A DNA stretch of 64,000 nt, taken from NCBI GenBank assembly GCA_019828565.1, contig JAHDYR010000062.1, positions 731,666-795,665 on the forward strand, in the 5' to 3' direction. The notes under the pieces are model-generated. The model searched no databases and was not told the origin of the DNA. It saw only the letters and a list, made by a program, of their open reading frames with translations. This stretch comes from Carpediemonas membranifera BICM (lineage: Eukaryota > Protista > Fornicata). The position numbers were made by a program, and so were the translations under genes. Position 1 is the first letter of the stretch, and the number at the start of each line of letters is the position of its first letter. Positions 1 through 64,000 of the stretch are shown one piece after another.

Positions 1-837
1 GATGTGTGGTAGTAAGGTAGCAAAGCGACCATACGGCGCGCATGGATGCACCCGACGGGGCGTCTTGAATCTAGCGCTTCCGTAGAAGACAACCAGCCTG
101 GTGGGGGCTGCCCGGGGAGGGGCAATACCGCGAGGGAGTCGCCGAGGAGTCCATCCTAGGGTGCGAGCAAGCTGCTCCCCAGCTCTGTGGAAGTGCTTTT
201 GACGCAAGATGTGGTTCATCAGGCGCATTCTGCGGAAGCTCTTGACCATCCCAGCGTCGAATATTTCCTGCTCGTGGAGGAGCACAAACCTAATCGAGTT
301 TTGTAGACTATCTAGATTTGTACTTTTGAATGATGCAGGAGTCATATCGAACGCGAAGCTGGGGGTCTTGGTGTACCCACACTTCGGGACCACACCGGAG
401 CTGGTGGTGCCATCTGGGTGGCGGATGAAGAATCCACCCAGAGCCCGAGCACCCGGGTCGAAACCCATGAGGTGGGCATCGGGGTCTGGCGCGGGGCGAG
501 CATCTGCGTCATCCACACCCAGACGCTCCCGATCCTTTCGCTTCATCGTCGGGTTGCCACTGGCACGTCTGCTGACGTATGACAGAGCACCAACTTGGAC
601 CGTGAGGTCCACGGCGACCCCATCTGTCTTGACAGACAGCACCCGACGGATGTTCGGAGGAAGAGCCTCCAGCAGCTCTCGCGTCATGCGCTCAGTGGCG
701 TGATGCTCCGGGTCGACCCCAAGTTGGGCAAGCCAAGCCGGGTTCAGCACGTTGAGAGAACAGGGAACGTGCATGAACCCTGGGCGGACCGGAGCCATCG
801 GGACAAGCGGAACAAGCTTGGGCCAGCCAGCGGCTTG
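1..837 (-). CDS. Fanzor1/TnpB-like RNA-guided nuclease, copy A (C-terminus runs off the window; 5' end probably frameshifted)
   Basis: Not in the ORF track. Manual translation is open from 837 to 1: ...PMAPVRPGFMHVP...SVKTDGVAVDLTV (WED-like TDG, 619-627)...LMGFDPG (RuvC-I D at 457-459)...ASFKSTNL...LRQKHF...VVFYGSARF...PCAPYGRF. Clearly paralogous to 9749-10593. Confidence 0.8.
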
Positions 838-1154
838 TCACCCGGAAGAGGTGGATGGGCGGTGTTGAATGCCGCAACCATATCCGTGCGCAAGTGTGAA
901 AGTACTTGGCCTTTGTGAACGAGCAGAGCCTGTTCTCCAATCCGGCGTAGAAGTCCGCGATGAAAAGGATCACGTTTCTACGGTTATGGAGAATGGAGGA
1001 TATGGAGAACTTGACCGTAAGGTAAGTAAGTGCACCTTTGCACCAGATTTATCAAAGGCAAATAAGGGGTTACTGAGCGGATGACAGACCACACGCACGA
1101 TAGTGGCATACCGCTTATCGCCAATTGACCCGATAAATGCCATACAGCCATCAG

Positions 1155-1929
1155 TTATGCCGTTATCCACGCAATGGTGAACGGGTTTGCCTCGCCCGCG
1201 TCGCATGACGTCGCGTTTGGGTCAAAGTAAGGCGCCTCTAGACCATAGTCAATCTCATCTGGCTCAGGAGCGTCGCCACCCTCAAGATCGATTTCCTCGG
1301 CCTCCGGCTCCGGCTCCGGCTCTTGCTCTGGTGCTGGTGCTGGTGTTGGCATGATCACATGCGTAAAAACAGTCTTTCTGGTCGTCAACACACGCCGTCG
1401 CATCCCCCACTTCTTCGCTTTTCGGTTCCTGTACTCCTCAAGGAACCATCCGCCGAGCGGCAGCTCGAGGCCATGGAGGGCGCCTGCGATGGCGATTCTC
1501 CGGTAACATTCCACAGTGCCCACAACGACTGAGCACACACAGCTACACCCGACAACACCCCAGAAACAGCAATTCAGGCCGATGAGAATGATGATAAATA
1601 GTACTTCCGGGATACCACACGTCATAGGAGGTCCGAGGGTGTATAGATCGGCAGTGCAGCCCCCAATAACGTTGTCTATGGTACAGCAGACGCGGAACTC
1701 GTCGATGGAGCTGAGGGTGGCGCAGTCCAATGTCACATTAGACGTGGCGGTGACCGATGGGGAGTATATTAGGATGTAAGGGGAAAGGTTTGGTGTATTG
1801 TAGCAATCTCGTATCATCGTGGTCATTGTACGATGAAATGCTGGTGATGATAATACCACTGCCTGAACATGTATAGCATCGTACGAATTCCACTATTAGA
1901 AGCAGCAATAGCGCGTTGGCACATTTCAT
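1155..1929 (-). CDS. Hypothetical membrane protein (signal peptide, Cys-rich ectodomain, TM helix, PA/PE-repeat tail); frame break near 1850
   Basis: MKCANALLLLLIVEFVRC signal-like start in one frame, continued by ORF 1155..1859 with hydrophobic VLFIIILIGLNCCFWGVV. Confidence 0.5.
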
Positions 1930-2273
1930 TTGTCCGTCTTTTTCTTTTTTTTTTGTCAAAAGATCTCGCCCGATCGGGAGATCGAATCGATTTTAGACAC
2001 CAGTCACCACATGCAGTTGGATTCCGCATACCATTCGCCTCCTCTTTGAGCTGGATGTGACAGGGGCTGACTCTTTCATCCTCCTGCCCTGTTGCCCAAG
2101 TCACGAGTCAAGTCGAGCCCTTGTATGAAGCAGTAGAGCTATCATATTCCATAGCTGGCATAGTGTCTGGTCTGGCCGACCCGGCCGATGTTTACAACAG
2201 ACAATGGCGAGTATCCTCTCACGGTTCATAATTAGCCATCACCCCAATTCGACCAGGGCTGCGGGGGTCTTAA

Positions 2274-3929
2274 CTACTCAACAAATAATACCCACCTCAG
2301 CGCATTGTCAGAGGTTGCAAGGATCTCCAGGTTACAACAGAGTCGGTCCGAGTCATCTCTACAGTCGAGTCGAGTCCAAGTCGTGGTGTCACCCCCGAAC
2401 TGGGGATTGAGTGAGAGGCCCCATGAAGCAGCGGTGTGGGTGATCACTGAGGGGCTGCTGGAATCAGTGGTTGTCTTAGTAAATGCAACAAGGGCAGAGA
2501 TGTTGGAGCCCCCGTCTGTAATCACCCACACAACCTGAGTCGACTCTGGTAAGGGCAGGCTTGACACTCTGACACAGTCTGGATCTGTAACAATATCTGA
2601 AAATATTGACCCCCACAAGCTTCCACTCATCAAGATTTCTCGACCTGATAAAAAGAGAGAAAAAGATCCGCTGATATCCACAAGCAGATCATTGACCGCA
2701 AAGGGGACCTCCGTGAGAGATGTCACAGCCATCTGGTGACCCAACCCGAGCTGGCCAAGCATATTGGTGCCAGTGATAAAGCATTTCTTCTTGACAGAGT
2801 CGTGAATCCAGCAAATACGGTTTCCTATCACAAGATCGGATAGATTATATCCTGGGGGTAGAGCCAGCGCTGTGAACTTTCCGCAATCAGATTCGGTTCC
2901 GAAACCGTATCGATGAATCTCATTACTTGATATGAACGGTCCGAGATTCGTGTCCAATATTGTCATGAAGTGGATTACTCCATTCAATGCCTGAGATGGC
3001 GGCGGCCAGTCTTGCTTGTAATGTACATCGATGGAAAATACTGCGGCATGTGGGATTTGAACCCGAGTCGGCTTGGCCAAATCATTGAACACACAGCCAA
3101 GCTGACCAATGTTTCTTCCCCATGCATACAGCCCCTTGGTAGTGTACGCGAGACAAGACCAGTGGTTTTCATCGGCTATAAACTGAAGGACGGGTGGAAT
3201 TCGTATCATTTCTGGGAAGTAGATATAGTCTGTATCTCGTGTAGACTTTTGATGGAATCTATTTGGCCCCGTAGCGAACAATCTCCACCCTGCTAAGAAA
3301 TACTGGTCCGCATCCTGTAGTCCCGCGCTGTGGACTCTCGTGACAGTCGCCAACGAGGCCGTGACTGTTCGACAGATAGCCCAGAGCGAAGTTCTAGTCT
3401 TACACAAACCCGCAGGGTCTGCCCCAGCTGAGAACATGACTCCAGCCAGCGTCGCTGGCATGAGGTCGAGGAGGGTACCACGACCTGTCATCCTCACTCC
3501 AATGGACCCACTCCTCGGCCTGCTCGCTGAATATGTAGGGTGTACCTTGATCCTCCTCAGTGGAGCTTCACCGGTGAGGTGGGAGAAGGTCTGCATGAGG
3601 GGTTGCGTGGGGCCGTGTGTTGATGGAGGGAGGGAAGAAGTGATGGTGAGCCAGGTACGGAGGGAAGGGAGGAAGCTATCGATCATCCGTGTCGATATGT
3701 AGCCTAATAATCCAGGATTGGTGCTCTGAATGCTTTGAAAGTCGATACTGCGGGAGTCTTGCTTCGTTAACGCGGCATAGTGTTCTAGAATTCGATCCCA
3801 TAAAGAATCTGAGCACAACGTAGGAAATCCCTCATAGAGACGCAGTATCCCGAGCAGCGAAGAGGTCAGCGGCGAAATTTCTTGCATCGGTCGGCCGCGA
3901 CATAAACTGCGGCATTGAAAACTAGCCAT
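2274..3929 (-). CDS. RCC1/BLIP-II-like repeat protein
   Basis: 551-aa ORF with GLYAWGRNIGQLG and ITGTNMLGQLGLGH RCC1-type motifs. Confidence 0.65.
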   Translation of the reverse strand: MASFQCRSLCRGRPMQEISPLTSSLLGILRLYEGFPTLCSDSLWDRILEHYAALTKQDSRSIDFQSIQSTNPGLLGYISTRMIDSFLPSLRTWLTITSSLPPSTHGPTQPLMQTFSHLTGEAPLRRIKVHPTYSASRPRSGSIGVRMTGRGTLLDLMPATLAGVMFSAGADPAGLCKTRTSLWAICRTVTASLATVTRVHSAGLQDADQYFLAGWRLFATGPNRFHQKSTRDTDYIYFPEMIRIPPVLQFIADENHWSCLAYTTKGLYAWGRNIGQLGCVFNDLAKPTRVQIPHAAVFSIDVHYKQDWPPPSQALNGVIHFMTILDTNLGPFISSNEIHRYGFGTESDCGKFTALALPPGYNLSDLVIGNRICWIHDSVKKKCFITGTNMLGQLGLGHQMAVTSLTEVPFAVNDLLVDISGSFSLFLSGREILMSGSLWGSIFSDIVTDPDCVRVSSLPLPESTQVVWVITDGGSNISALVAFTKTTTDSSSPSVITHTAASWGLSLNPQFGGDTTTWTRLDCRDDSDRLCCNLEILATSDNALRWVLFVE

Positions 3930-4109
3930 ATATATGCGCTGAATAGGGTAATATCATGCTTCTGGCGGCATGCTTAGCTGCTCGCCGTCTTTTAATAATG
4001 TCAGATTTGACCAGATCATGGCAACATCCGTGATGTGGCCATCAAATCTCTGAGGCAGCTGCTTTGATGATTGCACAGTTCAGAACAACACAATTCACAA
4101 CAAGATCAT

Positions 4110-4867
4110 ATGAACGTACCAAGAGAGATGCTAGAGTGGACAACAACGCAGTCCTACATGCTCAAGATGCATCTACAGCACGCAGACATCGCTGGTGTCT
4201 TTATGGAGCAGAGATACCATCCCGAGTGGCCTGTATCCAAGGTCAAGGAGCAAGTCGAACATTCCACCGGCACACGTGCGGCTGATTGCCGACTGACGAT
4301 CAAAGACCCCTCTGGCCATGTTTTATGCACGTTAGACGACGATGACGCGCTTATTGGGTCATATGCGGCCCAGGGCATCCAAGACGGCTTCACCCTATTC
4401 TGTGAGGACTCGAACCCGCACTCTTTGGCCAAGAACGGTGGGTTGGATGATGTCTCGCTCGTGGAGAAGTATGAGATCTCGGAGGAAGCTTATGCCGCCC
4501 GTGAAGACTCCTATCGTTCCTGGAAGAAGAAGAAGCTGCTCCGTGATGACCCCGCCCACACATGGTTGAAGACGTGCGCAACGACAACCGCGACATGGAA
4601 GCTGCCCAGGCCATACACACAGGTGACCGCGTCGAGGTCCTCGGTGGCCGCCGCGGCACCGTCCGCTTCATCGGCCTCGTGCCCGAGATCAAGTCTGGCT
4701 GGTGGGTCGGCATCGAGTACGACGAGCCCAGCGGCAAGCACGACGGCGTGGTCAAGGGCAAGCGCTACTTCACTACAGCCCCCATGTGCGGTGGCTTCAT
4801 GCGGCCCAGCGCAGTCAAGGTGGCCGAGGATCAGCCTGCCGGGCTGGCGGAGGGCGATGAGCTCTAA
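4110..4867 (+). CDS. TBCB: Tubulin-folding cofactor B (UBL + CAP-Gly); frame break near 4543-4571
   Basis: N-terminal UBL with VEKYEISEEAY; CAP-Gly RGTVRFIG...WVGIEYDEPSGKHDGVVKGKRYF in the next frame. A 29-nt GT-AG intron at 4543-4571 or an indel would join them. Confidence 0.9.
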
Positions 4868-4926
4868 GCACACCCAACCGATCGCCACATTTACATGAGA
4901 CATACACACACATCATAAATCGACTT

Positions 4927-5493
4927 TCAGACGTTATAAGCGTCCTCATGCCGAACTCTGAGATCCATCTGCTGCTTTCTGATCTCCTTAATGTACACCT
5001 CGGGAGCCCTGGTAGAGTCGGATACAAAGACAGGCATAGAGATGAACGAGAGCTGCGGGACAATGTAATTGAGTCCGAACGCAGTGATCGTGGAAGCAAA
5101 CTCACCTTCGCAAATGGGGAAGCAGAGGTGGAGGCGGTAGCACATCACAGCCATATCCCACTGAATGATGGCATACAGGGCGAGACAGAGGATGAGCAGG
5201 GCGACTCCGACGAAGATCTCGAGGGTTAGGATCCCTCCAAGAGCCAACAGGAAGAAAGAAACAAGGTACAGGGCGGACTTCTGGCTTTGGCCGATGAATA
5301 GGTGGCCTATGCCTGGTACTACGAGCGATGAAGCAAGAACATAGCGCAGAGAGGACTTCCTGATCATGGGAGTGGCCCATGGGGGTGGATTGCTGTAGTC
5401 CGCAAGGAATACCTCAAGTTGTTCGTCCGTAGTGAGATTAGGCGGTGATAAAATTCCAACTGGCATCTTCTTAGCAAGCAAGTGTTCGTTCAT
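4927..5493 (-). CDS. Small multi-pass membrane protein (TM2-like)
   Basis: LASSLVVPGIGHLFIGQSQK followed by two hydrophobic helices. Confidence 0.6.
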   Translation of the reverse strand: MNEHLLAKKMPVGILSPPNLTTDEQLEVFLADYSNPPPWATPMIRKSSLRYVLASSLVVPGIGHLFIGQSQKSALYLVSFFLLALGGILTLEIFVGVALLILCLALYAIIQWDMAVMCYRLHLCFPICEGEFASTITAFGLNYIVPQLSFISMPVFVSDSTRAPEVYIKEIRKQQMDLRVRHEDAYNV

Positions 5494-5597
5494 GATAAGA
5501 TTAGAGGCTTTGTCGTCTTCCGCATGGTCGAATTACGCGAATTACGGTAAGCTCACATAACAACACGAGTTTATGAATTGCTTCAGCTATCTTGTAT

Positions 5598-7584
5598 TCA
5601 GATGACCGTCTCGTCCGGGGTCCACGGGTCGACGTCGACAGGAATAATCGGCTGAATAATTGAACTCGGCGCGTCGCACTGCACAATCTCAACGTCTCCC
5701 GAACGATTCGACACATAGGACCACCCGCCTGACGCTTCACGGAAAGAGAGGCCGCTGAATGCATTCGCCTCGAAGGGTACAACAGTCGGATCCCCATCTT
5801 CCATGCAGCGATGGGTCTGGCCCTCGGTCACCCAAACCAACTCTTTCTTGGAGTCAAATATTCCTTTGACCCTTTCCGAGAACCGGAGCGGGGTGGCTGT
5901 GAAGCAGACGTCGCCCTTGCGGTACCCAGGCAGCAGACCCCGCTGGGACGCGATAATCAGGGGAACTCGACCGGCGAACAGCATCTGGAGGCCACTGAGG
6001 AATATGCTAAAGTTGTTGCAGGAACAAATGATCTGGTCGACCCTGAATGGCAGCTTCTCGAAGCCAGTCATATCATTCCAGTGCCCGAGCCCCAGCTGGC
6101 CTTCCTGTTTCTCCCGCTGATCACATGCCGATCGCCCATGGAGAGGAGGACAAACGACTCATCATGCATGATGTGATCTGGGACAAAGTCTGTGGGCACT
6201 GCTACTGGGTGGAAGAGGTGCATTTTCTCATCTTCGACTGGTCCGACGAAGCACTGTGGATTCCAACAAGCCATGATAGTGCCGGCTGGGGTGAGTATGA
6301 ACGTCTGATCCCCATCCATCGACACATCAGTCGCCATCCTGTGCTTCTCCCAGGGGGGCAGGCTGGTCTCGAGCGCGGCGACCTTGGGGCAGGCGGGGAA
6401 GGTGAGGCGGGTCGGGTCGACGAACCCAGATGACTCGAACCCCAGCTGACGATATCTACTATCTCCCCAGCCCCACAGGCCCTTGGGCGTCCTGGCGATG
6501 CGGGTGAACTTGTCGCTGAAGACCTCGAGGGCCCTGGGCATCCTGGCCCTGGTGAGGAAGTCGAAATGCCTCGTGTCGAGCATGAAGAGTCGGCCCATGT
6601 ACATGCGGTGGTGGTAGCATCTGTTGTACGCAGTGTAATGTTGACACTCGCCGTCCTTCTCGGCGACGTTCATCGTGAAGAAGAACTTGCGGCAGAGGAA
6701 CCAGAGGCACTTGGCCTCGGGGGTGAGAGCCTTGCAGATCTTGTTTTGCATCTTGGTCTCATCCGGCTGCTCCTCTCGAGCCTTCATCAGCACTCTGTCC
6801 TCGAGGTCGGGGTTGGCCCCGCCACCCACCAGACACGCCCATACCGCGCCCTGGTTGAGCGTGTGCAGAGCGACCGGGAGCTCCTCTCCATCCGCGAGCT
6901 CGACGTTCATGGACAGCGGGGAGTGTGGTGAGAGAAACGTGAGAATCCTGTTGACAAAGCTGATGGCTCTGCGATGGTGGAGGTTGAGGGCCAAGAGCGC
7001 GCTAGTCAACTCCTCCGCTGTGCTCTGACTGGCATCACCGTCTTCGTCCGGGAACTCCTCGCCAAACTCGTGGGTGAAGGCCTGTCGCATGAGAGTGGAA
7101 TGTTGCCGGGAATATCGGCACACTCGGTCAGAATACGGGAGTTAACAGCGATAAAGGCGTCACGCTGGATGTTTCGGTTGCTCTGAGGCATTGAAGAGCG
7201 CATTGCAGCGAGACGAGCACGAGAAGCGTCCATTCTCGCGATGCGGGCATCGATCTCCTCGTCGGGAAGCATCATACTATTCAACTGAGCAATATCGGCA
7301 TCAATGTCTGTGATGTGGGCGTCCAGCCGCTGAAGAGCATTTTCTCGAGCGCCCAGTTGTCTCAGAAAGTCAACCCCGAATCTGTGCGTTTTATGTCCAT
7401 TCAGCGGACCCCGAATGTCAAAGCCACTCGTGAAAACACGGCGGCAGGCCAGTCCCAGCCGACATCCTCGAGAATGACTCGATCGCCTGATTGACTTGGA
7501 CGATTTGCGACGAATCATCAAGATCATCCAGTTCAACTCATAGCCACAGTCGCATACAGCCATCAGTCGCGGCCAGAGCAGCAT
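5598..7584 (-). pseudogene. RCC1-like repeat family gene broken into three frames (7006-7584, 6068-7123, 5598-6071)
   Basis: RTPKGLWGWGDSRYRQLG. SGRNRK..QLGLGH spans the frame change near 6075. Same family style as 2274-3929. Confidence 0.55.
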
Positions 7585-7888
7585 GGCAGTCGACGTAGTA
7601 GGCAGAAGTGTTCCAGTCGCCCAGATGGACTGATCACTGCCTCGTCAGAAACCCGTTCATCACTTCAGTGCGAAAGAGGCCGCTTACTACTCATACACCT
7701 GACCGTGCGAGTGGCGACCATGCCTGTCAGTTCGACAAAGCTACCAGAGCTGCAAACTCAAGCCGCCGCTTGACTGTGTATCAATCACCATGAAAGCCAT
7801 GGATTCTAGGCGCTGGGTGGGCTGGATCGGTCGAATATCCCCCAATCTGGAATAAGATTCGACAGTTGCGGTCCACGACAACACAACG

Positions 7889-8347
7889 ATGGGAAGAACA
7901 ATCCGAGTTGGCCAAAAGGCACCAGAATTCGCCGCATATGATCAAAATGGCAAGGAGTATCAGTACACGAGAACAGGAAGGCCGCTCGTGCTTTTCTTTT
8001 ACATTCAGGACGACACAAGCATCTGCACACGGCAATGCACGGCCTTCCGAGACCGCTACCGCGAGTTTGAAGAAGCAGGCGTAGATTTAACAGGTATAGC
8101 AGCCGGAAGCGCTGAGACGCACCTTCATTTCGCCAAAGCCCTCAACCTTCCCTTCCGCCTCCTCGTGGACGAGGATGACAAGGTCCGAAACCTCTTCGGA
8201 GTGCCTTCTGTTGGCTTTGACGAGGTCCCAGGGCGCGTCACCTTTGTGATGGATCAGGAAGGCGTTGTGAGGCTCGCATTTAATAGTTTGCTGGGGCACA
8301 CGAGGCATATGGAGCGGGCTCTGGAAGTAGTAAAGCGGTGGGGATAA
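7889..8347 (+). CDS. Peroxiredoxin Q / BCP family
   Basis: VGQKAPEF, LVLFFYIQDDTSICTRQCTAFRD, LPFRLLVD, GRVTFV. Confidence 0.9.
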   Translation: MGRTIRVGQKAPEFAAYDQNGKEYQYTRTGRPLVLFFYIQDDTSICTRQCTAFRDRYREFEEAGVDLTGIAAGSAETHLHFAKALNLPFRLLVDEDDKVRNLFGVPSVGFDEVPGRVTFVMDQEGVVRLAFNSLLGHTRHMERALEVVKRWG

Positions 8348-8382
8348 TGAGTGTGTAAGTCGACGTTGCAGACGATGTTTGG

Positions 8383-9456
8383 TTGAGTAATTCAAAGCAG
8401 TTTAAGGTCAGCGACGACATCGGCATGGCTGGCGAAATAGGTGCATCTCCAGTGGTTTGTGTTGGCTGTTCAAAGATTGCGGCGTTTGAATCAAAGGATG
8501 GAGCGTTGTGCACCGTTGGAAATCTCGTGGTTCTTCTGAAAGACCACTACATCGTTGCTGTGGGCAACAGGCTGCTCACAGCTTCCTTTCCAAAGAACCT
8601 TCCGCGTGAATCAGACAAGAAACTAACGTTCCTTGAAGATTATGACGCTTCCATCGTCACACTGGCCGAAGCCAACGCCCCCTTCGCGGACCTCTCCCTC
8701 CTCGCCCTGGGCCCGACAAGCTTCGCCGTTGCCGCCGTAACTGAGGCTGGTATGCTCTACTACTTCGATATAACAGACAACGGGTCGCTGAAACACTCCA
8801 TGCGCTTCTCCGCTAGCCTCAGTATTGCCAGACAGCACCACGGCATTCTCCACGTAGCAATCGGAACCGACCAGACTGTTGCAGCAACATGCTACCTTGC
8901 CAAGACAATATATTGGGTCGACCCTGCTCAAAGGATCCATAAGGCCCCTCTCACAGGTTTCCCCAGGGGAATTGTGGGAAGAAGCGGCCTGTATTACTTG
9001 ATAATCGACCACACCGTTGTCGGGTTCACCGCATCAGAGGATAGACTTGGACCGGTAGCGAAAATCGACATCGGGCGCCAGCCTCTGACCGCAATATCAT
9101 CCAATATGACACAAAAACCGATAGTGTCAGTTGGATCAGTAGATCGTGAGATAATCACTGTGAGCACCACCCACCAGTCAACACCCACCCGGTGGAAGAA
9201 GGCGCTCAAGTATGATCCCCAATTTATATTTGACAGCGACGTCCACGCTGACCTTGTCATCGCAGTAGGTCAGGACAACGGCGTCCTCGTTGGCCACCGT
9301 TCTCGTGGGCTGGGTGGCCAGCGGCATGGCCAAGGGTTTATCGCGGACTGCCGGTTCAGTGGAGTCTGGGCCAGCCACGGTCGGTTTGTCGGGGTGACTG
9401 TGAGTGGCATGGCGTACTTCGTGGAGGCGGTGGAGAGGTTCAACGGGCTGGTGTGA
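8383..9456 (+). CDS. Hypothetical protein, possibly beta-propeller (start uncertain)
   Basis: 357-aa ORF rich in short hydrophobic strands; no diagnostic motif. Confidence 0.5.
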   Translation: MSNSKQFKVSDDIGMAGEIGASPVVCVGCSKIAAFESKDGALCTVGNLVVLLKDHYIVAVGNRLLTASFPKNLPRESDKKLTFLEDYDASIVTLAEANAPFADLSLLALGPTSFAVAAVTEAGMLYYFDITDNGSLKHSMRFSASLSIARQHHGILHVAIGTDQTVAATCYLAKTIYWVDPAQRIHKAPLTGFPRGIVGRSGLYYLIIDHTVVGFTASEDRLGPVAKIDIGRQPLTAISSNMTQKPIVSVGSVDREIITVSTTHQSTPTRWKKALKYDPQFIFDSDVHADLVIAVGQDNGVLVGHRSRGLGGQRHGQGFIADCRFSGVWASHGRFVGVTVSGMAYFVEAVERFNGLV

Positions 9457-9620
9457 GTGGGTAAACTGTCATACTGCTGTGGGATGGTGAATATTGTGAC
9501 AACGGGTAGAAAGTAGATGTGAGTGCCGTATGGGGCAGCTGACTTCAGGAGACGTGTTTCTGTGCGTGGCTTGGCTGCGGCAGGTGACTGAGGTGTGATC
9601 TGATCCGACGGTCAATCGCT

Positions 9621-9748
9621 GTGCTGCGCAGGATTAGAATTGTTGAGTCCAAAACACACAGTGATCCAAGCAGCATCAGGATCGCAGTGAATCAATCGTG
9701 CGCAGCATATCACGCGCGCTGCAGCGCGTGCTTGCTCAACTTAGCAAG
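9621..9748. ncRNA. Structured hairpin array adjoining the Fanzor-like stop codon (candidate omegaRNA scaffold)
   Basis: Stems CTTGCT/AGCAAG (9731-9748) and CACGCGC/GCGCGTG (9711-9730). An outer stem 9621-9635/9694-9708 encloses GTGATCC/GGATCGC (9661-9685). Confidence 0.45.
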
Positions 9749-10593
9749 TTAATGATAGCGAGGAAGAGCACCTCTCTGGGAGTCGTAGTGGAAAGGAGAT
9801 TGCTCTATCTGATCTGAAGTTGCATCGAAGGTGCACCAATGGATGTTCTCGCTGGCGCTCTTATCTCGGTGAGAGAGATTGAGAAGTATGTCTCTCTGCT
9901 CGGGATGCCGACGTAGCCGTTCAACGCGCCATGGAGCTCCCTCGCACGCGGGATTCTGGCAGAGCATGGTGCGGCGTGTGTGCACCACACGTCTGAAGTG
10001 TGCTTTGCAGTATGGGCACACGATGGAAGTGCGGAATTCCGAGACCATGTCGACACTCACGACGACGTTGTGCCGGAGCATGATGCCAGTGAGAGCTCGA
10101 GCAAAGTGGCGGTACGGAGCACAGGAGGGAGTGCCGGCGGAACCGAACAGTGCAGCCCCATACGCGACTTCGAGATGAATGGGCTCCGGGAGCGCCCGCC
10201 GAGATCATCCAGGAGTTGACGTCCAGCCCGGGCGAAGTGCTTCTGGCGCAGACAGTGATTGGCAAAAGTCGCACGGCGGAAACACTTTCTCGTCCCCTCG
10301 TTGATGATCTGAACGATGATCTCATGGACAAACCTAATCGACTGTTTGAGAGCCTCTAGACTTGTCGTTTTGAACGATGCTGCGCTCATATTCACGCGGA
10401 AAGAGGGGGTGGCAGTGTAGCCACACTTAGCGAGAACGCCAGATACACTCTGCCCGTCTGGGCGGCGGATCGTGTAGCCGCCCAGCGACCGAGCACCAGG
10501 GTCGAAGCCCATGAGAGCTTGAATGTCCGGGGCAGGAGTAGCTTCGGCGTCATCCTGGCCGAGCCGAGCCCGCTTGTTCTTTTCAGGGTTCAT
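9749..10593 (-). CDS. Fanzor1/TnpB-like RuvC nuclease, copy B (one frameshift near 10195; lacks the N-terminal REC/WED part)
   Basis: RuvC-I MGFDPG (D 10501-10503); VAYGAALF..P..P; RuvC-II VSEFRTSIVCPYC (E 10037-10039); zinc finger CPYC...CQNPAC; RuvC-III HRDKSASENI (D 9863-9865). Confidence 0.85.
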
Positions 10594-11071
10594 CAGCTAG
10601 CAGCATACCTCAAAACACAAGAAACCAGCATCATACAACACAAAGCGTCTTTACTACTAGTTACAACCGCTTTCCACCACTAGTGTCTCTCACAACAGAC
10701 GAAGATGACGAAGACGACGACGACATGAGCTTCAGACGCCGGCAATGGACGACAGATGAGCGCGTAACAGACGAGCACAGACGCGAAAGAAGACAGCAGC
10801 GTTCGACACAGACGATGGACTTTCCATCGCCGACGCCCTCATGTCCGCTACCCTTCTGGTGTACGACAGGTGGGCCGTCAGACTGAACCTGTTCAGTCCT
10901 CTGGAGTTCATCCCAGGGGGGTCGACAGCTTAAGTCACCTTTACACGAATCCTCCACATAAATTCTTCCAGTTGAGCTGCCGGCCTGAACCAGCTGTTTA
11001 CGTGAGATAAAATGAGCCCATAAACCACAATCGCCTAACGTAAAACTGCACTTTGGGTTGGTTTCCCCAGA

Positions 11072-12837
11072 ATGCCGTCTCTTGCAACCCTGCTCGATTC
11101 GGAGCGATGCCCGTGGCCTACACTGATAGCCACGTATCTTACGGTATGCATATTCTTCATCTCCTGACGTAGTACTTCCTCATCGTCGTTTTTGGCACAC
11201 TTGCTGACGTGGTTGGAAAGGTAATGGCCTTTGTGACCTTCACACGCCCAGATAAGAACTATGCTTCCCTATTTTCCAACTTTGATCGCTTTTTCCACTA
11301 CCGCATCTACTTCCGTGGTGTCCACTGCTTCAATCACCCCATCCGCTCCGCCCCAGGCGCCTGGATCGACGTTGTGAAGCGTGCCTCCAAGGACCACTTC
11401 AAGACGTGGTACTGCACTGACGAGACGTACCGTGCGCTAAACTTTGGCTCGTACAACTACCTCGGCTTTGCCTCGGGGAAGGCCAACGCTCAGAACGAGG
11501 CCAAGGTCGTTGAATCCTTCAGCAACTTCGGCATAACGATGGCCTCGCCCCGTGCCAACTCGGGCTACAGCCACCTGCACGCCGAGCTCGAGCAGACGAT
11601 GGCGGACTTCATCCACAAGGAGGCGGCCATCATATTCGCCATGGGGTTCGCCACCAACAGCACCACGATCCCCGCCCTCGTCGGACCCGACGGCCTTATC
11701 ATTTCGGACTCTCTGAACCACGCTTCGATCGTCGTCGGCGGGCGGGCGTCGGTGGGACACAAGAAGGTCTTCAGACACGACGACATGGCGCACCTGGAGA
11801 AGACTGTGCGCAACGCCATCCTCAACGGCATGCCCCGCACCCACAACCACTGGAGCAAGATCGTCATCGTCGTCGAGGGCATCTACTCTATGGAGGGCGG
11901 CATATGCAACCTCCCCGAGATCGTACGCATCGCCAAGCAGTACGGCTGCTACCTCTACGTCGACGAGGCCCACTCCATCGGTGCCCTCGGCCACCATGCG
12001 GGCGGTGTGTGCGACTTTTACGACGACCGCTTTGCCCTGCTCGACTGGGCCGACGCCCACCTCCTCTCCGTGCCCGGTAAGAAGGAGAAGGCCTGGACCA
12101 CGCCCTCTCTGTGGGGCAGCGTCTTCCACGGTCGCCAGCCCGACCTCGAGGACCTTCGCCAGCTCCATGACGACCACGTGAGGTTCGCCGGGACCCGCAA
12201 GGCCCTCCACGGCATGCTCGGGCCGCAGTTCTCGTTCTTCGACCAGGTGGACGTTCTCATGGGCACGTACACCAAGTCCTTTGCCTCTGTCGGCGGCTAC
12301 ATCGCCGGCAGCGCCGACCTCATCGACTACCTCCGCCGCGAGACGTTCGGCGCCGTCTCCGCTGAGCCCATGGCCCCCGGCTGCGTCTGCCAGATCAAGA
12401 GCGTCATCGACTCTTTCACCCCCGCCAAGGGGGCGTCCCGGGAGTCGGCCAACGGGCTCGTCCAGGTCGACCGGCTCGCCCGGAACACGCAGATCTTCCG
12501 CCGCTTCCTCTACGACCACGGCTTCCAGATCATGGGGGACCACCACTCGCCCGTCGTCCCCATGCTCTTGTACGCCCCCAACAAGATCCCTGCATTCTTC
12601 CAGGAGGCGATCAACAGAGGCATCGCCACTGTGGTCGTGGCTTACCCCGCGTGCTCCCTTATCGCGTCCCGGGTGCGGTTCTGCCTGTCCGCAGCCATGA
12701 CGGAGGAGGACATCGCATGGGCCCTGGAGCACATCGACGAGCTCGGTGACGTGTGCAGTCTCAAGTACGACCGGAAGAAGGTCAGGAAGGAGCTCAAGGC
12801 GAGGGTCACGGTCGAGGATGTGTGGGGCGACGAGTAG
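11072..12837 (+). CDS. LCB2: Serine palmitoyltransferase subunit 2; 29-nt intron 11144-11172
   Basis: LNFGSYNYLGF, SDSLNHAS, VEGIYSMEG, YVDEAHSIGA, PLP lysine motif GTYTKSF. Intron GTATGC...CTGACGTAG restores the N-terminal frame. Confidence 0.95.
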
Positions 12838-13170
12838 GGTGTGTAAAAAGTTTTTATTTAGAGGCATGGTTGGTTTTCATCGAGTCAAACGTCCAGTCGT
12901 ACTATCACCGGTTCATATCCATGCACTGCCCAGTGAACACACGCACGTGCATGCCATTCATGCAGCAGCCCTTGTCTTGTTCCGGCGGGTTTGTTTGTGA
13001 GGTCCTCTCCCCTACGTCGTCTTCTTCAATGCCTGGTGAGCTCCGACAGGTATTCAGCGAGACTGTTAGAGATCATGGCAGTGTCCATACTACCCTTTAA
13101 CGTCGTGCTCGGCCCAAGTGTTGCCCGGTGGGGGCTACACCATGATGAGTGCAGCTTAGTCCTCGAGAAA

Positions 13171-14904
13171 ATGTCGACGCCAACAATGAACGTAGTGACA
13201 ATTTCCGCGCTCGTTGAAGAGTTGCGGAGTGATGATATTACCAGCAGACTTAACGCTGTTCGCCGTATATCCACAATTGCTCTTGCCATTGGAGCTGAGA
13301 GAACCAGGGCGGAATTGCTGCCTTTCCTTGCTGATACCGCACAGGACGATGCAGATGAGATCCTTTGTGTCATGGCAGAGGAGCTTCAGCACTTCATTCC
13401 ATTCGTTGGGGGCGCCCCTTATGCATACACCATTATTGCGCCCCTCGCTGTTCTTGCCAAGGCCGATTCCCAGATGGTGAGAGATCGGGCCGTGGAAAGC
13501 CTTCTCTCCGTCGCCGAGCAGCTTTCTGAAGAGCACTTTACAGCCCATTTCATGCCTCTCATCGACTCTCTGGCCGAGTCCGAGTGGTATACACACCGCG
13601 TGTCCGCGTGCGGGCTCTACTCAGTCGCCATGAAGCGTGCCCAGCCCAAGCAGAAGCCTGGAATCATCAACCGCATCAAGGCGCACGCCGATGACGAGCT
13701 TCCGATGGTTCGCCGTGCTGCAGCTCTCTGTATCGCAAAGGTTGCCCCCTTCGTCGGCGGCGGTGAGGCCTCCAAGGACCTCCTCCTCGTTCTGCTCAAG
13801 CAGCTCGCGGCCGACGAGCAGGAGTCTGTCCGCCTCCACGCCGTACCCCTCAGCGCTGTGTTCATCCAGGCTGACATCGCCCCCGCTGCCACGGAGCCCG
13901 TCATGTCTGCCCTGGCCCAGGATATCAGCTGGAGGGTCCGGTCGGTCTTCATTGACCACCTGCCCCAGTGGGCCACCGCCCTCGAGCAGCCCGACGCTGC
14001 CGTCGACCACTGCGTCGCCCTCCTCACTGATCCCGAGCCCGAGGTTCGTGCCAAGGCCATGAGCGCCGTGCCCCAGTTCGCCGCGGTGCTCCCGCCGGCC
14101 ACAGTCGAGGCTCGCATCGTCCCGGCCCTCGGCGCCGTCACCAAGGACCCCGTCCTCGCTGTGAGGCTGGCAGGGTCGATAGCGGTCTGCGAGCTCGCCT
14201 CGATCGTGCCGGAGAAGGCCATGACTCAGCTCGAGTCGATGATCTCCGGCTTCCTGGCCGATGAGACGCCCGACGTCCGCCTGAGCACTGTGTCGGCCCT
14301 GCCTACGCTTTTCAAGACTCCCGCTGCGGCCAGGATCGCTGCCAAGCTCGTGGTGCCCATCATCAACCTCAGCGAGGACACTGCCTGGCGTGTCCGCCGG
14401 GCCGTGATCGACATCATCCCGCTCATCGTCGAGAGGTCGGGCCCGAGCTTCATGACGGAGCAGATGTCTGCAGCTGTGCTCTCTTGGCTCAGCGATGCCG
14501 TGTTCTCGATCAGGGACAGTGCCGCGAGGACCATCGCCGACATGCTGCCCCACCTCGACTCCAGCTGGGCCCAGGGCGTCCTCCTGCCCAAGCTGGCCTC
14601 TCTCGCGACCCACCCCAACTACCTCTACCGCGTCTCCGTGCTCATCGCCATCAGGGCCATCGCCCCCAACGTCGAGGAGACCCTGCTCGCCACGTCGATC
14701 CTGCCGATCGTCATCCGCATGGCCACCGACGGGACCCCGAATGTGCGGTTTAACGCAGCCCAGACCCTGGGCAAGGTCGGCCAGCTCGTGGAGGGCAAGT
14801 CGAGGGACGGGGAGATCGTACCCGTGCTCACCGGTATGGCCGACGACGAGGACCTGGATGTTAGGCAGTTTGCGGAGACCGCGCTCGAGCAGGTGTGCGT
14901 TTAG
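13171..14904 (+). CDS. PPP2R1: PP2A scaffold (A/PR65) subunit, HEAT repeats
   Basis: LVEELRSDD..RLNA...IALAIGAERTRAELLPFL, repeated D..WRVR, HPNYLYR, PNVRFNAA. Confidence 0.95.
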   Translation: MSTPTMNVVTISALVEELRSDDITSRLNAVRRISTIALAIGAERTRAELLPFLADTAQDDADEILCVMAEELQHFIPFVGGAPYAYTIIAPLAVLAKADSQMVRDRAVESLLSVAEQLSEEHFTAHFMPLIDSLAESEWYTHRVSACGLYSVAMKRAQPKQKPGIINRIKAHADDELPMVRRAAALCIAKVAPFVGGGEASKDLLLVLLKQLAADEQESVRLHAVPLSAVFIQADIAPAATEPVMSALAQDISWRVRSVFIDHLPQWATALEQPDAAVDHCVALLTDPEPEVRAKAMSAVPQFAAVLPPATVEARIVPALGAVTKDPVLAVRLAGSIAVCELASIVPEKAMTQLESMISGFLADETPDVRLSTVSALPTLFKTPAAARIAAKLVVPIINLSEDTAWRVRRAVIDIIPLIVERSGPSFMTEQMSAAVLSWLSDAVFSIRDSAARTIADMLPHLDSSWAQGVLLPKLASLATHPNYLYRVSVLIAIRAIAPNVEETLLATSILPIVIRMATDGTPNVRFNAAQTLGKVGQLVEGKSRDGEIVPVLTGMADDEDLDVRQFAETALEQVCV

Positions 14905-15340
14905 TGTAAATAGATCTCTGATCCAGGAGCTGTCTTGTCGCACTGTGTCAAACAATGTTGGGTGGGGAACGTGGTGGTACATTAAGGTTGAGACAGCCAC
15001 GGCCTGTGATCACAGGAATGTCAAAAGAGAGTTCAGCGGTGACAGCTGCATAGTAAGGAGCTGGCCGTGACCCCTGCCATTGTACCATGTTTTACGAGTT
15101 AATAATGTGGTGTCGCGTTATGGGATACATGCGTTATGTTTGTTTACGAATTTATGTCACTTAAGTTACGGTCAGTGTGGCAGACCATACTGTGCCACAG
15201 GACAAGGTGAAGAGGCTCACCTCTGGCAGCTGGGACTGATAACTCAGCCATCACCTGACGCATTGGTGTCATTGGAGCTTCAGATGTTTGTGGTTTACAA
15301 GTCCACTCACGTTTTACAGATCACATAAATTACACAGTTC

Positions 15341-18300
15341 TCAATCTTTCCGAGCCCCAAAGAACGCCGGGGCGTCCTCCTTATCGACCACGGCAAGATA
15401 GAACTTCTGGCCGACCTCCACAATCGACAAGTTGTGCTGCTTCGCAGTATAAAGCCTCACACCGCGGCGAACGGGCCATGTCTTAAACAAGGCACCCGAG
15501 ATGTTCTGTGCAGTGCCACACCCCTCAGCGAGCATCAACAGATCGTCTGGAGAAACGCCGACCCACTCAGCTGCGGCAGACGCGTTGTTGGGGCCGCTGA
15601 ACTTGACCTCGGGCGACGGGTTGACTGAAAGATAAAAGGCCAACAGGGACATCAGGTCGGTCTGTTCAGAAGTCAGACGTTCGCGGACGGGAGCGTGAGT
15701 CGATTGGGTTTCATCAAGTGATTGGTCTAACGCGACAGAGGCTGCGCGGCGGGCGACAATCATGCGGTCATATCCAGCGATATCCTCAATCACGGAAAGA
15801 ATCGATTTGAGTAGCTCGGGAATCGAACCATTCTTGTACTTGACAACCATCACGGGCGACGGTCTGCAAGTCGAGCAATGGATCCGAATATTCTTACCGA
15901 CGACCACAGGATCTTCAGGCGGCATAGCATGGTGTAGCTGTCTTACAAAGTTCTGGAATGGAGTCAACGCGGCATGGTCAGCACTCTCAAACAGGTCGAG
16001 CAGAGCAAAGTGAGTCACCAGTTGGTTCGTCAGATGATGGTAGACCCGAGAGAAGTCCTCTGAGTCGGCCGCGGGGTTCTCGAGGGTCCAGAGAAGGTGA
16101 ATCCGATCCCAAACAGTGGATACGAGCGAATCTATGTCCGATTCAGAGACTGTGGCCGCGCGTGCGAGGAGGAGCGAGAGCTCTTCCTGGATTGTCTCAT
16201 CCGAATCTGCGGATTTGGAGAGATTCGGCGCTCCAGTAGTGGCGGACAAATCCTCGACCACACGGATTCCGTATTTGGATGTCACCCTCTGGTACAACTC
16301 CGCGAATATCGACAAGATATGATTCCTCTTGATGACGCTCTGGAACGAAGGGACGAACACACGGTTGTCTAACGGCAGGAGGATAGGACATAGGTTGCTC
16401 AGCCCGCCCAGGACACTACGGGCGTCACCAGCCTGCCTTACAGCCACCTCACCTCCGTATCTCTCTTCTAGAGCAGCAAGTCTCTTCCCCGAGTCTGCCC
16501 TAGACAGCGTGGTCCGCAGGAGGATGACCGGGGGCGCATCCATGGACAGTAGCGTCTCAAGGACCTTGGGGCAGTCAAGCAGGAGGTCACCGACCACTTG
16601 GGGTCCGAAGAAGGCGGAGAGGGACGCGATACAGCAGATAGCGGCGTCGCGGTCGGGAGATTCATCGACCACACTGAAAGATTCGACATGGGACGTGTCA
16701 CACTCCCGGACAATGGCCGAATGGTGTGCCAGGAGATCATCAAGACCAACACGATCTGAAGATACGATTCTACCAGATTTCTGACGGATCACCCTCAGGA
16801 TAGAGCTCATCACACGCGATGCCTTGAGAACGGCGAATCCAGCATCCCTCGCGCGGCTCTCCTGTGCGGGCGCGTCCTCTGCGTCGGCATGGATGAGGAG
16901 GGCTGGCAGCAGCCTGAGCATCTCCGCCCTTATAGCGGCAATATGCTCGTGGGAATCAATCTCAGAGCTCAAGTCGAGTCTGGTGGCGAACACCGCGAAC
17001 ACAGCGGCCGACATGAACGGAGATCTGGGCGTTTGTGCGGCCATGAGCTCGTTATGGTTGACCCTGTATTCAGGGAAACCGTGGGCCATGGAATCTTCGT
17101 TCATGTCTGCAATAGTGCCTGTACCTGGCACTGCGGGCTGGGGGAGCGTAGCCTGCTCGTGTTCGATGATTAGATCAATCGCGTCGAGTCGTCCCGCGTC
17201 ACACGGGATGGCTGTGACAGTCTTGATAAAGTTGGAGATGGTAATATCAGCCAGCGGGGCGAGGTTGGTCGACCCAGTGCCAAGGGCGTCCAGGCGAACG
17301 GTGCCCTGGAGCATCGTTTGTGCATTGGTCAGCTCGACGTCTTGCTCGAGGAACTTCTTCACCCGCTCCCCAAGCATAACGTCTATGACGGCATCACTCG
17401 ACTCGAATCTGAAGTCAAGGAGGTAGAGCAGGGTTACGATGATCTTGGCGCGTATGGAGTTAAAGGAGGATGTGTTCATGCCCTCGATGCCGTCCAGCTG
17501 GTTGAGTGCCCTGAGACTGGCGGTGAGGAGTGGCAGGCCGTAGTTGTGGACACAGAAGGCAGCCCAGGTCCTTAGGAACTCGGGCTCGTTCTGGAAGCAC
17601 GAGACAAAGGCCGCGAGGTCGCGTACTAAAGTGCACAGTGTCTCTCCGTACGTGTAGACCTGCTCCCAGCCGTCCGCGTCCTCGCCATTGTCTAGGGTGT
17701 CCGAGATACTCTTGCATATATCCGCGAGTTTGAACATGACCTTCAACTGCTCGCTAAACGGGATCAACAGGTCGTACGAGCGGCGGATATCCTCGATAGG
17801 GCAGTCCCGCCATAGCTCCTCGACCTCCTCATTGGTGTAGCCGACCTGCAGGATGCTCGGGTCGATGTCGTGAAAGAACTTGGTGTGCGCCATGCCCCGT
17901 TTGATACGAATGGACAACCAGCGAGCGACGTGGTCTGGTTGAATCGAGAGTATGTAGTTGGTAACACCCTGGTCTGCGAGGAAGAGGACCAGTTCCTTCC
18001 ATTGCACAGCCGCGGCCTTCCAGCGGACGTTAATGTCGGACTCAATTGCCGTGACGGACTCAACGAACCAGTGGAGCTCTGAAAGCTGCTCGTCGGGCCA
18101 ATCAGAGGTAAAACGCTCGATATCAAGCTGGCCTATGCGTGGATCGACGTCGTTGGGTGCAGTATCGTCCATTGGTTCTTCATTCATCGCGGAAATGATC
18201 GAATTCCACTGAGAGAGGAAGATGTAGCCTCGATCATCAGTGTCTAGCAGCTTGAAGACCGATCTAATGAGAGACTGACGCTGGGACATCACTTCGTCGG

Positions 18301-18436
18301 CGTCAAGGTCAGTGAAATTTGGCAGTATTCTGCATAATGCCGGAAGGCGGTGTGGGGTGCAGGTGGGGTCTTTGAGTGTGTATAGGGCCATATTAGCAGG
18401 CATACGGTGGGCTGATAGCATTCTCGACTCTAACAC
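15341..18436 (-). CDS. Large hypothetical protein with an N-terminal EF-hand-like loop
   Basis: 1031-aa ORF; FKLLDTDDRGYIFLSQW. Confidence 0.6.
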   Translation of the reverse strand: MLESRMLSAHRMPANMALYTLKDPTCTPHRLPALCRILPNFTDLDADEVMSQRQSLIRSVFKLLDTDDRGYIFLSQWNSIISAMNEEPMDDTAPNDVDPRIGQLDIERFTSDWPDEQLSELHWFVESVTAIESDINVRWKAAAVQWKELVLFLADQGVTNYILSIQPDHVARWLSIRIKRGMAHTKFFHDIDPSILQVGYTNEEVEELWRDCPIEDIRRSYDLLIPFSEQLKVMFKLADICKSISDTLDNGEDADGWEQVYTYGETLCTLVRDLAAFVSCFQNEPEFLRTWAAFCVHNYGLPLLTASLRALNQLDGIEGMNTSSFNSIRAKIIVTLLYLLDFRFESSDAVIDVMLGERVKKFLEQDVELTNAQTMLQGTVRLDALGTGSTNLAPLADITISNFIKTVTAIPCDAGRLDAIDLIIEHEQATLPQPAVPGTGTIADMNEDSMAHGFPEYRVNHNELMAAQTPRSPFMSAAVFAVFATRLDLSSEIDSHEHIAAIRAEMLRLLPALLIHADAEDAPAQESRARDAGFAVLKASRVMSSILRVIRQKSGRIVSSDRVGLDDLLAHHSAIVRECDTSHVESFSVVDESPDRDAAICCIASLSAFFGPQVVGDLLLDCPKVLETLLSMDAPPVILLRTTLSRADSGKRLAALEERYGGEVAVRQAGDARSVLGGLSNLCPILLPLDNRVFVPSFQSVIKRNHILSIFAELYQRVTSKYGIRVVEDLSATTGAPNLSKSADSDETIQEELSLLLARAATVSESDIDSLVSTVWDRIHLLWTLENPAADSEDFSRVYHHLTNQLVTHFALLDLFESADHAALTPFQNFVRQLHHAMPPEDPVVVGKNIRIHCSTCRPSPVMVVKYKNGSIPELLKSILSVIEDIAGYDRMIVARRAASVALDQSLDETQSTHAPVRERLTSEQTDLMSLLAFYLSVNPSPEVKFSGPNNASAAAEWVGVSPDDLLMLAEGCGTAQNISGALFKTWPVRRGVRLYTAKQHNLSIVEVGQKFYLAVVDKEDAPAFFGARKD

Positions 18437-18600
18437 CCGTTCGCCCGCAAGATTACATCAAAAGCCGGGGTAGCAACTGAATAGAATAACTTGTATGTTT
18501 CCGCCGCTTACCGCACCCTGAATCAGGCTCAATCGCTTCGGAGCACTTTAACCCAAAAATCGGACGCACTTAACGGCAAGGCCACGCTAACGGGCTTACT

Positions 18601-19587
18601 ATGGATACAAACACATTCACAGAAACAGGCAGTGATGTGGACGTGCAAGATACCCTTGATATGCCTCTCTTCGAACCTGATCTCAGCATCGATGAACTCC
18701 GTGAAGAGAACGACGCTCTCGTTCTCAAAGTCCGCGAGCTGCTCTCCACAAAGCAAGTAGAGGATGCTTTGAGCCACTATAGCCAAGAGCGCAGCCTCAG
18801 CGACGTCAAGGGACGATATAGCAAGTCTCTTGCCCATCTCGGCCTTCTTGCTCTCGAATTCAGGCGCATTCACGACGAGTCCGAGAAGGAATCGGAGCGG
18901 CTACAGGGAATCCTCCACGAGAAGCAGGAGCATGCCTCCAAGGTTGTCTCTAGTCTGGATACGTTCAAGCAAGAGGTGGCCAAGTGCTCAGTGTCTTCTC
19001 GTACTGGCCAGCCCCTGACTGATAGAGCCATTAACAAGCTCATGGAGGAGGCCAGAGAGGCCGCAGCAGTGGTGGAGAAGCTCAGACTGGCAAACATCCG
19101 CGCTCAGCAAAAGTTGAAGAGGTTCGAAAGCGGGCTGCAGCAGAAGGAAGAGCTCGCCGACCGGCTCCATTTGATTGACTTCGAGCAGCTTAAGATCGAG
19201 AACCAGACCCTGAACGAAAAGACGGAGGAACGTAACGAGGAGCTCCTAAAACTGCACAAGAAGACGACGACGACGGTACAAGTACTCTCTCACCTCAGAG
19301 AGAAGCTCCAGTCCGTCCTCTCTGAGAACCAGGAGCTCAAGCGGGAGATGCAGGAGATGGAGCTCGCCGTGGCCCAACGCCGCGACGAGCTCTCCAAGAT
19401 CAAGCAAGTCCGGGATCGTGTGCGGGCAGAGAACCACCGGAAGCGGCATGAGTCGGGGTTGTCGGGAAACCAGGCGCTGTTGCAGGACTTTGCCGTGCGG
19501 CAGCGTAACGTGGCGGAGCTGGAGATGGACATCGGGCGGCTTGCGGAAAAGCTCGAGCGGCTCAATGCTGAGGCCGGAGATATGTAG
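18601..19587 (+). CDS. CCDC96: Coiled-coil flagellar protein CCDC96/CFAP184 (DUF4201)
   Basis: LHLIDFEQLKIENQTLNEKTEERNEELLKL...TTVQVLSHLREKL. Confidence 0.85.
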   Translation: MDTNTFTETGSDVDVQDTLDMPLFEPDLSIDELREENDALVLKVRELLSTKQVEDALSHYSQERSLSDVKGRYSKSLAHLGLLALEFRRIHDESEKESERLQGILHEKQEHASKVVSSLDTFKQEVAKCSVSSRTGQPLTDRAINKLMEEAREAAAVVEKLRLANIRAQQKLKRFESGLQQKEELADRLHLIDFEQLKIENQTLNEKTEERNEELLKLHKKTTTTVQVLSHLREKLQSVLSENQELKREMQEMELAVAQRRDELSKIKQVRDRVRAENHRKRHESGLSGNQALLQDFAVRQRNVAELEMDIGRLAEKLERLNAEAGDM

Positions 19588-19754
19588 ATAAATTGCTGGG
19601 GATGTGTCTGGCTTGTATGCAAGAGGTTGACATGCGTTTATGAAGAGTCAATCTCAGTGTGACGCTCCGCCGAGAAAGTTTTTCGTTCAAAATGAAACGA
19701 CTCCATGTGCAGTTTATTAGTCATCATCGAAAGGCGCGCAAAGAATAGCTTGAA

Positions 19755-22700
19755 ATGTCGGTTTCGATCGAACCCAAGTATTTTCGTGCCGGATGCGAGG
19801 TCTTGCTGCAACAAGTTTCTGACAAAAGGAAGGATCTCCCGAGCCCGCTGCTAATTGTAACCGGTCCTGCGCCCTCGACGACAGAGAGCGGTAAGACAGA
19901 GGATTTTCTTGCTCCCGATCACATCCACCGTATTCTCTTCGGCTTTGTGATTCCTAAGACAATGATCCTCGTCGATTCCACCCGGTCCCGCGTAGACTTC
20001 TACTTCTCCCTCTCTGTCGGCCTTGACGCCTTCCAGAAGGCCATGGGCAGCAAGCCGTTCGACATCAGCATGGAGTCCGGCGACTTCGAGGTCCACAGTC
20101 ACGCCTTCAAGTATTCAGCCAAGAACAAGACCGGAACAATGGACCCCACTGTTCACAGCGGCTGGAAGACTGCCACAGCCATCCCGTTCCTCGCAGAGAC
20201 CAAGCGCAGGGTCAAGAACGTCAAGACCGGCTTCATGGAGTGGGTCGAGTCAAGTGTCAAGCCCGACGGCCAGTCCAAGCCCGCTGAGGACTTCCTCGCC
20301 CATCTCTCCATGTTTTTTAACACCCATGCGGCCCCAGCCACCGCATCCCTCGGTCAGGGCATGCTCGCTGTAGCTGACGCCGTCTCGAACTCTATGGTCC
20401 GCGGCCTCGCGATGGACGAGGCCGTGACGGAGGCCAGGACGCGGTTGCTGGCCAACAGCGTCGATAACATCTCCTGCGAGGAGATCACGATGAAGGGCGT
20501 GTCCCGCGGCACTCTCTCCAAGCCCCCGAACGCTGTGGCCACCGCCCGCGTCTCCTGCGGCAAGGACGAGATCGGCCTGCCCGCCGAACGCACCGTCCTC
20601 GCCTGGCCCTCCGCCAAGGTCGAGCTAGTCCACCACGTGGCCCACAAGGCATACGACCACGTGACGTCTTTCCTCCTCCATGATCTCATGGAGAAATCCC
20701 GCACTCTAGGGGATGTATCCAAGGCCTTGGTTGAGTGGATGTCCAACCAGCCTGGTGTGGAGAAGAAGACGGACGAGGAGACCGTCACCCTCAAACCGGG
20801 AAGTCTCAAGCTCAACGAGAACACCCTAGTTCGCCCCGTAACTCTGGGGGGCGACATCATCTCCAGAGCAAGCGCCACACTGCTCGAGCCCGGAATGCTT
20901 CTCTACGTCCTCGTGCGTGTCAAGGACGACGGTGCCGACGGCTCTGGCCACCACATCGCTGTGGGTAACACTGTTGTGCTTCTCGACGACGATGTTCTCG
21001 TACTCACCGCCCATGCCGACGAGACACCCGCGGACTACATCTTCGACGAGGCCTCGGCCGAGAAGAACAACACCAAGAGGATCCATTCGATCGACACATC
21101 CAACGTGCTCGAGCATAGATTCCGGGAACGCAAGACGAACACCAGCGACAGGTCAGAGGCAGCCCGACAGGACCTGCAACTCGCTCTCGGTGACGCCCTG
21201 CACGAGCGTCTGCTCAAGCGGCTTAAGAACAGCGACGACGACGAGGAAGGCGGGGCGACCCACGCTCGGGCGGCCACTTCCTTCTCCCAGGGCAAGGCGA
21301 TGCCCCTCCAGGTCCCCGCCAACCAGATCTTCGTCTCCCGGCCCCACAACACGGTGTTCTTGCCCATCCAGGGCTATGCCGTTCCCATCCACGTCTCATA
21401 CGTCAAGGCCGTCAACATGGCCAATGAGGCGGCCAACGAGAGCTCCCTCCGTATCCAGTTCGTAGCTCCCGGGCTGGGTGTGGCTAGGGGCGGCAACAGA
21501 CCCGCACAGGTGGTCAACCACGAGGCAGACTGCGAGTTTATCAGGGAGGTGACGTACAGGACCAAGGGCCAGGACGCCTTTGCTCGCACTCACGAGGCCA
21601 TTCGCGTGCTGAAGAGAGACTACACCAAGGCCGAGAAGGCGGACAAGGAGCGCAAGCAGAGCGTGCCTATGTTCACGCAGGCAATGGCGACGGAGATCAA
21701 GGGCGAGCGGAGCACCGTGGGCTCTGACAACAGACTGACCGCCTACAACGCCAAGCACACCCTCATGATGCGGCCCTATATCAAGCGAGCCCTGGCAGGC
21801 ACCCTGTTTGCCCACCAGAACGGGTTCATCTTCCAAGGAAGCATCAAGTCGAAGAGCAGCGCTGCTTCTGTCCACGTCTGCATTCCCTACTCGAACATCA
21901 GGCTCTGCTATCTCAAGAAGGCTGAGCCAAGCCGCCCCGTGGTCATGCTCCACCTCCACCTCCACGAACCGATGCAGTTGGCGTACAACGATGGGTCCAA
22001 GATGACCCAGGATGTCCAGTTTGTGATGGAAACAATAACTCTGACAGACGCCCTCGGTGTTCGTGAGACCTCCGCTCAGGCCGAGAGAGAGCGCGAGGCC
22101 AGGGAGAGAAAGCACATGTACACCATCAACAAGAGGTTCATCGAGTTCCTCTCCTCCCTCCGTGTGGAAGGCAGGTTCCCCTTCACCATCGACAACCACA
22201 TTACTAAGCCGACTGCCCGAGACCCATCCCGCAAGGAGTACTTCAAGGTCAGTGGGACCATTGTCAAGGGTGTCAATGACGTGTACCCGACCAACAAGGC
22301 ACTGGTCTCGTACGAGCAGGCGTTTGTTCTCCCACTGGAGGATGTCGAGTTCGCCGTGTTCGAGCGTGAAAGCTTCTACCTCCGCGAGTTTGATGTTACC
22401 TTTATCAAAAAGGACGGAACCCGCGTGCAGGTCAGCAACATCTCTCGTTCGTTCAGCGATGAGCTCAAGAACTGGCTCACGTTCGACGCCAACATCAAGT
22501 TCTTCATGACTGCCGCCCCCGTCAACTGGACGGACGTCCAGAACCGCATCATGAACGCCACCAGCAGCTATTTGGAGTTCCTCGAGGACGGCGGCTGGTC
22601 AGTCTTCTTCGACGAGGTCGTCATTGGCTCGGAGGAGGAGGACGCGGGTGAGGACGACGAAGACGCCTCTGAATTCCAGATATCCGGGTCCGAATACGCC

Positions 22701-22883
22701 GGATCCGACTCTGAGAGCGAGTTTGCCGGCTCTGTTGTCAGCGAGGGTGAATCTGATTACGAGGGCGGCGAGGCCGTGTCGGATGGTGAGGACTGGGACG
22801 AGCTCGACGCCGAGGCTATGAAAGAGGACGCCGAGGTGATGCGTAAGAACAAGAAGAAGGTTGTCGCGAGGTCGAGGAGGTAA
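19755..22883 (+). CDS. SPT16: FACT complex subunit SPT16 (divergent)
   Basis: TVFLPIQGYAVPIHVSYVK, LRIQF..PG, GTLFAHQNGF, LEDVEFAVFER..FD, NW...FLEDGGW and an acidic tail. Confidence 0.9.
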   Translation: MSVSIEPKYFRAGCEVLLQQVSDKRKDLPSPLLIVTGPAPSTTESGKTEDFLAPDHIHRILFGFVIPKTMILVDSTRSRVDFYFSLSVGLDAFQKAMGSKPFDISMESGDFEVHSHAFKYSAKNKTGTMDPTVHSGWKTATAIPFLAETKRRVKNVKTGFMEWVESSVKPDGQSKPAEDFLAHLSMFFNTHAAPATASLGQGMLAVADAVSNSMVRGLAMDEAVTEARTRLLANSVDNISCEEITMKGVSRGTLSKPPNAVATARVSCGKDEIGLPAERTVLAWPSAKVELVHHVAHKAYDHVTSFLLHDLMEKSRTLGDVSKALVEWMSNQPGVEKKTDEETVTLKPGSLKLNENTLVRPVTLGGDIISRASATLLEPGMLLYVLVRVKDDGADGSGHHIAVGNTVVLLDDDVLVLTAHADETPADYIFDEASAEKNNTKRIHSIDTSNVLEHRFRERKTNTSDRSEAARQDLQLALGDALHERLLKRLKNSDDDEEGGATHARAATSFSQGKAMPLQVPANQIFVSRPHNTVFLPIQGYAVPIHVSYVKAVNMANEAANESSLRIQFVAPGLGVARGGNRPAQVVNHEADCEFIREVTYRTKGQDAFARTHEAIRVLKRDYTKAEKADKERKQSVPMFTQAMATEIKGERSTVGSDNRLTAYNAKHTLMMRPYIKRALAGTLFAHQNGFIFQGSIKSKSSAASVHVCIPYSNIRLCYLKKAEPSRPVVMLHLHLHEPMQLAYNDGSKMTQDVQFVMETITLTDALGVRETSAQAEREREARERKHMYTINKRFIEFLSSLRVEGRFPFTIDNHITKPTARDPSRKEYFKVSGTIVKGVNDVYPTNKALVSYEQAFVLPLEDVEFAVFERESFYLREFDVTFIKKDGTRVQVSNISRSFSDELKNWLTFDANIKFFMTAAPVNWTDVQNRIMNATSSYLEFLEDGGWSVFFDEVVIGSEEEDAGEDDEDASEFQISGSEYAGSDSESEFAGSVVSEGESDYEGGEAVSDGEDWDELDAEAMKEDAEVMRKNKKKVVARSRR

Positions 22884-23053
22884 ATAGTGTTAAGTTGTGT
22901 GGCCACTGGAGTAAGCATGGCAACTACTGCTATCGTTGCGGCCTCAAGAGCTTGCGTGATCCGGGGGGTTGACGTGTTCACAGCGTATTGCAGCGAGGTG
23001 ATCAAACGCCCGAAAACACGAAATACCTCTTGTAATCAAGATATAGGAACCAT

Positions 23054-25994
23054 AATGATTAGAAACACTGACAACAAGAGTGATGAAAGCACAAATGTGC
23101 CTCATGATCACGTTTCAGAAGCAAACTCAGAAATCAAGCGCTCTGGAGATGAGAACAGCGCCTTCAACGATGATTCAGCGCCACGATTAGCAAATAATCC
23201 CTGCCCATTCGTCCCAACAGACGTCAGCTCACCTTCTCCAGTGAGACCAAGCTCCTCCGGCCCCATCAACCTATTGGCCCCCGAGACGACGAGGACAGTG
23301 TTATTGAAGGGTACAGAGCCTAGTGAAACACCAGTGGATAAGCCCCAGCAGTGGTCACCACTGTTTGAGGCCTTGGCGACGGGCAGCGTCGACCTTGTTC
23401 GAGGCCTGATCCAAGCTGAGGCTGACCCAGACCTCCGCGGTGCTGCTGGCCGAACTCCCCTCATCGCTGCAGCAGCTGGTGGGCACGCGGATGTTGTCGA
23501 GCTGCTGACCAATGCTGGGACAGGGGTCGACCTGCAGGACGAGGACGGCTATACCGCTCTCATGGCAGCGTGTGAGAATGGCCACGTGGACGTTGTCAGG
23601 GTCCTTCTTGACACCGGTGCCGACTGCACAAAGGTCTTGCTCTCCAACGGCCGCACCGCCCTGTACATCGCCACCGCCTTCAGTGATACAGACATCGCCG
23701 AACTGCTGCTGGATGCGGCACCCGATATGGTTGACGTGGCCAATAAGGATGGCAAGTCGCCCCTATACGCAGCTTCTGTCAGTGGGCATGCTCGCTGTGC
23801 AAGACTCCTGCTCGACCGTGGCACCGGCGTCAATCATCTCTCAGACCTGCATGATAACCCGCTCATCGCCGCCGCATATTGGGGTCATGTCGAGATCATT
23901 GAATTGCTCATCGATGCTGCGGCGACCCTCGACCTGCAGGACGACGAAGGATTCACGGCTCTCATGATGACCTGTGAAGAAGGCCACGCCGAGTGCACCA
24001 GATCACTGCTTGCTGCCGGGGCGGACTGCACCAAAGTCCGCCTGAATGGCTGCAGCGCACTGTGTATTGCAGCCGAGAACGGGTTTGTAGGAATTGCAAG
24101 CCTGTTGCTGGACGCCAATAGATCAATGGTAGACATCGCCGACAACGACAGCTGGTCTCCTCTCTTCTGGGCTGTGGCTGAGGGCCACCTCGACCTCACC
24201 CGGCTCCTCCTCGAGCACGGTGCGGACCCCAATCACCGAGCCAATGACGGCCGTACCCCTCTCATGGCAGCTACTCTGGACAACAACGTCGAGATCATCG
24301 AACTTCTCATCAAATGTGGTGGGGTCGACCTCAGCATGCGAGATGGCAACAGTCTGACAGCCCTGGACCTCGCTTGTATCAGGGGTCACGTCGAGACAGT
24401 CACCGTACTCGTCGAGGCTGGATCGGAATACTTGGCAACGCCAACCCCGCTTGTCTTAGCCGCGTTTCACAACCAGGTCGCCATTGTCGAGTTGCTGCTC
24501 AATGCTGGGGCGACCCTCGACCTGCAGGACGGGGAGGGTGACACCGCACTCATGGCTGCGTCTTCCAAAAATCATGCTGAGATCGCCCGAGTCCTCCTCG
24601 AGGCGGGGGCCGACACCAGCAAGGTCCGTCCCAACGGCAGCAGCGCCCTGCATCTCGCAGCAGAAAATGGAGCAGCCGACACTCTGGATGTTTTATTGGT
24701 CAGGAGAGAAGGCATGATGAACGCCGCTGCTGACCTGGATCGCAGAGCAAACACTGGTTTGACTCCGTCAGCTGTTGCTGCGTGCAAGTGCCACACTGCG
24801 TGCGTCAAGCAGCTAGTCGACGCCGGGGCAGTAGTTGGCCAGCGAGACAATGACAGCGACACCCCACTGATATGTGCATCTCTCAACGGAGACAGCGAGA
24901 GCGCGAGAGTACTGGCTTAACACGGCGCTGACGTCAACCTCCGTGGTAGTATGGGACGAACGGCTCTCATGCTTGCTGCAATGGAAGACCATGTGGAGAT
25001 CGTCGAGCTTCTTGTCCAACATGGCGCAAACGTTGATTTACATGATGAAAGCAGCTTTACATCGCTCATTATGGCAAGCTATTACGGCCATCTCGACTGC
25101 GTAAGACTCCTCATCGACTCTGGAGCAGATTGCGCCAGGACCCTGGATGATGGCTCGACCGCCCTGTTTCAAGCTGCCAGGAATGGTCATGATAGGGTCA
25201 TAGAGCTGCTTTTAGATACAAATCCTGACCTGGTTGACGTTGTCAACAAGCACAACGCCTCTTCTCTGTATGCGGCAACCTTGTACGAACACGTCGCCTG
25301 TGCGCGTGCTCTCCTCGAGCGTGGTGCCAAGCCAGACCACCGTACAAAGTCGGGTGGCACCCCACTCATTGCTGCTGCGTCCAGCAATAACACTGACCTC
25401 GTCAAGACCCTCCTAGATGCACATGCGTCCGTTGATCTGCGAAACGGCGACGGGGACACTGCCCTCATGTGCGCCTGCATCAAAGGACACGCCCACAGTG
25501 CGAGGATACTCCTGGATGCGGGTGCCAACGGGTCATTCATCTCCAAGTCAGGCTCTTGTCTGTGCAACGCAGCTTGGGGTGGTCACGATGACCTCGTCCT
25601 CTTGCTACTCCAAGGAGGTATTGACGCTGACGTGACCGAGCTCAGCGGAGCAACCCCCTTGATCTGGGCGGTCCTTGGGGACCGGCCGGCATGTGTCCGT
25701 CTTTTACTACAAGCAGGGTGTGACCTCAACGCGCGCAGGAAAGATGGGTCGACGGTTACCTTTATCGCCGCGGAGAAGGGCTATCTTGAGGTGCTCCGAC
25801 TACTGGTCGGCTCTGGCGCGAACGTGGAAATCCCGCGCAAGGGGAAGCTCGGGCGTTCGCCCACAACTCCCAGGGAGATCGCCCAATCGAAGGGGCACAC
25901 GGACTGCGTCGCCCTGCTCGATCACCCAGAGCTATGCGGCCCGCTCGACTTTGAGGTGGGCTCGCTTGCAGTGCGACCGAACAGGTCTGGGTAG
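23054..25994 (+). CDS. Long ankyrin-repeat protein, frameshift near 24915 (start uncertain)
   Basis: Many G.TPL..A...GH...V..LL..GA repeats across ORFs 22887..24920 and 24951..25994. Confidence 0.85.
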
Positions 25995-26020
25995 GTGTTC
26001 GACCCCAGCCAACATGTGAG

Positions 26021-28771
26021 ATGATTCGGGCATCTTCGTCCAACTTCTCTCAGTATTTTAATCAATTGATCTACCAAGATGTCAGCGTGTTCAAGGTTTC
26101 GCTGTCAGTAGCCCTAGATGTCTCATCATACGTGAACAAGCGGGTGTTGGCCACTAATTGGTGGCTTCGTTCGCTTCCAATGCGGGCTCTACTCTCATGC
26201 CAGGGCCACCATCGCCGGGGCCTTACTGGTTTCCACCACGCGGTTTATAACGGCAACGTTGACCTAGCTGGGCTGATAGCATTCTCTGGTGGCGATGACC
26301 TCATCCATAAGGCCGCTGACGGTGGTCTAACTCCGCTTTACCTCGCCTGTGGCAGGGGAGAGATCAAGGCTGTCGAGTATCTGCTCAGCAAGGGGGCCAA
26401 CCCGAATGTGCCCACGAGCAACGGGGGGACGCCGCTCGGCGTGGCAGTCAGGCAGGGCTTCGGTGGTGTTGTCCGGCTGCTTCTCGACGCTGGGGCTGAG
26501 TGTACTGAGGTATATCCTGGGGGCAATAGTGCTCTGCATGTTGCCGTGGAGAGAGAGTTTGTGGGGCTGGTGAAAATGCTATTGGACACCAACCCTGACT
26601 TAGTGGGCACAGTGAATCAAACGAGGTGGGCTCCGTTGCATATTGCTGCGTCACGTGGCTACACGACGATTGTCTCTCTTTTGGTCAAAGCTGGGGCACC
26701 CCTGGACATTACAACCAATCACGACCGCACTGCTCTATTACTCGCTTGCAACAACGGCCACGCTGATTGTGTGGCGGTGCTGCTAGACGCTGGTTCCCGC
26801 CCCACTATTTGGTGCTTGGCCAACGCCGCCAGACTTGGGTATACTTCTATCGTTATTCATCTTCTCAGGGCTGGGGCCGACGTCAACGAGAGAGTATTAC
26901 GCCGCGCCACGCCCTTGCACTTCGCCAGTGCTGAGAACCGACCTGCATGTGTCCGTCTTCTGCTGCAGGCCGGGTGTGACGTCAACGCGCGCGACCGGAG
27001 GGGTAGCACCGCAGTATTCATGGCCGCAGAGAAGGGTCATTTCTATGTCATTAAGATGCTAATCGCAGCCGGGGCAGATATTTTGATATCACGTCGATGT
27101 CGACGGAACAAAGCAATGGGATCTGGGGCGATGCTGCCGAGAGATGTCGCCAAGGCCAACAACCACAAGTTGTGCGTTAACCTGCTCGATCATCCCGAGG
27201 ATTATCGCAAGATCGCCATCAGCGTCGGGTCGTTCGAGCACGACATCACGCCCTCCGGCGCGAGCATCCCGCCTGCCAAGGACAAAGTCGTCGTCTTGGC
27301 GAGTGTGTACGTGGCTTTGTACACTGACGCCGACGTGCCCCGCGCCAGCCGCCTTCTGGCAGAGTTCAAGTCGGCCTCATCCCCTGGCCAGTTGCGTAAG
27401 CTCGCCTCGCAAATCCAGGCGATTCAGACCGACATCGACCGGCTCACCCCGGTTCTTTCACTCGCCAAGGACCCGATGCCCGCCTTGAAAGACTGCGTCA
27501 GGGAGGCGCTGGAGAGGAGCGACGCCTTCCATGCCCACGTCATCGGCGGCAACATCCGTAGGATCTGGTCGAAACCCCTCTTCAGGCGCGACAAGTTCAG
27601 CCCCGTCGTCCTCAATTGCCTCGACCGGGATGGCCGGTCGCCCCTGTACAACGCGTTCATCAGCGGCCAGGCAAAGGTGTTCGCCGCGCTGCTCAAGACT
27701 GGTGGCCTCGTCGACGACGACTTCCCTGACGGCCACCCGCTGCTGGCTATTGAGGGGAGGCCTGCGATGCTCGACGCGATTCTGAAGGCCAAGGTCGACA
27801 TCAACCTTGTTAATCGAGGCACCACCGCGCTCGTCGCAGCCATCCAGGGCGGCCACGTGGACTCTGCCCGAAAGCTGCTCTCACACGGGGCCGACCCGCT
27901 CCTCCCGGCCGACGGAGTCAACGCAATGCATGCCATTCGAGCCTTCCCCGACACAGTCGTGGCCAAGGGGCTCCTCTGCCGAGCCCACGGCATGCACCCG
28001 CACCTGGTCGATGCGGCTGTGGCAGACCCCCCTCCTGCCCCGCCAGTGGCCCCCTTCCCTGTCATCGCAGGGCACGACCCGGAGTTGCACGATGGCTTCT
28101 GTCTCGGCAATGCGAGCTATCGTAACAACACTGGTGGAGGCGACTGCGCCTTCTTCACCCTCCACAATCTTGACCCGACCATCTTCAGCGGTCATCCTGC
28201 GTGGACCCGCGCCGCCGCCCGGGCACTACTGGGGAGCTACAGCGCCCCTATCGACCTGACCGAGACGGGGTACACCCACGAGGAGCTCCGCGGGATGTTC
28301 GAGGGCAAGAACTTCGTCAACCTGCCCGCACTTTGGGCGATCCAGCTGTACCTGTCGGGGCGGATCAGAGCAGAAACCGTCGGCCAGTTCGAGCTGATCC
28401 AGTATGCTTGTGTCTCTGCTGGCAGCAGCGTGCACCGGTCCATCGAGCGCTTCCACCTCGAGCTATCCGACGACATGCTTGTGCTCCGCTGCACCTGTCT
28501 TGACCAGTACGCCGTCTCGCGCTTTGTCGCCTTCGCCGAGGGCATCGGGTTCTCCCACGGCCACTACTTCAACGTCTACCCCACAGCAGACGTTCCCCGC
28601 CACGCCGGGTGGCACAGACCGGGGTCTGAGCAGCAGCATGTGTCAGCCGATCGTGGCGTTGAATCGGACGAGACGGCCCATGACAACCACGAACGGGTGT
28701 GGCATGGGAAGTACGGCAACTTCTGGTTCGCCCGACACCACCCGTACCCGGTGCCCCTGCTCCGGCCATAA
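26021..28771 (+). CDS. Ankyrin-repeat protein with a C-terminal OTU-like cysteine protease domain
   Basis: N-terminal and central ankyrin repeats; C-terminal YRNNTGGGDCAFFTL ... SHGHYFNV. Confidence 0.7.
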   Translation: MIRASSSNFSQYFNQLIYQDVSVFKVSLSVALDVSSYVNKRVLATNWWLRSLPMRALLSCQGHHRRGLTGFHHAVYNGNVDLAGLIAFSGGDDLIHKAADGGLTPLYLACGRGEIKAVEYLLSKGANPNVPTSNGGTPLGVAVRQGFGGVVRLLLDAGAECTEVYPGGNSALHVAVEREFVGLVKMLLDTNPDLVGTVNQTRWAPLHIAASRGYTTIVSLLVKAGAPLDITTNHDRTALLLACNNGHADCVAVLLDAGSRPTIWCLANAARLGYTSIVIHLLRAGADVNERVLRRATPLHFASAENRPACVRLLLQAGCDVNARDRRGSTAVFMAAEKGHFYVIKMLIAAGADILISRRCRRNKAMGSGAMLPRDVAKANNHKLCVNLLDHPEDYRKIAISVGSFEHDITPSGASIPPAKDKVVVLASVYVALYTDADVPRASRLLAEFKSASSPGQLRKLASQIQAIQTDIDRLTPVLSLAKDPMPALKDCVREALERSDAFHAHVIGGNIRRIWSKPLFRRDKFSPVVLNCLDRDGRSPLYNAFISGQAKVFAALLKTGGLVDDDFPDGHPLLAIEGRPAMLDAILKAKVDINLVNRGTTALVAAIQGGHVDSARKLLSHGADPLLPADGVNAMHAIRAFPDTVVAKGLLCRAHGMHPHLVDAAVADPPPAPPVAPFPVIAGHDPELHDGFCLGNASYRNNTGGGDCAFFTLHNLDPTIFSGHPAWTRAAARALLGSYSAPIDLTETGYTHEELRGMFEGKNFVNLPALWAIQLYLSGRIRAETVGQFELIQYACVSAGSSVHRSIERFHLELSDDMLVLRCTCLDQYAVSRFVAFAEGIGFSHGHYFNVYPTADVPRHAGWHRPGSEQQHVSADRGVESDETAHDNHERVWHGKYGNFWFARHHPYPVPLLRP

Positions 28772-29277
28772 CCGCGCCTGACCTCCGTATCCCCGTTTGA
28801 GCTGGTCGTCATGCTCTTTGAATGAATGAAGGTTCCTGGAAAACAGAATCGACTCCGACTCTAAACTGGAGATCCTGGAAACTTCTCTAGATTCACGATA
28901 AATCACGTCGAATTCTAAAGAAGGTCGATAAAAACAGCCAGGTTGTCGGATCAGAAGTCCAATGCTTGAACTAGTTCCACGGCGTGGCAATAGAGTTTAA
29001 TAACGTTCCACTGTTTCACGCTCTCGTCATACCGACACTAAACTGCTTCTTGGCGGGGGACAGCGTGACGTGCCACTGTGACAAATGTGCCGGCTAAGGA
29101 AGAGAATGTGCAGTTTAGCATAAATGCGAATTTGGAGACGATGTGAGGTCCACGTCCCATGTGACCTCTCACACCTTGTGCGCTTGGTACGAGAACGCCG
29201 ACACCGACGTACATCGATTGAAATATGTCCGCCCAATGACATGCTCAGCCTTCATCTCCTTTACGTATTTAATGGGT

Positions 29278-29948
29278 TTACATTTCAATAGGGTTGAGCA
29301 GGCCGGGCCCGCTGTTGTTAAGGAACGTCCCGTCCCAAACCACGCCCTTAGTGTCGATAAACCGGCCGGCGCCATGCATCTGCCCAGACCTCCACTCGCC
29401 GACGTACTTTGCCCCGTTAGGCCAGGTGTACTCACCCTCGCCCTCGTAGAGACCGTCCTTGATGATACCCTTAAACTCTGCGCCGGAAGCATAGTGGATT
29501 GAGCAGGCAGCGTCGAGAACATCTCGGGTCCAGTTGCCCTCATAAACTACACCGGCGAGGAGGGGCTCCTCGGGCTTGGCAGGCTCTTCAGGCTCTTCAG
29601 CAGGTGTCTCCTCGATGGCTGTGTCGGCTGCTTCTTGCTCGGCCTCTGGCTCCTTGGGCTCGGGCGTCTTTCCCTTAGTCTTCGCGGAGGTCTTCTCGAG
29701 CTCAGCGCGAAGTTCATCCTCAAGCTCTGGCAATTTTGGCTTCAGATATTCGGTATATTTGCCGTTTCCATGTCTGTAAACGGTGCCGTCATCGTCCTCG
29801 ATGTATTCACCTTCTGCGTAGGAATTTGAACTAAAAACAAACCGTACACGTGCCCATTCTCGAACACGAACTTTCCAAACTTCTTCTCCTTCTCCTCAAT
29901 CGGGTTTGCGGGCGCAGCGTCCTTCTTGCTCTTCTCCTTCGGTGGCAT
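29278..29948 (-). CDS. MORN-repeat protein; 29-nt intron 29814-29842
   Basis: GKFVFENGHVY|EGEY..RHGNGKY, YEGNW, GEGEYTWPNGAKYVGEWRSGQMHGAG. Confidence 0.85.
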
Positions 29949-30305
29949 CGTTTTCTGTTGCTTGAACTCGTCATCAGACCTTGGACCAGAGGCGATGTCA
30001 GTGTTCCGACTGCGTTCATAAGGGTGAGGACGGCATGGCACCGGGGACAAAAGAACGCTGTCTGAAGTTCTTCCGTACCCACACCGACAGACATGAACGG
30101 TAAGACAGGAACAGTGCGAAACCCAACAAAGGAGAAGGCGGGGCGAAGTGGATACAAGACAGGGCAGTCCCAGGCGCTCCACTGGCACATCCACAAAACA
30201 ACAAAACAAAACTTCATGATCGCGGGAGGAACATGCTGCACCACTCCAAGCAAGTCCTCGGCGCTTCTGGTGGCCGGAGACCGTTTATAACCGCAACATC
30301 AGCAA

Positions 30306-30458
30306 TTACTTCAACTTCTTCTTGACGCGAAGGTCGGTGTTCTTGCAGCGACGGCAGTTCTTGGCACGAAGGCTGTTGCGGCAGTAGCACTCGCGGCAGA
30401 TAAGGAATTCGCAGTTGTACTTGCGGGCAAGCGCCTCGAGAGTAGGTTCCATCGCCAT
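30306..30458 (-). CDS. RPL40: 60S ribosomal protein eL40, stand-alone (50 aa, no ubiquitin)
   Basis: Below the ORF-track cutoff. [50 protein letters not shown]; in-frame TAG five codons upstream. Confidence 0.9.
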
Positions 30459-30777
30459 GGTGAACGGGTACTACTAGGAGAACAAAGCGTTACTTCAAAC
30501 AAAACCTGCCGCTGGTAAAAATGGCTTTTACATTTTATTGGGACGAAGCAAGGCCACTATGCACTCCAAGGGTCCCAGAAGAGTACTTCTCACGCTTCTT
30601 GTTATTCGGTAAGCCACAGTTTCATTCAAAAATGGCTTATGATCAAGCTACAGAATGACGAGTCCAATCGAAAGCAAGATGCAAACCGCAGGGCAAGTAG
30701 AGGTGAAGGAGACCGGTTGCCTCGGACCGGCGCCGGAGACGGAGGCCCGCTTGAATCACTCAAACTGGCAACGAACC

Positions 30778-31278
30778 ATGGCGAGAGCAATCCGGAAGAA
30801 GTCCACTGCTAAGAAGGCTCGGCAGAAGCAGATTGAGCACATAGAAGGCGCGCTTGGCAAGCCGGCCGCTTCAGGTGGCGAGGTTCCCATCTCCAAGTCC
30901 CAAATGCTGAAACAGCAGACGAAACGGAAGAAGGCATACGATAAGCGCATTACTGAGCTCAGATTCATGATGTACGTCTCCATTTATTCATCTCACGCAT
31001 GCAGAAGCTGAAGAAGAGCGATCCGTACGAGAAGGCCGAGAGGAAGAAAATTTCGCAGATGATCAAACAGCTCACTGAGGAGAGCAAGGTCACTGTTCAG
31101 GAGACTAACAAGGTTGCCGATGAGGTGTTTGTGCCCCTACCACTTTCAGCGCTTATCCAGCCATGCCTTGTTCGAGGCTGATCTCGATCTCGCCGACAAC
31201 ACCGAAAACATGGTGCAGCTCGACGGCAAGAGCTTCAACGGCCTTCTAGACCCCAAGACCGGCAAGGTCACGATGTGA
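30778..31278 (+). CDS. Small basic hypothetical protein with two short introns
   Basis: MARAIRKKSTAKKARQK...; first intron near 30972-31004 (donor ambiguous). The second intron GTTTGT...CCAG rejoins to VHALFEADLD...GKVTM*. Confidence 0.55.
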
Positions 31279-31464
31279 GTGCGGTATTAATCCTGTTTCC
31301 AGCGCTATAAATCTCCGGTTGAGCCTTCTCCTTTCTGCAGCTGTAGATCGCCTGGATGCCGCACCCAGTCTTGTAAGAAGGGACATGCCATGACATGCAT
31401 TGCTATGCTACGTCCAAAGTGCAACTATTCCGAGAACAAGTGGCACGACAGGTCAAGTATTTAT

Positions 31465-31821
<357 letters not shown>

Positions 31822-32465
31822 TCAAGACGCCTTGAGCTATCGATAAGTACAAACCATTTTCTGCTGTGTTTGATATTGTTGCGAATTGATCGACTTTGCG
31901 CCAAGTCATGACACGGCCAGTCAAAATAGATCCGCGGATTTGAAGAATCTACGGATTGAATGTGGTGCGGGCCACTGCCAGGACTGTCAATCTTGACCGG
32001 TCAAGCTGATGGAAAAAAAATGAAAAAAATCTTGGTCCAAACTCAGCCGGTCATGTTGGAGCTTGGGGCCTTCATTGACCATACCTTCTACAGCAGCCTG
32101 CCCGTCAGGCATGCTGAAATGCTGCTTTTGTGGCGCATACAGTCTCATGGCCCTCCAAAGCCGAGTCCCCCATGATGACGCTGGGTCAACCCGTCAAGCT
32201 ACACTTGGCGTCTGCTCACATCGTTTTAACACAGTGGTGGTTTAGAAATAATGGCAGACGTGTGGCATATTAGTAACGACGCCCTGTGCCATGTTGGTAT
32301 GAGACAACCAGTGTGACATGAATACACGGCTAGCTAGGGTCAATCCCACTGTAGATTTGGTTATGTCGCATATGTATGGAATTTAGGACGTTTAAGATGC
32401 AGATAGTGCCGAGATTCCGAGATTGAAATCTCCGAATTTCGGGTAGACGCACCATTCTGCAGACA

Positions 32466-33617
32466 ATGCAACATTTGGTTCTTCTGTGCATTCTCGCTTG
32501 CGTCATAGCAACGCAGATCGATCCCATTATCTCTCCCAATCCCGGTCCCGGCCTTTCTTTCGCCGAGAACAGAGTTGCCACTGGTTCCGTTGCCATCACC
32601 TCCCTTGTCGGCATTTTCGACGGCGAATCTGTGAAAGACAGATCTCTGTACCAAAAGATGGCAGTATACCACTATGACGGATCCAAGGGCTGGACTCTGA
32701 AGAGCATTCAAACCGACGATAATTTCGTCTCAACGTACCCTGACACGATCATCCCCATTGCTCAGGGAGCCACATACGGCACCTTTGTCGCCAACCATTA
32801 TGATAATGAGTTCAACCACGGCGCCATTTACCTTGAGTTCTTTGCCTACACCGACGACGCCCAGCTCCATCCCATTCAGCGCCTGCAGGTCCCGTATACT
32901 GACTACATGCTTCTCTCTGAGACCAAGCTCGCTGTATACAACCAGACCGCTACCTCCTTCACCATCTACACCGTCGAGCGCCAGGACAATCGTTCCCCCT
33001 TTGACACAAGCAACCCCAAGCACGTCGTCCTGCCGTTCGGAGACCAGGGCGAGGATGACGAATTCCAGGTGAGACATCTTGGCAATGATATGATCATTGT
33101 GCAGGCTAAGGATGATGTTTACACCCTTGTCGACAAGAATGGCGTTTGGACCACCACTGATCACTTCAAGGGCGGTGATAGAATGATGTACAACGTCGGT
33201 GTAATCGGCTGTGACAACGAGCAGTACTACATCATGCCGATGGAAGGCTTCTCCTCCTTCCGTGTATATCAGCGCCAGGGCGACAAGATCATCAACACCG
33301 GTGAGCGTGCGCCCTCTGCTGCCTGCGGGATCGGCTCTCTGAACTGGACTTATTTCGTCGATGGTAAGTTTGTCATGGTCGGCGACAGGAATGATGACGA
33401 CACGCGCATTGTCTGCACCGCCTCTATTGGAACATGGACGGACTCGAAGCAGCTCTTCGCATACAACACCAAGGACAAGAACCCGTTCGGCGACTTCGTG
33501 CCCCCCTACGGCGTGCAGTACACCGCGGTCGATGGCCACCACTGCCTGGCAGTTATGGCGACCAGCGAGGGCGATAACTCCCAGAACCTCATGTTCGACC
33601 TGCCCAACCTGTGGTAA
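32466..33617 (+). CDS. Secreted hypothetical protein
   Basis: Signal peptide MQHLVLLCILACVIA; 383 aa, beta-rich. Confidence 0.7.
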   Translation: MQHLVLLCILACVIATQIDPIISPNPGPGLSFAENRVATGSVAITSLVGIFDGESVKDRSLYQKMAVYHYDGSKGWTLKSIQTDDNFVSTYPDTIIPIAQGATYGTFVANHYDNEFNHGAIYLEFFAYTDDAQLHPIQRLQVPYTDYMLLSETKLAVYNQTATSFTIYTVERQDNRSPFDTSNPKHVVLPFGDQGEDDEFQVRHLGNDMIIVQAKDDVYTLVDKNGVWTTTDHFKGGDRMMYNVGVIGCDNEQYYIMPMEGFSSFRVYQRQGDKIINTGERAPSAACGIGSLNWTYFVDGKFVMVGDRNDDDTRIVCTASIGTWTDSKQLFAYNTKDKNPFGDFVPPYGVQYTAVDGHHCLAVMATSEGDNSQNLMFDLPNLW

Positions 33618-33677
33618 ATAATGATGATAAAAACATCCACACCCTAGTTATAACCGCATGTTTTATCCCTGAACGGT

Positions 33678-34970
33678 CTAGTCTCTCTTCTTACCGGCCC
33701 GCTTGACCCCGCGTCTCGCAGTGAGACGGTCCATCTCCTCAGCTTGACCTCCCTCCAGCATCCGTCGTTTGACATCAGCCATGGCCGCTGTGACCTTGGG
33801 TAGCAGCTCAATCACTTTCTCCTCATGCTCGGCGAGGGCCTTGCCCGCCAGAGCCTCGACAGGTCGACCAATCATTTCTTCAATCAAATCCATAACCTCG
33901 CGGTCCTGAGTTTTCAACAGTGTCACTGCCGTCCCGAGCATCCCGATGCGGGCAGTTCTGCCTACCCGGTGGATGTAGTCGCTTGCTCTTGAAGTCGGGG
34001 GGAGATCAAAGTTCACAACCATCGCCACGTTTGGAATATCCAGGCCTCTAGCGGCGACGTCTGTGGCCACCAGCACCTTGTTCTTGGCTGATCTGAAGGA
34101 GTTCAGGTTGGACGTCCTCGTCCGCTGAGGTAGATTCCCATGGAGCTGGGTGGCAGGGAACCCGAGCTCCCGGAGCACGCGGCAGACAGTCTCGACCTCA
34201 AGACAGCTGTTCGCGAACACTATGGCCTGCTTGTCGGCCTCAACTGGGTCTAGCAGGAGCTGCACGAGGTTCGCGTAGCGGGCATGGTGTCGTGCCATGT
34301 CAATCCTGCTGTGGCTCAGCGTGGAGGGCAGCTTGATCGACTCAGACCCGCTACAGTCACATACAGTCATGTCACTCTGCTTGGCGAGGTTCTCGAGCAG
34401 CTCGGTTTTGGTAGCTGTGAAAAAGTGCGTCTCGCGCTGATCCTTCGGCGGGAGATGATCCAGGATGGTATTGAAGTCCTCGCTGAAGTCGTCAGAGAGT
34501 AGTCTATCCGCCTCATCGAGGATAAGATAGCGACAGTGCTTGAAGCAGGTCGATATGTGGGGAGACTGAATCATCGAAGCCAGCCGACCAGGGGTGGCCA
34601 CGATAAAGTGGGGGCGCTTGTCGATCTCCCTGGACTGCTCGGTCATGTCTGTGCGACCGATGACTGTTGCTACGGAGACCTTGAAAGGGTAGCCGATGGC
34701 CGTGATGTGCTCCTCGATCTGGATGGCAAGCTCGCGTGTAGGCGTGAGGATAAGGCCGAAGATACCATATGGATCCTTCTGGAGCTCTGTGAGCATCGGG
34801 AGGGTGAAGGAAAGCGTCTTACCACTGCCGGTCTCCGCAATCCCGAGAACCCGCTTGCCTGAGAGCATCGCTGGAATGCATAGCTTCTGAATCTCAGTAG
34901 GGGATTCAATTCCCATGGCTTCGCATCGTCTAGCGAGCGCCTTCGCGACACCAAGCGTCTTAAAGTCCAT
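33678..34970 (-). CDS. DBP8: DEAD-box RNA helicase DBP8/DDX49
   Basis: AETGSGKT, LQKDPYGIFGLILTPTRELA, DEAD, ATDVAARGLDIP, YIHRVGRTAR. Confidence 0.9.
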   Translation of the reverse strand: MDFKTLGVAKALARRCEAMGIESPTEIQKLCIPAMLSGKRVLGIAETGSGKTLSFTLPMLTELQKDPYGIFGLILTPTRELAIQIEEHITAIGYPFKVSVATVIGRTDMTEQSREIDKRPHFIVATPGRLASMIQSPHISTCFKHCRYLILDEADRLLSDDFSEDFNTILDHLPPKDQRETHFFTATKTELLENLAKQSDMTVCDCSGSESIKLPSTLSHSRIDMARHHARYANLVQLLLDPVEADKQAIVFANSCLEVETVCRVLRELGFPATQLHGNLPQRTRTSNLNSFRSAKNKVLVATDVAARGLDIPNVAMVVNFDLPPTSRASDYIHRVGRTARIGMLGTAVTLLKTQDREVMDLIEEMIGRPVEALAGKALAEHEEKVIELLPKVTAAMADVKRRMLEGGQAEEMDRLTARRGVKRAGKKRD

Positions 34971-35103
34971 CGGCCATCAAATGATGATGTTCGAAGAGAC
35001 CTCAAGGGAGAATCGACTGACGCCCCTGATGACCAATACAGCGTGTTGCCGCGCTGACTCTTGCCAAACATCCCATCGCGCAGGATAGTCGATAATAGTA
35101 TTG

Positions 35104-38100
35104 ATGAGGAACCTAGTCCGATCCAGGACCACCGTACAGTGCTTCGACGGTACTATTGGTGGTATTCAAGACAAGGACTTGTCTATCCGCCACGTAGCAG
35201 TATCTGAGATCGACAACGAAGCTGGTTCGTACTTCCTTCCACGCTCACACAGTGTGTACCACTTCCAGCGGCTATCTGCACATAGAGCCGTTCTACAGCT
35301 GCGAGCATCGTACCTTTCGCCCCATCATTTCCCCGCTGCCTCTTTCCAACGCCGTATTCCACCAGGGCCTCTCATCCTTCCTCACCCTTGATGACAGTAT
35401 CACCTTCCACCGCCTCGATGACGCCAGCTTCAAGCCTTGGCTGAACCTCTCAGACGAGCTGACAGCGCACTTCGCCTCTGAGGGCTTACCCATCCAGGCT
35501 ACCGTCAAGGCCCTCGCCGTGGCCCCAGACACAGAGTCTATCGCCGCAGTAGTCTCACTCCAGCACTCTCGGGGCGACACTTCAGTCTGCCCGGTAGCGC
35601 TGCTTGTCTTTAGACAGAGCGGGGAGGGTCTCTTCTTCGACAAGCCCGCCTGGTGTGCCGTGGGGCACAACGGCAAGTCACTCTTCGAACCCAGCGTCCA
35701 GATCAGTGCCGCGTTCTCACCAGACTCCCGTATGGTCGCCATAGCCCTTGACGACCTTGTTCTGAACATCGAGGTAGCCTCAGACCCAGACCCATTGGCG
35801 ATGCCCAGCGAGACAACCCTACCGTTCAAAACAAAGACTAGGCAGGTAAGAGTGCGTCATGGTGCGTCTGCACCCCTCCCTAGAGGCCAGCAGACCACAG
35901 TCTCGTGGTCTCCGAGCGGTAGGTACATTGCAGCGCCCATGGCAACCTCGGCGATCACTAGCGCCGTCCACGACGCAGACGACAGCCTCAGCAGGCTGCA
36001 GGACAAGACGCTGCCGCCCCCAGACATGCCTGATCCCACTCATCCCGAGGGAGACCTCGGAATCGGTCTGCTCGAGAGACACCTCGTTGCTCACGCCAGA
36101 ATCCCACTGCAGAAACAGGGGACGATGGACCAGATTAGGGCCGTGAGATGGATAGATGACGGCCTGGCGATTGTCCATTTCTCGGGATTCGAAACAGATT
36201 TTATCCATATCTACACTAAGACCAACACGATCTGGCTGCTCAAGCATGTCATGCCCGTGCCGGCAAATGGCACTATACACACTGACGGACGGTCAAAGAT
36301 CGCTCATATCTCCCCGACCGCCATGCTACAGTTCACGGTCACACCCTCCCCGACCATCGTGCCCTCGCCCACCCGCGCCGCCCTCGTCATCGACGGTCCG
36401 ACTCTCAAAGTTACCATGCTGACCCGCGCGATAATCCCGCCGCCTTTCTGTGCGTTCGCTGTTGAAGTCGGGGGTCCGATTCAAATGGCGTGCGGTATGC
36501 CGCAATCTGGGGCTGAAATTGGATCAGATCACGTGGGACTGGTGTATCTTGACACGAATACACAGATTTACCACATAGCAGAGGTCACGGTCACGCCCAC
36601 TGGAGGAGATATCGCCCGCACATACACCCTGGGGCCCAGCCTGCCTGTGGGACTCACTGCCACATCTCACGGCTTCCTAGTCCTGACTCTAGCACGCGAT
36701 AGGCACCATCTGACACACTTTGTGAACGGCCAAGCGGTCGAGTACGCTGTGCCCAATGCTTTCCACCTAGCGACCAAGGGCATGGTCGACGAGCTCCGTG
36801 CATTCACCCCCGTAGCCCACGGGTCTACCCACGCCCTCGCCGTCTTCGGAAACGGCATTTATCAGTACTCTGTGCCCTCTGGTTGGTCTCCGCTTTCTGA
36901 CGCAACGGCTGTCGTGCCGGCAGACATGACAAACGTACACGTGACACAGCTCGATGTCCTTACATTTATTGTGACCGCGGTCTCGACAGTTCATATTTGG
37001 ACTCCGTCGACCTCTCTTGACTCTGCTTTAACTCTCGACCGAGTCTCCTCTTCTTGTCTCTCCGAAGACGGTCTGGCCCTCTTCGTGATTCAGGACAAGA
37101 CGCTCGCCATGGTTGACATTCAGACAAAATCAATCAAATGGTCACGACAGATCGAGCGGTCATGCCATCTTGTTACCACACTCAGCGATGCCATCATTGT
37201 CCAGCACTCCCGCGGCAACCTCGAGACTGTGTACGTGGCACTGCTCATCCAGACGAGGGCAGCGGCTATGGCACGGGACGGTCGGCTGGCCCTCGCTGCA
37301 TCCACCCTCCGTCGACACCGCCTCAGTATGGCTGCACTGCTGGACGGCGCCAACGCCACTGGAGCTCAGCTCGTGGCAGCACTGCCCACAGACCACCTAG
37401 TGAGGCTCGCGGCGGACGTAGCCGGCCATGCCCGCGGTCTTGCTGTGCTCGAGGATCTTCAGGAGGCCGCTCTTGCTGCTGGAAAGAACCCTGTCGCTAT
37501 TGAATGCGCCCTACAGCTCGGGAATACCGTGCTCGCTGTCGATCTTGCAACCGACGTTGCCAAGCTCGCAAGAAGAATCGACCCAGTCGAGGCTTACCGC
37601 GCTTGTATCCGGGTCGAGCGGCTCGACCTTGCAGTCAGGGTGGCCGAGGCCGCCGCATGGGATGCTGGACAGTACGGCCCCGCTATTGATGAGCTCAGGA
37701 ATTTGAAAGAATCAAAATCCGCAGTTTATGACGCCCGGATGAAGATGATCGTCGGGGACTGGAATGACGCCGTGGACGCCTGGATCGCGGTGCCGTGGGA
37801 CGACCAGTATATCTCTATGATTGAGGAGAGCCTCCTCAAGTCGACGCGGGTGTTTTCCGGCATCAAATCATTCTCCGGATATCCGGAACTGGTCAAGCGG
37901 GTTGTGGACGCTGCCCTCGCCCGAGGCGGCCTGGCTGAAGCGGAGACCGCGGCCCTGTTGGTTCTTGCCGGTCTGCCAGTCGAAGCGCTGCCATATCTTG
38001 TCAGATCTGGTCAATATTACGATATCGTCGGAATCTCTGAGATCGCCAAGGTTGATCCGACTCAGCAACTCAAGAAGTGCCTCCGGATCCTTATCAACAG

Positions 38101-38608
38101 TGGCAGGGCCGTCGAAGCAGCCGAGTGCTCGCGTCTAATCCTCCTCAGATCGTATCAGAAGACGCAGATACCGGATTCTGCCGCAATCACGGATACAGTG
38201 AATCTGTATCTGTCAGCTGGACTCTGTCACCGTTTGTCAGCCGATGTGGTCGAGCCGTTCGGGCCTGTCCACTCCGCTCGGATTGATTTGGAGGTCATCC
38301 GGCCTCTGGTTGTCACATATGCTGACTCAATGATCTCTAATATCGAGAAGAAGATCGCTGGATTCGATACGATCTTGTCGAATCTGATTTCGTCTCGGAG
38401 AGCCCTGGAGGAGAACACGAACCCCAAGCGTGTCGTCAAGCTCCGTAAGACGCTCAGAGCTGCGGAAGACGGCTTCGAGAGGATCCGCGTGTTATCCCGC
38501 GATGACGGGTTGTGGCTGCGACTTGTCGCCATCGGTGAGACCGAGATTGCGGCCTCTCTGCAGCGGGCACGGGCATCGCTCGAGGCTTTGTTGAGTCGAG
38601 CGGATTGA
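35104..38608 (+). CDS. ELP1: Elongator subunit 1 (IKI3); 28-nt intron 35225-35252
   Basis: MRNL start, VSWSPSG, IYTKTNTIWLLK, IIPPPFC, RQIERS, QHSRGNLETV. Confidence 0.8.
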
Positions 38609-38713
38609 ACTGAACTGATAAAATACTAGATCAGACGGCTCCGACGATCGGCTGATCGATGAGTGCAGTTTATGCTCATTTCGCAGATTAAGGTCATGGA
38701 AATCTAGAAAATT

Positions 38714-38787
38714 TGATTCTTCCCGGGCTCGAACCGGGGATCTCCTGTCTGTCAAACAGGCGTCATAACCGACTAGACCAAAGAATC
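38714..38787 (-). tRNA. tRNA-Val(GAC)
   Basis: Cloverleaf: acceptor GATTCTT/AAGAATC+A; anticodon arm CCTGT-TTGACAG-ACAGG; T-arm CCCGG-TTCGAGC-CCGGG. Confidence 0.93.
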
Positions 38788-39592
38788 GTGAAAGTTCGGA
38801 TTTTGCGTTTTTTTGTTGTTGTCAAACATTTTTGATCCGAAATATCGGGGGAAGAGGTTTAAGACTGCGACACATAGTTCAAATATCCTATAACCTATAT
38901 AGCTCGGAGAATAACGCGCTCAGAATCGCTTGGTAGCCTTGAAAATATGATTTCCAGACATTACTATGCTTCACAACCTGTGCGCTTATCGCTGACATTA
39001 GGGCGTGTGAGAGTTCAGCAGTCACCTCGAAATCCGCATTGTCTCTGATACAAATTGTGTCGATGTCGAATGGCGGCCAGACCGCTTCAGCTCATCCAAT
39101 CACTATCTTCATGGCATGAACTCACTCACTCGTCTCTGGTAACAATGCCTGTGAGGTGGACAGTAGATTCCGAATTCATAACCCAATATGGCCAGACAAC
39201 CACGTTGAAAGCTTTAATCGGTTTCCGTGCACATTCACGGGGCGACTCAAACCCCAGTTTCTATTCTCGTCTGACGTTTTGCAATCCCGCACTTGATGAG
39301 TAAGCGTCGCAGCCAGCCACATCTACCGTGTAGCACTATTGCTGCGGTCTGTGTCATTGAGATCCTGACTATTACCGTATCTCGCGGAGTCCGTATCAAC
39401 CATCACGTGACCCACATGTTGTACACCCTTTTGCGTTGTTCTACACATGGTGATCATGCATTGCAGGACGTGACGCTGACATATTCAATTGAATTGATTT
39501 CCCATCACAAATCCACCGAGTCTCAAAAAATCTGTAACAGAAGGAGCAAAATCGCATGACCAAACTTCAACACATGATTTACGTCATTTACG

Positions 39593-42500
39593 TTACTCGC
39601 GGATTCTGACCCGCACCGCCGGGACGTCGACGTCCTCGTAAGTGTCGGGGTTCGAGCACGAAAGCACGAGCGGCACGAACTTCTGCTCTGCATGCACTGC
39701 GAGTCCGCCCACCGTCGTCACGAGCCCTGACACCTTGGCACCAAGCCTCTCGCTCTTCTTCTCCTCGCCCCAGAAGTCCATGTATAGCATCGCACGGCCA
39801 GCGCTGACCATGTCGACGCTGAGGCCAAATGTCGTCTTCATGTACTCAACAACTTCACCGAGCGTCGGGTCGACCTGGGGAGGCTCAATAAAGTCCCAAA
39901 GTGTGACCTTGCGGTCCATGAAATCCGCAGTTTTCGCCTCACCAGGCTCGGAGAGCGCGAAGAGAGGCAATGCGAGGTTGATGAAAGCGTTCTTGTAGCA
40001 TTCGATAGCCTTCTTCTGGGCCACAAGCTTGTAAAGCTCGATGGACGTGAGACCAGCGATGAGAGCGGTAGTTGTAATCATCGCAGGGATGATCTTACCC
40101 GCAATACGCTTGACCTCAGCACGCGACACAGTGGGAATCTGGTAGTTGGCAGCCCGAAGATTGGCGGTGGCGGCGATGAAGTCAATGTGGTGGTTGGAGT
40201 CATCATCCTTCTCGAACTCGAGGGGAGTGACGCTAAGGCTGGCGACGGCCTCAGCGCTGACGCCCGTGGTGTCAACGGGTCCGGTGCTGTCGTCTTCTTC
40301 GTCCTCCTCGACGGCGATGCGGACTGAGGATGAGGGTACGAACACGGGCGTCTTGATCTCGCGAGCAAGGGCAAGAACATCCTCGCGGGAGGTGCGACCG
40401 TCGACACCGAACGCAGTGGCGAGTAGAACCGCGGTGGCGTAGACGAAGTCAGCGTGGAGGGTGTTGTCTGGATCAAACGGCGTCGGGGTGGGTGGCCGCT
40501 TCGTGCCAGACCAGAAGGGGAGGCCGTCAGACGTCTTTGCGTCCTCGGGGAAATTGAACAAAAGCTGCCGGATCTTGTGGTCGAAATGCTGGTCAAACTC
40601 GGCTCTGGCCATGGCCACGCAGGCCTTGACGTCCTTGGGAGGGTTACGGGCGAGCTCTACGACGACTGCCTTCACCTCATGCGACACATCCTCTGCAATA
40701 ACTCCACTCTCCTTAAACTGCACCAAAGTTTCGAGACTACGAGAGAAAGTGCCTTCAAACTTGTCCCGAGCCCACGTGATGCAGTGGTCGATGACGTTGG
40801 GGAAGTTGTGGAGTGTGCACGAGGGGATAGACTTCTCGGGCGGGTCCTGTGTTGAGCCGTAGCTTTCGGTGAGGTTGGGTACAATCACCTGAACGTTACC
40901 CTTCGTGCCAAGGGTGCCGGACTCCAGCAGGGGAAGGCCGTAGAAGACGCAGCGGGAGTCCACGTAGCGGCGGGTGGGGACGTTGTCGAGAGCGTTGCAG
41001 ACACCGGTGAGGTTGTCGAAGAACGCGTCTGAGAAGACGTCCTCCGTCTCGACGTCGATCTTGGCCACGAGAGGGCGCACTATCATATCAGGGTTCATTG
41101 CTTGAGCTGCGCGGGCGGCCACCTCGGACTTGGGCTGGCCGATATCCGTGTCCCGGAAGAGGAACTGTCTAGAAAGATTCGACCGCTCGATCGAATCCAT
41201 ATCAGTGACTGTGATCTGCCCAGCGGCGCCGAGGCCCATCATGGCGAAGTTCTTGAGATACTCACAGCCAAGAGCACCTGCTCCAACAAGGAAATAGCGC
41301 TGTGCGGCGAGAGAGCGCTGGAACTCATGGCCGAAGACAGCAGCCTGAGCGTCATACCGCGTTCCAGCGGGGGCGGTGTCGACGGGAATGGCCTCGGGGA
41401 GGGCCTCGAAGGCGTCGAAGTACAGGAATTGACGGAGAGGCGAGTACTTGTGGGAGACGGCCTTGAGCACTTCCTGGGTGGCAATGCCAGCGATAACAGC
41501 GCACACGGGGGCTAGGGCGCCGCGGCAAGTGGCCGTGAAGGCGCGGAGCACGGGCTCGAAAGTGGCGGCGGCGGGGGCGTCAGAGATGGCCTGGGCGTGC
41601 TGGTCAACGAGCTGGCGCATGGCCTCAAGGTCTGCGTCAGTTCCATCGGGGTAGCGGCCGCGGGCAGTCAGGAAGGTGTCGAGGGCGAGGTGGCAGAGAT
41701 GGAGCTCCATAGGACGAGTGAACTTGGCGAAATCCGTATCGACAAACTGCGGGGCGATTATGGCCTCTGTCAGAGGCTTGAATGCCACCGTCTCCTGGCG
41801 CTTCACCTGAGTGATGTAGCCGCCGCGGATGTACTTGGGCTCGTTGGTGAAGTCTTCGTTCGGAAGGGTGAACGAGTATGGGGTCTCCATCTTGATAGCG
41901 CGGGGCACGCCATCGTTCAGTGAAGGGATGCCGTGCACATCGCTGAAGATGACCTGGTCGCCGTCAGAGAGGTCCAGGCGCTCAGTATCGTTGCATACGA
42001 CAGTAGGGTTGGCTGTGTTGCCGACGAACGTAACGACACCGGTGACGGGGTCCTCGCCGTCGGTGTCTGTAACAAGGTGGGCGTCGCCGAAGTCTGCGAA
42101 GACGCGGCCGGCTAGACCAGCAGTGGTTGCAAGGATAAAGGCGGCACCCACGGCTCTGGCCATTGCAGAGAGGGAATGGGCGTCCTCAGAGGACATCGTG
42201 GAAACAACGACGTCAAAGAGGCCGAGGAAGTCGTGATCGACCGCACCCTTGTGGCATGAGACGGAGACATGGCTGTTCAGTGCAGCGAGGGCAGGCATGG
42301 AGACCTCCGCGCGGTTCTGGCCAATGTGGGCCTCGGTCGCATAGTAGTGGGTGCCGAGATCCATCATGGTGATGTTTTCGTTGTCGTGGAGCACCACAGC
42401 GCCTACACCACTGAGGATAAGGTTCTTGGCGAGCTCACATGCAAGGCCCGACATTCCAAGGATGAGAACCTTGGATTGAGACATTTTCTGCATCGCTTCA

Positions 42501-42594
42501 GCTCCAAGGACGTAGAGCTGTCTGCTATAGAGTCCTGTGTTACTAAAATATGGATTGAAGTGTTCTTACCTTCATCAATCTGTGCGTCAGCCAT
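39593..42594 (-). CDS. UBA1: Ubiquitin-activating enzyme E1; 35-nt intron 42535-42569
   Basis: IDE|GLYSRQLYVLG, VGAGALGCE, SNLSRQFLF, catalytic PSCTLHNFP, FEKDDDSNHH. Confidence 0.97.
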
Positions 42595-42882
42595 ATCGAT
42601 TGACTTCGTGTCGTGGGAATGGGCTTAAAACTGCACCGCCGTGAGATTATTGCCGAGGGCCGGGGGGACTTGAGTACACTACTGCGGGTGTACAGTCACC
42701 GATGGCTGAGCGACCGCGTCTCCCGGGCTTCGGCTCTTTCTTACTTGCGGGCTTAATACGCCATCAAATTCATATTCAGGTGATCTTTGCTGCTTCGGCG
42801 GCTGAGCACCACCCCAATTGTATCGGAGGTGGCTGTGGCTCCGCCATGGCCACCGCACTTTAATACACAGCGACCGGAGATA

Positions 42883-45604
42883 ATGCAGTCTGAACGACGC
42901 AATGAGGATGTTTTCAGGTCGTTTGACCTGATGGATCTTTCTGATTCCCTACTGAAAGGCATTTATCGTTGTGGTTATCGTGAACCAAGTGTTATTCAGC
43001 AGAAGGCGATCGCTCCCATCATTAAGGGGAAGGACGTCATCGCACAGGCTCAAACAGGTACCGGTAAGGTTTGTTATTGCCTATAATCTTATCCAGACAG
43101 CAGCTTTCGGCATATCAGCCCTCCAGCGCATCAACACCAACTCCCCGAAGCTTCAAGCCCTCATCCTGAGTCCAACACGCGAGCTCGCGACCCAGACCAC
43201 CGACGCTTTAGCCATGCTCGGCCAGTTCATGGGTGTCCGCATCGCCACATGCATTGGCGGCTCCAAGGTCTCCGAAGACGAGCGCGCGCTCCATGCCAAC
43301 CCACACATCGTCTCAGGCACACCCGGCCGCGTGCTAGACCTCGTTGGCCGTGGTACCATCAACCTCAGTGACATTGAAATGCTTATCATCGACGAGGCCG
43401 ATGAACTCTTTGATCGAGACTTCCTCAAGGACGTCACGGCCGTCTTAGCCCAACGCGGAGTGAGGACACAAACGGTGTTGTTTTGTGCCACGTTCCCACC
43501 CGAGATCAAGAAGCTTACCGAGCTGATCGAGCATCCCGTCCGTATCACCAACGAGGAGCAGTTGACGAGCTCCAATCTCGAGAATTATCGGGTCCATGCT
43601 GGCGAACACAAGCTAGATACCGTTCTCGACCTCTACCACCGCATGACGATCTCCCAGGCGGTGATTTTCTGCAACACGAAGGGCACTGTCATTGAACTCG
43701 CCACTGCACTCTCGCGCCATGGCTGCCCCACAGCGCAGATGCACTCTGGCCACAAGCAGGCGGATAGAGACAATGCCATGGATGAATTCAGGTCTGGTCG
43801 CAAGCGGACGTTGGTGTGTACCGATATTTGGGCAAGAGGTATCGATGTCCCGCAGGTTAACGTCGTCATCAACTTCGACGTGCCGAATGACAACGATACG
43901 TTTGTACACAGGATTGGTAGAGCCGGTAGGTTTGGCCGTAGAGGCACTTCTATCACTCTGGCGACTGACGGCGACGTTCTCAACCTGGAAGAGGCTGAGG
44001 CTCACTTCGGTTTGACTATTAAGGACTTACACCAAGATCAGATCGATCATGGCGTTGCAAGGACCGCGGAGAAGGCCGTGAAGGGCATCCTCAACTTCTT
44101 GACCGAGGCAACACTCGTCAAGACGGCCAACCAGCTCGACATGCTTACCCACCCTGTTGTCGAGGTCGACCTGGCGTTAGTCGACTCGTTCAACGCGAGT
44201 GTGCACCAGACACACCTCCCCCCTTTCCTCCTCCAGGCAGTTGCAGGCATTGTACGCCTGCTGTGCGTTGCTCGAGAGAACCTGGCGCTTGCATACAGGG
44301 TGACAGAGATGGTCGCCAGACTCATCGCTAAGCATATCACAGCAGCAGACGCAGTGAGCAGCCGCATCGTCGGCCATGCCAGCGTCCTCCTCGCGCATCT
44401 CTACGTCCACAAGGTCGCCTCTGTCGTCGTCGTCCGGGACGTTGTCGACCTCATCCTCGACAACTGGTCCGACAACGCCTTGTGGAACGTGATGCAGATC
44501 ATGGAACTCACAATGTCGGCTATGCGACACGACAGCAAGACCACACTTGACCAGATCGTATCAAGGATCAAGCAAAAGGCCGGAACGGTTACCCAACCCT
44601 CACGTCGAGCCCGTATTTACGTAGAAACCATCGCTGAGCTCCACAGCGAGAGGAGCAAGCCCCCAGCAGTCCTACCGGGTGAGCTATCTCACGTTCCGAA
44701 GGCAGTGACGCTCAAGGACTATCAAAGGGCAGAGAAGTTCGGCCGCTGGTGGCTGGGCGCGTCCGAGGTGGCCGAAGTCCGCCGCGAGAAGGGGTTGTCC
44801 GAGCACCAGCGGCACCTTGAGTATGCAGGGCAGCTCGGCATGAACACAGAGGCCAGGAAGCTCCTCGTAGCGGGCCTGTTGAATATACACTGGCAGGTGA
44901 TGGGCCCTACGAGGCACGGGAGCGAGCTGCTCAAGATCGCGGGTAAGAATCAGGAGGATCTTCCAATCGCCATCGCCGCGTGTGCAGAACACGACCCAAA
45001 CCCTACCGCTTTCTACGCCCGGCTAGCTGTCGAGACAGCCAAGTCCGAGCTTACTGGGGCGTCCAAGCGCTGGGCGAGGGTCTGGAGCGATGCGTTCACT
45101 CGGGACGGGGAGAAACTCGCGGGGCTCAAGGACAAGGAGGTGGTGAGACTCGCCATCGTCTATGCTGGTCTCATTGCTGCAGACATCATGCCCCTGCACA
45201 AGCTCGGTCTCGTCATGGGCGACCACCATCTCGGTGGTAAGCACGGGAAGCGCATGGATTTATTCGCCAGATCCTTGCTCGTGAGGCTGCTTGGCTCGGC
45301 GGGAGTGGCGCCAGTCGCAGTCATGGTGACTGGGCGATCGGTGAAAGCTGTCACCAAGGAGGGGCGGGCAAGGGCGATTGATAGAGTCGCTGGGAACCTT
45401 TCAGATCTGAGACGAAAACTTGACGGCGAGGAGAAGAAGGAGAAGGATAAGATCCGCAAGATCTGTGATATGACTCTTGTCGACTTCGATACAGTCAGCG
45501 CTAATGTCCACAAGGCCCATGCAGTAATCGTCAAGGAGACGAGGACGGTGGTGAAATCCATGGCCGATCGGAAGCGGGTCAAGGCGGAGCTGAGGCTCGG
45601 CTGA
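42883..45604 (+). CDS. eIF4AIII/Fal1-like DEAD-box helicase fused to NOM1/Sgd1-like MIF4G-MA3 domains; 28-nt intron 43069-43096
   Basis: AQTGTGK|[41 protein letters not shown]. Without a stop it continues into [10 protein letters not shown] (MIF4G), GRWWLGA and [12 protein letters not shown] (MA3). Confidence 0.85.
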
Positions 45605-45684
45605 CGGCGATAAATTTACTCGGTTGCTGAAGAGATTACTCATGCGCATTTGTACAGAATCGGGATAATTCCTTTACATTAGGT

Positions 45685-47150
45685 TTAAACAAGGTCCTCC
45701 TGGATGTCAGAGAGGGTCTCGCTCTCGGCCATCTCGACGTCCTTGGCCTCGGGGGCGGGGACCTCATCGCCGTACTTGAAGACGCTATGTAACACATAAA
45801 TCAAAGAACAAACATGCCGGGCAGACGGATAAGATCGTTGTAGCTGGGTAAGAATGCGATGAAGGGACATACATGGCCATGCCGAAGACGAGGGTGGCGA
45901 AGCCAGCGGCCTGGAGGAACGACCAGGTCAGGTCGAAGCGCTCGCCGTAGACAGTGTGGCGGCCGCCAGAGATGACGAGGTAGTAGATGAAGAGATCGGT
46001 GATCCAGATGGCGAGGGTACGGACGGCCTCGAAGATGGTGCGGTGGACGGCAGTGAGGGCAGACGTCACGAGCATGCCAGAGTAGTTGAGGACGAGGATG
46101 CAGAGGAAGTAGATGCAGGAGAAGGTGAAGATCAGCTTGTTGTTGAACATCATAGCGAAGTCATCGAACACGTTCTCCATGGGCTTGTAGGGGAGGGGGA
46201 AGGCGGGGTCAGAGCCGGGGACGAGCATGGCGATGGGGTAGACGACGAACATCGTGATCAGGGAGCCCCAGACACCCTCCATGCCGACAACCTGCAGGGG
46301 GGCGGCCTTGACGCCGTGGAGGAGGATCTCCTCGGCGACAATCTGAGAGGCCTGGATGAACTGGGAGCCGACGACGCAGAGGCAGCCGAGAGCCTGTTGG
46401 GCAGCGGGGCGGGAGTTAGAGGAGCCGCGGGCGCCCATGATGCAAGAGACACCGACCATGGCGCAGGCGAGGGCGACGGTGGCGACACCAGTCCACTGGT
46501 AGAGGCGGAGGTGCTTGCGGAGGACGGTGACGGAAAGGAGAGCAGAGAAGATAACCATGGAGCCACGGAGCATCTGCATGACGGACACATCGATGAAGAT
46601 GAGGCCGAAGGTCATGAGAGTGGTGGCAAGCAGATCGAAGGTGGCGGGGACAGCGATGTAGATGTAGCCGCGGGCCTCGTCCCAGATCTTGGCCTGGAGA
46701 GACATGGGCTCGGCCTCGGACTCGACGAGGGACTCGACATCGTCCTTGGGAGTCTCGACGTCCTCGGCAAGGAGGTTGCCGGCGTCGGAGGAAGACTCGG
46801 CGCGACTAGCGGCGCGCTGGGCCTTGAAGGTCTTCATGCCGTACTTGAAGCCCATGACCATGAAGTGGAGGCTGAGTAAGCGAGGGACGGAACTCGGTCG
46901 CAGAGAAACATGGTATCGCGCCAGAACTGACGATACCGAGCGACATAGATGGAGTAACAAACATGATGCAGACAGCCATGCCCCAGAACATGATGATGGA
47001 CTGGAAGATGGGCTTCTCAAACTTGTGAGGCGGAGCACTGCTCAGGCCCTTGGCGCTCATGTCCAGCATGAGCTTAGCCGAGATCATAGTGCCCGTACCA
47101 AAGGTGAGCATACCAGCTACACCAAGAATAGCGCTTTTAGGGAAGGCCAT
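45685..47150 (-). CDS. SLC35F6-like DMT/nucleotide-sugar transporter; introns 46872-46962, 45844-45872, 45785-45813
   Basis: FEKPIFQS, PATFDL, SVMQMLRGSMVIFSA, VVGMEGVWG, AVHRTIFEAVRT. Confidence 0.88.
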
Positions 47151-47370
47151 TGCTACTTGCGATCGTCGATACTTTTTTCCGCGTTTCTCACTTTTTCTGC
47201 ACGCGGACTTTTTGGGACGAGCTAACGAGCCAAAGAAGCGTGCAGCGTCGACCAGAACACTCATATAGATGCCGCTAGCAATACTGTGATTGCGGATTAC
47301 CTCGCACCAAACACCCCTACCACACTATGCTAACAGATATCCTTTATACACAATGCACTTAACCCCGCAT

Positions 47371-50300
47371 CTACCAGGGCTTCCAGTGGCGAACCGTCGC
47401 CCACGTCCCGACCGTGAGCAAGTGGGCGAACTGATTCCGCTCATAATCCGCCGCTTCGGTCACACCCGCGGCCGGAGCCTCGGGTAGAGCACATCCGTTG
47501 TGCGTCAGATCATAAATGATGGGCTTGACGGTGTCCTTGTCCACCTTAACACCGAGGCTAAGCCGAGTCACCCTGTTCCTCTCCAGCGCGGCCTCAGCCA
47601 CACGGGCCAGACCCTCCCATTGCTCCAGGTTGGGCGACTTGGCCGACTTGCTAGTGGTAAAGAGCTGCTGGCTTTCCCGGAAATATCGGCTGTAGAACGC
47701 CATGGTCTGGGCGAAGGTCTCAGCGCTCAGTACCTGGCTTCGGGTGCCGCCACACATCTTGTTGAGGCACTTGTCATGATGCTTGGCGGTCAGACGGATC
47801 TCTGTAAGCGGTCTAACGTGATCTTTCGTGACCACCGAGTGAATCTCCGAGATTGACCCAGATCCTAGCATATCTATCAGCTTGGTATCCGATGTCTTGC
47901 TGAGCTCATCATTGATCACGCTCATATTATACCTGCATTGGGGATCAGAACAGGTGTAGAGGCCCGAGTTATGGAGGGTCAAGAGCCTCAGCACGAAACA
48001 CTGGAACTGGGCTGCGACGGACGTTGGTGTGAACTTGTGGCGGCATGTGGAGTTATGGCACCGTTCGACGCTCGAGACTCTGGGGATTCCCTCGGCGTCG
48101 ATGGTATCCCTGAGTACGTTGAGCCGCTTGCCCGGGATGAGGGGCTGGGTGCTGTCCCCGCTCATATTCGACCAGGACGGCCAAGCTGTGCCGTGACCGC
48201 ACTCGGGGCATACTACGACGAAGGGGGGGACGTCAGAGAAGCCGGCAGAGGCGGTGGCCTCACGGTGCTCAGTGAGGCGGACAGCGGAGAGGTTCTGGAT
48301 GCCGATCATCGCTGCGAGCGACATGCGGTCGAAGCAGACGTCGGGGTTAACCAAGAGACGCTCGAGTGCTCCGTGTACTTTCTTGATGAGGTACGCATCA
48401 AGGTCGATCTCGGGCCGTTCCGTCTGGGACAGGCTGATGAAGTGCTGGAGGTCGATAGCGCCCTGGGTGTCCTTCGTGAGCAGGTAGTTGATGATAGCTC
48501 CTTTCTTGTACACCTTATCTGGGTTTCTGAGGGCTGCGACTGCATGGATGGGCTTCGTCCTGTAATCCTCGGGGTCTTTGCTCAGCATCCCGCCCATGGT
48601 GAAGAGGGCGAGGTCTTCCTCCTTGAGCTCCTCCTTGGGCGTTTCGGACACTCTCTGCAGGATGGCCTTGGGGCTGTTGGGACCGTCAAAGAAGTCTCTG
48701 ATCGTCGCCTCAATGGCTGACTCGTATGACTGCTCTTCAAACAACGCCTTGATGACTCGTGCAGAGACCTCTGATGCCATACGGCCCGCGTCACGGCGGA
48801 CGAGGTCAAGGCCCTTCACCTCATGCTTGTACGCCACATGCGAGTGGTCGCCGTCCCCCACCTTGTACGCCATATTTGCAGCGTACTTCTTCTTGTTGAC
48901 CAGGAGGATACTTGCCATGATGCCGTCGAGACCAAGCTGCAGGCCCTTACACTCTGGCGTCCGGGCGACAATCTCGGCAATCTCGTCGGCAATCGACTCC
49001 AGCCTGCGGTAGTTGGTCAGAATCTTGCGACGGTCCTCCTCAACTTGTGCGGGGGTGGCGTTGTGGGCCACAGAGGGAGCGATGAAGACACTGGGGCACG
49101 CCTTAACCATGATGGAATCTGTGTCGCCGTAGACGACCTCAAAGGAGTAGGGCACGCCGTCCTTCACGATGCGGGACTTCTCGGCTGCTGCCTTCGCTGC
49201 GATGATGGCGCCACGGCCTACTTCAGTGACCCTCCGCGCGATAGTCTCGGCGTAGTATCGAGAGAGTCTAAACCCAAGAGAACCGTACATCGAGTTCGCA
49301 CAGATCTTGAGGGCCAGCTGCTTCGTGTTCAGGACGTCGCGCTGCTTCTCGTCCATCTCAGGATCGCGCATGAGGCCGCGGACGGTGCGTCGATCCTGCA
49401 CGAGGCCCTCGATGACCTTGGGGATGACAGTCTCCTCGGTCGAATCCTCCATGGGCTCATCGACATCGGTGGCGTCCTCATCGTCGATGTCTGTGGCCTC
49501 ACCGTCCTCAGCGGGACTCGCAGTATCATGGAGTTGCCTAGCAATCTGTCTAGACGTTACATGACAGAGGTTGTGGGCGATGATGATGGAGGGGTAAAGC
49601 GAGTTGAAGTCCAGAAGCAGTACACCGCTGTTGTGCATGCCTCGGACGGGGTCAAGCACCACACCACCCTTGTACTTGGGCTTCTTCCCGCCCTTGTCAT
49701 CCCCAGCCTCTGCATCGAGCTCCGTCTTCCTTCCCATGGAGATCCTATCGGGCAGGACATACCTAGCCTTGTCGTTGAACGCATGGTTGAGAATAGCCTC
49801 AATGCGCTCGGCTCTGCCTGCTGTTAGTACTCTGTTGAGCGTGTGGCCAGTGGTCATGGCGAGTTGGGCCATGAGGGGGATCATGTTCTCACGCTGGGCG
49901 AGACCCATGGCTAGGATAGCACCCTCGACTGCACGGGCGGCGACGACGGGGAGGCCGCGAGCTCTACAACTCTCATAGAACGAGGCGTATTGGCTATGCT
50001 CGGACGTGCGGTCCGTGGCTCCAGAGAGCTCGGCCAGCTCGAGGAGGTTATCAGTCTTAATATGCGTCGTACTGATCTCCTTGTACACCGTGTCTGTGTC
50101 GATAAAGAGTCGGCCCTTGGTGAATTCTCTGAGTACAGTCTTGGGCAGAGTCATGGCGATCCTCATGGGGTTCACCGAGTGTGCCATAGAGTTCGCTCGC
50201 TTGGTCCACTGGCTATTTGGTGCTTCCACAGCCATCTTCGCCTGGCCCTTGGGGCCGCGGCAGAGGTGGTACAGCCGCAACTTCGCCATGGTCTGCTTGC

Positions 50301-52302
50301 CACCACGGAGCTTGGCACCGACAGTTGCGATGTCTGAGAAGCAGTACGAGACGAGCTGCCGCATGGTGCCCTCTAGACCGTGACCGAGCAATACCTCGAC
50401 TCCAGTGGAGTTGATCTGCTGGAAGATCATGCCGGCGAGCATGCTGGCGCTCTTACAGTGGCGCATCTGGACGTTGATGCCGCGCTGGCTCTTGATCACC
50501 TCGTGAACCGCAGTGGTAAGCGGCGTTGTAAGCCCGTTAAACTGCGAATTATAAACAGGCCTCTCCGCGCTAAACCCGGCAGCGGGCAGGGGGACCTTAG
50601 GCTCGGGCATGGTGGTGTAGACCGTGGTGGCGAGCATGTGTCTGTAGGGCACTACGTGGGCGAGTGATATGTCGGGAATGTCGGTAACCGCGACAGTGAC
50701 GTGGTCCTCGACGATCTCACCAGCTTGGAGCTCGCACTCATCCATGTCTACGAGCTCGCCGGTCACACGGCGCTTCATCTTGTGGCGGTGGAGGCCGAGA
50801 GAGACTCCGTGGAGGGTATAAGCGTCGGCCACGGGGTGGGCATCGCTGAGCTCGAACACCGCGCCAGACATGACCTTGGCGTAGGGGAACGTGAGCTCGA
50901 AGGCGCAGTTGGTCGTCCTGTTGGCACTAGTTGCCGGGAGCTGGACGGGCTTACCATCACTATCAGCCAGCATCCCTTCTTGGTTGGCCACCAGGTTTCT
51001 CACAGCGATCCTCGTCGGACCCTTGATGCCGAGAGCAATCTGGATACGTTGCTCAGGTGTGAAAGTGACTCCAGATACAAATCTAATATGGGGATTCGAC
51101 TTGATAACATTGAGTAAGTCATCCTGGATCGCGTCACCTCTTCCCCATGTCACACGGTCGTTGGCAACCGGGGGGACAAGCACCCGCACCCACTGGCGCA
51201 GGCCATGGGGGACGTCGACGTCGTCAAAGCCTGCCGCGTGGAAGATGTACTCACGTTCAACCACTGAGATTGACCCGCGGGTGATGATCTCCGACCATGG
51301 GCAGATTATGTCGGCGACGGAGGTCATACGATGACTGGCACCAGACTTTAGCCGGACCCGCTCCGCCCACCCCTGCTCCAGCTTGGCGAGCTGGGCCTGA
51401 TCGCAGGAACTAGACTCCGTAGTGGCGAAGTAGAGCTCATACATTGGTACGCTGTGGACCACGATGGCGGCAGAGGCAGGGCTGCCAGGGGTACCGGTGT
51501 CTGCGTCGACTGTGGCTGCCTGACCGTAGAAAACGACGCGGCCGGGGTGATTGGCGATGTACGAGTCGTAGGCGAAGAGGTCGACTGGGTTTGCGAGGAC
51601 GAGGTTGGCGGCGGGGGCGCCGAGGACGGGCGAGGCTACTGGGGAGAGCGACATGGAGCGGACCCCAGGGGCTCCGGGCCGGGGTGACTGCGGGGGTGAC
51701 TGGGAGAAGGCAGGGGCGGGTGCGTAGGCTGCGGCGGGTCGGGTGACTCTGGTCCGCTCTTTCTTCACGAAGACAGGCATGGCGAGCTCCTCCTCCTCGC
51801 GCTCGGGGGCAGGCGCGGGTTCCTCAGTCTTCACAGGCTCCTCCGGGGCGCCCATGTCCTCGTCTTTGGGTTCTTCCTTGGGAACGATGGTCTCAAACCC
51901 GGCTTGGCGCTTGGGCTTCTTCGGGCCGAGCCCGGCGGCGAGATCAAAGCCGAAGCGGCGGCTCTTACCCTGGGGGCGGGGCTTGTGCGACGTCAGGTCC
52001 TTCTCGATCGTCTCCATCTCCTCATCGTGGATCTCGGGCATCGCCACGCGGGCCTTCTTCGTGCGCACAAAGGCCTTCGCGATAGGAAGGTTCTCGATCG
52101 GGCCCTTGGTATCCTCAACTGTATGGGCACGCGCACGCTCCTCCTCCATTTCGGCTTGCTCGGCGATAATATCGTATTCATCATACATGTCGTCGTAGGC
52201 CTCTTCCACGGCATAACTGCGTTAGAGCGAAATGAATGAAACATACTCATCTAGTTGTGCCCATTCAGGCTTCTCGTTATTGGCCTTGTCCTTCTTTGGC
52301 AT
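47371..52302 (-). CDS. POLA1: DNA polymerase alpha catalytic subunit; 30-nt intron 52217-52246
   Basis: GRAERIE, KYKGGVVLDP, LLLDFNSLYPSII, KQLALKICANSMYG, YGDTDS, KGLDLVRRD and C-terminal Cys clusters. Confidence 0.95.
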
Positions 52303-52433
52303 CTTCGGCTCGATTGCGCGAACTGAAATAAAACTGCACCATAAATGTGATTTATGTGTTACGTGTGTAGAGAGGCCGGTTTAGAGAGTTTATGAATTTA
52401 CTCGATTGTATGTAAACATGTACATACCATTAT

Positions 52434-53031
52434 TCAGCCATTGCGGGGCGCCGAAGCGCCTCCACGCTGACTCCGCTGGATGGCGGCGGTGGGAGGGGGT
52501 GGGGGGAGATGTGGAGGATTGATCACGGACGTGGCCAGATGGAGCAGGCGGTGTGCCTTGCGGAGCTCGAATGACTTCTTCAGTAGCCAGCCCATCAGTG
52601 CGATTGCGAGAACCGACCGAGCTCGGCGGTCAGTAAAGCATTCTGCGCCGGTGATCGTGCAGATATCCTGTCCGATTTCAACCAGACTCCTGGCGGCTGA
52701 CTCGATGTGGCTGCCGGTTGGAGTGAGTGCGACGACGATAACGTCAACATTGTAGTCGGCGTACTGGTCCTTCTTCTTCTGGATGAATGAGTCCGAGTCA
52801 GACTTGCCGACTGTGACCTCAATCACTAGAGGACGGCCGTTTCGGAGCAGAGGCTCATTAATCAGGATATCTGCGCGTGCCTGCGTGATCTTACTTGCCT
52901 GATCAGCGATTGCTTGCGGAATAGGCCTGTTTGCTTTCTGCAGGCGTTCCATTTCGTCGTATGCAACCTTCGCTCGGTACTTCTCGTCCTTTAGGAGCCC
53001 ATCATCAAGGGGTTCCTCATGAAGGACCTCT
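52434..53031 (-). mobile_element. 3' fragment of an RLE-type (R2/CRE-like) non-LTR retrotransposon
   Basis: ARADILI...VIEVTV...KKKDQY restriction-like endonuclease pattern. The frame is cut at the 53032 LTR boundary. Confidence 0.55.
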
Positions 53032-53081
53032 TGTGGCGTTGGCTTAAAGCAAAAAGGTGTTTATCAATTGATTACTCCACA
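53032..53081 (-). repeat. Putative 50-bp 3' LTR (TGTGG...CCACA)
   Basis: 5-bp inverted termini, immediately after the purine tract AGGGAGGGCAG at the end of the integrase. Confidence 0.65.
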
Positions 53082-54062
53082 CTGCCCTCCCTGAGCAGCC
53101 GAGGGTGCTTCGTCAGGTAAGCTTTGGCGGCCGGCGTATGTGCAAGCGCCTCGACTGGCTCTGTCGTAATCGCGTCGGACCCGACCCAGCGGACCTTGAG
53201 TAAACCGTCGCGGGTGTGACCCACGATCTTATCTACGAACCACTCTTCTTGGTCGCTCGAAGCGAGGTAAGCGAGCTCGCTCTCTTTGAGATCCGTCTTA
53301 AGAGGTATAAGGTGAGACAGGTGCACTGTCCGTCGTGTCGGTGTTGACTGCCCTTTGTCGGCGAGGAGCGGTGTTACGACGGCATTGTAATCGTGCACTG
53401 TGACGACCTTGAATGGGCCTGCGTGACCGTGGAGCTTGGTCTCTTGAATATTCTTTCGAAGCACGAAGTCTCCTGGCTTCAGTTTGGTCTTCGTGGGAGC
53501 CTCTGCCCTCCCTTCACGGTGGCGCTTGGCCTTCTCGTGAAGTTGCGCGGACCGAACGAGCTTGCTGAGTAGAGTGTCGGTCGTGGTGAGGTACTCTGCG
53601 ACTGAGTGGAGGGGGTTGTTGTCGGCGTAGTCCGAAGCATCTTTCGGGCGAATCACCTGCCGTGAGGCCGCCGCTGTGCCGTAAAAGCAGCTCCATAGGG
53701 GTGAAGCCTGTCGTTGAGTGTGTCGTGGTGTTGAGGATCCAGGCTACATAGGGGAGTATGTGGGTCGACCACTCGGAGAACTTGTCGAATTCGAGGGCTA
53801 GTACCCTCATGTGACGTTTGATTTCTCTGTTGACCCGCTCGACCAGCCCGTTGGACTGTGGGTGGAAGGGTGTGGTCTTGTGGTGGCTGGCGTTGAGCCT
53901 CTCGATGAGACCGGTGACGATTCTGTTGGCATATTCCGGTCCACCGTCAGTGTGTAAGACCTCTGGAATCCCGTGCCGGCAAATGATGGACCAGATGGCC
54001 GCCGCGGCCGAGTCGGCGTTGTTAGAAGGCGATGGTATGAGCTCGGTAAACCTGGTGAACGA
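53072..54062 (-). mobile_element. Gypsy-type integrase + chromodomain fragment (frameshifted, 5' truncated)
   Basis: SFTRF, HGIPEVLHTDGGPEY, PFHPQSNGLVERVN, GDFVL...GPFKV, WFVDKIVGH..LKVRWVG. Confidence 0.9.
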
Positions 54063-57000
54063 AGAAAGAAAGAAATTTATGGTGCTTGGATTCTGACCCC
54101 GGACTGAGCTTGTTTCCCGTTGTCTTGGAGCTGAGTGCCCCGGGGTACTGCCTATTTCCCGTGGCAAACTGGTCAGCAGCGTTTGCCTTGGGCTTTCGGT
54201 GCTACTGTCTCCGCGGAAAGCCGATTCCAATCGCCCCAGAGGCCCTGCGGCCATCTCCGTGCAAATATGCTTTCCTGTCTCCCTGAAAGTCCGGCAACTA
54301 TCCGGGGAGCCTGGGGGTCTGTCCTCGGGGCGTTGACAGGCAGGATCGTCCTGCAGAACCTTGACTATGACACTCCTTGCTTCCCTGCAGTCCTTGTAGA
54401 GCCGTTCAGCCACGGCACCCTCTCGTCTGTCCGGTTCCCCAATTCCATGCCCCCTCGACTCTGTTAAGAAGCCTACCCGAAGGCGGGGAAAGTGACTAAG
54501 TCCATGCTGTCTACCCCGGTTAGGTGGCGTGGGTCAGGGCATGGGTGGTGTACCCCCAGGCACTAGGCCTGGTTGTCCTGTTACCCCTTACAACATTTCG
54601 CTTGCACTACATGTCCTTGGTTTCCCATGTCGTTAACAAGGGCGGCAGGGGCACCTGTGCCCCTCCGACCCCCGTGGCCAGTCCCTGCAGTTTCCTTGGG
54701 GTCCCAACGAGTGGTGCAACCATATGAATATGGATTTCCTTGACCTTATCCTTGCTCTGTCCTTGTTGCATGTCCTTTCTTTCTTATTTCTGGTCTGTCC
54801 TTCCTGTTATTTCCTTTGCAGTCGTTCCTTCCCTTGCTTTGGTTCCTGGCTACCGGGATACGTGGGGCCTTTCCTCACTGATCCCAGGAGCTTAGCACCA
54901 GCGAGGGTGGTCCATGGCTGATTCCTTGTCCATCCCTTCCCGGTCCTGGAGTCAGGGGTTTATGACATGCTTCTATTCCACCTTGAAGCTGTTGTAAACC
55001 TTTGCCAGTTCCCGTAGTCCTGCCGTGAGGCCTTCCCAAATGTCCTCCGAGCCCCATATTATTAGTTGCTGTAATTCTAGGATGGGTCTTTCCTGGTACC
55101 ATTCGCCCTGGGGGCCCTGCCTTACTTCCAAGTCCTTAGTTTTGTGCTTCGCTGCTGTCCACAGCTTTGTCCAGGCTCCTCCCCTGTCTACTGCCGGGCA
55201 TTCACAGATTATGTGCGCTGCCGATCCTAGCCTCTGGCCCTCTGCCCACTCCCTGATCATTTCCTGCTTCCTTGCTGGTCCTGGCTTTTCCCTAATGATC
55301 CTGTAGAACAGGCTCACCTCCGACTCCTCCGAGCATAGGGGGCATAGTCTGCTAATTTCTCTCTTCAGGTCAGCGCCTTGGGCCAGCTCTGTGATGGCTC
55401 TCATAGGGCCCTCCCCTCTCTCTGCCGACGATGGGGATGGGCTGACATTGGCTGCAATGGACACAATTCTCTTCCATTCCGCCCTGCTTTGCCCCTTCCC
55501 AGCCTTTCGGTCTACCGTAGGCTTACCTTGCAGACACTTGCTTAATTTCCTTGTCCCCATGATTTCCATTAGTCCTAGTGCCGTACGGCTTTTGCACCGC
55601 TTCATCCACCCCCTCCTGATCGTTTCCATGCCATAATCCAGTAGCGCTGGTTTAGGGGCTCCCTCTCTGGTGCCCTCCAGTAGATGCTGCACTCTCTCCC
55701 TAGCTTCCCACATAACCGTGCCCCGCCCCCATTCTCTGTTTCTGACTGATATATCCTGGTCCCTGTAGTTGACTATCCTTTTGACTGCCAGCCATTCCAT
55801 GTGTGCCTGGAGGTCCACCCATCCATTCATCAGCCTCATGGCTGCGCCCCTCCCGGTCCTGTTCCTGCCATGATTCCCTGCCAGTCATTCCAGATCCTTC
55901 TACCTCCCGGTGCGTTCCCCCACACCTCGACTCCGAAGAGGATCCTGGGCCATATATATATTTCCAGTAGTAGCCTGCTCGCTAGTGCTGGCATGTTTGC
56001 CCTGGTCCACCCTGCCCATCTCACCAGTCTCTTGTACCTTTCGCTCTGCTCCTGTTTCCGCCTTATGCAGGCCGACATAGGGTCCTTCCCACTTGCGATC
56101 CATAATCCCAGGTATCTCGCCTCCTTCTCTGGCAGTAGTGTTACCCCCTCGATCCTGACTAGGGCTGTTCTGTCCACGCTAATCATTACATTCTTCTGGG
56201 CGTTCACCCTCATTTCATGCTCTCTGATTATGTCCACCATTATGTTGGCGACCATCTGGCTATGCTCCGGTTTGCTCCCTGTGACCGCAGTGTCATCCAC
56301 AAACATGGTAAGTGCTGCCGGTAGTCAGTCGCTGAGGTGGCTCGTGGTCCTTGGCGGTTCTCTGATGTCGTACCGTTCTCCCTTGATTTTCTTTCTGGCC
56401 AGGTGGGGCCAGTTAGCCATGAACAGCACAAACAGTGTCGGTGCCAGGACGCACCCTTGCTTAACTCCCCTGTTGGTTCTTTCCCATGCCTTTGCCCCCT
56501 TGACTGATATCCAGGTTTCCTTTATTGTGCCTTGAATTGCCCTGATCAAGTGCTCCTCCACCCCCATACCCTGTAGCTTATCCATGAGAATGTCCCTTGG
56601 TACCGTGTCATATGCCTTCTCGATGTCCAGAAAGATTGACGTGGTCTCACCCCCTCCTGGTGCCGCTGCACAATGTACTGTATCTGCTGGATGACGTCCC
56701 TGTCTGACTGGAAACCAGCCTGTTCTCTTGGTATGAACCTTTTCGTTGCTGCTTCCAGACGTATCTTGAGCAATCTACCATAGACCCTGTACAGCAGTGG
56801 TGTCAAGGATATTGGTCTATATGATTCCGGCTTGACCCTTGGCTTCCCTGTCTTGTGTATGGCCGACACTGTGGCATACTTCCATGCTTTGGGTACGTCG
56901 CCCTCCCTGTAGACCCTGTTGATGAGCCTCGTCACTTCCCTAAGGCCTTTCTCATCCAGCTCTCTCAGCATGTCTCCAGATGTGAGGTCAGGCCCTGGTG

Positions 57001-57784
57001 CGGTGTCCCTCCTGATCCTTTTGATTGCGGCTTTGACCTCGCTTTCCTTGAACTCATTTCCGTCCCTGCCCCTCCATGTCTTCCAGGTGGGTTCCCTGCC
57101 TCTGCTGACTCTAGCATACTGTTGCAAGAGGATCTCGCTGATGGCCGCCTTGTCCGTGGTTATCACTCCGTCCTTGAGGAGGCTCTCCGGCATTCCCTTG
57201 TATTGGTTTTCACACCACCACCTTCTGATGGCAGCTTCCACTGAGGCCCTTGAGGCCCTATACCCCCTTTTTGCACTTCTGCTGATGTCGGCCACCCATT
57301 TGGCCCTGCGCTCTCCCCAGTATTTCTCCAGCTCCTCTTTCATCCTTTCCTTCCTGGTCCTGTTGCCTATTTCTGTCCATGGGGTTCGCTGGAGTTCGCT
57401 CCACACTCCGTTCCCGAACACTTTGTCCCTTGCCTTTGCTCCCCTGTTGTTCACTGGGTCGCCCATGCATGCTTTTATAGTCTCTTCCCATTGGTCCGAG
57501 CTCTTGATCCTGTTCAGCTTTGAGACTGTGACTGGCCCCTCCTTCTTTTTCATGGGCCAGGTGTGCACCTCGGGTATGGCCAGAGCCACGTCTCGCTCAC
57601 TTCTGCCATAGTACCGTTGTTCCTTCCATGCTAGTGTGATTCCATTGTGTGCTGAGCCCCATACCCCGACCTTCTGAGACTCTACCACCTCAATCTCCGC
57701 CCCCTGGATTCCTGGTGTTGTCACTGCAAAGTCCGGGGTTGATGTTCCTGATGTGAGCGTCCCAGACTTGGGTATGATGGCTTT
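54061..57784 (-). mobile_element. Degenerate APE-type LINE (end of APE, RT, CCHC, ~0.9-kb 3' region, (TTTC)n tail)
   Basis: YRPISL, EQAGF, LDIEKAYDTV, GVKQGCVLAPTLF, MFVDD, YLG, CPLC..HIICEC in four frames. ATAAA + TTTCTTTCTTTCTTC at 54061-54080. Confidence 0.88.
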
Positions 57785-59407
57785 GAGCAACGCAACTGGA
57801 AGATCGTGGAGAAGGAGATGTTCTCCGTCTACGCGACATGCGAGCGGTTCGACTCCATCCTGTGAGGGACCCCGACGATACTACACACTGATAACTCATG
57901 TCTGGTGTCAATGGTGACCAGCGCGACGCCGAAAGTGGTCCGTTGGGCGCTCGAACTCGCTAGATTCCCGATCATCGAGATCTGCCATGTCCCGGGTCTG
58001 ACAAATTCAGCCGCGGACGCACTGAGCCGTCTGCCGGTGATTATGTCGATCCCGGAGTCAGGCTCACTGACGGACGAGCAGAAGCGGGAGCGCTTCCTCT
58101 TTGTCCACCTGCGTCACCACGCCGGGGTGGACACGTCCATCCATCTGCTCCAGGTCGCTGGTCTGGACTGGCCCGGCTCCCGACCTGACGTCCAGCGCTT
58201 CGTCCAGGGCTGCATCACGTGCCAGCGCGACCGCGCCGTCCCAGACGTTGCCTACAACCCGGCAGGCTTACCGCCAGCCCGACCTCTAGCCACTCTCTAC
58301 ATCGACTCGGTGGGCCCCATCGCCCCGGCCGACGAAGGCTACGAGTACATCATGACGTGCGTGGACTCCACCACTCATCTGACCCACCTCATTCCGCTGA
58401 AAACTTTAACTCCCAGAGAGACAATCGAGGCCATCCGCACCAACATCATTGGGCGGTGGGCTACGCCCGACACCATCGTGACGGACTCTGGCGGACAGTT
58501 TAAGAACGCGGAGTTCGATCGTTTCACCGCTACATACGGCATACATCACCACATCACCACGCCACAGCGCCACGAGGCCAATGGGCTGGTGGAGAGATTT
58601 AACCGCGAGGTTAACAAGCATTTGCGCATCGCAGTGTCCACTCTCCTCGATTCCCCACGCACACACTGGCGTTCCGCCGTGATGACCGCGGAGGTCAACA
58701 TTAACGCGACTCCTTCGCGAATCTTAGGCAATAAGACACCCAGGGAGGCCGCACTAGCCGCCGCGCTGGCCTTCCACCAGGTTAAGCGCGCTGAGCCGTC
58801 CACGTCTGAACCAGTCACTCCTGAGACCCAAGAACAGGCCGCCGCCGTCCTTGCGCGTATCCAAGAGCAGCAGCTCGTCAGGAGGGGGAAGAAAGACGAG
58901 CTCTATCCTGTCATTGGGTCCAAGGAGCTCCATCCTGGCAACTGGGTCCTCGTCAAGCGGGACAAGCCCATTCCACGCATGGAGTACGCCATGAGAGGCC
59001 CGTACCACGTCATCCGCCAGCTCGGCAACGGCACCTACGAGATCCAGAATCCCACCACCAGGGTCATCATCGTCAGACACGCCAACCGTCTCGCCAAGCT
59101 GCAGCACCCCCCGGGTTCCATCGATGAGGCTCGTAAGATGTTCGAGTCCGACAACACCTGGAAGACAGTCGACCATGTGGTTGACTGGCGCTCTCACCCC
59201 ACGACCCACGAGCCGATCTGCATGCTCCGCTGGCTCGGGTTTGAGCAGGACGAAGACTCCGAACTGCCCCTGAGTGAGGTCCGCACTCTTGATGCTCTCT
59301 TGAAGTATCGCGACCTTCACCCGCAGTTCGACAAGGCCTGCAAGCGCTTCGAAAGCGCTCATCCGGGCAGGAACTCGCGTCCACGCACTCGCACTCCTCG
59401 TCGTTAG
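57785..59407 (+). mobile_element. Gypsy-type pol fragment: RNase H, HHCC-DDE integrase, GPY, chromodomain; in-frame TGA at 57863-57865
   Basis: RNWKIVEKE..TDN..RWALEL, NSAADALSRL, H..HH..CITC, IDSVGP, TDSGGQF, NGLVERFN, GPYHV, LRWLGF. Confidence 0.92.
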
Positions 59408-59432
59408 TGCCGGTTCGGCCTCTGGAGGGGAA

Positions 59433-59488
59433 TGTAGCGATCATTAAAGTGCACACCCCCGATCACTCGAAAGTCTACTGAGACTACA
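59433..59488 (+). repeat. Putative 56-bp 3' LTR (TGTAG...CTACA)
   Basis: Directly follows the PPT GGAGGGGAA, contains ATTAAA, has 5-bp inverted termini, and abuts the interrupted ABCA gene. Confidence 0.7.
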
Positions 59489-60480
59489 TGTCGAAGAGAA
59501 CTGGTCCGAGAGATACGAGACGATGCACGCCGATTCGTTGAGAACAATGGCGACAACTGTGCCTACGATGACGGCGACATGGACGTTTCTCAGCAGAGGC
59601 GCGATCATCATGGCTGTGGAGGCAAGGTTGGCTGCAAAGGCCACGAATAGAACAAAATATAGGAAAAAATTGTTCAGGGTGAAGAATCTGATGTCGAAAG
59701 CAAGGCCACTGATGATGATCGGGGTCAACGGGATGCACATGACACAAAAGGCCACCCCGTAGTTAACTGTCCAATAAACTGTGCGACGTACACCAAGGAT
59801 CGACAAATGACGGCGCATTCCCAGAGAGATATCCGCAGCGAGGCCGACCAGGATGGAGGGCAGCGCCATATGCAGTGCCATACCAAGCGGCTCTACGAGA
59901 GAAAGTGCTGTGTAGTCAACGGCGGCCTCGTCCTCCCTCCCTGGGGGTAGTCCGCGGTCGAGTGGGAGACGTATGAGAGGGCCGGGGAGACTGTCTGGAG
60001 CCAGGCGTTGGTCAGCATGTCATTCAGTGGGAGGAGGTGGGTGGATGAGAAGGAGCCCGCGCTATTGGGCTGGGTAACGGTGTCGTTGACGAGGATCTTC
60101 ACGTCAAGGCCGGTGGAGTCGGCCTTACTGAACACTACGGCACCCAGGGTCTCGTTGTGGTTGTCCCACGAGTCAAGGAAGAAGGTGTTTGCGGCAGCCT
60201 CAGATGCGGGCACGAACCTGGGAGAAACAACCCCGTTGATAGTGGAATTCTCAATCCCTGCGAGAAAACCTGATGCACCGCTGTCGTCTAGCTTGCCTAC
60301 ATCGACCCCTGCGTCCTCCGCATAGAAGACTGTGAATGGTTCAGGCTCGGAAGACTTTGGACTGTGAGCGGCGGCACTGACCTGAGACCAGCGCTGTGTC
60401 ATATTGCTAGGTGTGGAATCAGCTTCAAAGTATACGTCGAAGTTCGTGCTGAACGTGCCGAACGGCCTGATGACCCATGA
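59489..60480 (-). pseudogene. ABCA-family transporter N-terminal/TM fragment, disrupted
   Basis: LGAVVF ectodomain; MRRHLSILGVRRTVYW..Y; FFLYFVLF TM helices. Frameshifted and cut at the LTR, with no NBD. Confidence 0.65.
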
Positions 60481-60645
60481 TGAGTGGGAGGAGCGTCGTG
60501 TCGCTCGGGAGCTTGCTAATGCCGAGATTTGATAAACCTGCTAGGGTTGGGTGGCAAGGCTGGCAGACCAGTGGGCGTCATTGTAAAGTCTGGTGTAAAT
60601 TAGAGCATCCAGCCAGCATAAAGACGTTCTTTACATACACGACAC

Positions 60646-61978
60646 CTAGTTCTTCCCCTTCCGCTTCCTCGGCTTGCTGCTACCGCCCTTCTTCTTGCCC
60701 TTGTCAGCCTTGGTCTCCTGTGCGGCAGGCTCGAAGCTGAGGTCAGCCCCCTCATCTTCCTCGGTCACCTTGAGGTCCTCCTCGTGTGTCTTCATATAAA
60801 CCTTGGTCTTCACGATGGATGTCTTGACCATCTTGGCGAAGGCATCGAGGTCGACCTTGTGAGGTATGATCTTGGCCTTCTCAACGGCGCCGTTGTCGCC
60901 CAAGTCAAAGCCGGCGTTGAGTGCGATCTTCACGACCACGTTGTCAACTCGCGCTATGACTGCCCAGCGGCAGAATGTCTCAGGCTTCTTCGGGTCGGCC
61001 TTGTTCCTAACCTTCTTAAGCAGAGCGGACATGCCGGCGTTGCGGTGGCCGATGGTGAACTCACCGCGGCAGACGGCGGCCCAGGACGCGCCAAGGTCCC
61101 CGGAGAGCGGGAGGCACGGCGTTGCTGGAGAGACAGATGAGGTCATGGTCCCTAAGATGGTCAAGGGCGCCCGAGATGAAGCGCTGGGCCCCCTTCTTTG
61201 AGGAAAACGCCCAGCGACCGTCAAAGATGCGCTGGACGCTCGAAGAGATGCCTGCGGCCCACACAGCCTGGCCAACATACACTGGGCGATACTTCTTGCT
61301 CACCTTAGAGTCGGGGTCAGCGCCGGGGGTGTCGTCGAGCACGAGGTTGGCGATCTGGGGCACGTCGTTCATGCCGAGGAACATGTTGGACCGTGACTCC
61401 GCGGGCAGAGTGAGATTGACTTCAACAGAGTCGTGCAGTTTTGGGGCATCTGGGTTGGGGTCGTTGGAGACGTCGTCGGCGTCCTCCTCGGCCTCGTCGT
61501 TGACCGGGAGCTGGAAGGAGATGGTCTCGCCGGCCTCTGTTTCGATACGCTGCAGTGCCTCGAAGAATTCCTTGGCGGGCAGCTTATCGAGCTTGGCCGC
61601 GTCCGCGAGGTCGAGCTTGCGCTGGGCGATCTCCTTGCGTCTGAGCCACTCTGCGAGGTTAGCCTCGTCTCTCTTCGCCTTGATGTCAGCGGCGGCCTTC
61701 TCATCGACAGCTCCGCCCTTCTTCTCGGGGTAGGCGTTGACTGGCATCGTCTCGGGCTCCTGGTCGGGCAGGAGGTAGCCAACCTCGACGGCCCTGGCGC
61801 CCTTAGCGTCCTCGACGTTGACTAGCTGCAGCTGGAGGTCGCGCCACTCCTTATAAATTGGCCCGACCGCCAGAGTGCCGTCAGCGACCTGCTTGGCGAG
61901 GTCGGCGGGGTTATAGTGTAGAGGGTTCTTCACGATCTTGCTGCCCTTGCTGATGACGCCCTTGCTCGCCTTCTTCAT
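60646..61978 (-). CDS. Hypothetical protein with a frame break near 61090
   Basis: Codon-biased ORFs 61061..62056 and 60646..61278 join (AVPPALRG|DLGASWAAV). Confidence 0.55.
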
Positions 61979-62072
61979 CTTTGTCAGTGCCGACTCCGCT
62001 TGCCGGCTGACTCTCGCGATCGGGCCCGATCGCGGCCCAGTCGAGCGAATGCGCACTTTTTGCTCACAATTG

Positions 62073-63866
62073 ATGTTTCACTGTAAGAGTTACACCACCG
62101 GGTCCACCACTACGAATGCAGCAGACTATGCTAAACCACAGTACTACCGCCAGCATACTTCGATCTGGAAACAACCCAATGAGAAGCTCTGCAAATACAA
62201 CCTTTCGAAGGGCGAACAACAGTACAAGAACGAGAACGACTTTGTTGCATCCATTCCCACACGCTGTTTTGCTGGTGAGGACGTTATCGCCTGGTCTTAC
62301 GCCCCTTCCTCCGGGAAAACATCACTCGCACTCCTCACAACAGAGGACACGCTCAAGACTTCGCTGTTGAACGCAACTGAAGACGTTAAGACGAAGCTTA
62401 AGCAGCAGATTGGCCCTAAAGTAGCTGATCGCTTTACAGATGACCGGTTGCTCAGCCATCTCTCCACCGTGTTCGAGCCCTTCAGCAAGGCATTGCTGCA
62501 CCATACCGCTCAGCCCGACGCCGTCGTGTTTGTTTACCTCCCCGAGCACGATTTCGGCTTCGTCGAGCTGTTGTTTGAGGCGAAGCGCGCTGGTAATGTT
62601 CTTAATGCAACAGGGCAGGCCTTTGTATACGCCGAGACTCTCCGCCTAACAGTCATGCACGTGGTGCAGAAGAGGTTTGGCAGCGCGGATTGCTCAAAGG
62701 TCCCCGCTGTTCTCGTGGAGCGTTTCCCCGTCATCTCTTTGAGTTCCGCGCACGGCGTTGTGGGTCACCTGACGCCAGTTGGCGAGTTTGGCGTGTTCGC
62801 AGGCCCGTTCCCCGATGGTTACAACTGGACGTGGACGTGTGATAATTCTGCGGAACTGAACGTCGAACAGTTCGTCGAGATGCAATGGAGCTACGTCATC
62901 GCTACTGCACGCACGCTTAACACTCAGCTGTGTGATACCGCCTCCTGGAAGCTGTTCTTCCCAACCAAGTTCTGTCCACAGGGCTGTGCAAAGGAGTGTG
63001 CGCGGATGGTCACCACCTCTAACTCATTCCTGTACTTCTACGAGGATGGCGACCATAACAAGCTGCTGGCCAAGTTCGACCGCCACAGCCTTGGGCGCGC
63101 TGACCCCTCGTCACACTTCATGAGCAACCGTGACCATTTTTCTACGTTCCGTAAGATCATGAACCATGTATATTGCGAGTGCTCAAGTGAACCAGTGGGA
63201 GACGTGAGGGAGAAGCCCCCCCAGATTGTGTTCATACGCCCAGGTGCGCGGCATTGGAAACAGGTCAAGCCCATCTCCCAGAATTCTCTATCCTATTCAC
63301 TCCAGCGTGATCTGACGTCGACTCACCGCTTTGACATCACCGCTCTGATCGGCGCGATCTCTTCCCACCCCAAGCTGTTCGTCCAAAACATGATCCAGCA
63401 GCTCTGCAACATTTACTGTGATGATGTCTATGGCATCTGTTCCACGATTCTTCATCGCGACGCACGTCTCTGCAACATCTGCGTCATCAACAAGCTGCCC
63501 GATGCTGACTTTACTTTCGCCCCCGACGCCGAGAAAGGGGACGTTGCGTTCCGCCTGATTGACTGGGAGTGGATGCAAGTGTTTGATGGCTTTCTCCTTG
63601 TCGATGGGGATGCAGAACAAGCCCGCCGATCCCCCAACAACGTCGACCATGTAACCTCCACTAGTTGCCAGCTGGCCCAGCTGATCGGCAGCATGGAGCA
63701 TTACAATCATGTGAACAAGGTGGTAGGGATGGACAACGCTTTGACGTTGCTGGAGTCGTTGCAAGAGAAGATGAGCGGAGCCTCAGAAGTGCAAACCCTC
63801 GATGCGTTTGAGACGCTCATTCGCGAGTGGAGCACGGAGAATCTGAGTGTAAACGGGGGGGACTGA
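62073..63866 (+). CDS. PD-(D/E)xK nuclease-like + protein-kinase-like protein
   Basis: QPDAVVF...FEAKRAG...GQAFVYA; C-terminal ILHRDARLCNI...LIDWE. Confidence 0.65.
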   Translation: MFHCKSYTTGSTTTNAADYAKPQYYRQHTSIWKQPNEKLCKYNLSKGEQQYKNENDFVASIPTRCFAGEDVIAWSYAPSSGKTSLALLTTEDTLKTSLLNATEDVKTKLKQQIGPKVADRFTDDRLLSHLSTVFEPFSKALLHHTAQPDAVVFVYLPEHDFGFVELLFEAKRAGNVLNATGQAFVYAETLRLTVMHVVQKRFGSADCSKVPAVLVERFPVISLSSAHGVVGHLTPVGEFGVFAGPFPDGYNWTWTCDNSAELNVEQFVEMQWSYVIATARTLNTQLCDTASWKLFFPTKFCPQGCAKECARMVTTSNSFLYFYEDGDHNKLLAKFDRHSLGRADPSSHFMSNRDHFSTFRKIMNHVYCECSSEPVGDVREKPPQIVFIRPGARHWKQVKPISQNSLSYSLQRDLTSTHRFDITALIGAISSHPKLFVQNMIQQLCNIYCDDVYGICSTILHRDARLCNICVINKLPDADFTFAPDAEKGDVAFRLIDWEWMQVFDGFLLVDGDAEQARRSPNNVDHVTSTSCQLAQLIGSMEHYNHVNKVVGMDNALTLLESLQEKMSGASEVQTLDAFETLIREWSTENLSVNGGD

Positions 63867-64000
63867 GGCCCATTCATATGGTGATGCCACAAGACGAGAT
63901 AATTTCACTCACGCGAGGTTCAGCTTTTGGTGCTCTCCGCGTCGCCTGCGGAGGCCCGGCCAGCGTCAATCTCAGCCCAACTCCTGGAGGCGCCCATTAT

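What the first reader, a model, noticed from the sequence alone, without database searches (positions are those of the whole stretch)
42883..45604. eIF4AIII/Fal1 helicase fused in one ORF to its NOM1/Sgd1 activator
Seen: a complete DEAD-box core continues through a short linker (about 44040-44070), with no stop, into MIF4G ([10 protein letters not shown]), GRWWLGA and MA3 (GMNTEARK) motifs. Established: Fal1-Sgd1 in yeast and eIF4AIII-NOM1 in humans are separate interacting proteins needed for 18S rRNA biogenesis. Inference: a Rosetta-stone fusion that dedicates this helicase to ribosome biogenesis and may uncouple it from the exon junction complex.
Basis: partly seen in the sequence, partly recalled or inferred. 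Interest (0 to 1): 0.8.

Follow-up and report, generated by a model that had tools for sequence, protein, structure and literature searches.

The report
Helicase fused to its MIF4G activator
In the free-living protist Carpediemonas membranifera, one gene encodes both an eIF4A3/Fal1-like RNA helicase and the NOM1/Sgd1-type protein that binds and switches on that helicase in other eukaryotes during small-ribosomal-subunit assembly; I found no earlier description of this natural fusion, and it still lacks transcript-level proof.

Summary
The window comes from Carpediemonas membranifera. The gene has exon 1 at 42883-43068, a 28-nt GT..AG intron, and exon 2 at 43097-45604. It encodes the 897-aa public protein KAG9390909.1, annotated only as "DEAD/DEAH box helicase".

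- **Helicase half (residues 1-373).** This is a complete DEAD-box core. It scores best against eIF4A3 and is the only eIF4A3 candidate in the genome. A separate canonical eIF4A exists elsewhere.
- **Junction.** After a hinge of about 7 residues the frame continues without a stop.
- **Tail (520 aa).** Pfam does not recognise it. Exhaustive HMMER, profile-profile comparison (probability 99.9 %, E 1e-32), family motifs and an AlphaFold model all place it in the NOM1/Sgd1 family (MIF4G + MA3). The model's best structural match is the CWC22 MIF4G domain from the eIF4A3-CWC22 crystal (Z 23.2).
- **Rest of the genome.** I found no second NOM1/CWC22-like gene, no Mago and no PYM.
- **Sister genome.** An assembly that is probably C. 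frisia carries the tail as a stand-alone 516-aa gene. The fusion is therefore young, or was undone there.

Helicase orthology is favoured but not decisive (AU p = 0.063). The domain contact could not be inspected.

Verdict: a real fused gene and a new variant of a known helicase-cofactor pair.

The parts
42883..43068 (+). Exon 1 (62 aa): N-terminus, Q motif and start of motif I (ends ...TGTGK)
   Evidence: Pfam DEAD positions 3-27. Identical to residues 1-62 of P0001.
43069..43096 (+). 28-nt GT..AG intron splitting motif I (GK|T)
   Evidence: The Pfam DEAD match runs from profile position 27 in exon 1 to 28 in exon 2. The public model P0001 uses this splice.
43097..43549 (+). Rest of RecA1 (to about residue 213): motifs I, Ia, Ib, II (DEAD at 161) and III (CAT at 192)
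43589..44026 (+). RecA2 (about residues 227-372): motifs IV, V (with the eIF4A3-type W307) and VI
44030..44050 (+). Hinge between helicase and MIF4G (residues 374-380; pLDDT below 50)
   Evidence: Helicase homology to eIF4A/eIF4A3 runs to residues 372-376. The first MIF4G helix starts at about residue 377-380.
44051..44647 (+). MIF4G domain (about residues 381-579, ten helices)
   Evidence: pLDDT about 90. (4c9b_B CWC22 MIF4G: Z 23.2, rmsd 2.6 A, 217 residues). (hhalign).
44084..44098 (+). G392-I-L-N395-F396: counterpart of the G-L-I-N171-K172 helicase-binding hot spot of human CWC22
   Evidence: alignment with full-length CWC22 numbering. (PMC4482076: N171D/K172E abolishes eIF4A3 binding). 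N is invariant and G nearly invariant in A1.
44741..44761 (+). G-R-W-W-L-G-A linker motif, a signature of the NOM1/Sgd1 family
   Evidence: 37 of the 39 other NOM1/Sgd1-family hits carry G.WW. It lies in the stretch of the family profile that does not align with CWC22.
44801..45331 (+). MA3 domain (about residues 631-807), beginning with the family motif M-N-T-E-A-R (44840-44857)
   Evidence: (cwf22 MA3: Z 14.7, model 268-507). (hhalign through the MA3 region)..
45356..45604 (+). C-terminal helical region rich in K/R (22 of 82 residues), plus the stop codon
   Evidence: By analogy with the RNA-binding C-terminal region of Sgd1 (PMC7237134); this is inference.

Best explanation
This is a genuine gene fusion in Carpediemonas membranifera. 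The organism's only eIF4A3/Fal1-type DEAD-box helicase is joined at its C-terminus, through a hinge of about 7 residues, to the MIF4G-MA3 body of its only NOM1/Sgd1-type protein. That body has lost the usual long N-terminal extension.

Proposed mechanism (inferred):
- The MIF4G domain binds the helicase within the same chain. Its N-terminal helices, carrying the conserved G..N motif, contact RecA2. Its C-terminal helices contact RecA1.
- This sets the ATPase state, as Sgd1 does for Fal1.
- MA3 and the basic C-terminal region hold the module on the 5' domain of the 18S pre-rRNA in the SSU processome.
- The enzyme is therefore permanently paired with its cofactor and dedicated to early 18S processing.
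- The apparent absence of Mago and PYM, and so of an exon junction complex, would have removed the helicase's competing partners and made such a fusion tolerable.

Shown here: the gene structure, the identity of both halves, and the uniqueness of both halves in the genome. Inferred: the contact within one chain, activation, rRNA targeting and the order of events.
For: **Gene structure.** Structure and open frame. The same model is in GenBank as P0001. That annotation was built with RNA-seq intron hints and PASA (PMC8516963).

**Helicase half.**
- eIF4A3 is the best solved relative: 341 bits against 326 for eIF4A1.
- The best long database hits are named eIF4A-III or Fal1, at 44-46 % identity.
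- The ML tree puts it on the eIF4A3 side of a split supported 98/99.
- At discriminating columns it has 3 eIF4A3 states and 0 eIF4A states, including W307 in motif V.
- The genome's other eIF4A-family gene (P0174) is canonical eIF4A, and the next paralogue is DHH1.

**Tail.**
- Exhaustive phmmer found 41 hits. All Pfam-checked hits are MIF4G+MA3, and named ones include Sgd1 and a NOM1-like protein.
- hhalign against the family, with the tail left out of the family profile: probability 99.9 %, E 9.7e-33, 405 columns.
- The family motifs are present.
- AlphaFold pLDDT is 83. The best structural match is the eIF4A3-bound CWC22 MIF4G, Z 23.2. The top 17 Foldseek hits are chains of spliceosome entries that one search lists for CWC22 or its yeast homologue.

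**Junction.** There is no room for two genes: helicase homology ends at residues 372-376 and MIF4G starts at about 377-380. The first in-frame Met after the junction is M411, beyond the binding motif.

**Rest of the genome.** No second NOM1/CWC22-like locus. No Mago or PYM.

**Partner biology.**
Against: - No reads or transcripts could be laid across the junction, so a sequencing error that removed a stop, or separate products, is not formally excluded.
- The helicase sits on a very long branch (3.9 substitutions per site). A clade with translation eIF4A costs only 7 lnL units (AU p = 0.063).
- Pfam MIF4G and MA3 models do not match the tail at all.
- The residue after the invariant Asn is Phe, not the Lys/Arg of the binding hot spot.
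- The full-length model has pTM 0.52, so no confident domain docking is predicted.
- The sister assembly carries the tail as a stand-alone gene. Fusion is therefore not required for function.
Confidence: 0.75

Rival explanations
1. The fusion is an artefact. Two adjacent genes, helicase then NOM1-like, appear merged because of an assembly or base-calling error that removed a stop. Alternatively the locus produces two separate proteins through an internal start or processing.
For: No read evidence was obtainable. The sister assembly has a stand-alone 516-aa orthologue that begins exactly at the MIF4G boundary. GC3 differs somewhat between the halves, 0.64 against 0.73.
Against: - The two homology blocks abut within about 7 residues, leaving no space for a stop, an intergenic region, a 5' UTR or a start codon.
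- They are in the same frame for 835 codons, while the other frames are closed.
- There is no in-frame Met before residue 411, which lies beyond the conserved first helix.
- The contig is 1.55 Mb, from an assembly that used nanopore long reads. The gene model was made with RNA-seq hints.
Confidence: 0.1
2. The fusion is real, but the helicase is a divergent paralogue of translation eIF4A rather than the eIF4A3/Fal1 orthologue. The protein would then be a lineage-specific eIF4A-MIF4G module of unknown pathway, for example translation or splicing, and not an 18S-biogenesis factor.
For: The AU test does not reject a clade with eIF4A (p = 0.063). Mean identity is nearly equal, 43.5 % to eIF4A3 and 42.7 % to eIF4A. 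The branch is very long. No CWC22 was detected in a genome that has introns, so a splicing role for the tail cannot be excluded.
Against: - The free ML tree, PDB ranking, named best hits and discriminating columns all lean towards eIF4A3.
- A canonical eIF4A already exists.
- The tail groups with NOM1/Sgd1, not with eIF4G or CWC22. phmmer against the PDB gives no CWC22 or eIF4G hit even at E 10, while NOM1-family proteins score 35-54 bits.
- The tail carries the G.WW and MNT..R motifs. G.WW falls in the part of the NOM1/Sgd1 profile that does not align with CWC22.
- eIF4A3/Fal1 is retained even in yeasts that lost Mago and Y14 (PMC11888146).
Confidence: 0.12

Closest known systems
Fal1-Sgd1 (yeast) / eIF4A3-NOM1 (human, trypanosome) helicase-cofactor pair in 18S rRNA maturation
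   Same: The same two protein families. The helicase is eIF4A3-like. The tail has MIF4G + G.WW linker + MA3 + a basic C-terminal region, as in Sgd1/NOM1. In yeast the MIF4G domain binds Fal1 directly and stimulates its ATPase, and the C-terminal region binds RNA (PMC7237134).
   Different: Here the two are one polypeptide. The 200-450-residue N-terminal extension of NOM1/Sgd1 is missing, with the helicase in its place. Sequence divergence is extreme: 17-23 % identity, and no Pfam match. Motif III reads CAT instead of SAT, and Phe replaces Lys/Arg after the invariant Asn.
eIF4A3-CWC22 complex (PDB 4C9B)
   Same: This is the best structural match to the tail's MIF4G domain (Z 23.2, rmsd 2.6 A, 217 residues). 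The G..N hot spot corresponds to CWC22 G168/N171. The two-domain MIF4G+MA3 layout is shared.
   Different: CWC22 is a spliceosomal protein that holds eIF4A3 inactive. The tail shows no direct sequence match to CWC22, and its G.WW motif lies in the part of the NOM1/Sgd1 profile that does not align with CWC22.
eIF4A-eIF4G (MIF4G/HEAT1) translation initiation complex
   Same: The general principle of a DEAD-box helicase regulated by a MIF4G domain. Structural similarity is Z 16-17.
   Different: The genome has its own canonical eIF4A and three eIF4G-like genes elsewhere. Neither the tail nor the helicase groups with them.

Membership tests
DEAD-box helicase (eIF4A-like minimal core) | Two RecA-like domains carrying motifs Q, I, Ia, Ib, II (DEAD), III (SAT), IV, V and VI | tested here: met
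   Pfam DEAD and Helicase_C. Motif positions are listed. Motif III is CAT (Ser to Cys); the rest are canonical.
eIF4A3/Fal1 orthologous group | Groups with eIF4A3/Fal1 to the exclusion of translation eIF4A | tested here: inconclusive
   The free ML tree places it with eIF4A3, and the eIF4A3/eIF4A split has 98/99 support. Forcing it with eIF4A costs 7 lnL units, AU p = 0.063. Discriminating columns give 3 eIF4A3 states against 0 eIF4A states. PDB bit scores are 341 against 326.
eIF4A3/Fal1 orthologous group | A single copy per genome, alongside a separate eIF4A | tested here: met
   The own-genome search finds only this gene, canonical eIF4A (P0174) and DHH1 as close relatives.
eIF4A3/Fal1 orthologous group | Assembles with Mago-Y14 into an exon junction complex | not testable with these tools
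   Mago and PYM domains were not found in the genome. No specific model for Y14 was available. Binding cannot be tested here.
NOM1/Sgd1 | MIF4G domain | tested here: met
   The Pfam model fails. hhalign gives probability 99.9 %. The AlphaFold model matches the CWC22, UPF2 and eIF4G MIF4G domains at Z 23, 19 and 17.
NOM1/Sgd1 | MA3 domain downstream of MIF4G | tested here: met
   The Pfam model fails. The hhalign alignment runs through the MA3 region. The structural match to the cwf22 MA3 domain is Z 14.7.
NOM1/Sgd1 | Family motifs G[KR]WW (linker) and MNT..R (start of MA3) | tested here: met
   GRWW is at residue 611 and MNTEAR at 644. 37 of the other 39 family hits carry G.WW and 37 carry MNT..R; the exceptions include truncated proteins. 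The sister-assembly orthologue P0002 matched neither search pattern; it has C-N-T-E-A-R-R at the MA3 start.
NOM1/Sgd1 | Long N-terminal extension before MIF4G | tested here: not met
   The helicase occupies that position. The stand-alone orthologue P0002 also starts at the MIF4G boundary.
NOM1/Sgd1 | Binds and stimulates the Fal1/eIF4A3 ATPase; nucleolar; needed for the A0/A1/A2 cleavages | not testable with these tools
   This rests on the literature only. The conserved G392/N395 hot spot is compatible with binding.
CWC22 | Closest sequence family is CWC22, a spliceosomal MIF4G+MA3 protein | tested here: not met
   The tail gives no CWC22 hit against PDB sequences even at E 10. The named hits among the 41 exhaustive ones are Sgd1, NOM1-like or generic names, with no CWC22, and the hits carry the family motifs. 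The G.WW region of the family profile does not align with CWC22.

The most novel reading that the evidence does not exclude
Carpediemonas has reduced the whole eIF4A3 network to one polypeptide. With Mago, PYM and any detectable CWC22 gone, the fused protein would be the only eIF4A3 and the only CWC22/NOM1-type MIF4G-MA3 protein. It would then be an obligate helicase regulated within its own chain, possibly covering whatever splicing-linked role remains as well as 18S processing. The stand-alone gene in the sister assembly, which lies 283 bp downstream of a gypsy element, would be a secondary fission.
Probability: 0.15. Interest if true: 0.75.

Novelty: new variant of a known kind. Interest (0 to 1): 0.55.

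Why it matters
A natural covalent fusion of a DEAD-box helicase with its MIF4G cofactor is independent, "Rosetta-stone" type evidence. It suggests the eIF4A3/Fal1-NOM1/Sgd1 partnership is ancient and functionally central, extending it to metamonads.

No chain named NOM1 or Sgd1 turned up in the sequence searches of the Protein Data Bank. A single-chain version is therefore a convenient object for structural and enzymatic work.

It also fits a pattern in which loss of the exon junction complex leaves eIF4A3 with only its ribosome-biogenesis role. This organism is already known for losing core machineries (PMC8516963).

In GenBank the protein is labelled only as a DEAD/DEAH box helicase, so the NOM1/Sgd1 orthologue of this lineage is hidden from domain-based surveys.

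Tried and rejected
- **Pfam on the tail.** Nothing at E up to 10. phmmer of the tail against PDB sequences gave only spurious WD40 hits.
- **Word-index protein search on the tail.** It found only the protein itself.
- **Pfam MA3 across the whole genome.** No hit anywhere. That model is blind in this lineage, so the blank is not evidence of absence.
- **Other helicase-MIF4G fusions.** None among the 120 best long eIF4A3-like proteins. No ESM Atlas cluster shows that architecture. No paper was found.
- **First combined alignment for the full-length fold (A2).** It misaligned the MIF4G rows onto the helicase and was discarded. A3, which uses full-length NOM1 rows, was used instead.
- **Full-length model.** It returns only pLDDT and pTM, so the MIF4G-RecA2 contact could not be examined.
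- **A 27-nt GT..AG stretch at 44010-44036.** It resembles the 5' end of the real intron. I considered it as an intron and set it aside, because it lies inside the helicase homology and would keep the frame anyway.
- **Exon joining.** I sent no joined exon sequence to any search tool. Searches used exon references or the database protein P0001. The exons were concatenated only inside script 98, to check the length and composition.
Full report
**Origin and gene structure**

The window is G000:C54:731666-795665 of Carpediemonas membranifera. The six-frame ORF list shows two forward open frames. The one at 42787-43086 carries an ATG at 42883. The other runs 42971-45604 and contains the rest of a DEAD-box helicase plus a long tail.

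The DNA shows a 28-nt GT..AG intron at 43069-43096, immediately after the codons for T-G-T-G-K. Pfam's DEAD model matches profile positions 3-27 in exon 1 and 28-166 in exon 2, so the splice is exact. The word search returned the public 897-aa protein P0001 (KAG9390909.1, "DEAD/DEAH box helicase"). It equals 62 aa of exon 1 plus 835 aa of exon 2. That annotation was produced with RNA-seq intron hints, Augustus and PASA (PMC8516963).

I sent no joined exons to any search tool. Searches used exon references or P0001. The exons were concatenated only in script 98, to verify length and composition.

**The helicase half**

Pfam gives DEAD and Helicase_C. All motifs are present, and motif III reads CAT instead of SAT.

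Evidence on which subfamily it belongs to:
- Against solved structures, eIF4A3 is best (341 bits), followed by eIF4A1 (326 bits), yeast eIF4A and DHH1.
- Among long database proteins, the best hits are named eIF4A-III or Fal1, at 44-46 % identity.
- Within the genome, the only close relatives are a 399-aa gene (P0174) and DHH1. The best hits of P0174 are all translation eIF4A, at 60-63 % identity.
- A 39-taxon ML tree (LG+C20+F+G4) separates eIF4A3 from eIF4A with 98/99 support and puts the fused helicase on the eIF4A3 side. Its terminal branch is 3.9 substitutions per site.
- Forcing it into the eIF4A clade costs 7 lnL units, AU p = 0.063.
- At 9-17 discriminating columns it has 3 eIF4A3 states and no eIF4A state. 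One of them is W307 in motif V. P0174 shows 5-8 eIF4A states and 0-1 eIF4A3 states.

I read the helicase as the divergent eIF4A3/Fal1 orthologue. This is favoured, not proven.

**The tail (residues 378-897)**

Pfam finds nothing even at E 10. Pfam MA3 finds nothing anywhere in the genome. phmmer against PDB sequences gives only noise.

More sensitive methods agree with each other:
- The exhaustive HMMER search of 1.8 billion representatives gave 41 hits.
- The best hit (P0002, E 1e-21) is a 516-aa stand-alone protein. The next nine all carry Pfam MIF4G + MA3.
- Named members include "suppressor of glycerol defect" (Sgd1) and "nucleolar MIF4G domain-containing protein 1-like".
- Apart from P0002, 37 of the 39 other hits carry G.WW and 37 carry MNT..R. 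The exceptions include truncated proteins. The tail has GRWW at 611 and MNTEAR at 644.
- A profile of the tail plus P0002, compared with a profile of 28 NOM1/Sgd1 proteins that excludes both, gives probability 99.9 %, E 9.7e-33, over 405 columns from MIF4G through MA3.
- ESM Atlas features and structure point the same way.
- An AlphaFold model built on the family alignment has mean pLDDT 83, with ten MIF4G helices and an MA3 bundle.
- The top 17 Foldseek hits are chains of spliceosome entries that one search lists for CWC22 or its yeast homologue.
- VIA-align ranks the CWC22 MIF4G from the eIF4A3-CWC22 crystal first (4c9b_B: Z 23.2, rmsd 2.6 A, 217 residues). UPF2 (Z 19) and eIF4G (Z 17) rank lower. 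The cwf22 MA3 domain matches at Z 14.7.

In sequence the tail is NOM1/Sgd1 rather than CWC22. It gives no CWC22 hit in the PDB at E 10, while NOM1-family proteins score 35-54 bits. The G.WW linker region of the family profile does not align with CWC22.

The alignment with full-length human CWC22 places the tail's G392-I-L-N395-F396 on CWC22 G168-L-I-N171-K172. The N171D/K172E mutation abolishes eIF4A3 binding. The N-terminal MIF4G helices anchor RecA2 (PMC4482076).

**The junction**

Helicase homology to eIF4A and eIF4A3 runs to residues 372-376. That leaves only about 6-9 residues of a normal helicase C-terminus. In both models the first MIF4G helix starts at residues 377-380. Residues 374-380 form the only low-confidence hinge.

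There is no space for a stop, an intergenic region or a start codon. The other two forward frames are closed there. The first in-frame Met after the junction is M411, past the binding motif. These points argue strongly against two merged neighbouring genes.

**Genome context of the pathway**

Pfam MIF4G hits elsewhere in the genome are three eIF4G-like genes and UPF2. The NOM1-family profile detects CWC22 in the PDB at E 1e-39, yet in this genome it finds only this locus. Mago and PYM (Mago-bind) give no hit at E 1. UPF3 gives a weak hit.

These are six-frame searches of an assembly with 89 % BUSCO completeness. No eukaryotic positive control was available. I therefore treat the absences as probable, not certain.

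**Relatives**

P0002 lies on a 7.2-kb contig of GCA_002919055.1 (PPCM01). The same assembly encodes an eIF4A that is 79 % identical to the C. membranifera eIF4A. From its GC content and its kinship it is probably the C. frisia metagenome bin discussed in PMC8516963; this is inference.

There the NOM1-like gene is stand-alone and starts at the MIF4G boundary. It sits 283 bp downstream of a Ty3/gypsy polyprotein ORF, and no helicase remnant lies on the contig. The fusion is therefore specific to C. membranifera, or it was split in the sister lineage.

No other helicase-MIF4G fusion turned up among the long eIF4A3-like proteins, in Atlas clusters, in one metagenome scan, or in the literature.

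**Mechanism**

Established background:
- Sgd1's MIF4G domain binds Fal1 directly and stimulates its ATPase.
- Sgd1's C-terminal region binds RNA in the 5' domain of 18S.
- Both proteins are needed for the A0/A1/A2 cleavages (PMC7237134).
- Human and trypanosome eIF4A3 pair with NOM1 independently of the EJC (PMC11888146).

Inference for this protein: the tethered MIF4G regulates the helicase within the same chain. MA3 and the basic C-terminus (22 K/R in 82 residues) target the pre-40S particle. EJC loss removed the competing partners.

Two questions remain open. I could not test whether the tail activates the helicase (as Sgd1 does) or restrains it (as CWC22 does). I also could not test whether a 7-residue hinge allows the canonical interface, because only pLDDT and pTM are returned (pTM 0.52).

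**Verdict**

The fusion is a new variant of a known helicase-cofactor system. Interest is moderate to high, and transcript confirmation is still needed.

Noticed in passing
L019:44-4264 and L019:4547-6097 (contig PPCM01002120.1 of GCA_002919055.1): In the sister assembly (probably C. frisia), the stand-alone NOM1-like gene lies 283 bp downstream of a 1406-aa Ty3/gypsy polyprotein ORF with protease, RT, RNase H, integrase and a weak chromodomain match. An insertion could have split an ancestral fusion, or the short-read contig could be chimeric.
   Followed up: partly
P0174 vs P0177, and P0001:378-897 vs P0002: Between the two Carpediemonas assemblies, eIF4A is 79 % identical but the NOM1-like protein only 25 %. 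The cofactor evolves extremely fast, which explains why Pfam MIF4G and MA3 miss it.
   Followed up: partly
window 44010-44036: A 27-nt stretch starts with GTTTG, like the real 28-nt intron, and ends in AG. It lies inside the last helicase residues. If spliced it would remove 9 codons in frame. This is probably chance.
   Followed up: partly
window 39593-42493 (-): An intron-less 966-aa ORF that reads like the ubiquitin-activating enzyme E1 (UBA1; my reading of the translation, not scanned). It is transcribed divergently from the helicase gene across a 389-bp intergenic region.
   Followed up: no
G000:C23:78500-87500 (L005), C21:34000-43000 (L006), C4:600500-609000 (L007), C37:86500-95000 (L008): The genome has three eIF4G-like MIF4G proteins (1102, 1085 and 696 aa) and one UPF2. 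In the 696-aa ORF the MIF4G match starts only at profile position 73, which suggests an upstream frame break or intron.
   Followed up: partly
G000:C39:823337-823728: A weak UPF3 (Smg4_UPF3) match is split in two pieces, with a TGA in the first. This is probably a small intron or a frame break. Mago and PYM domains were not found anywhere in the genome.
   Followed up: no
window 43670-43678 (residues 192-194): Helicase motif III is CAT instead of the canonical SAT. In yeast Fal1 the SAT-to-AAA change abolished ATP hydrolysis (PMC7237134), so the effect of Ser to Cys would be worth measuring.
   Followed up: no
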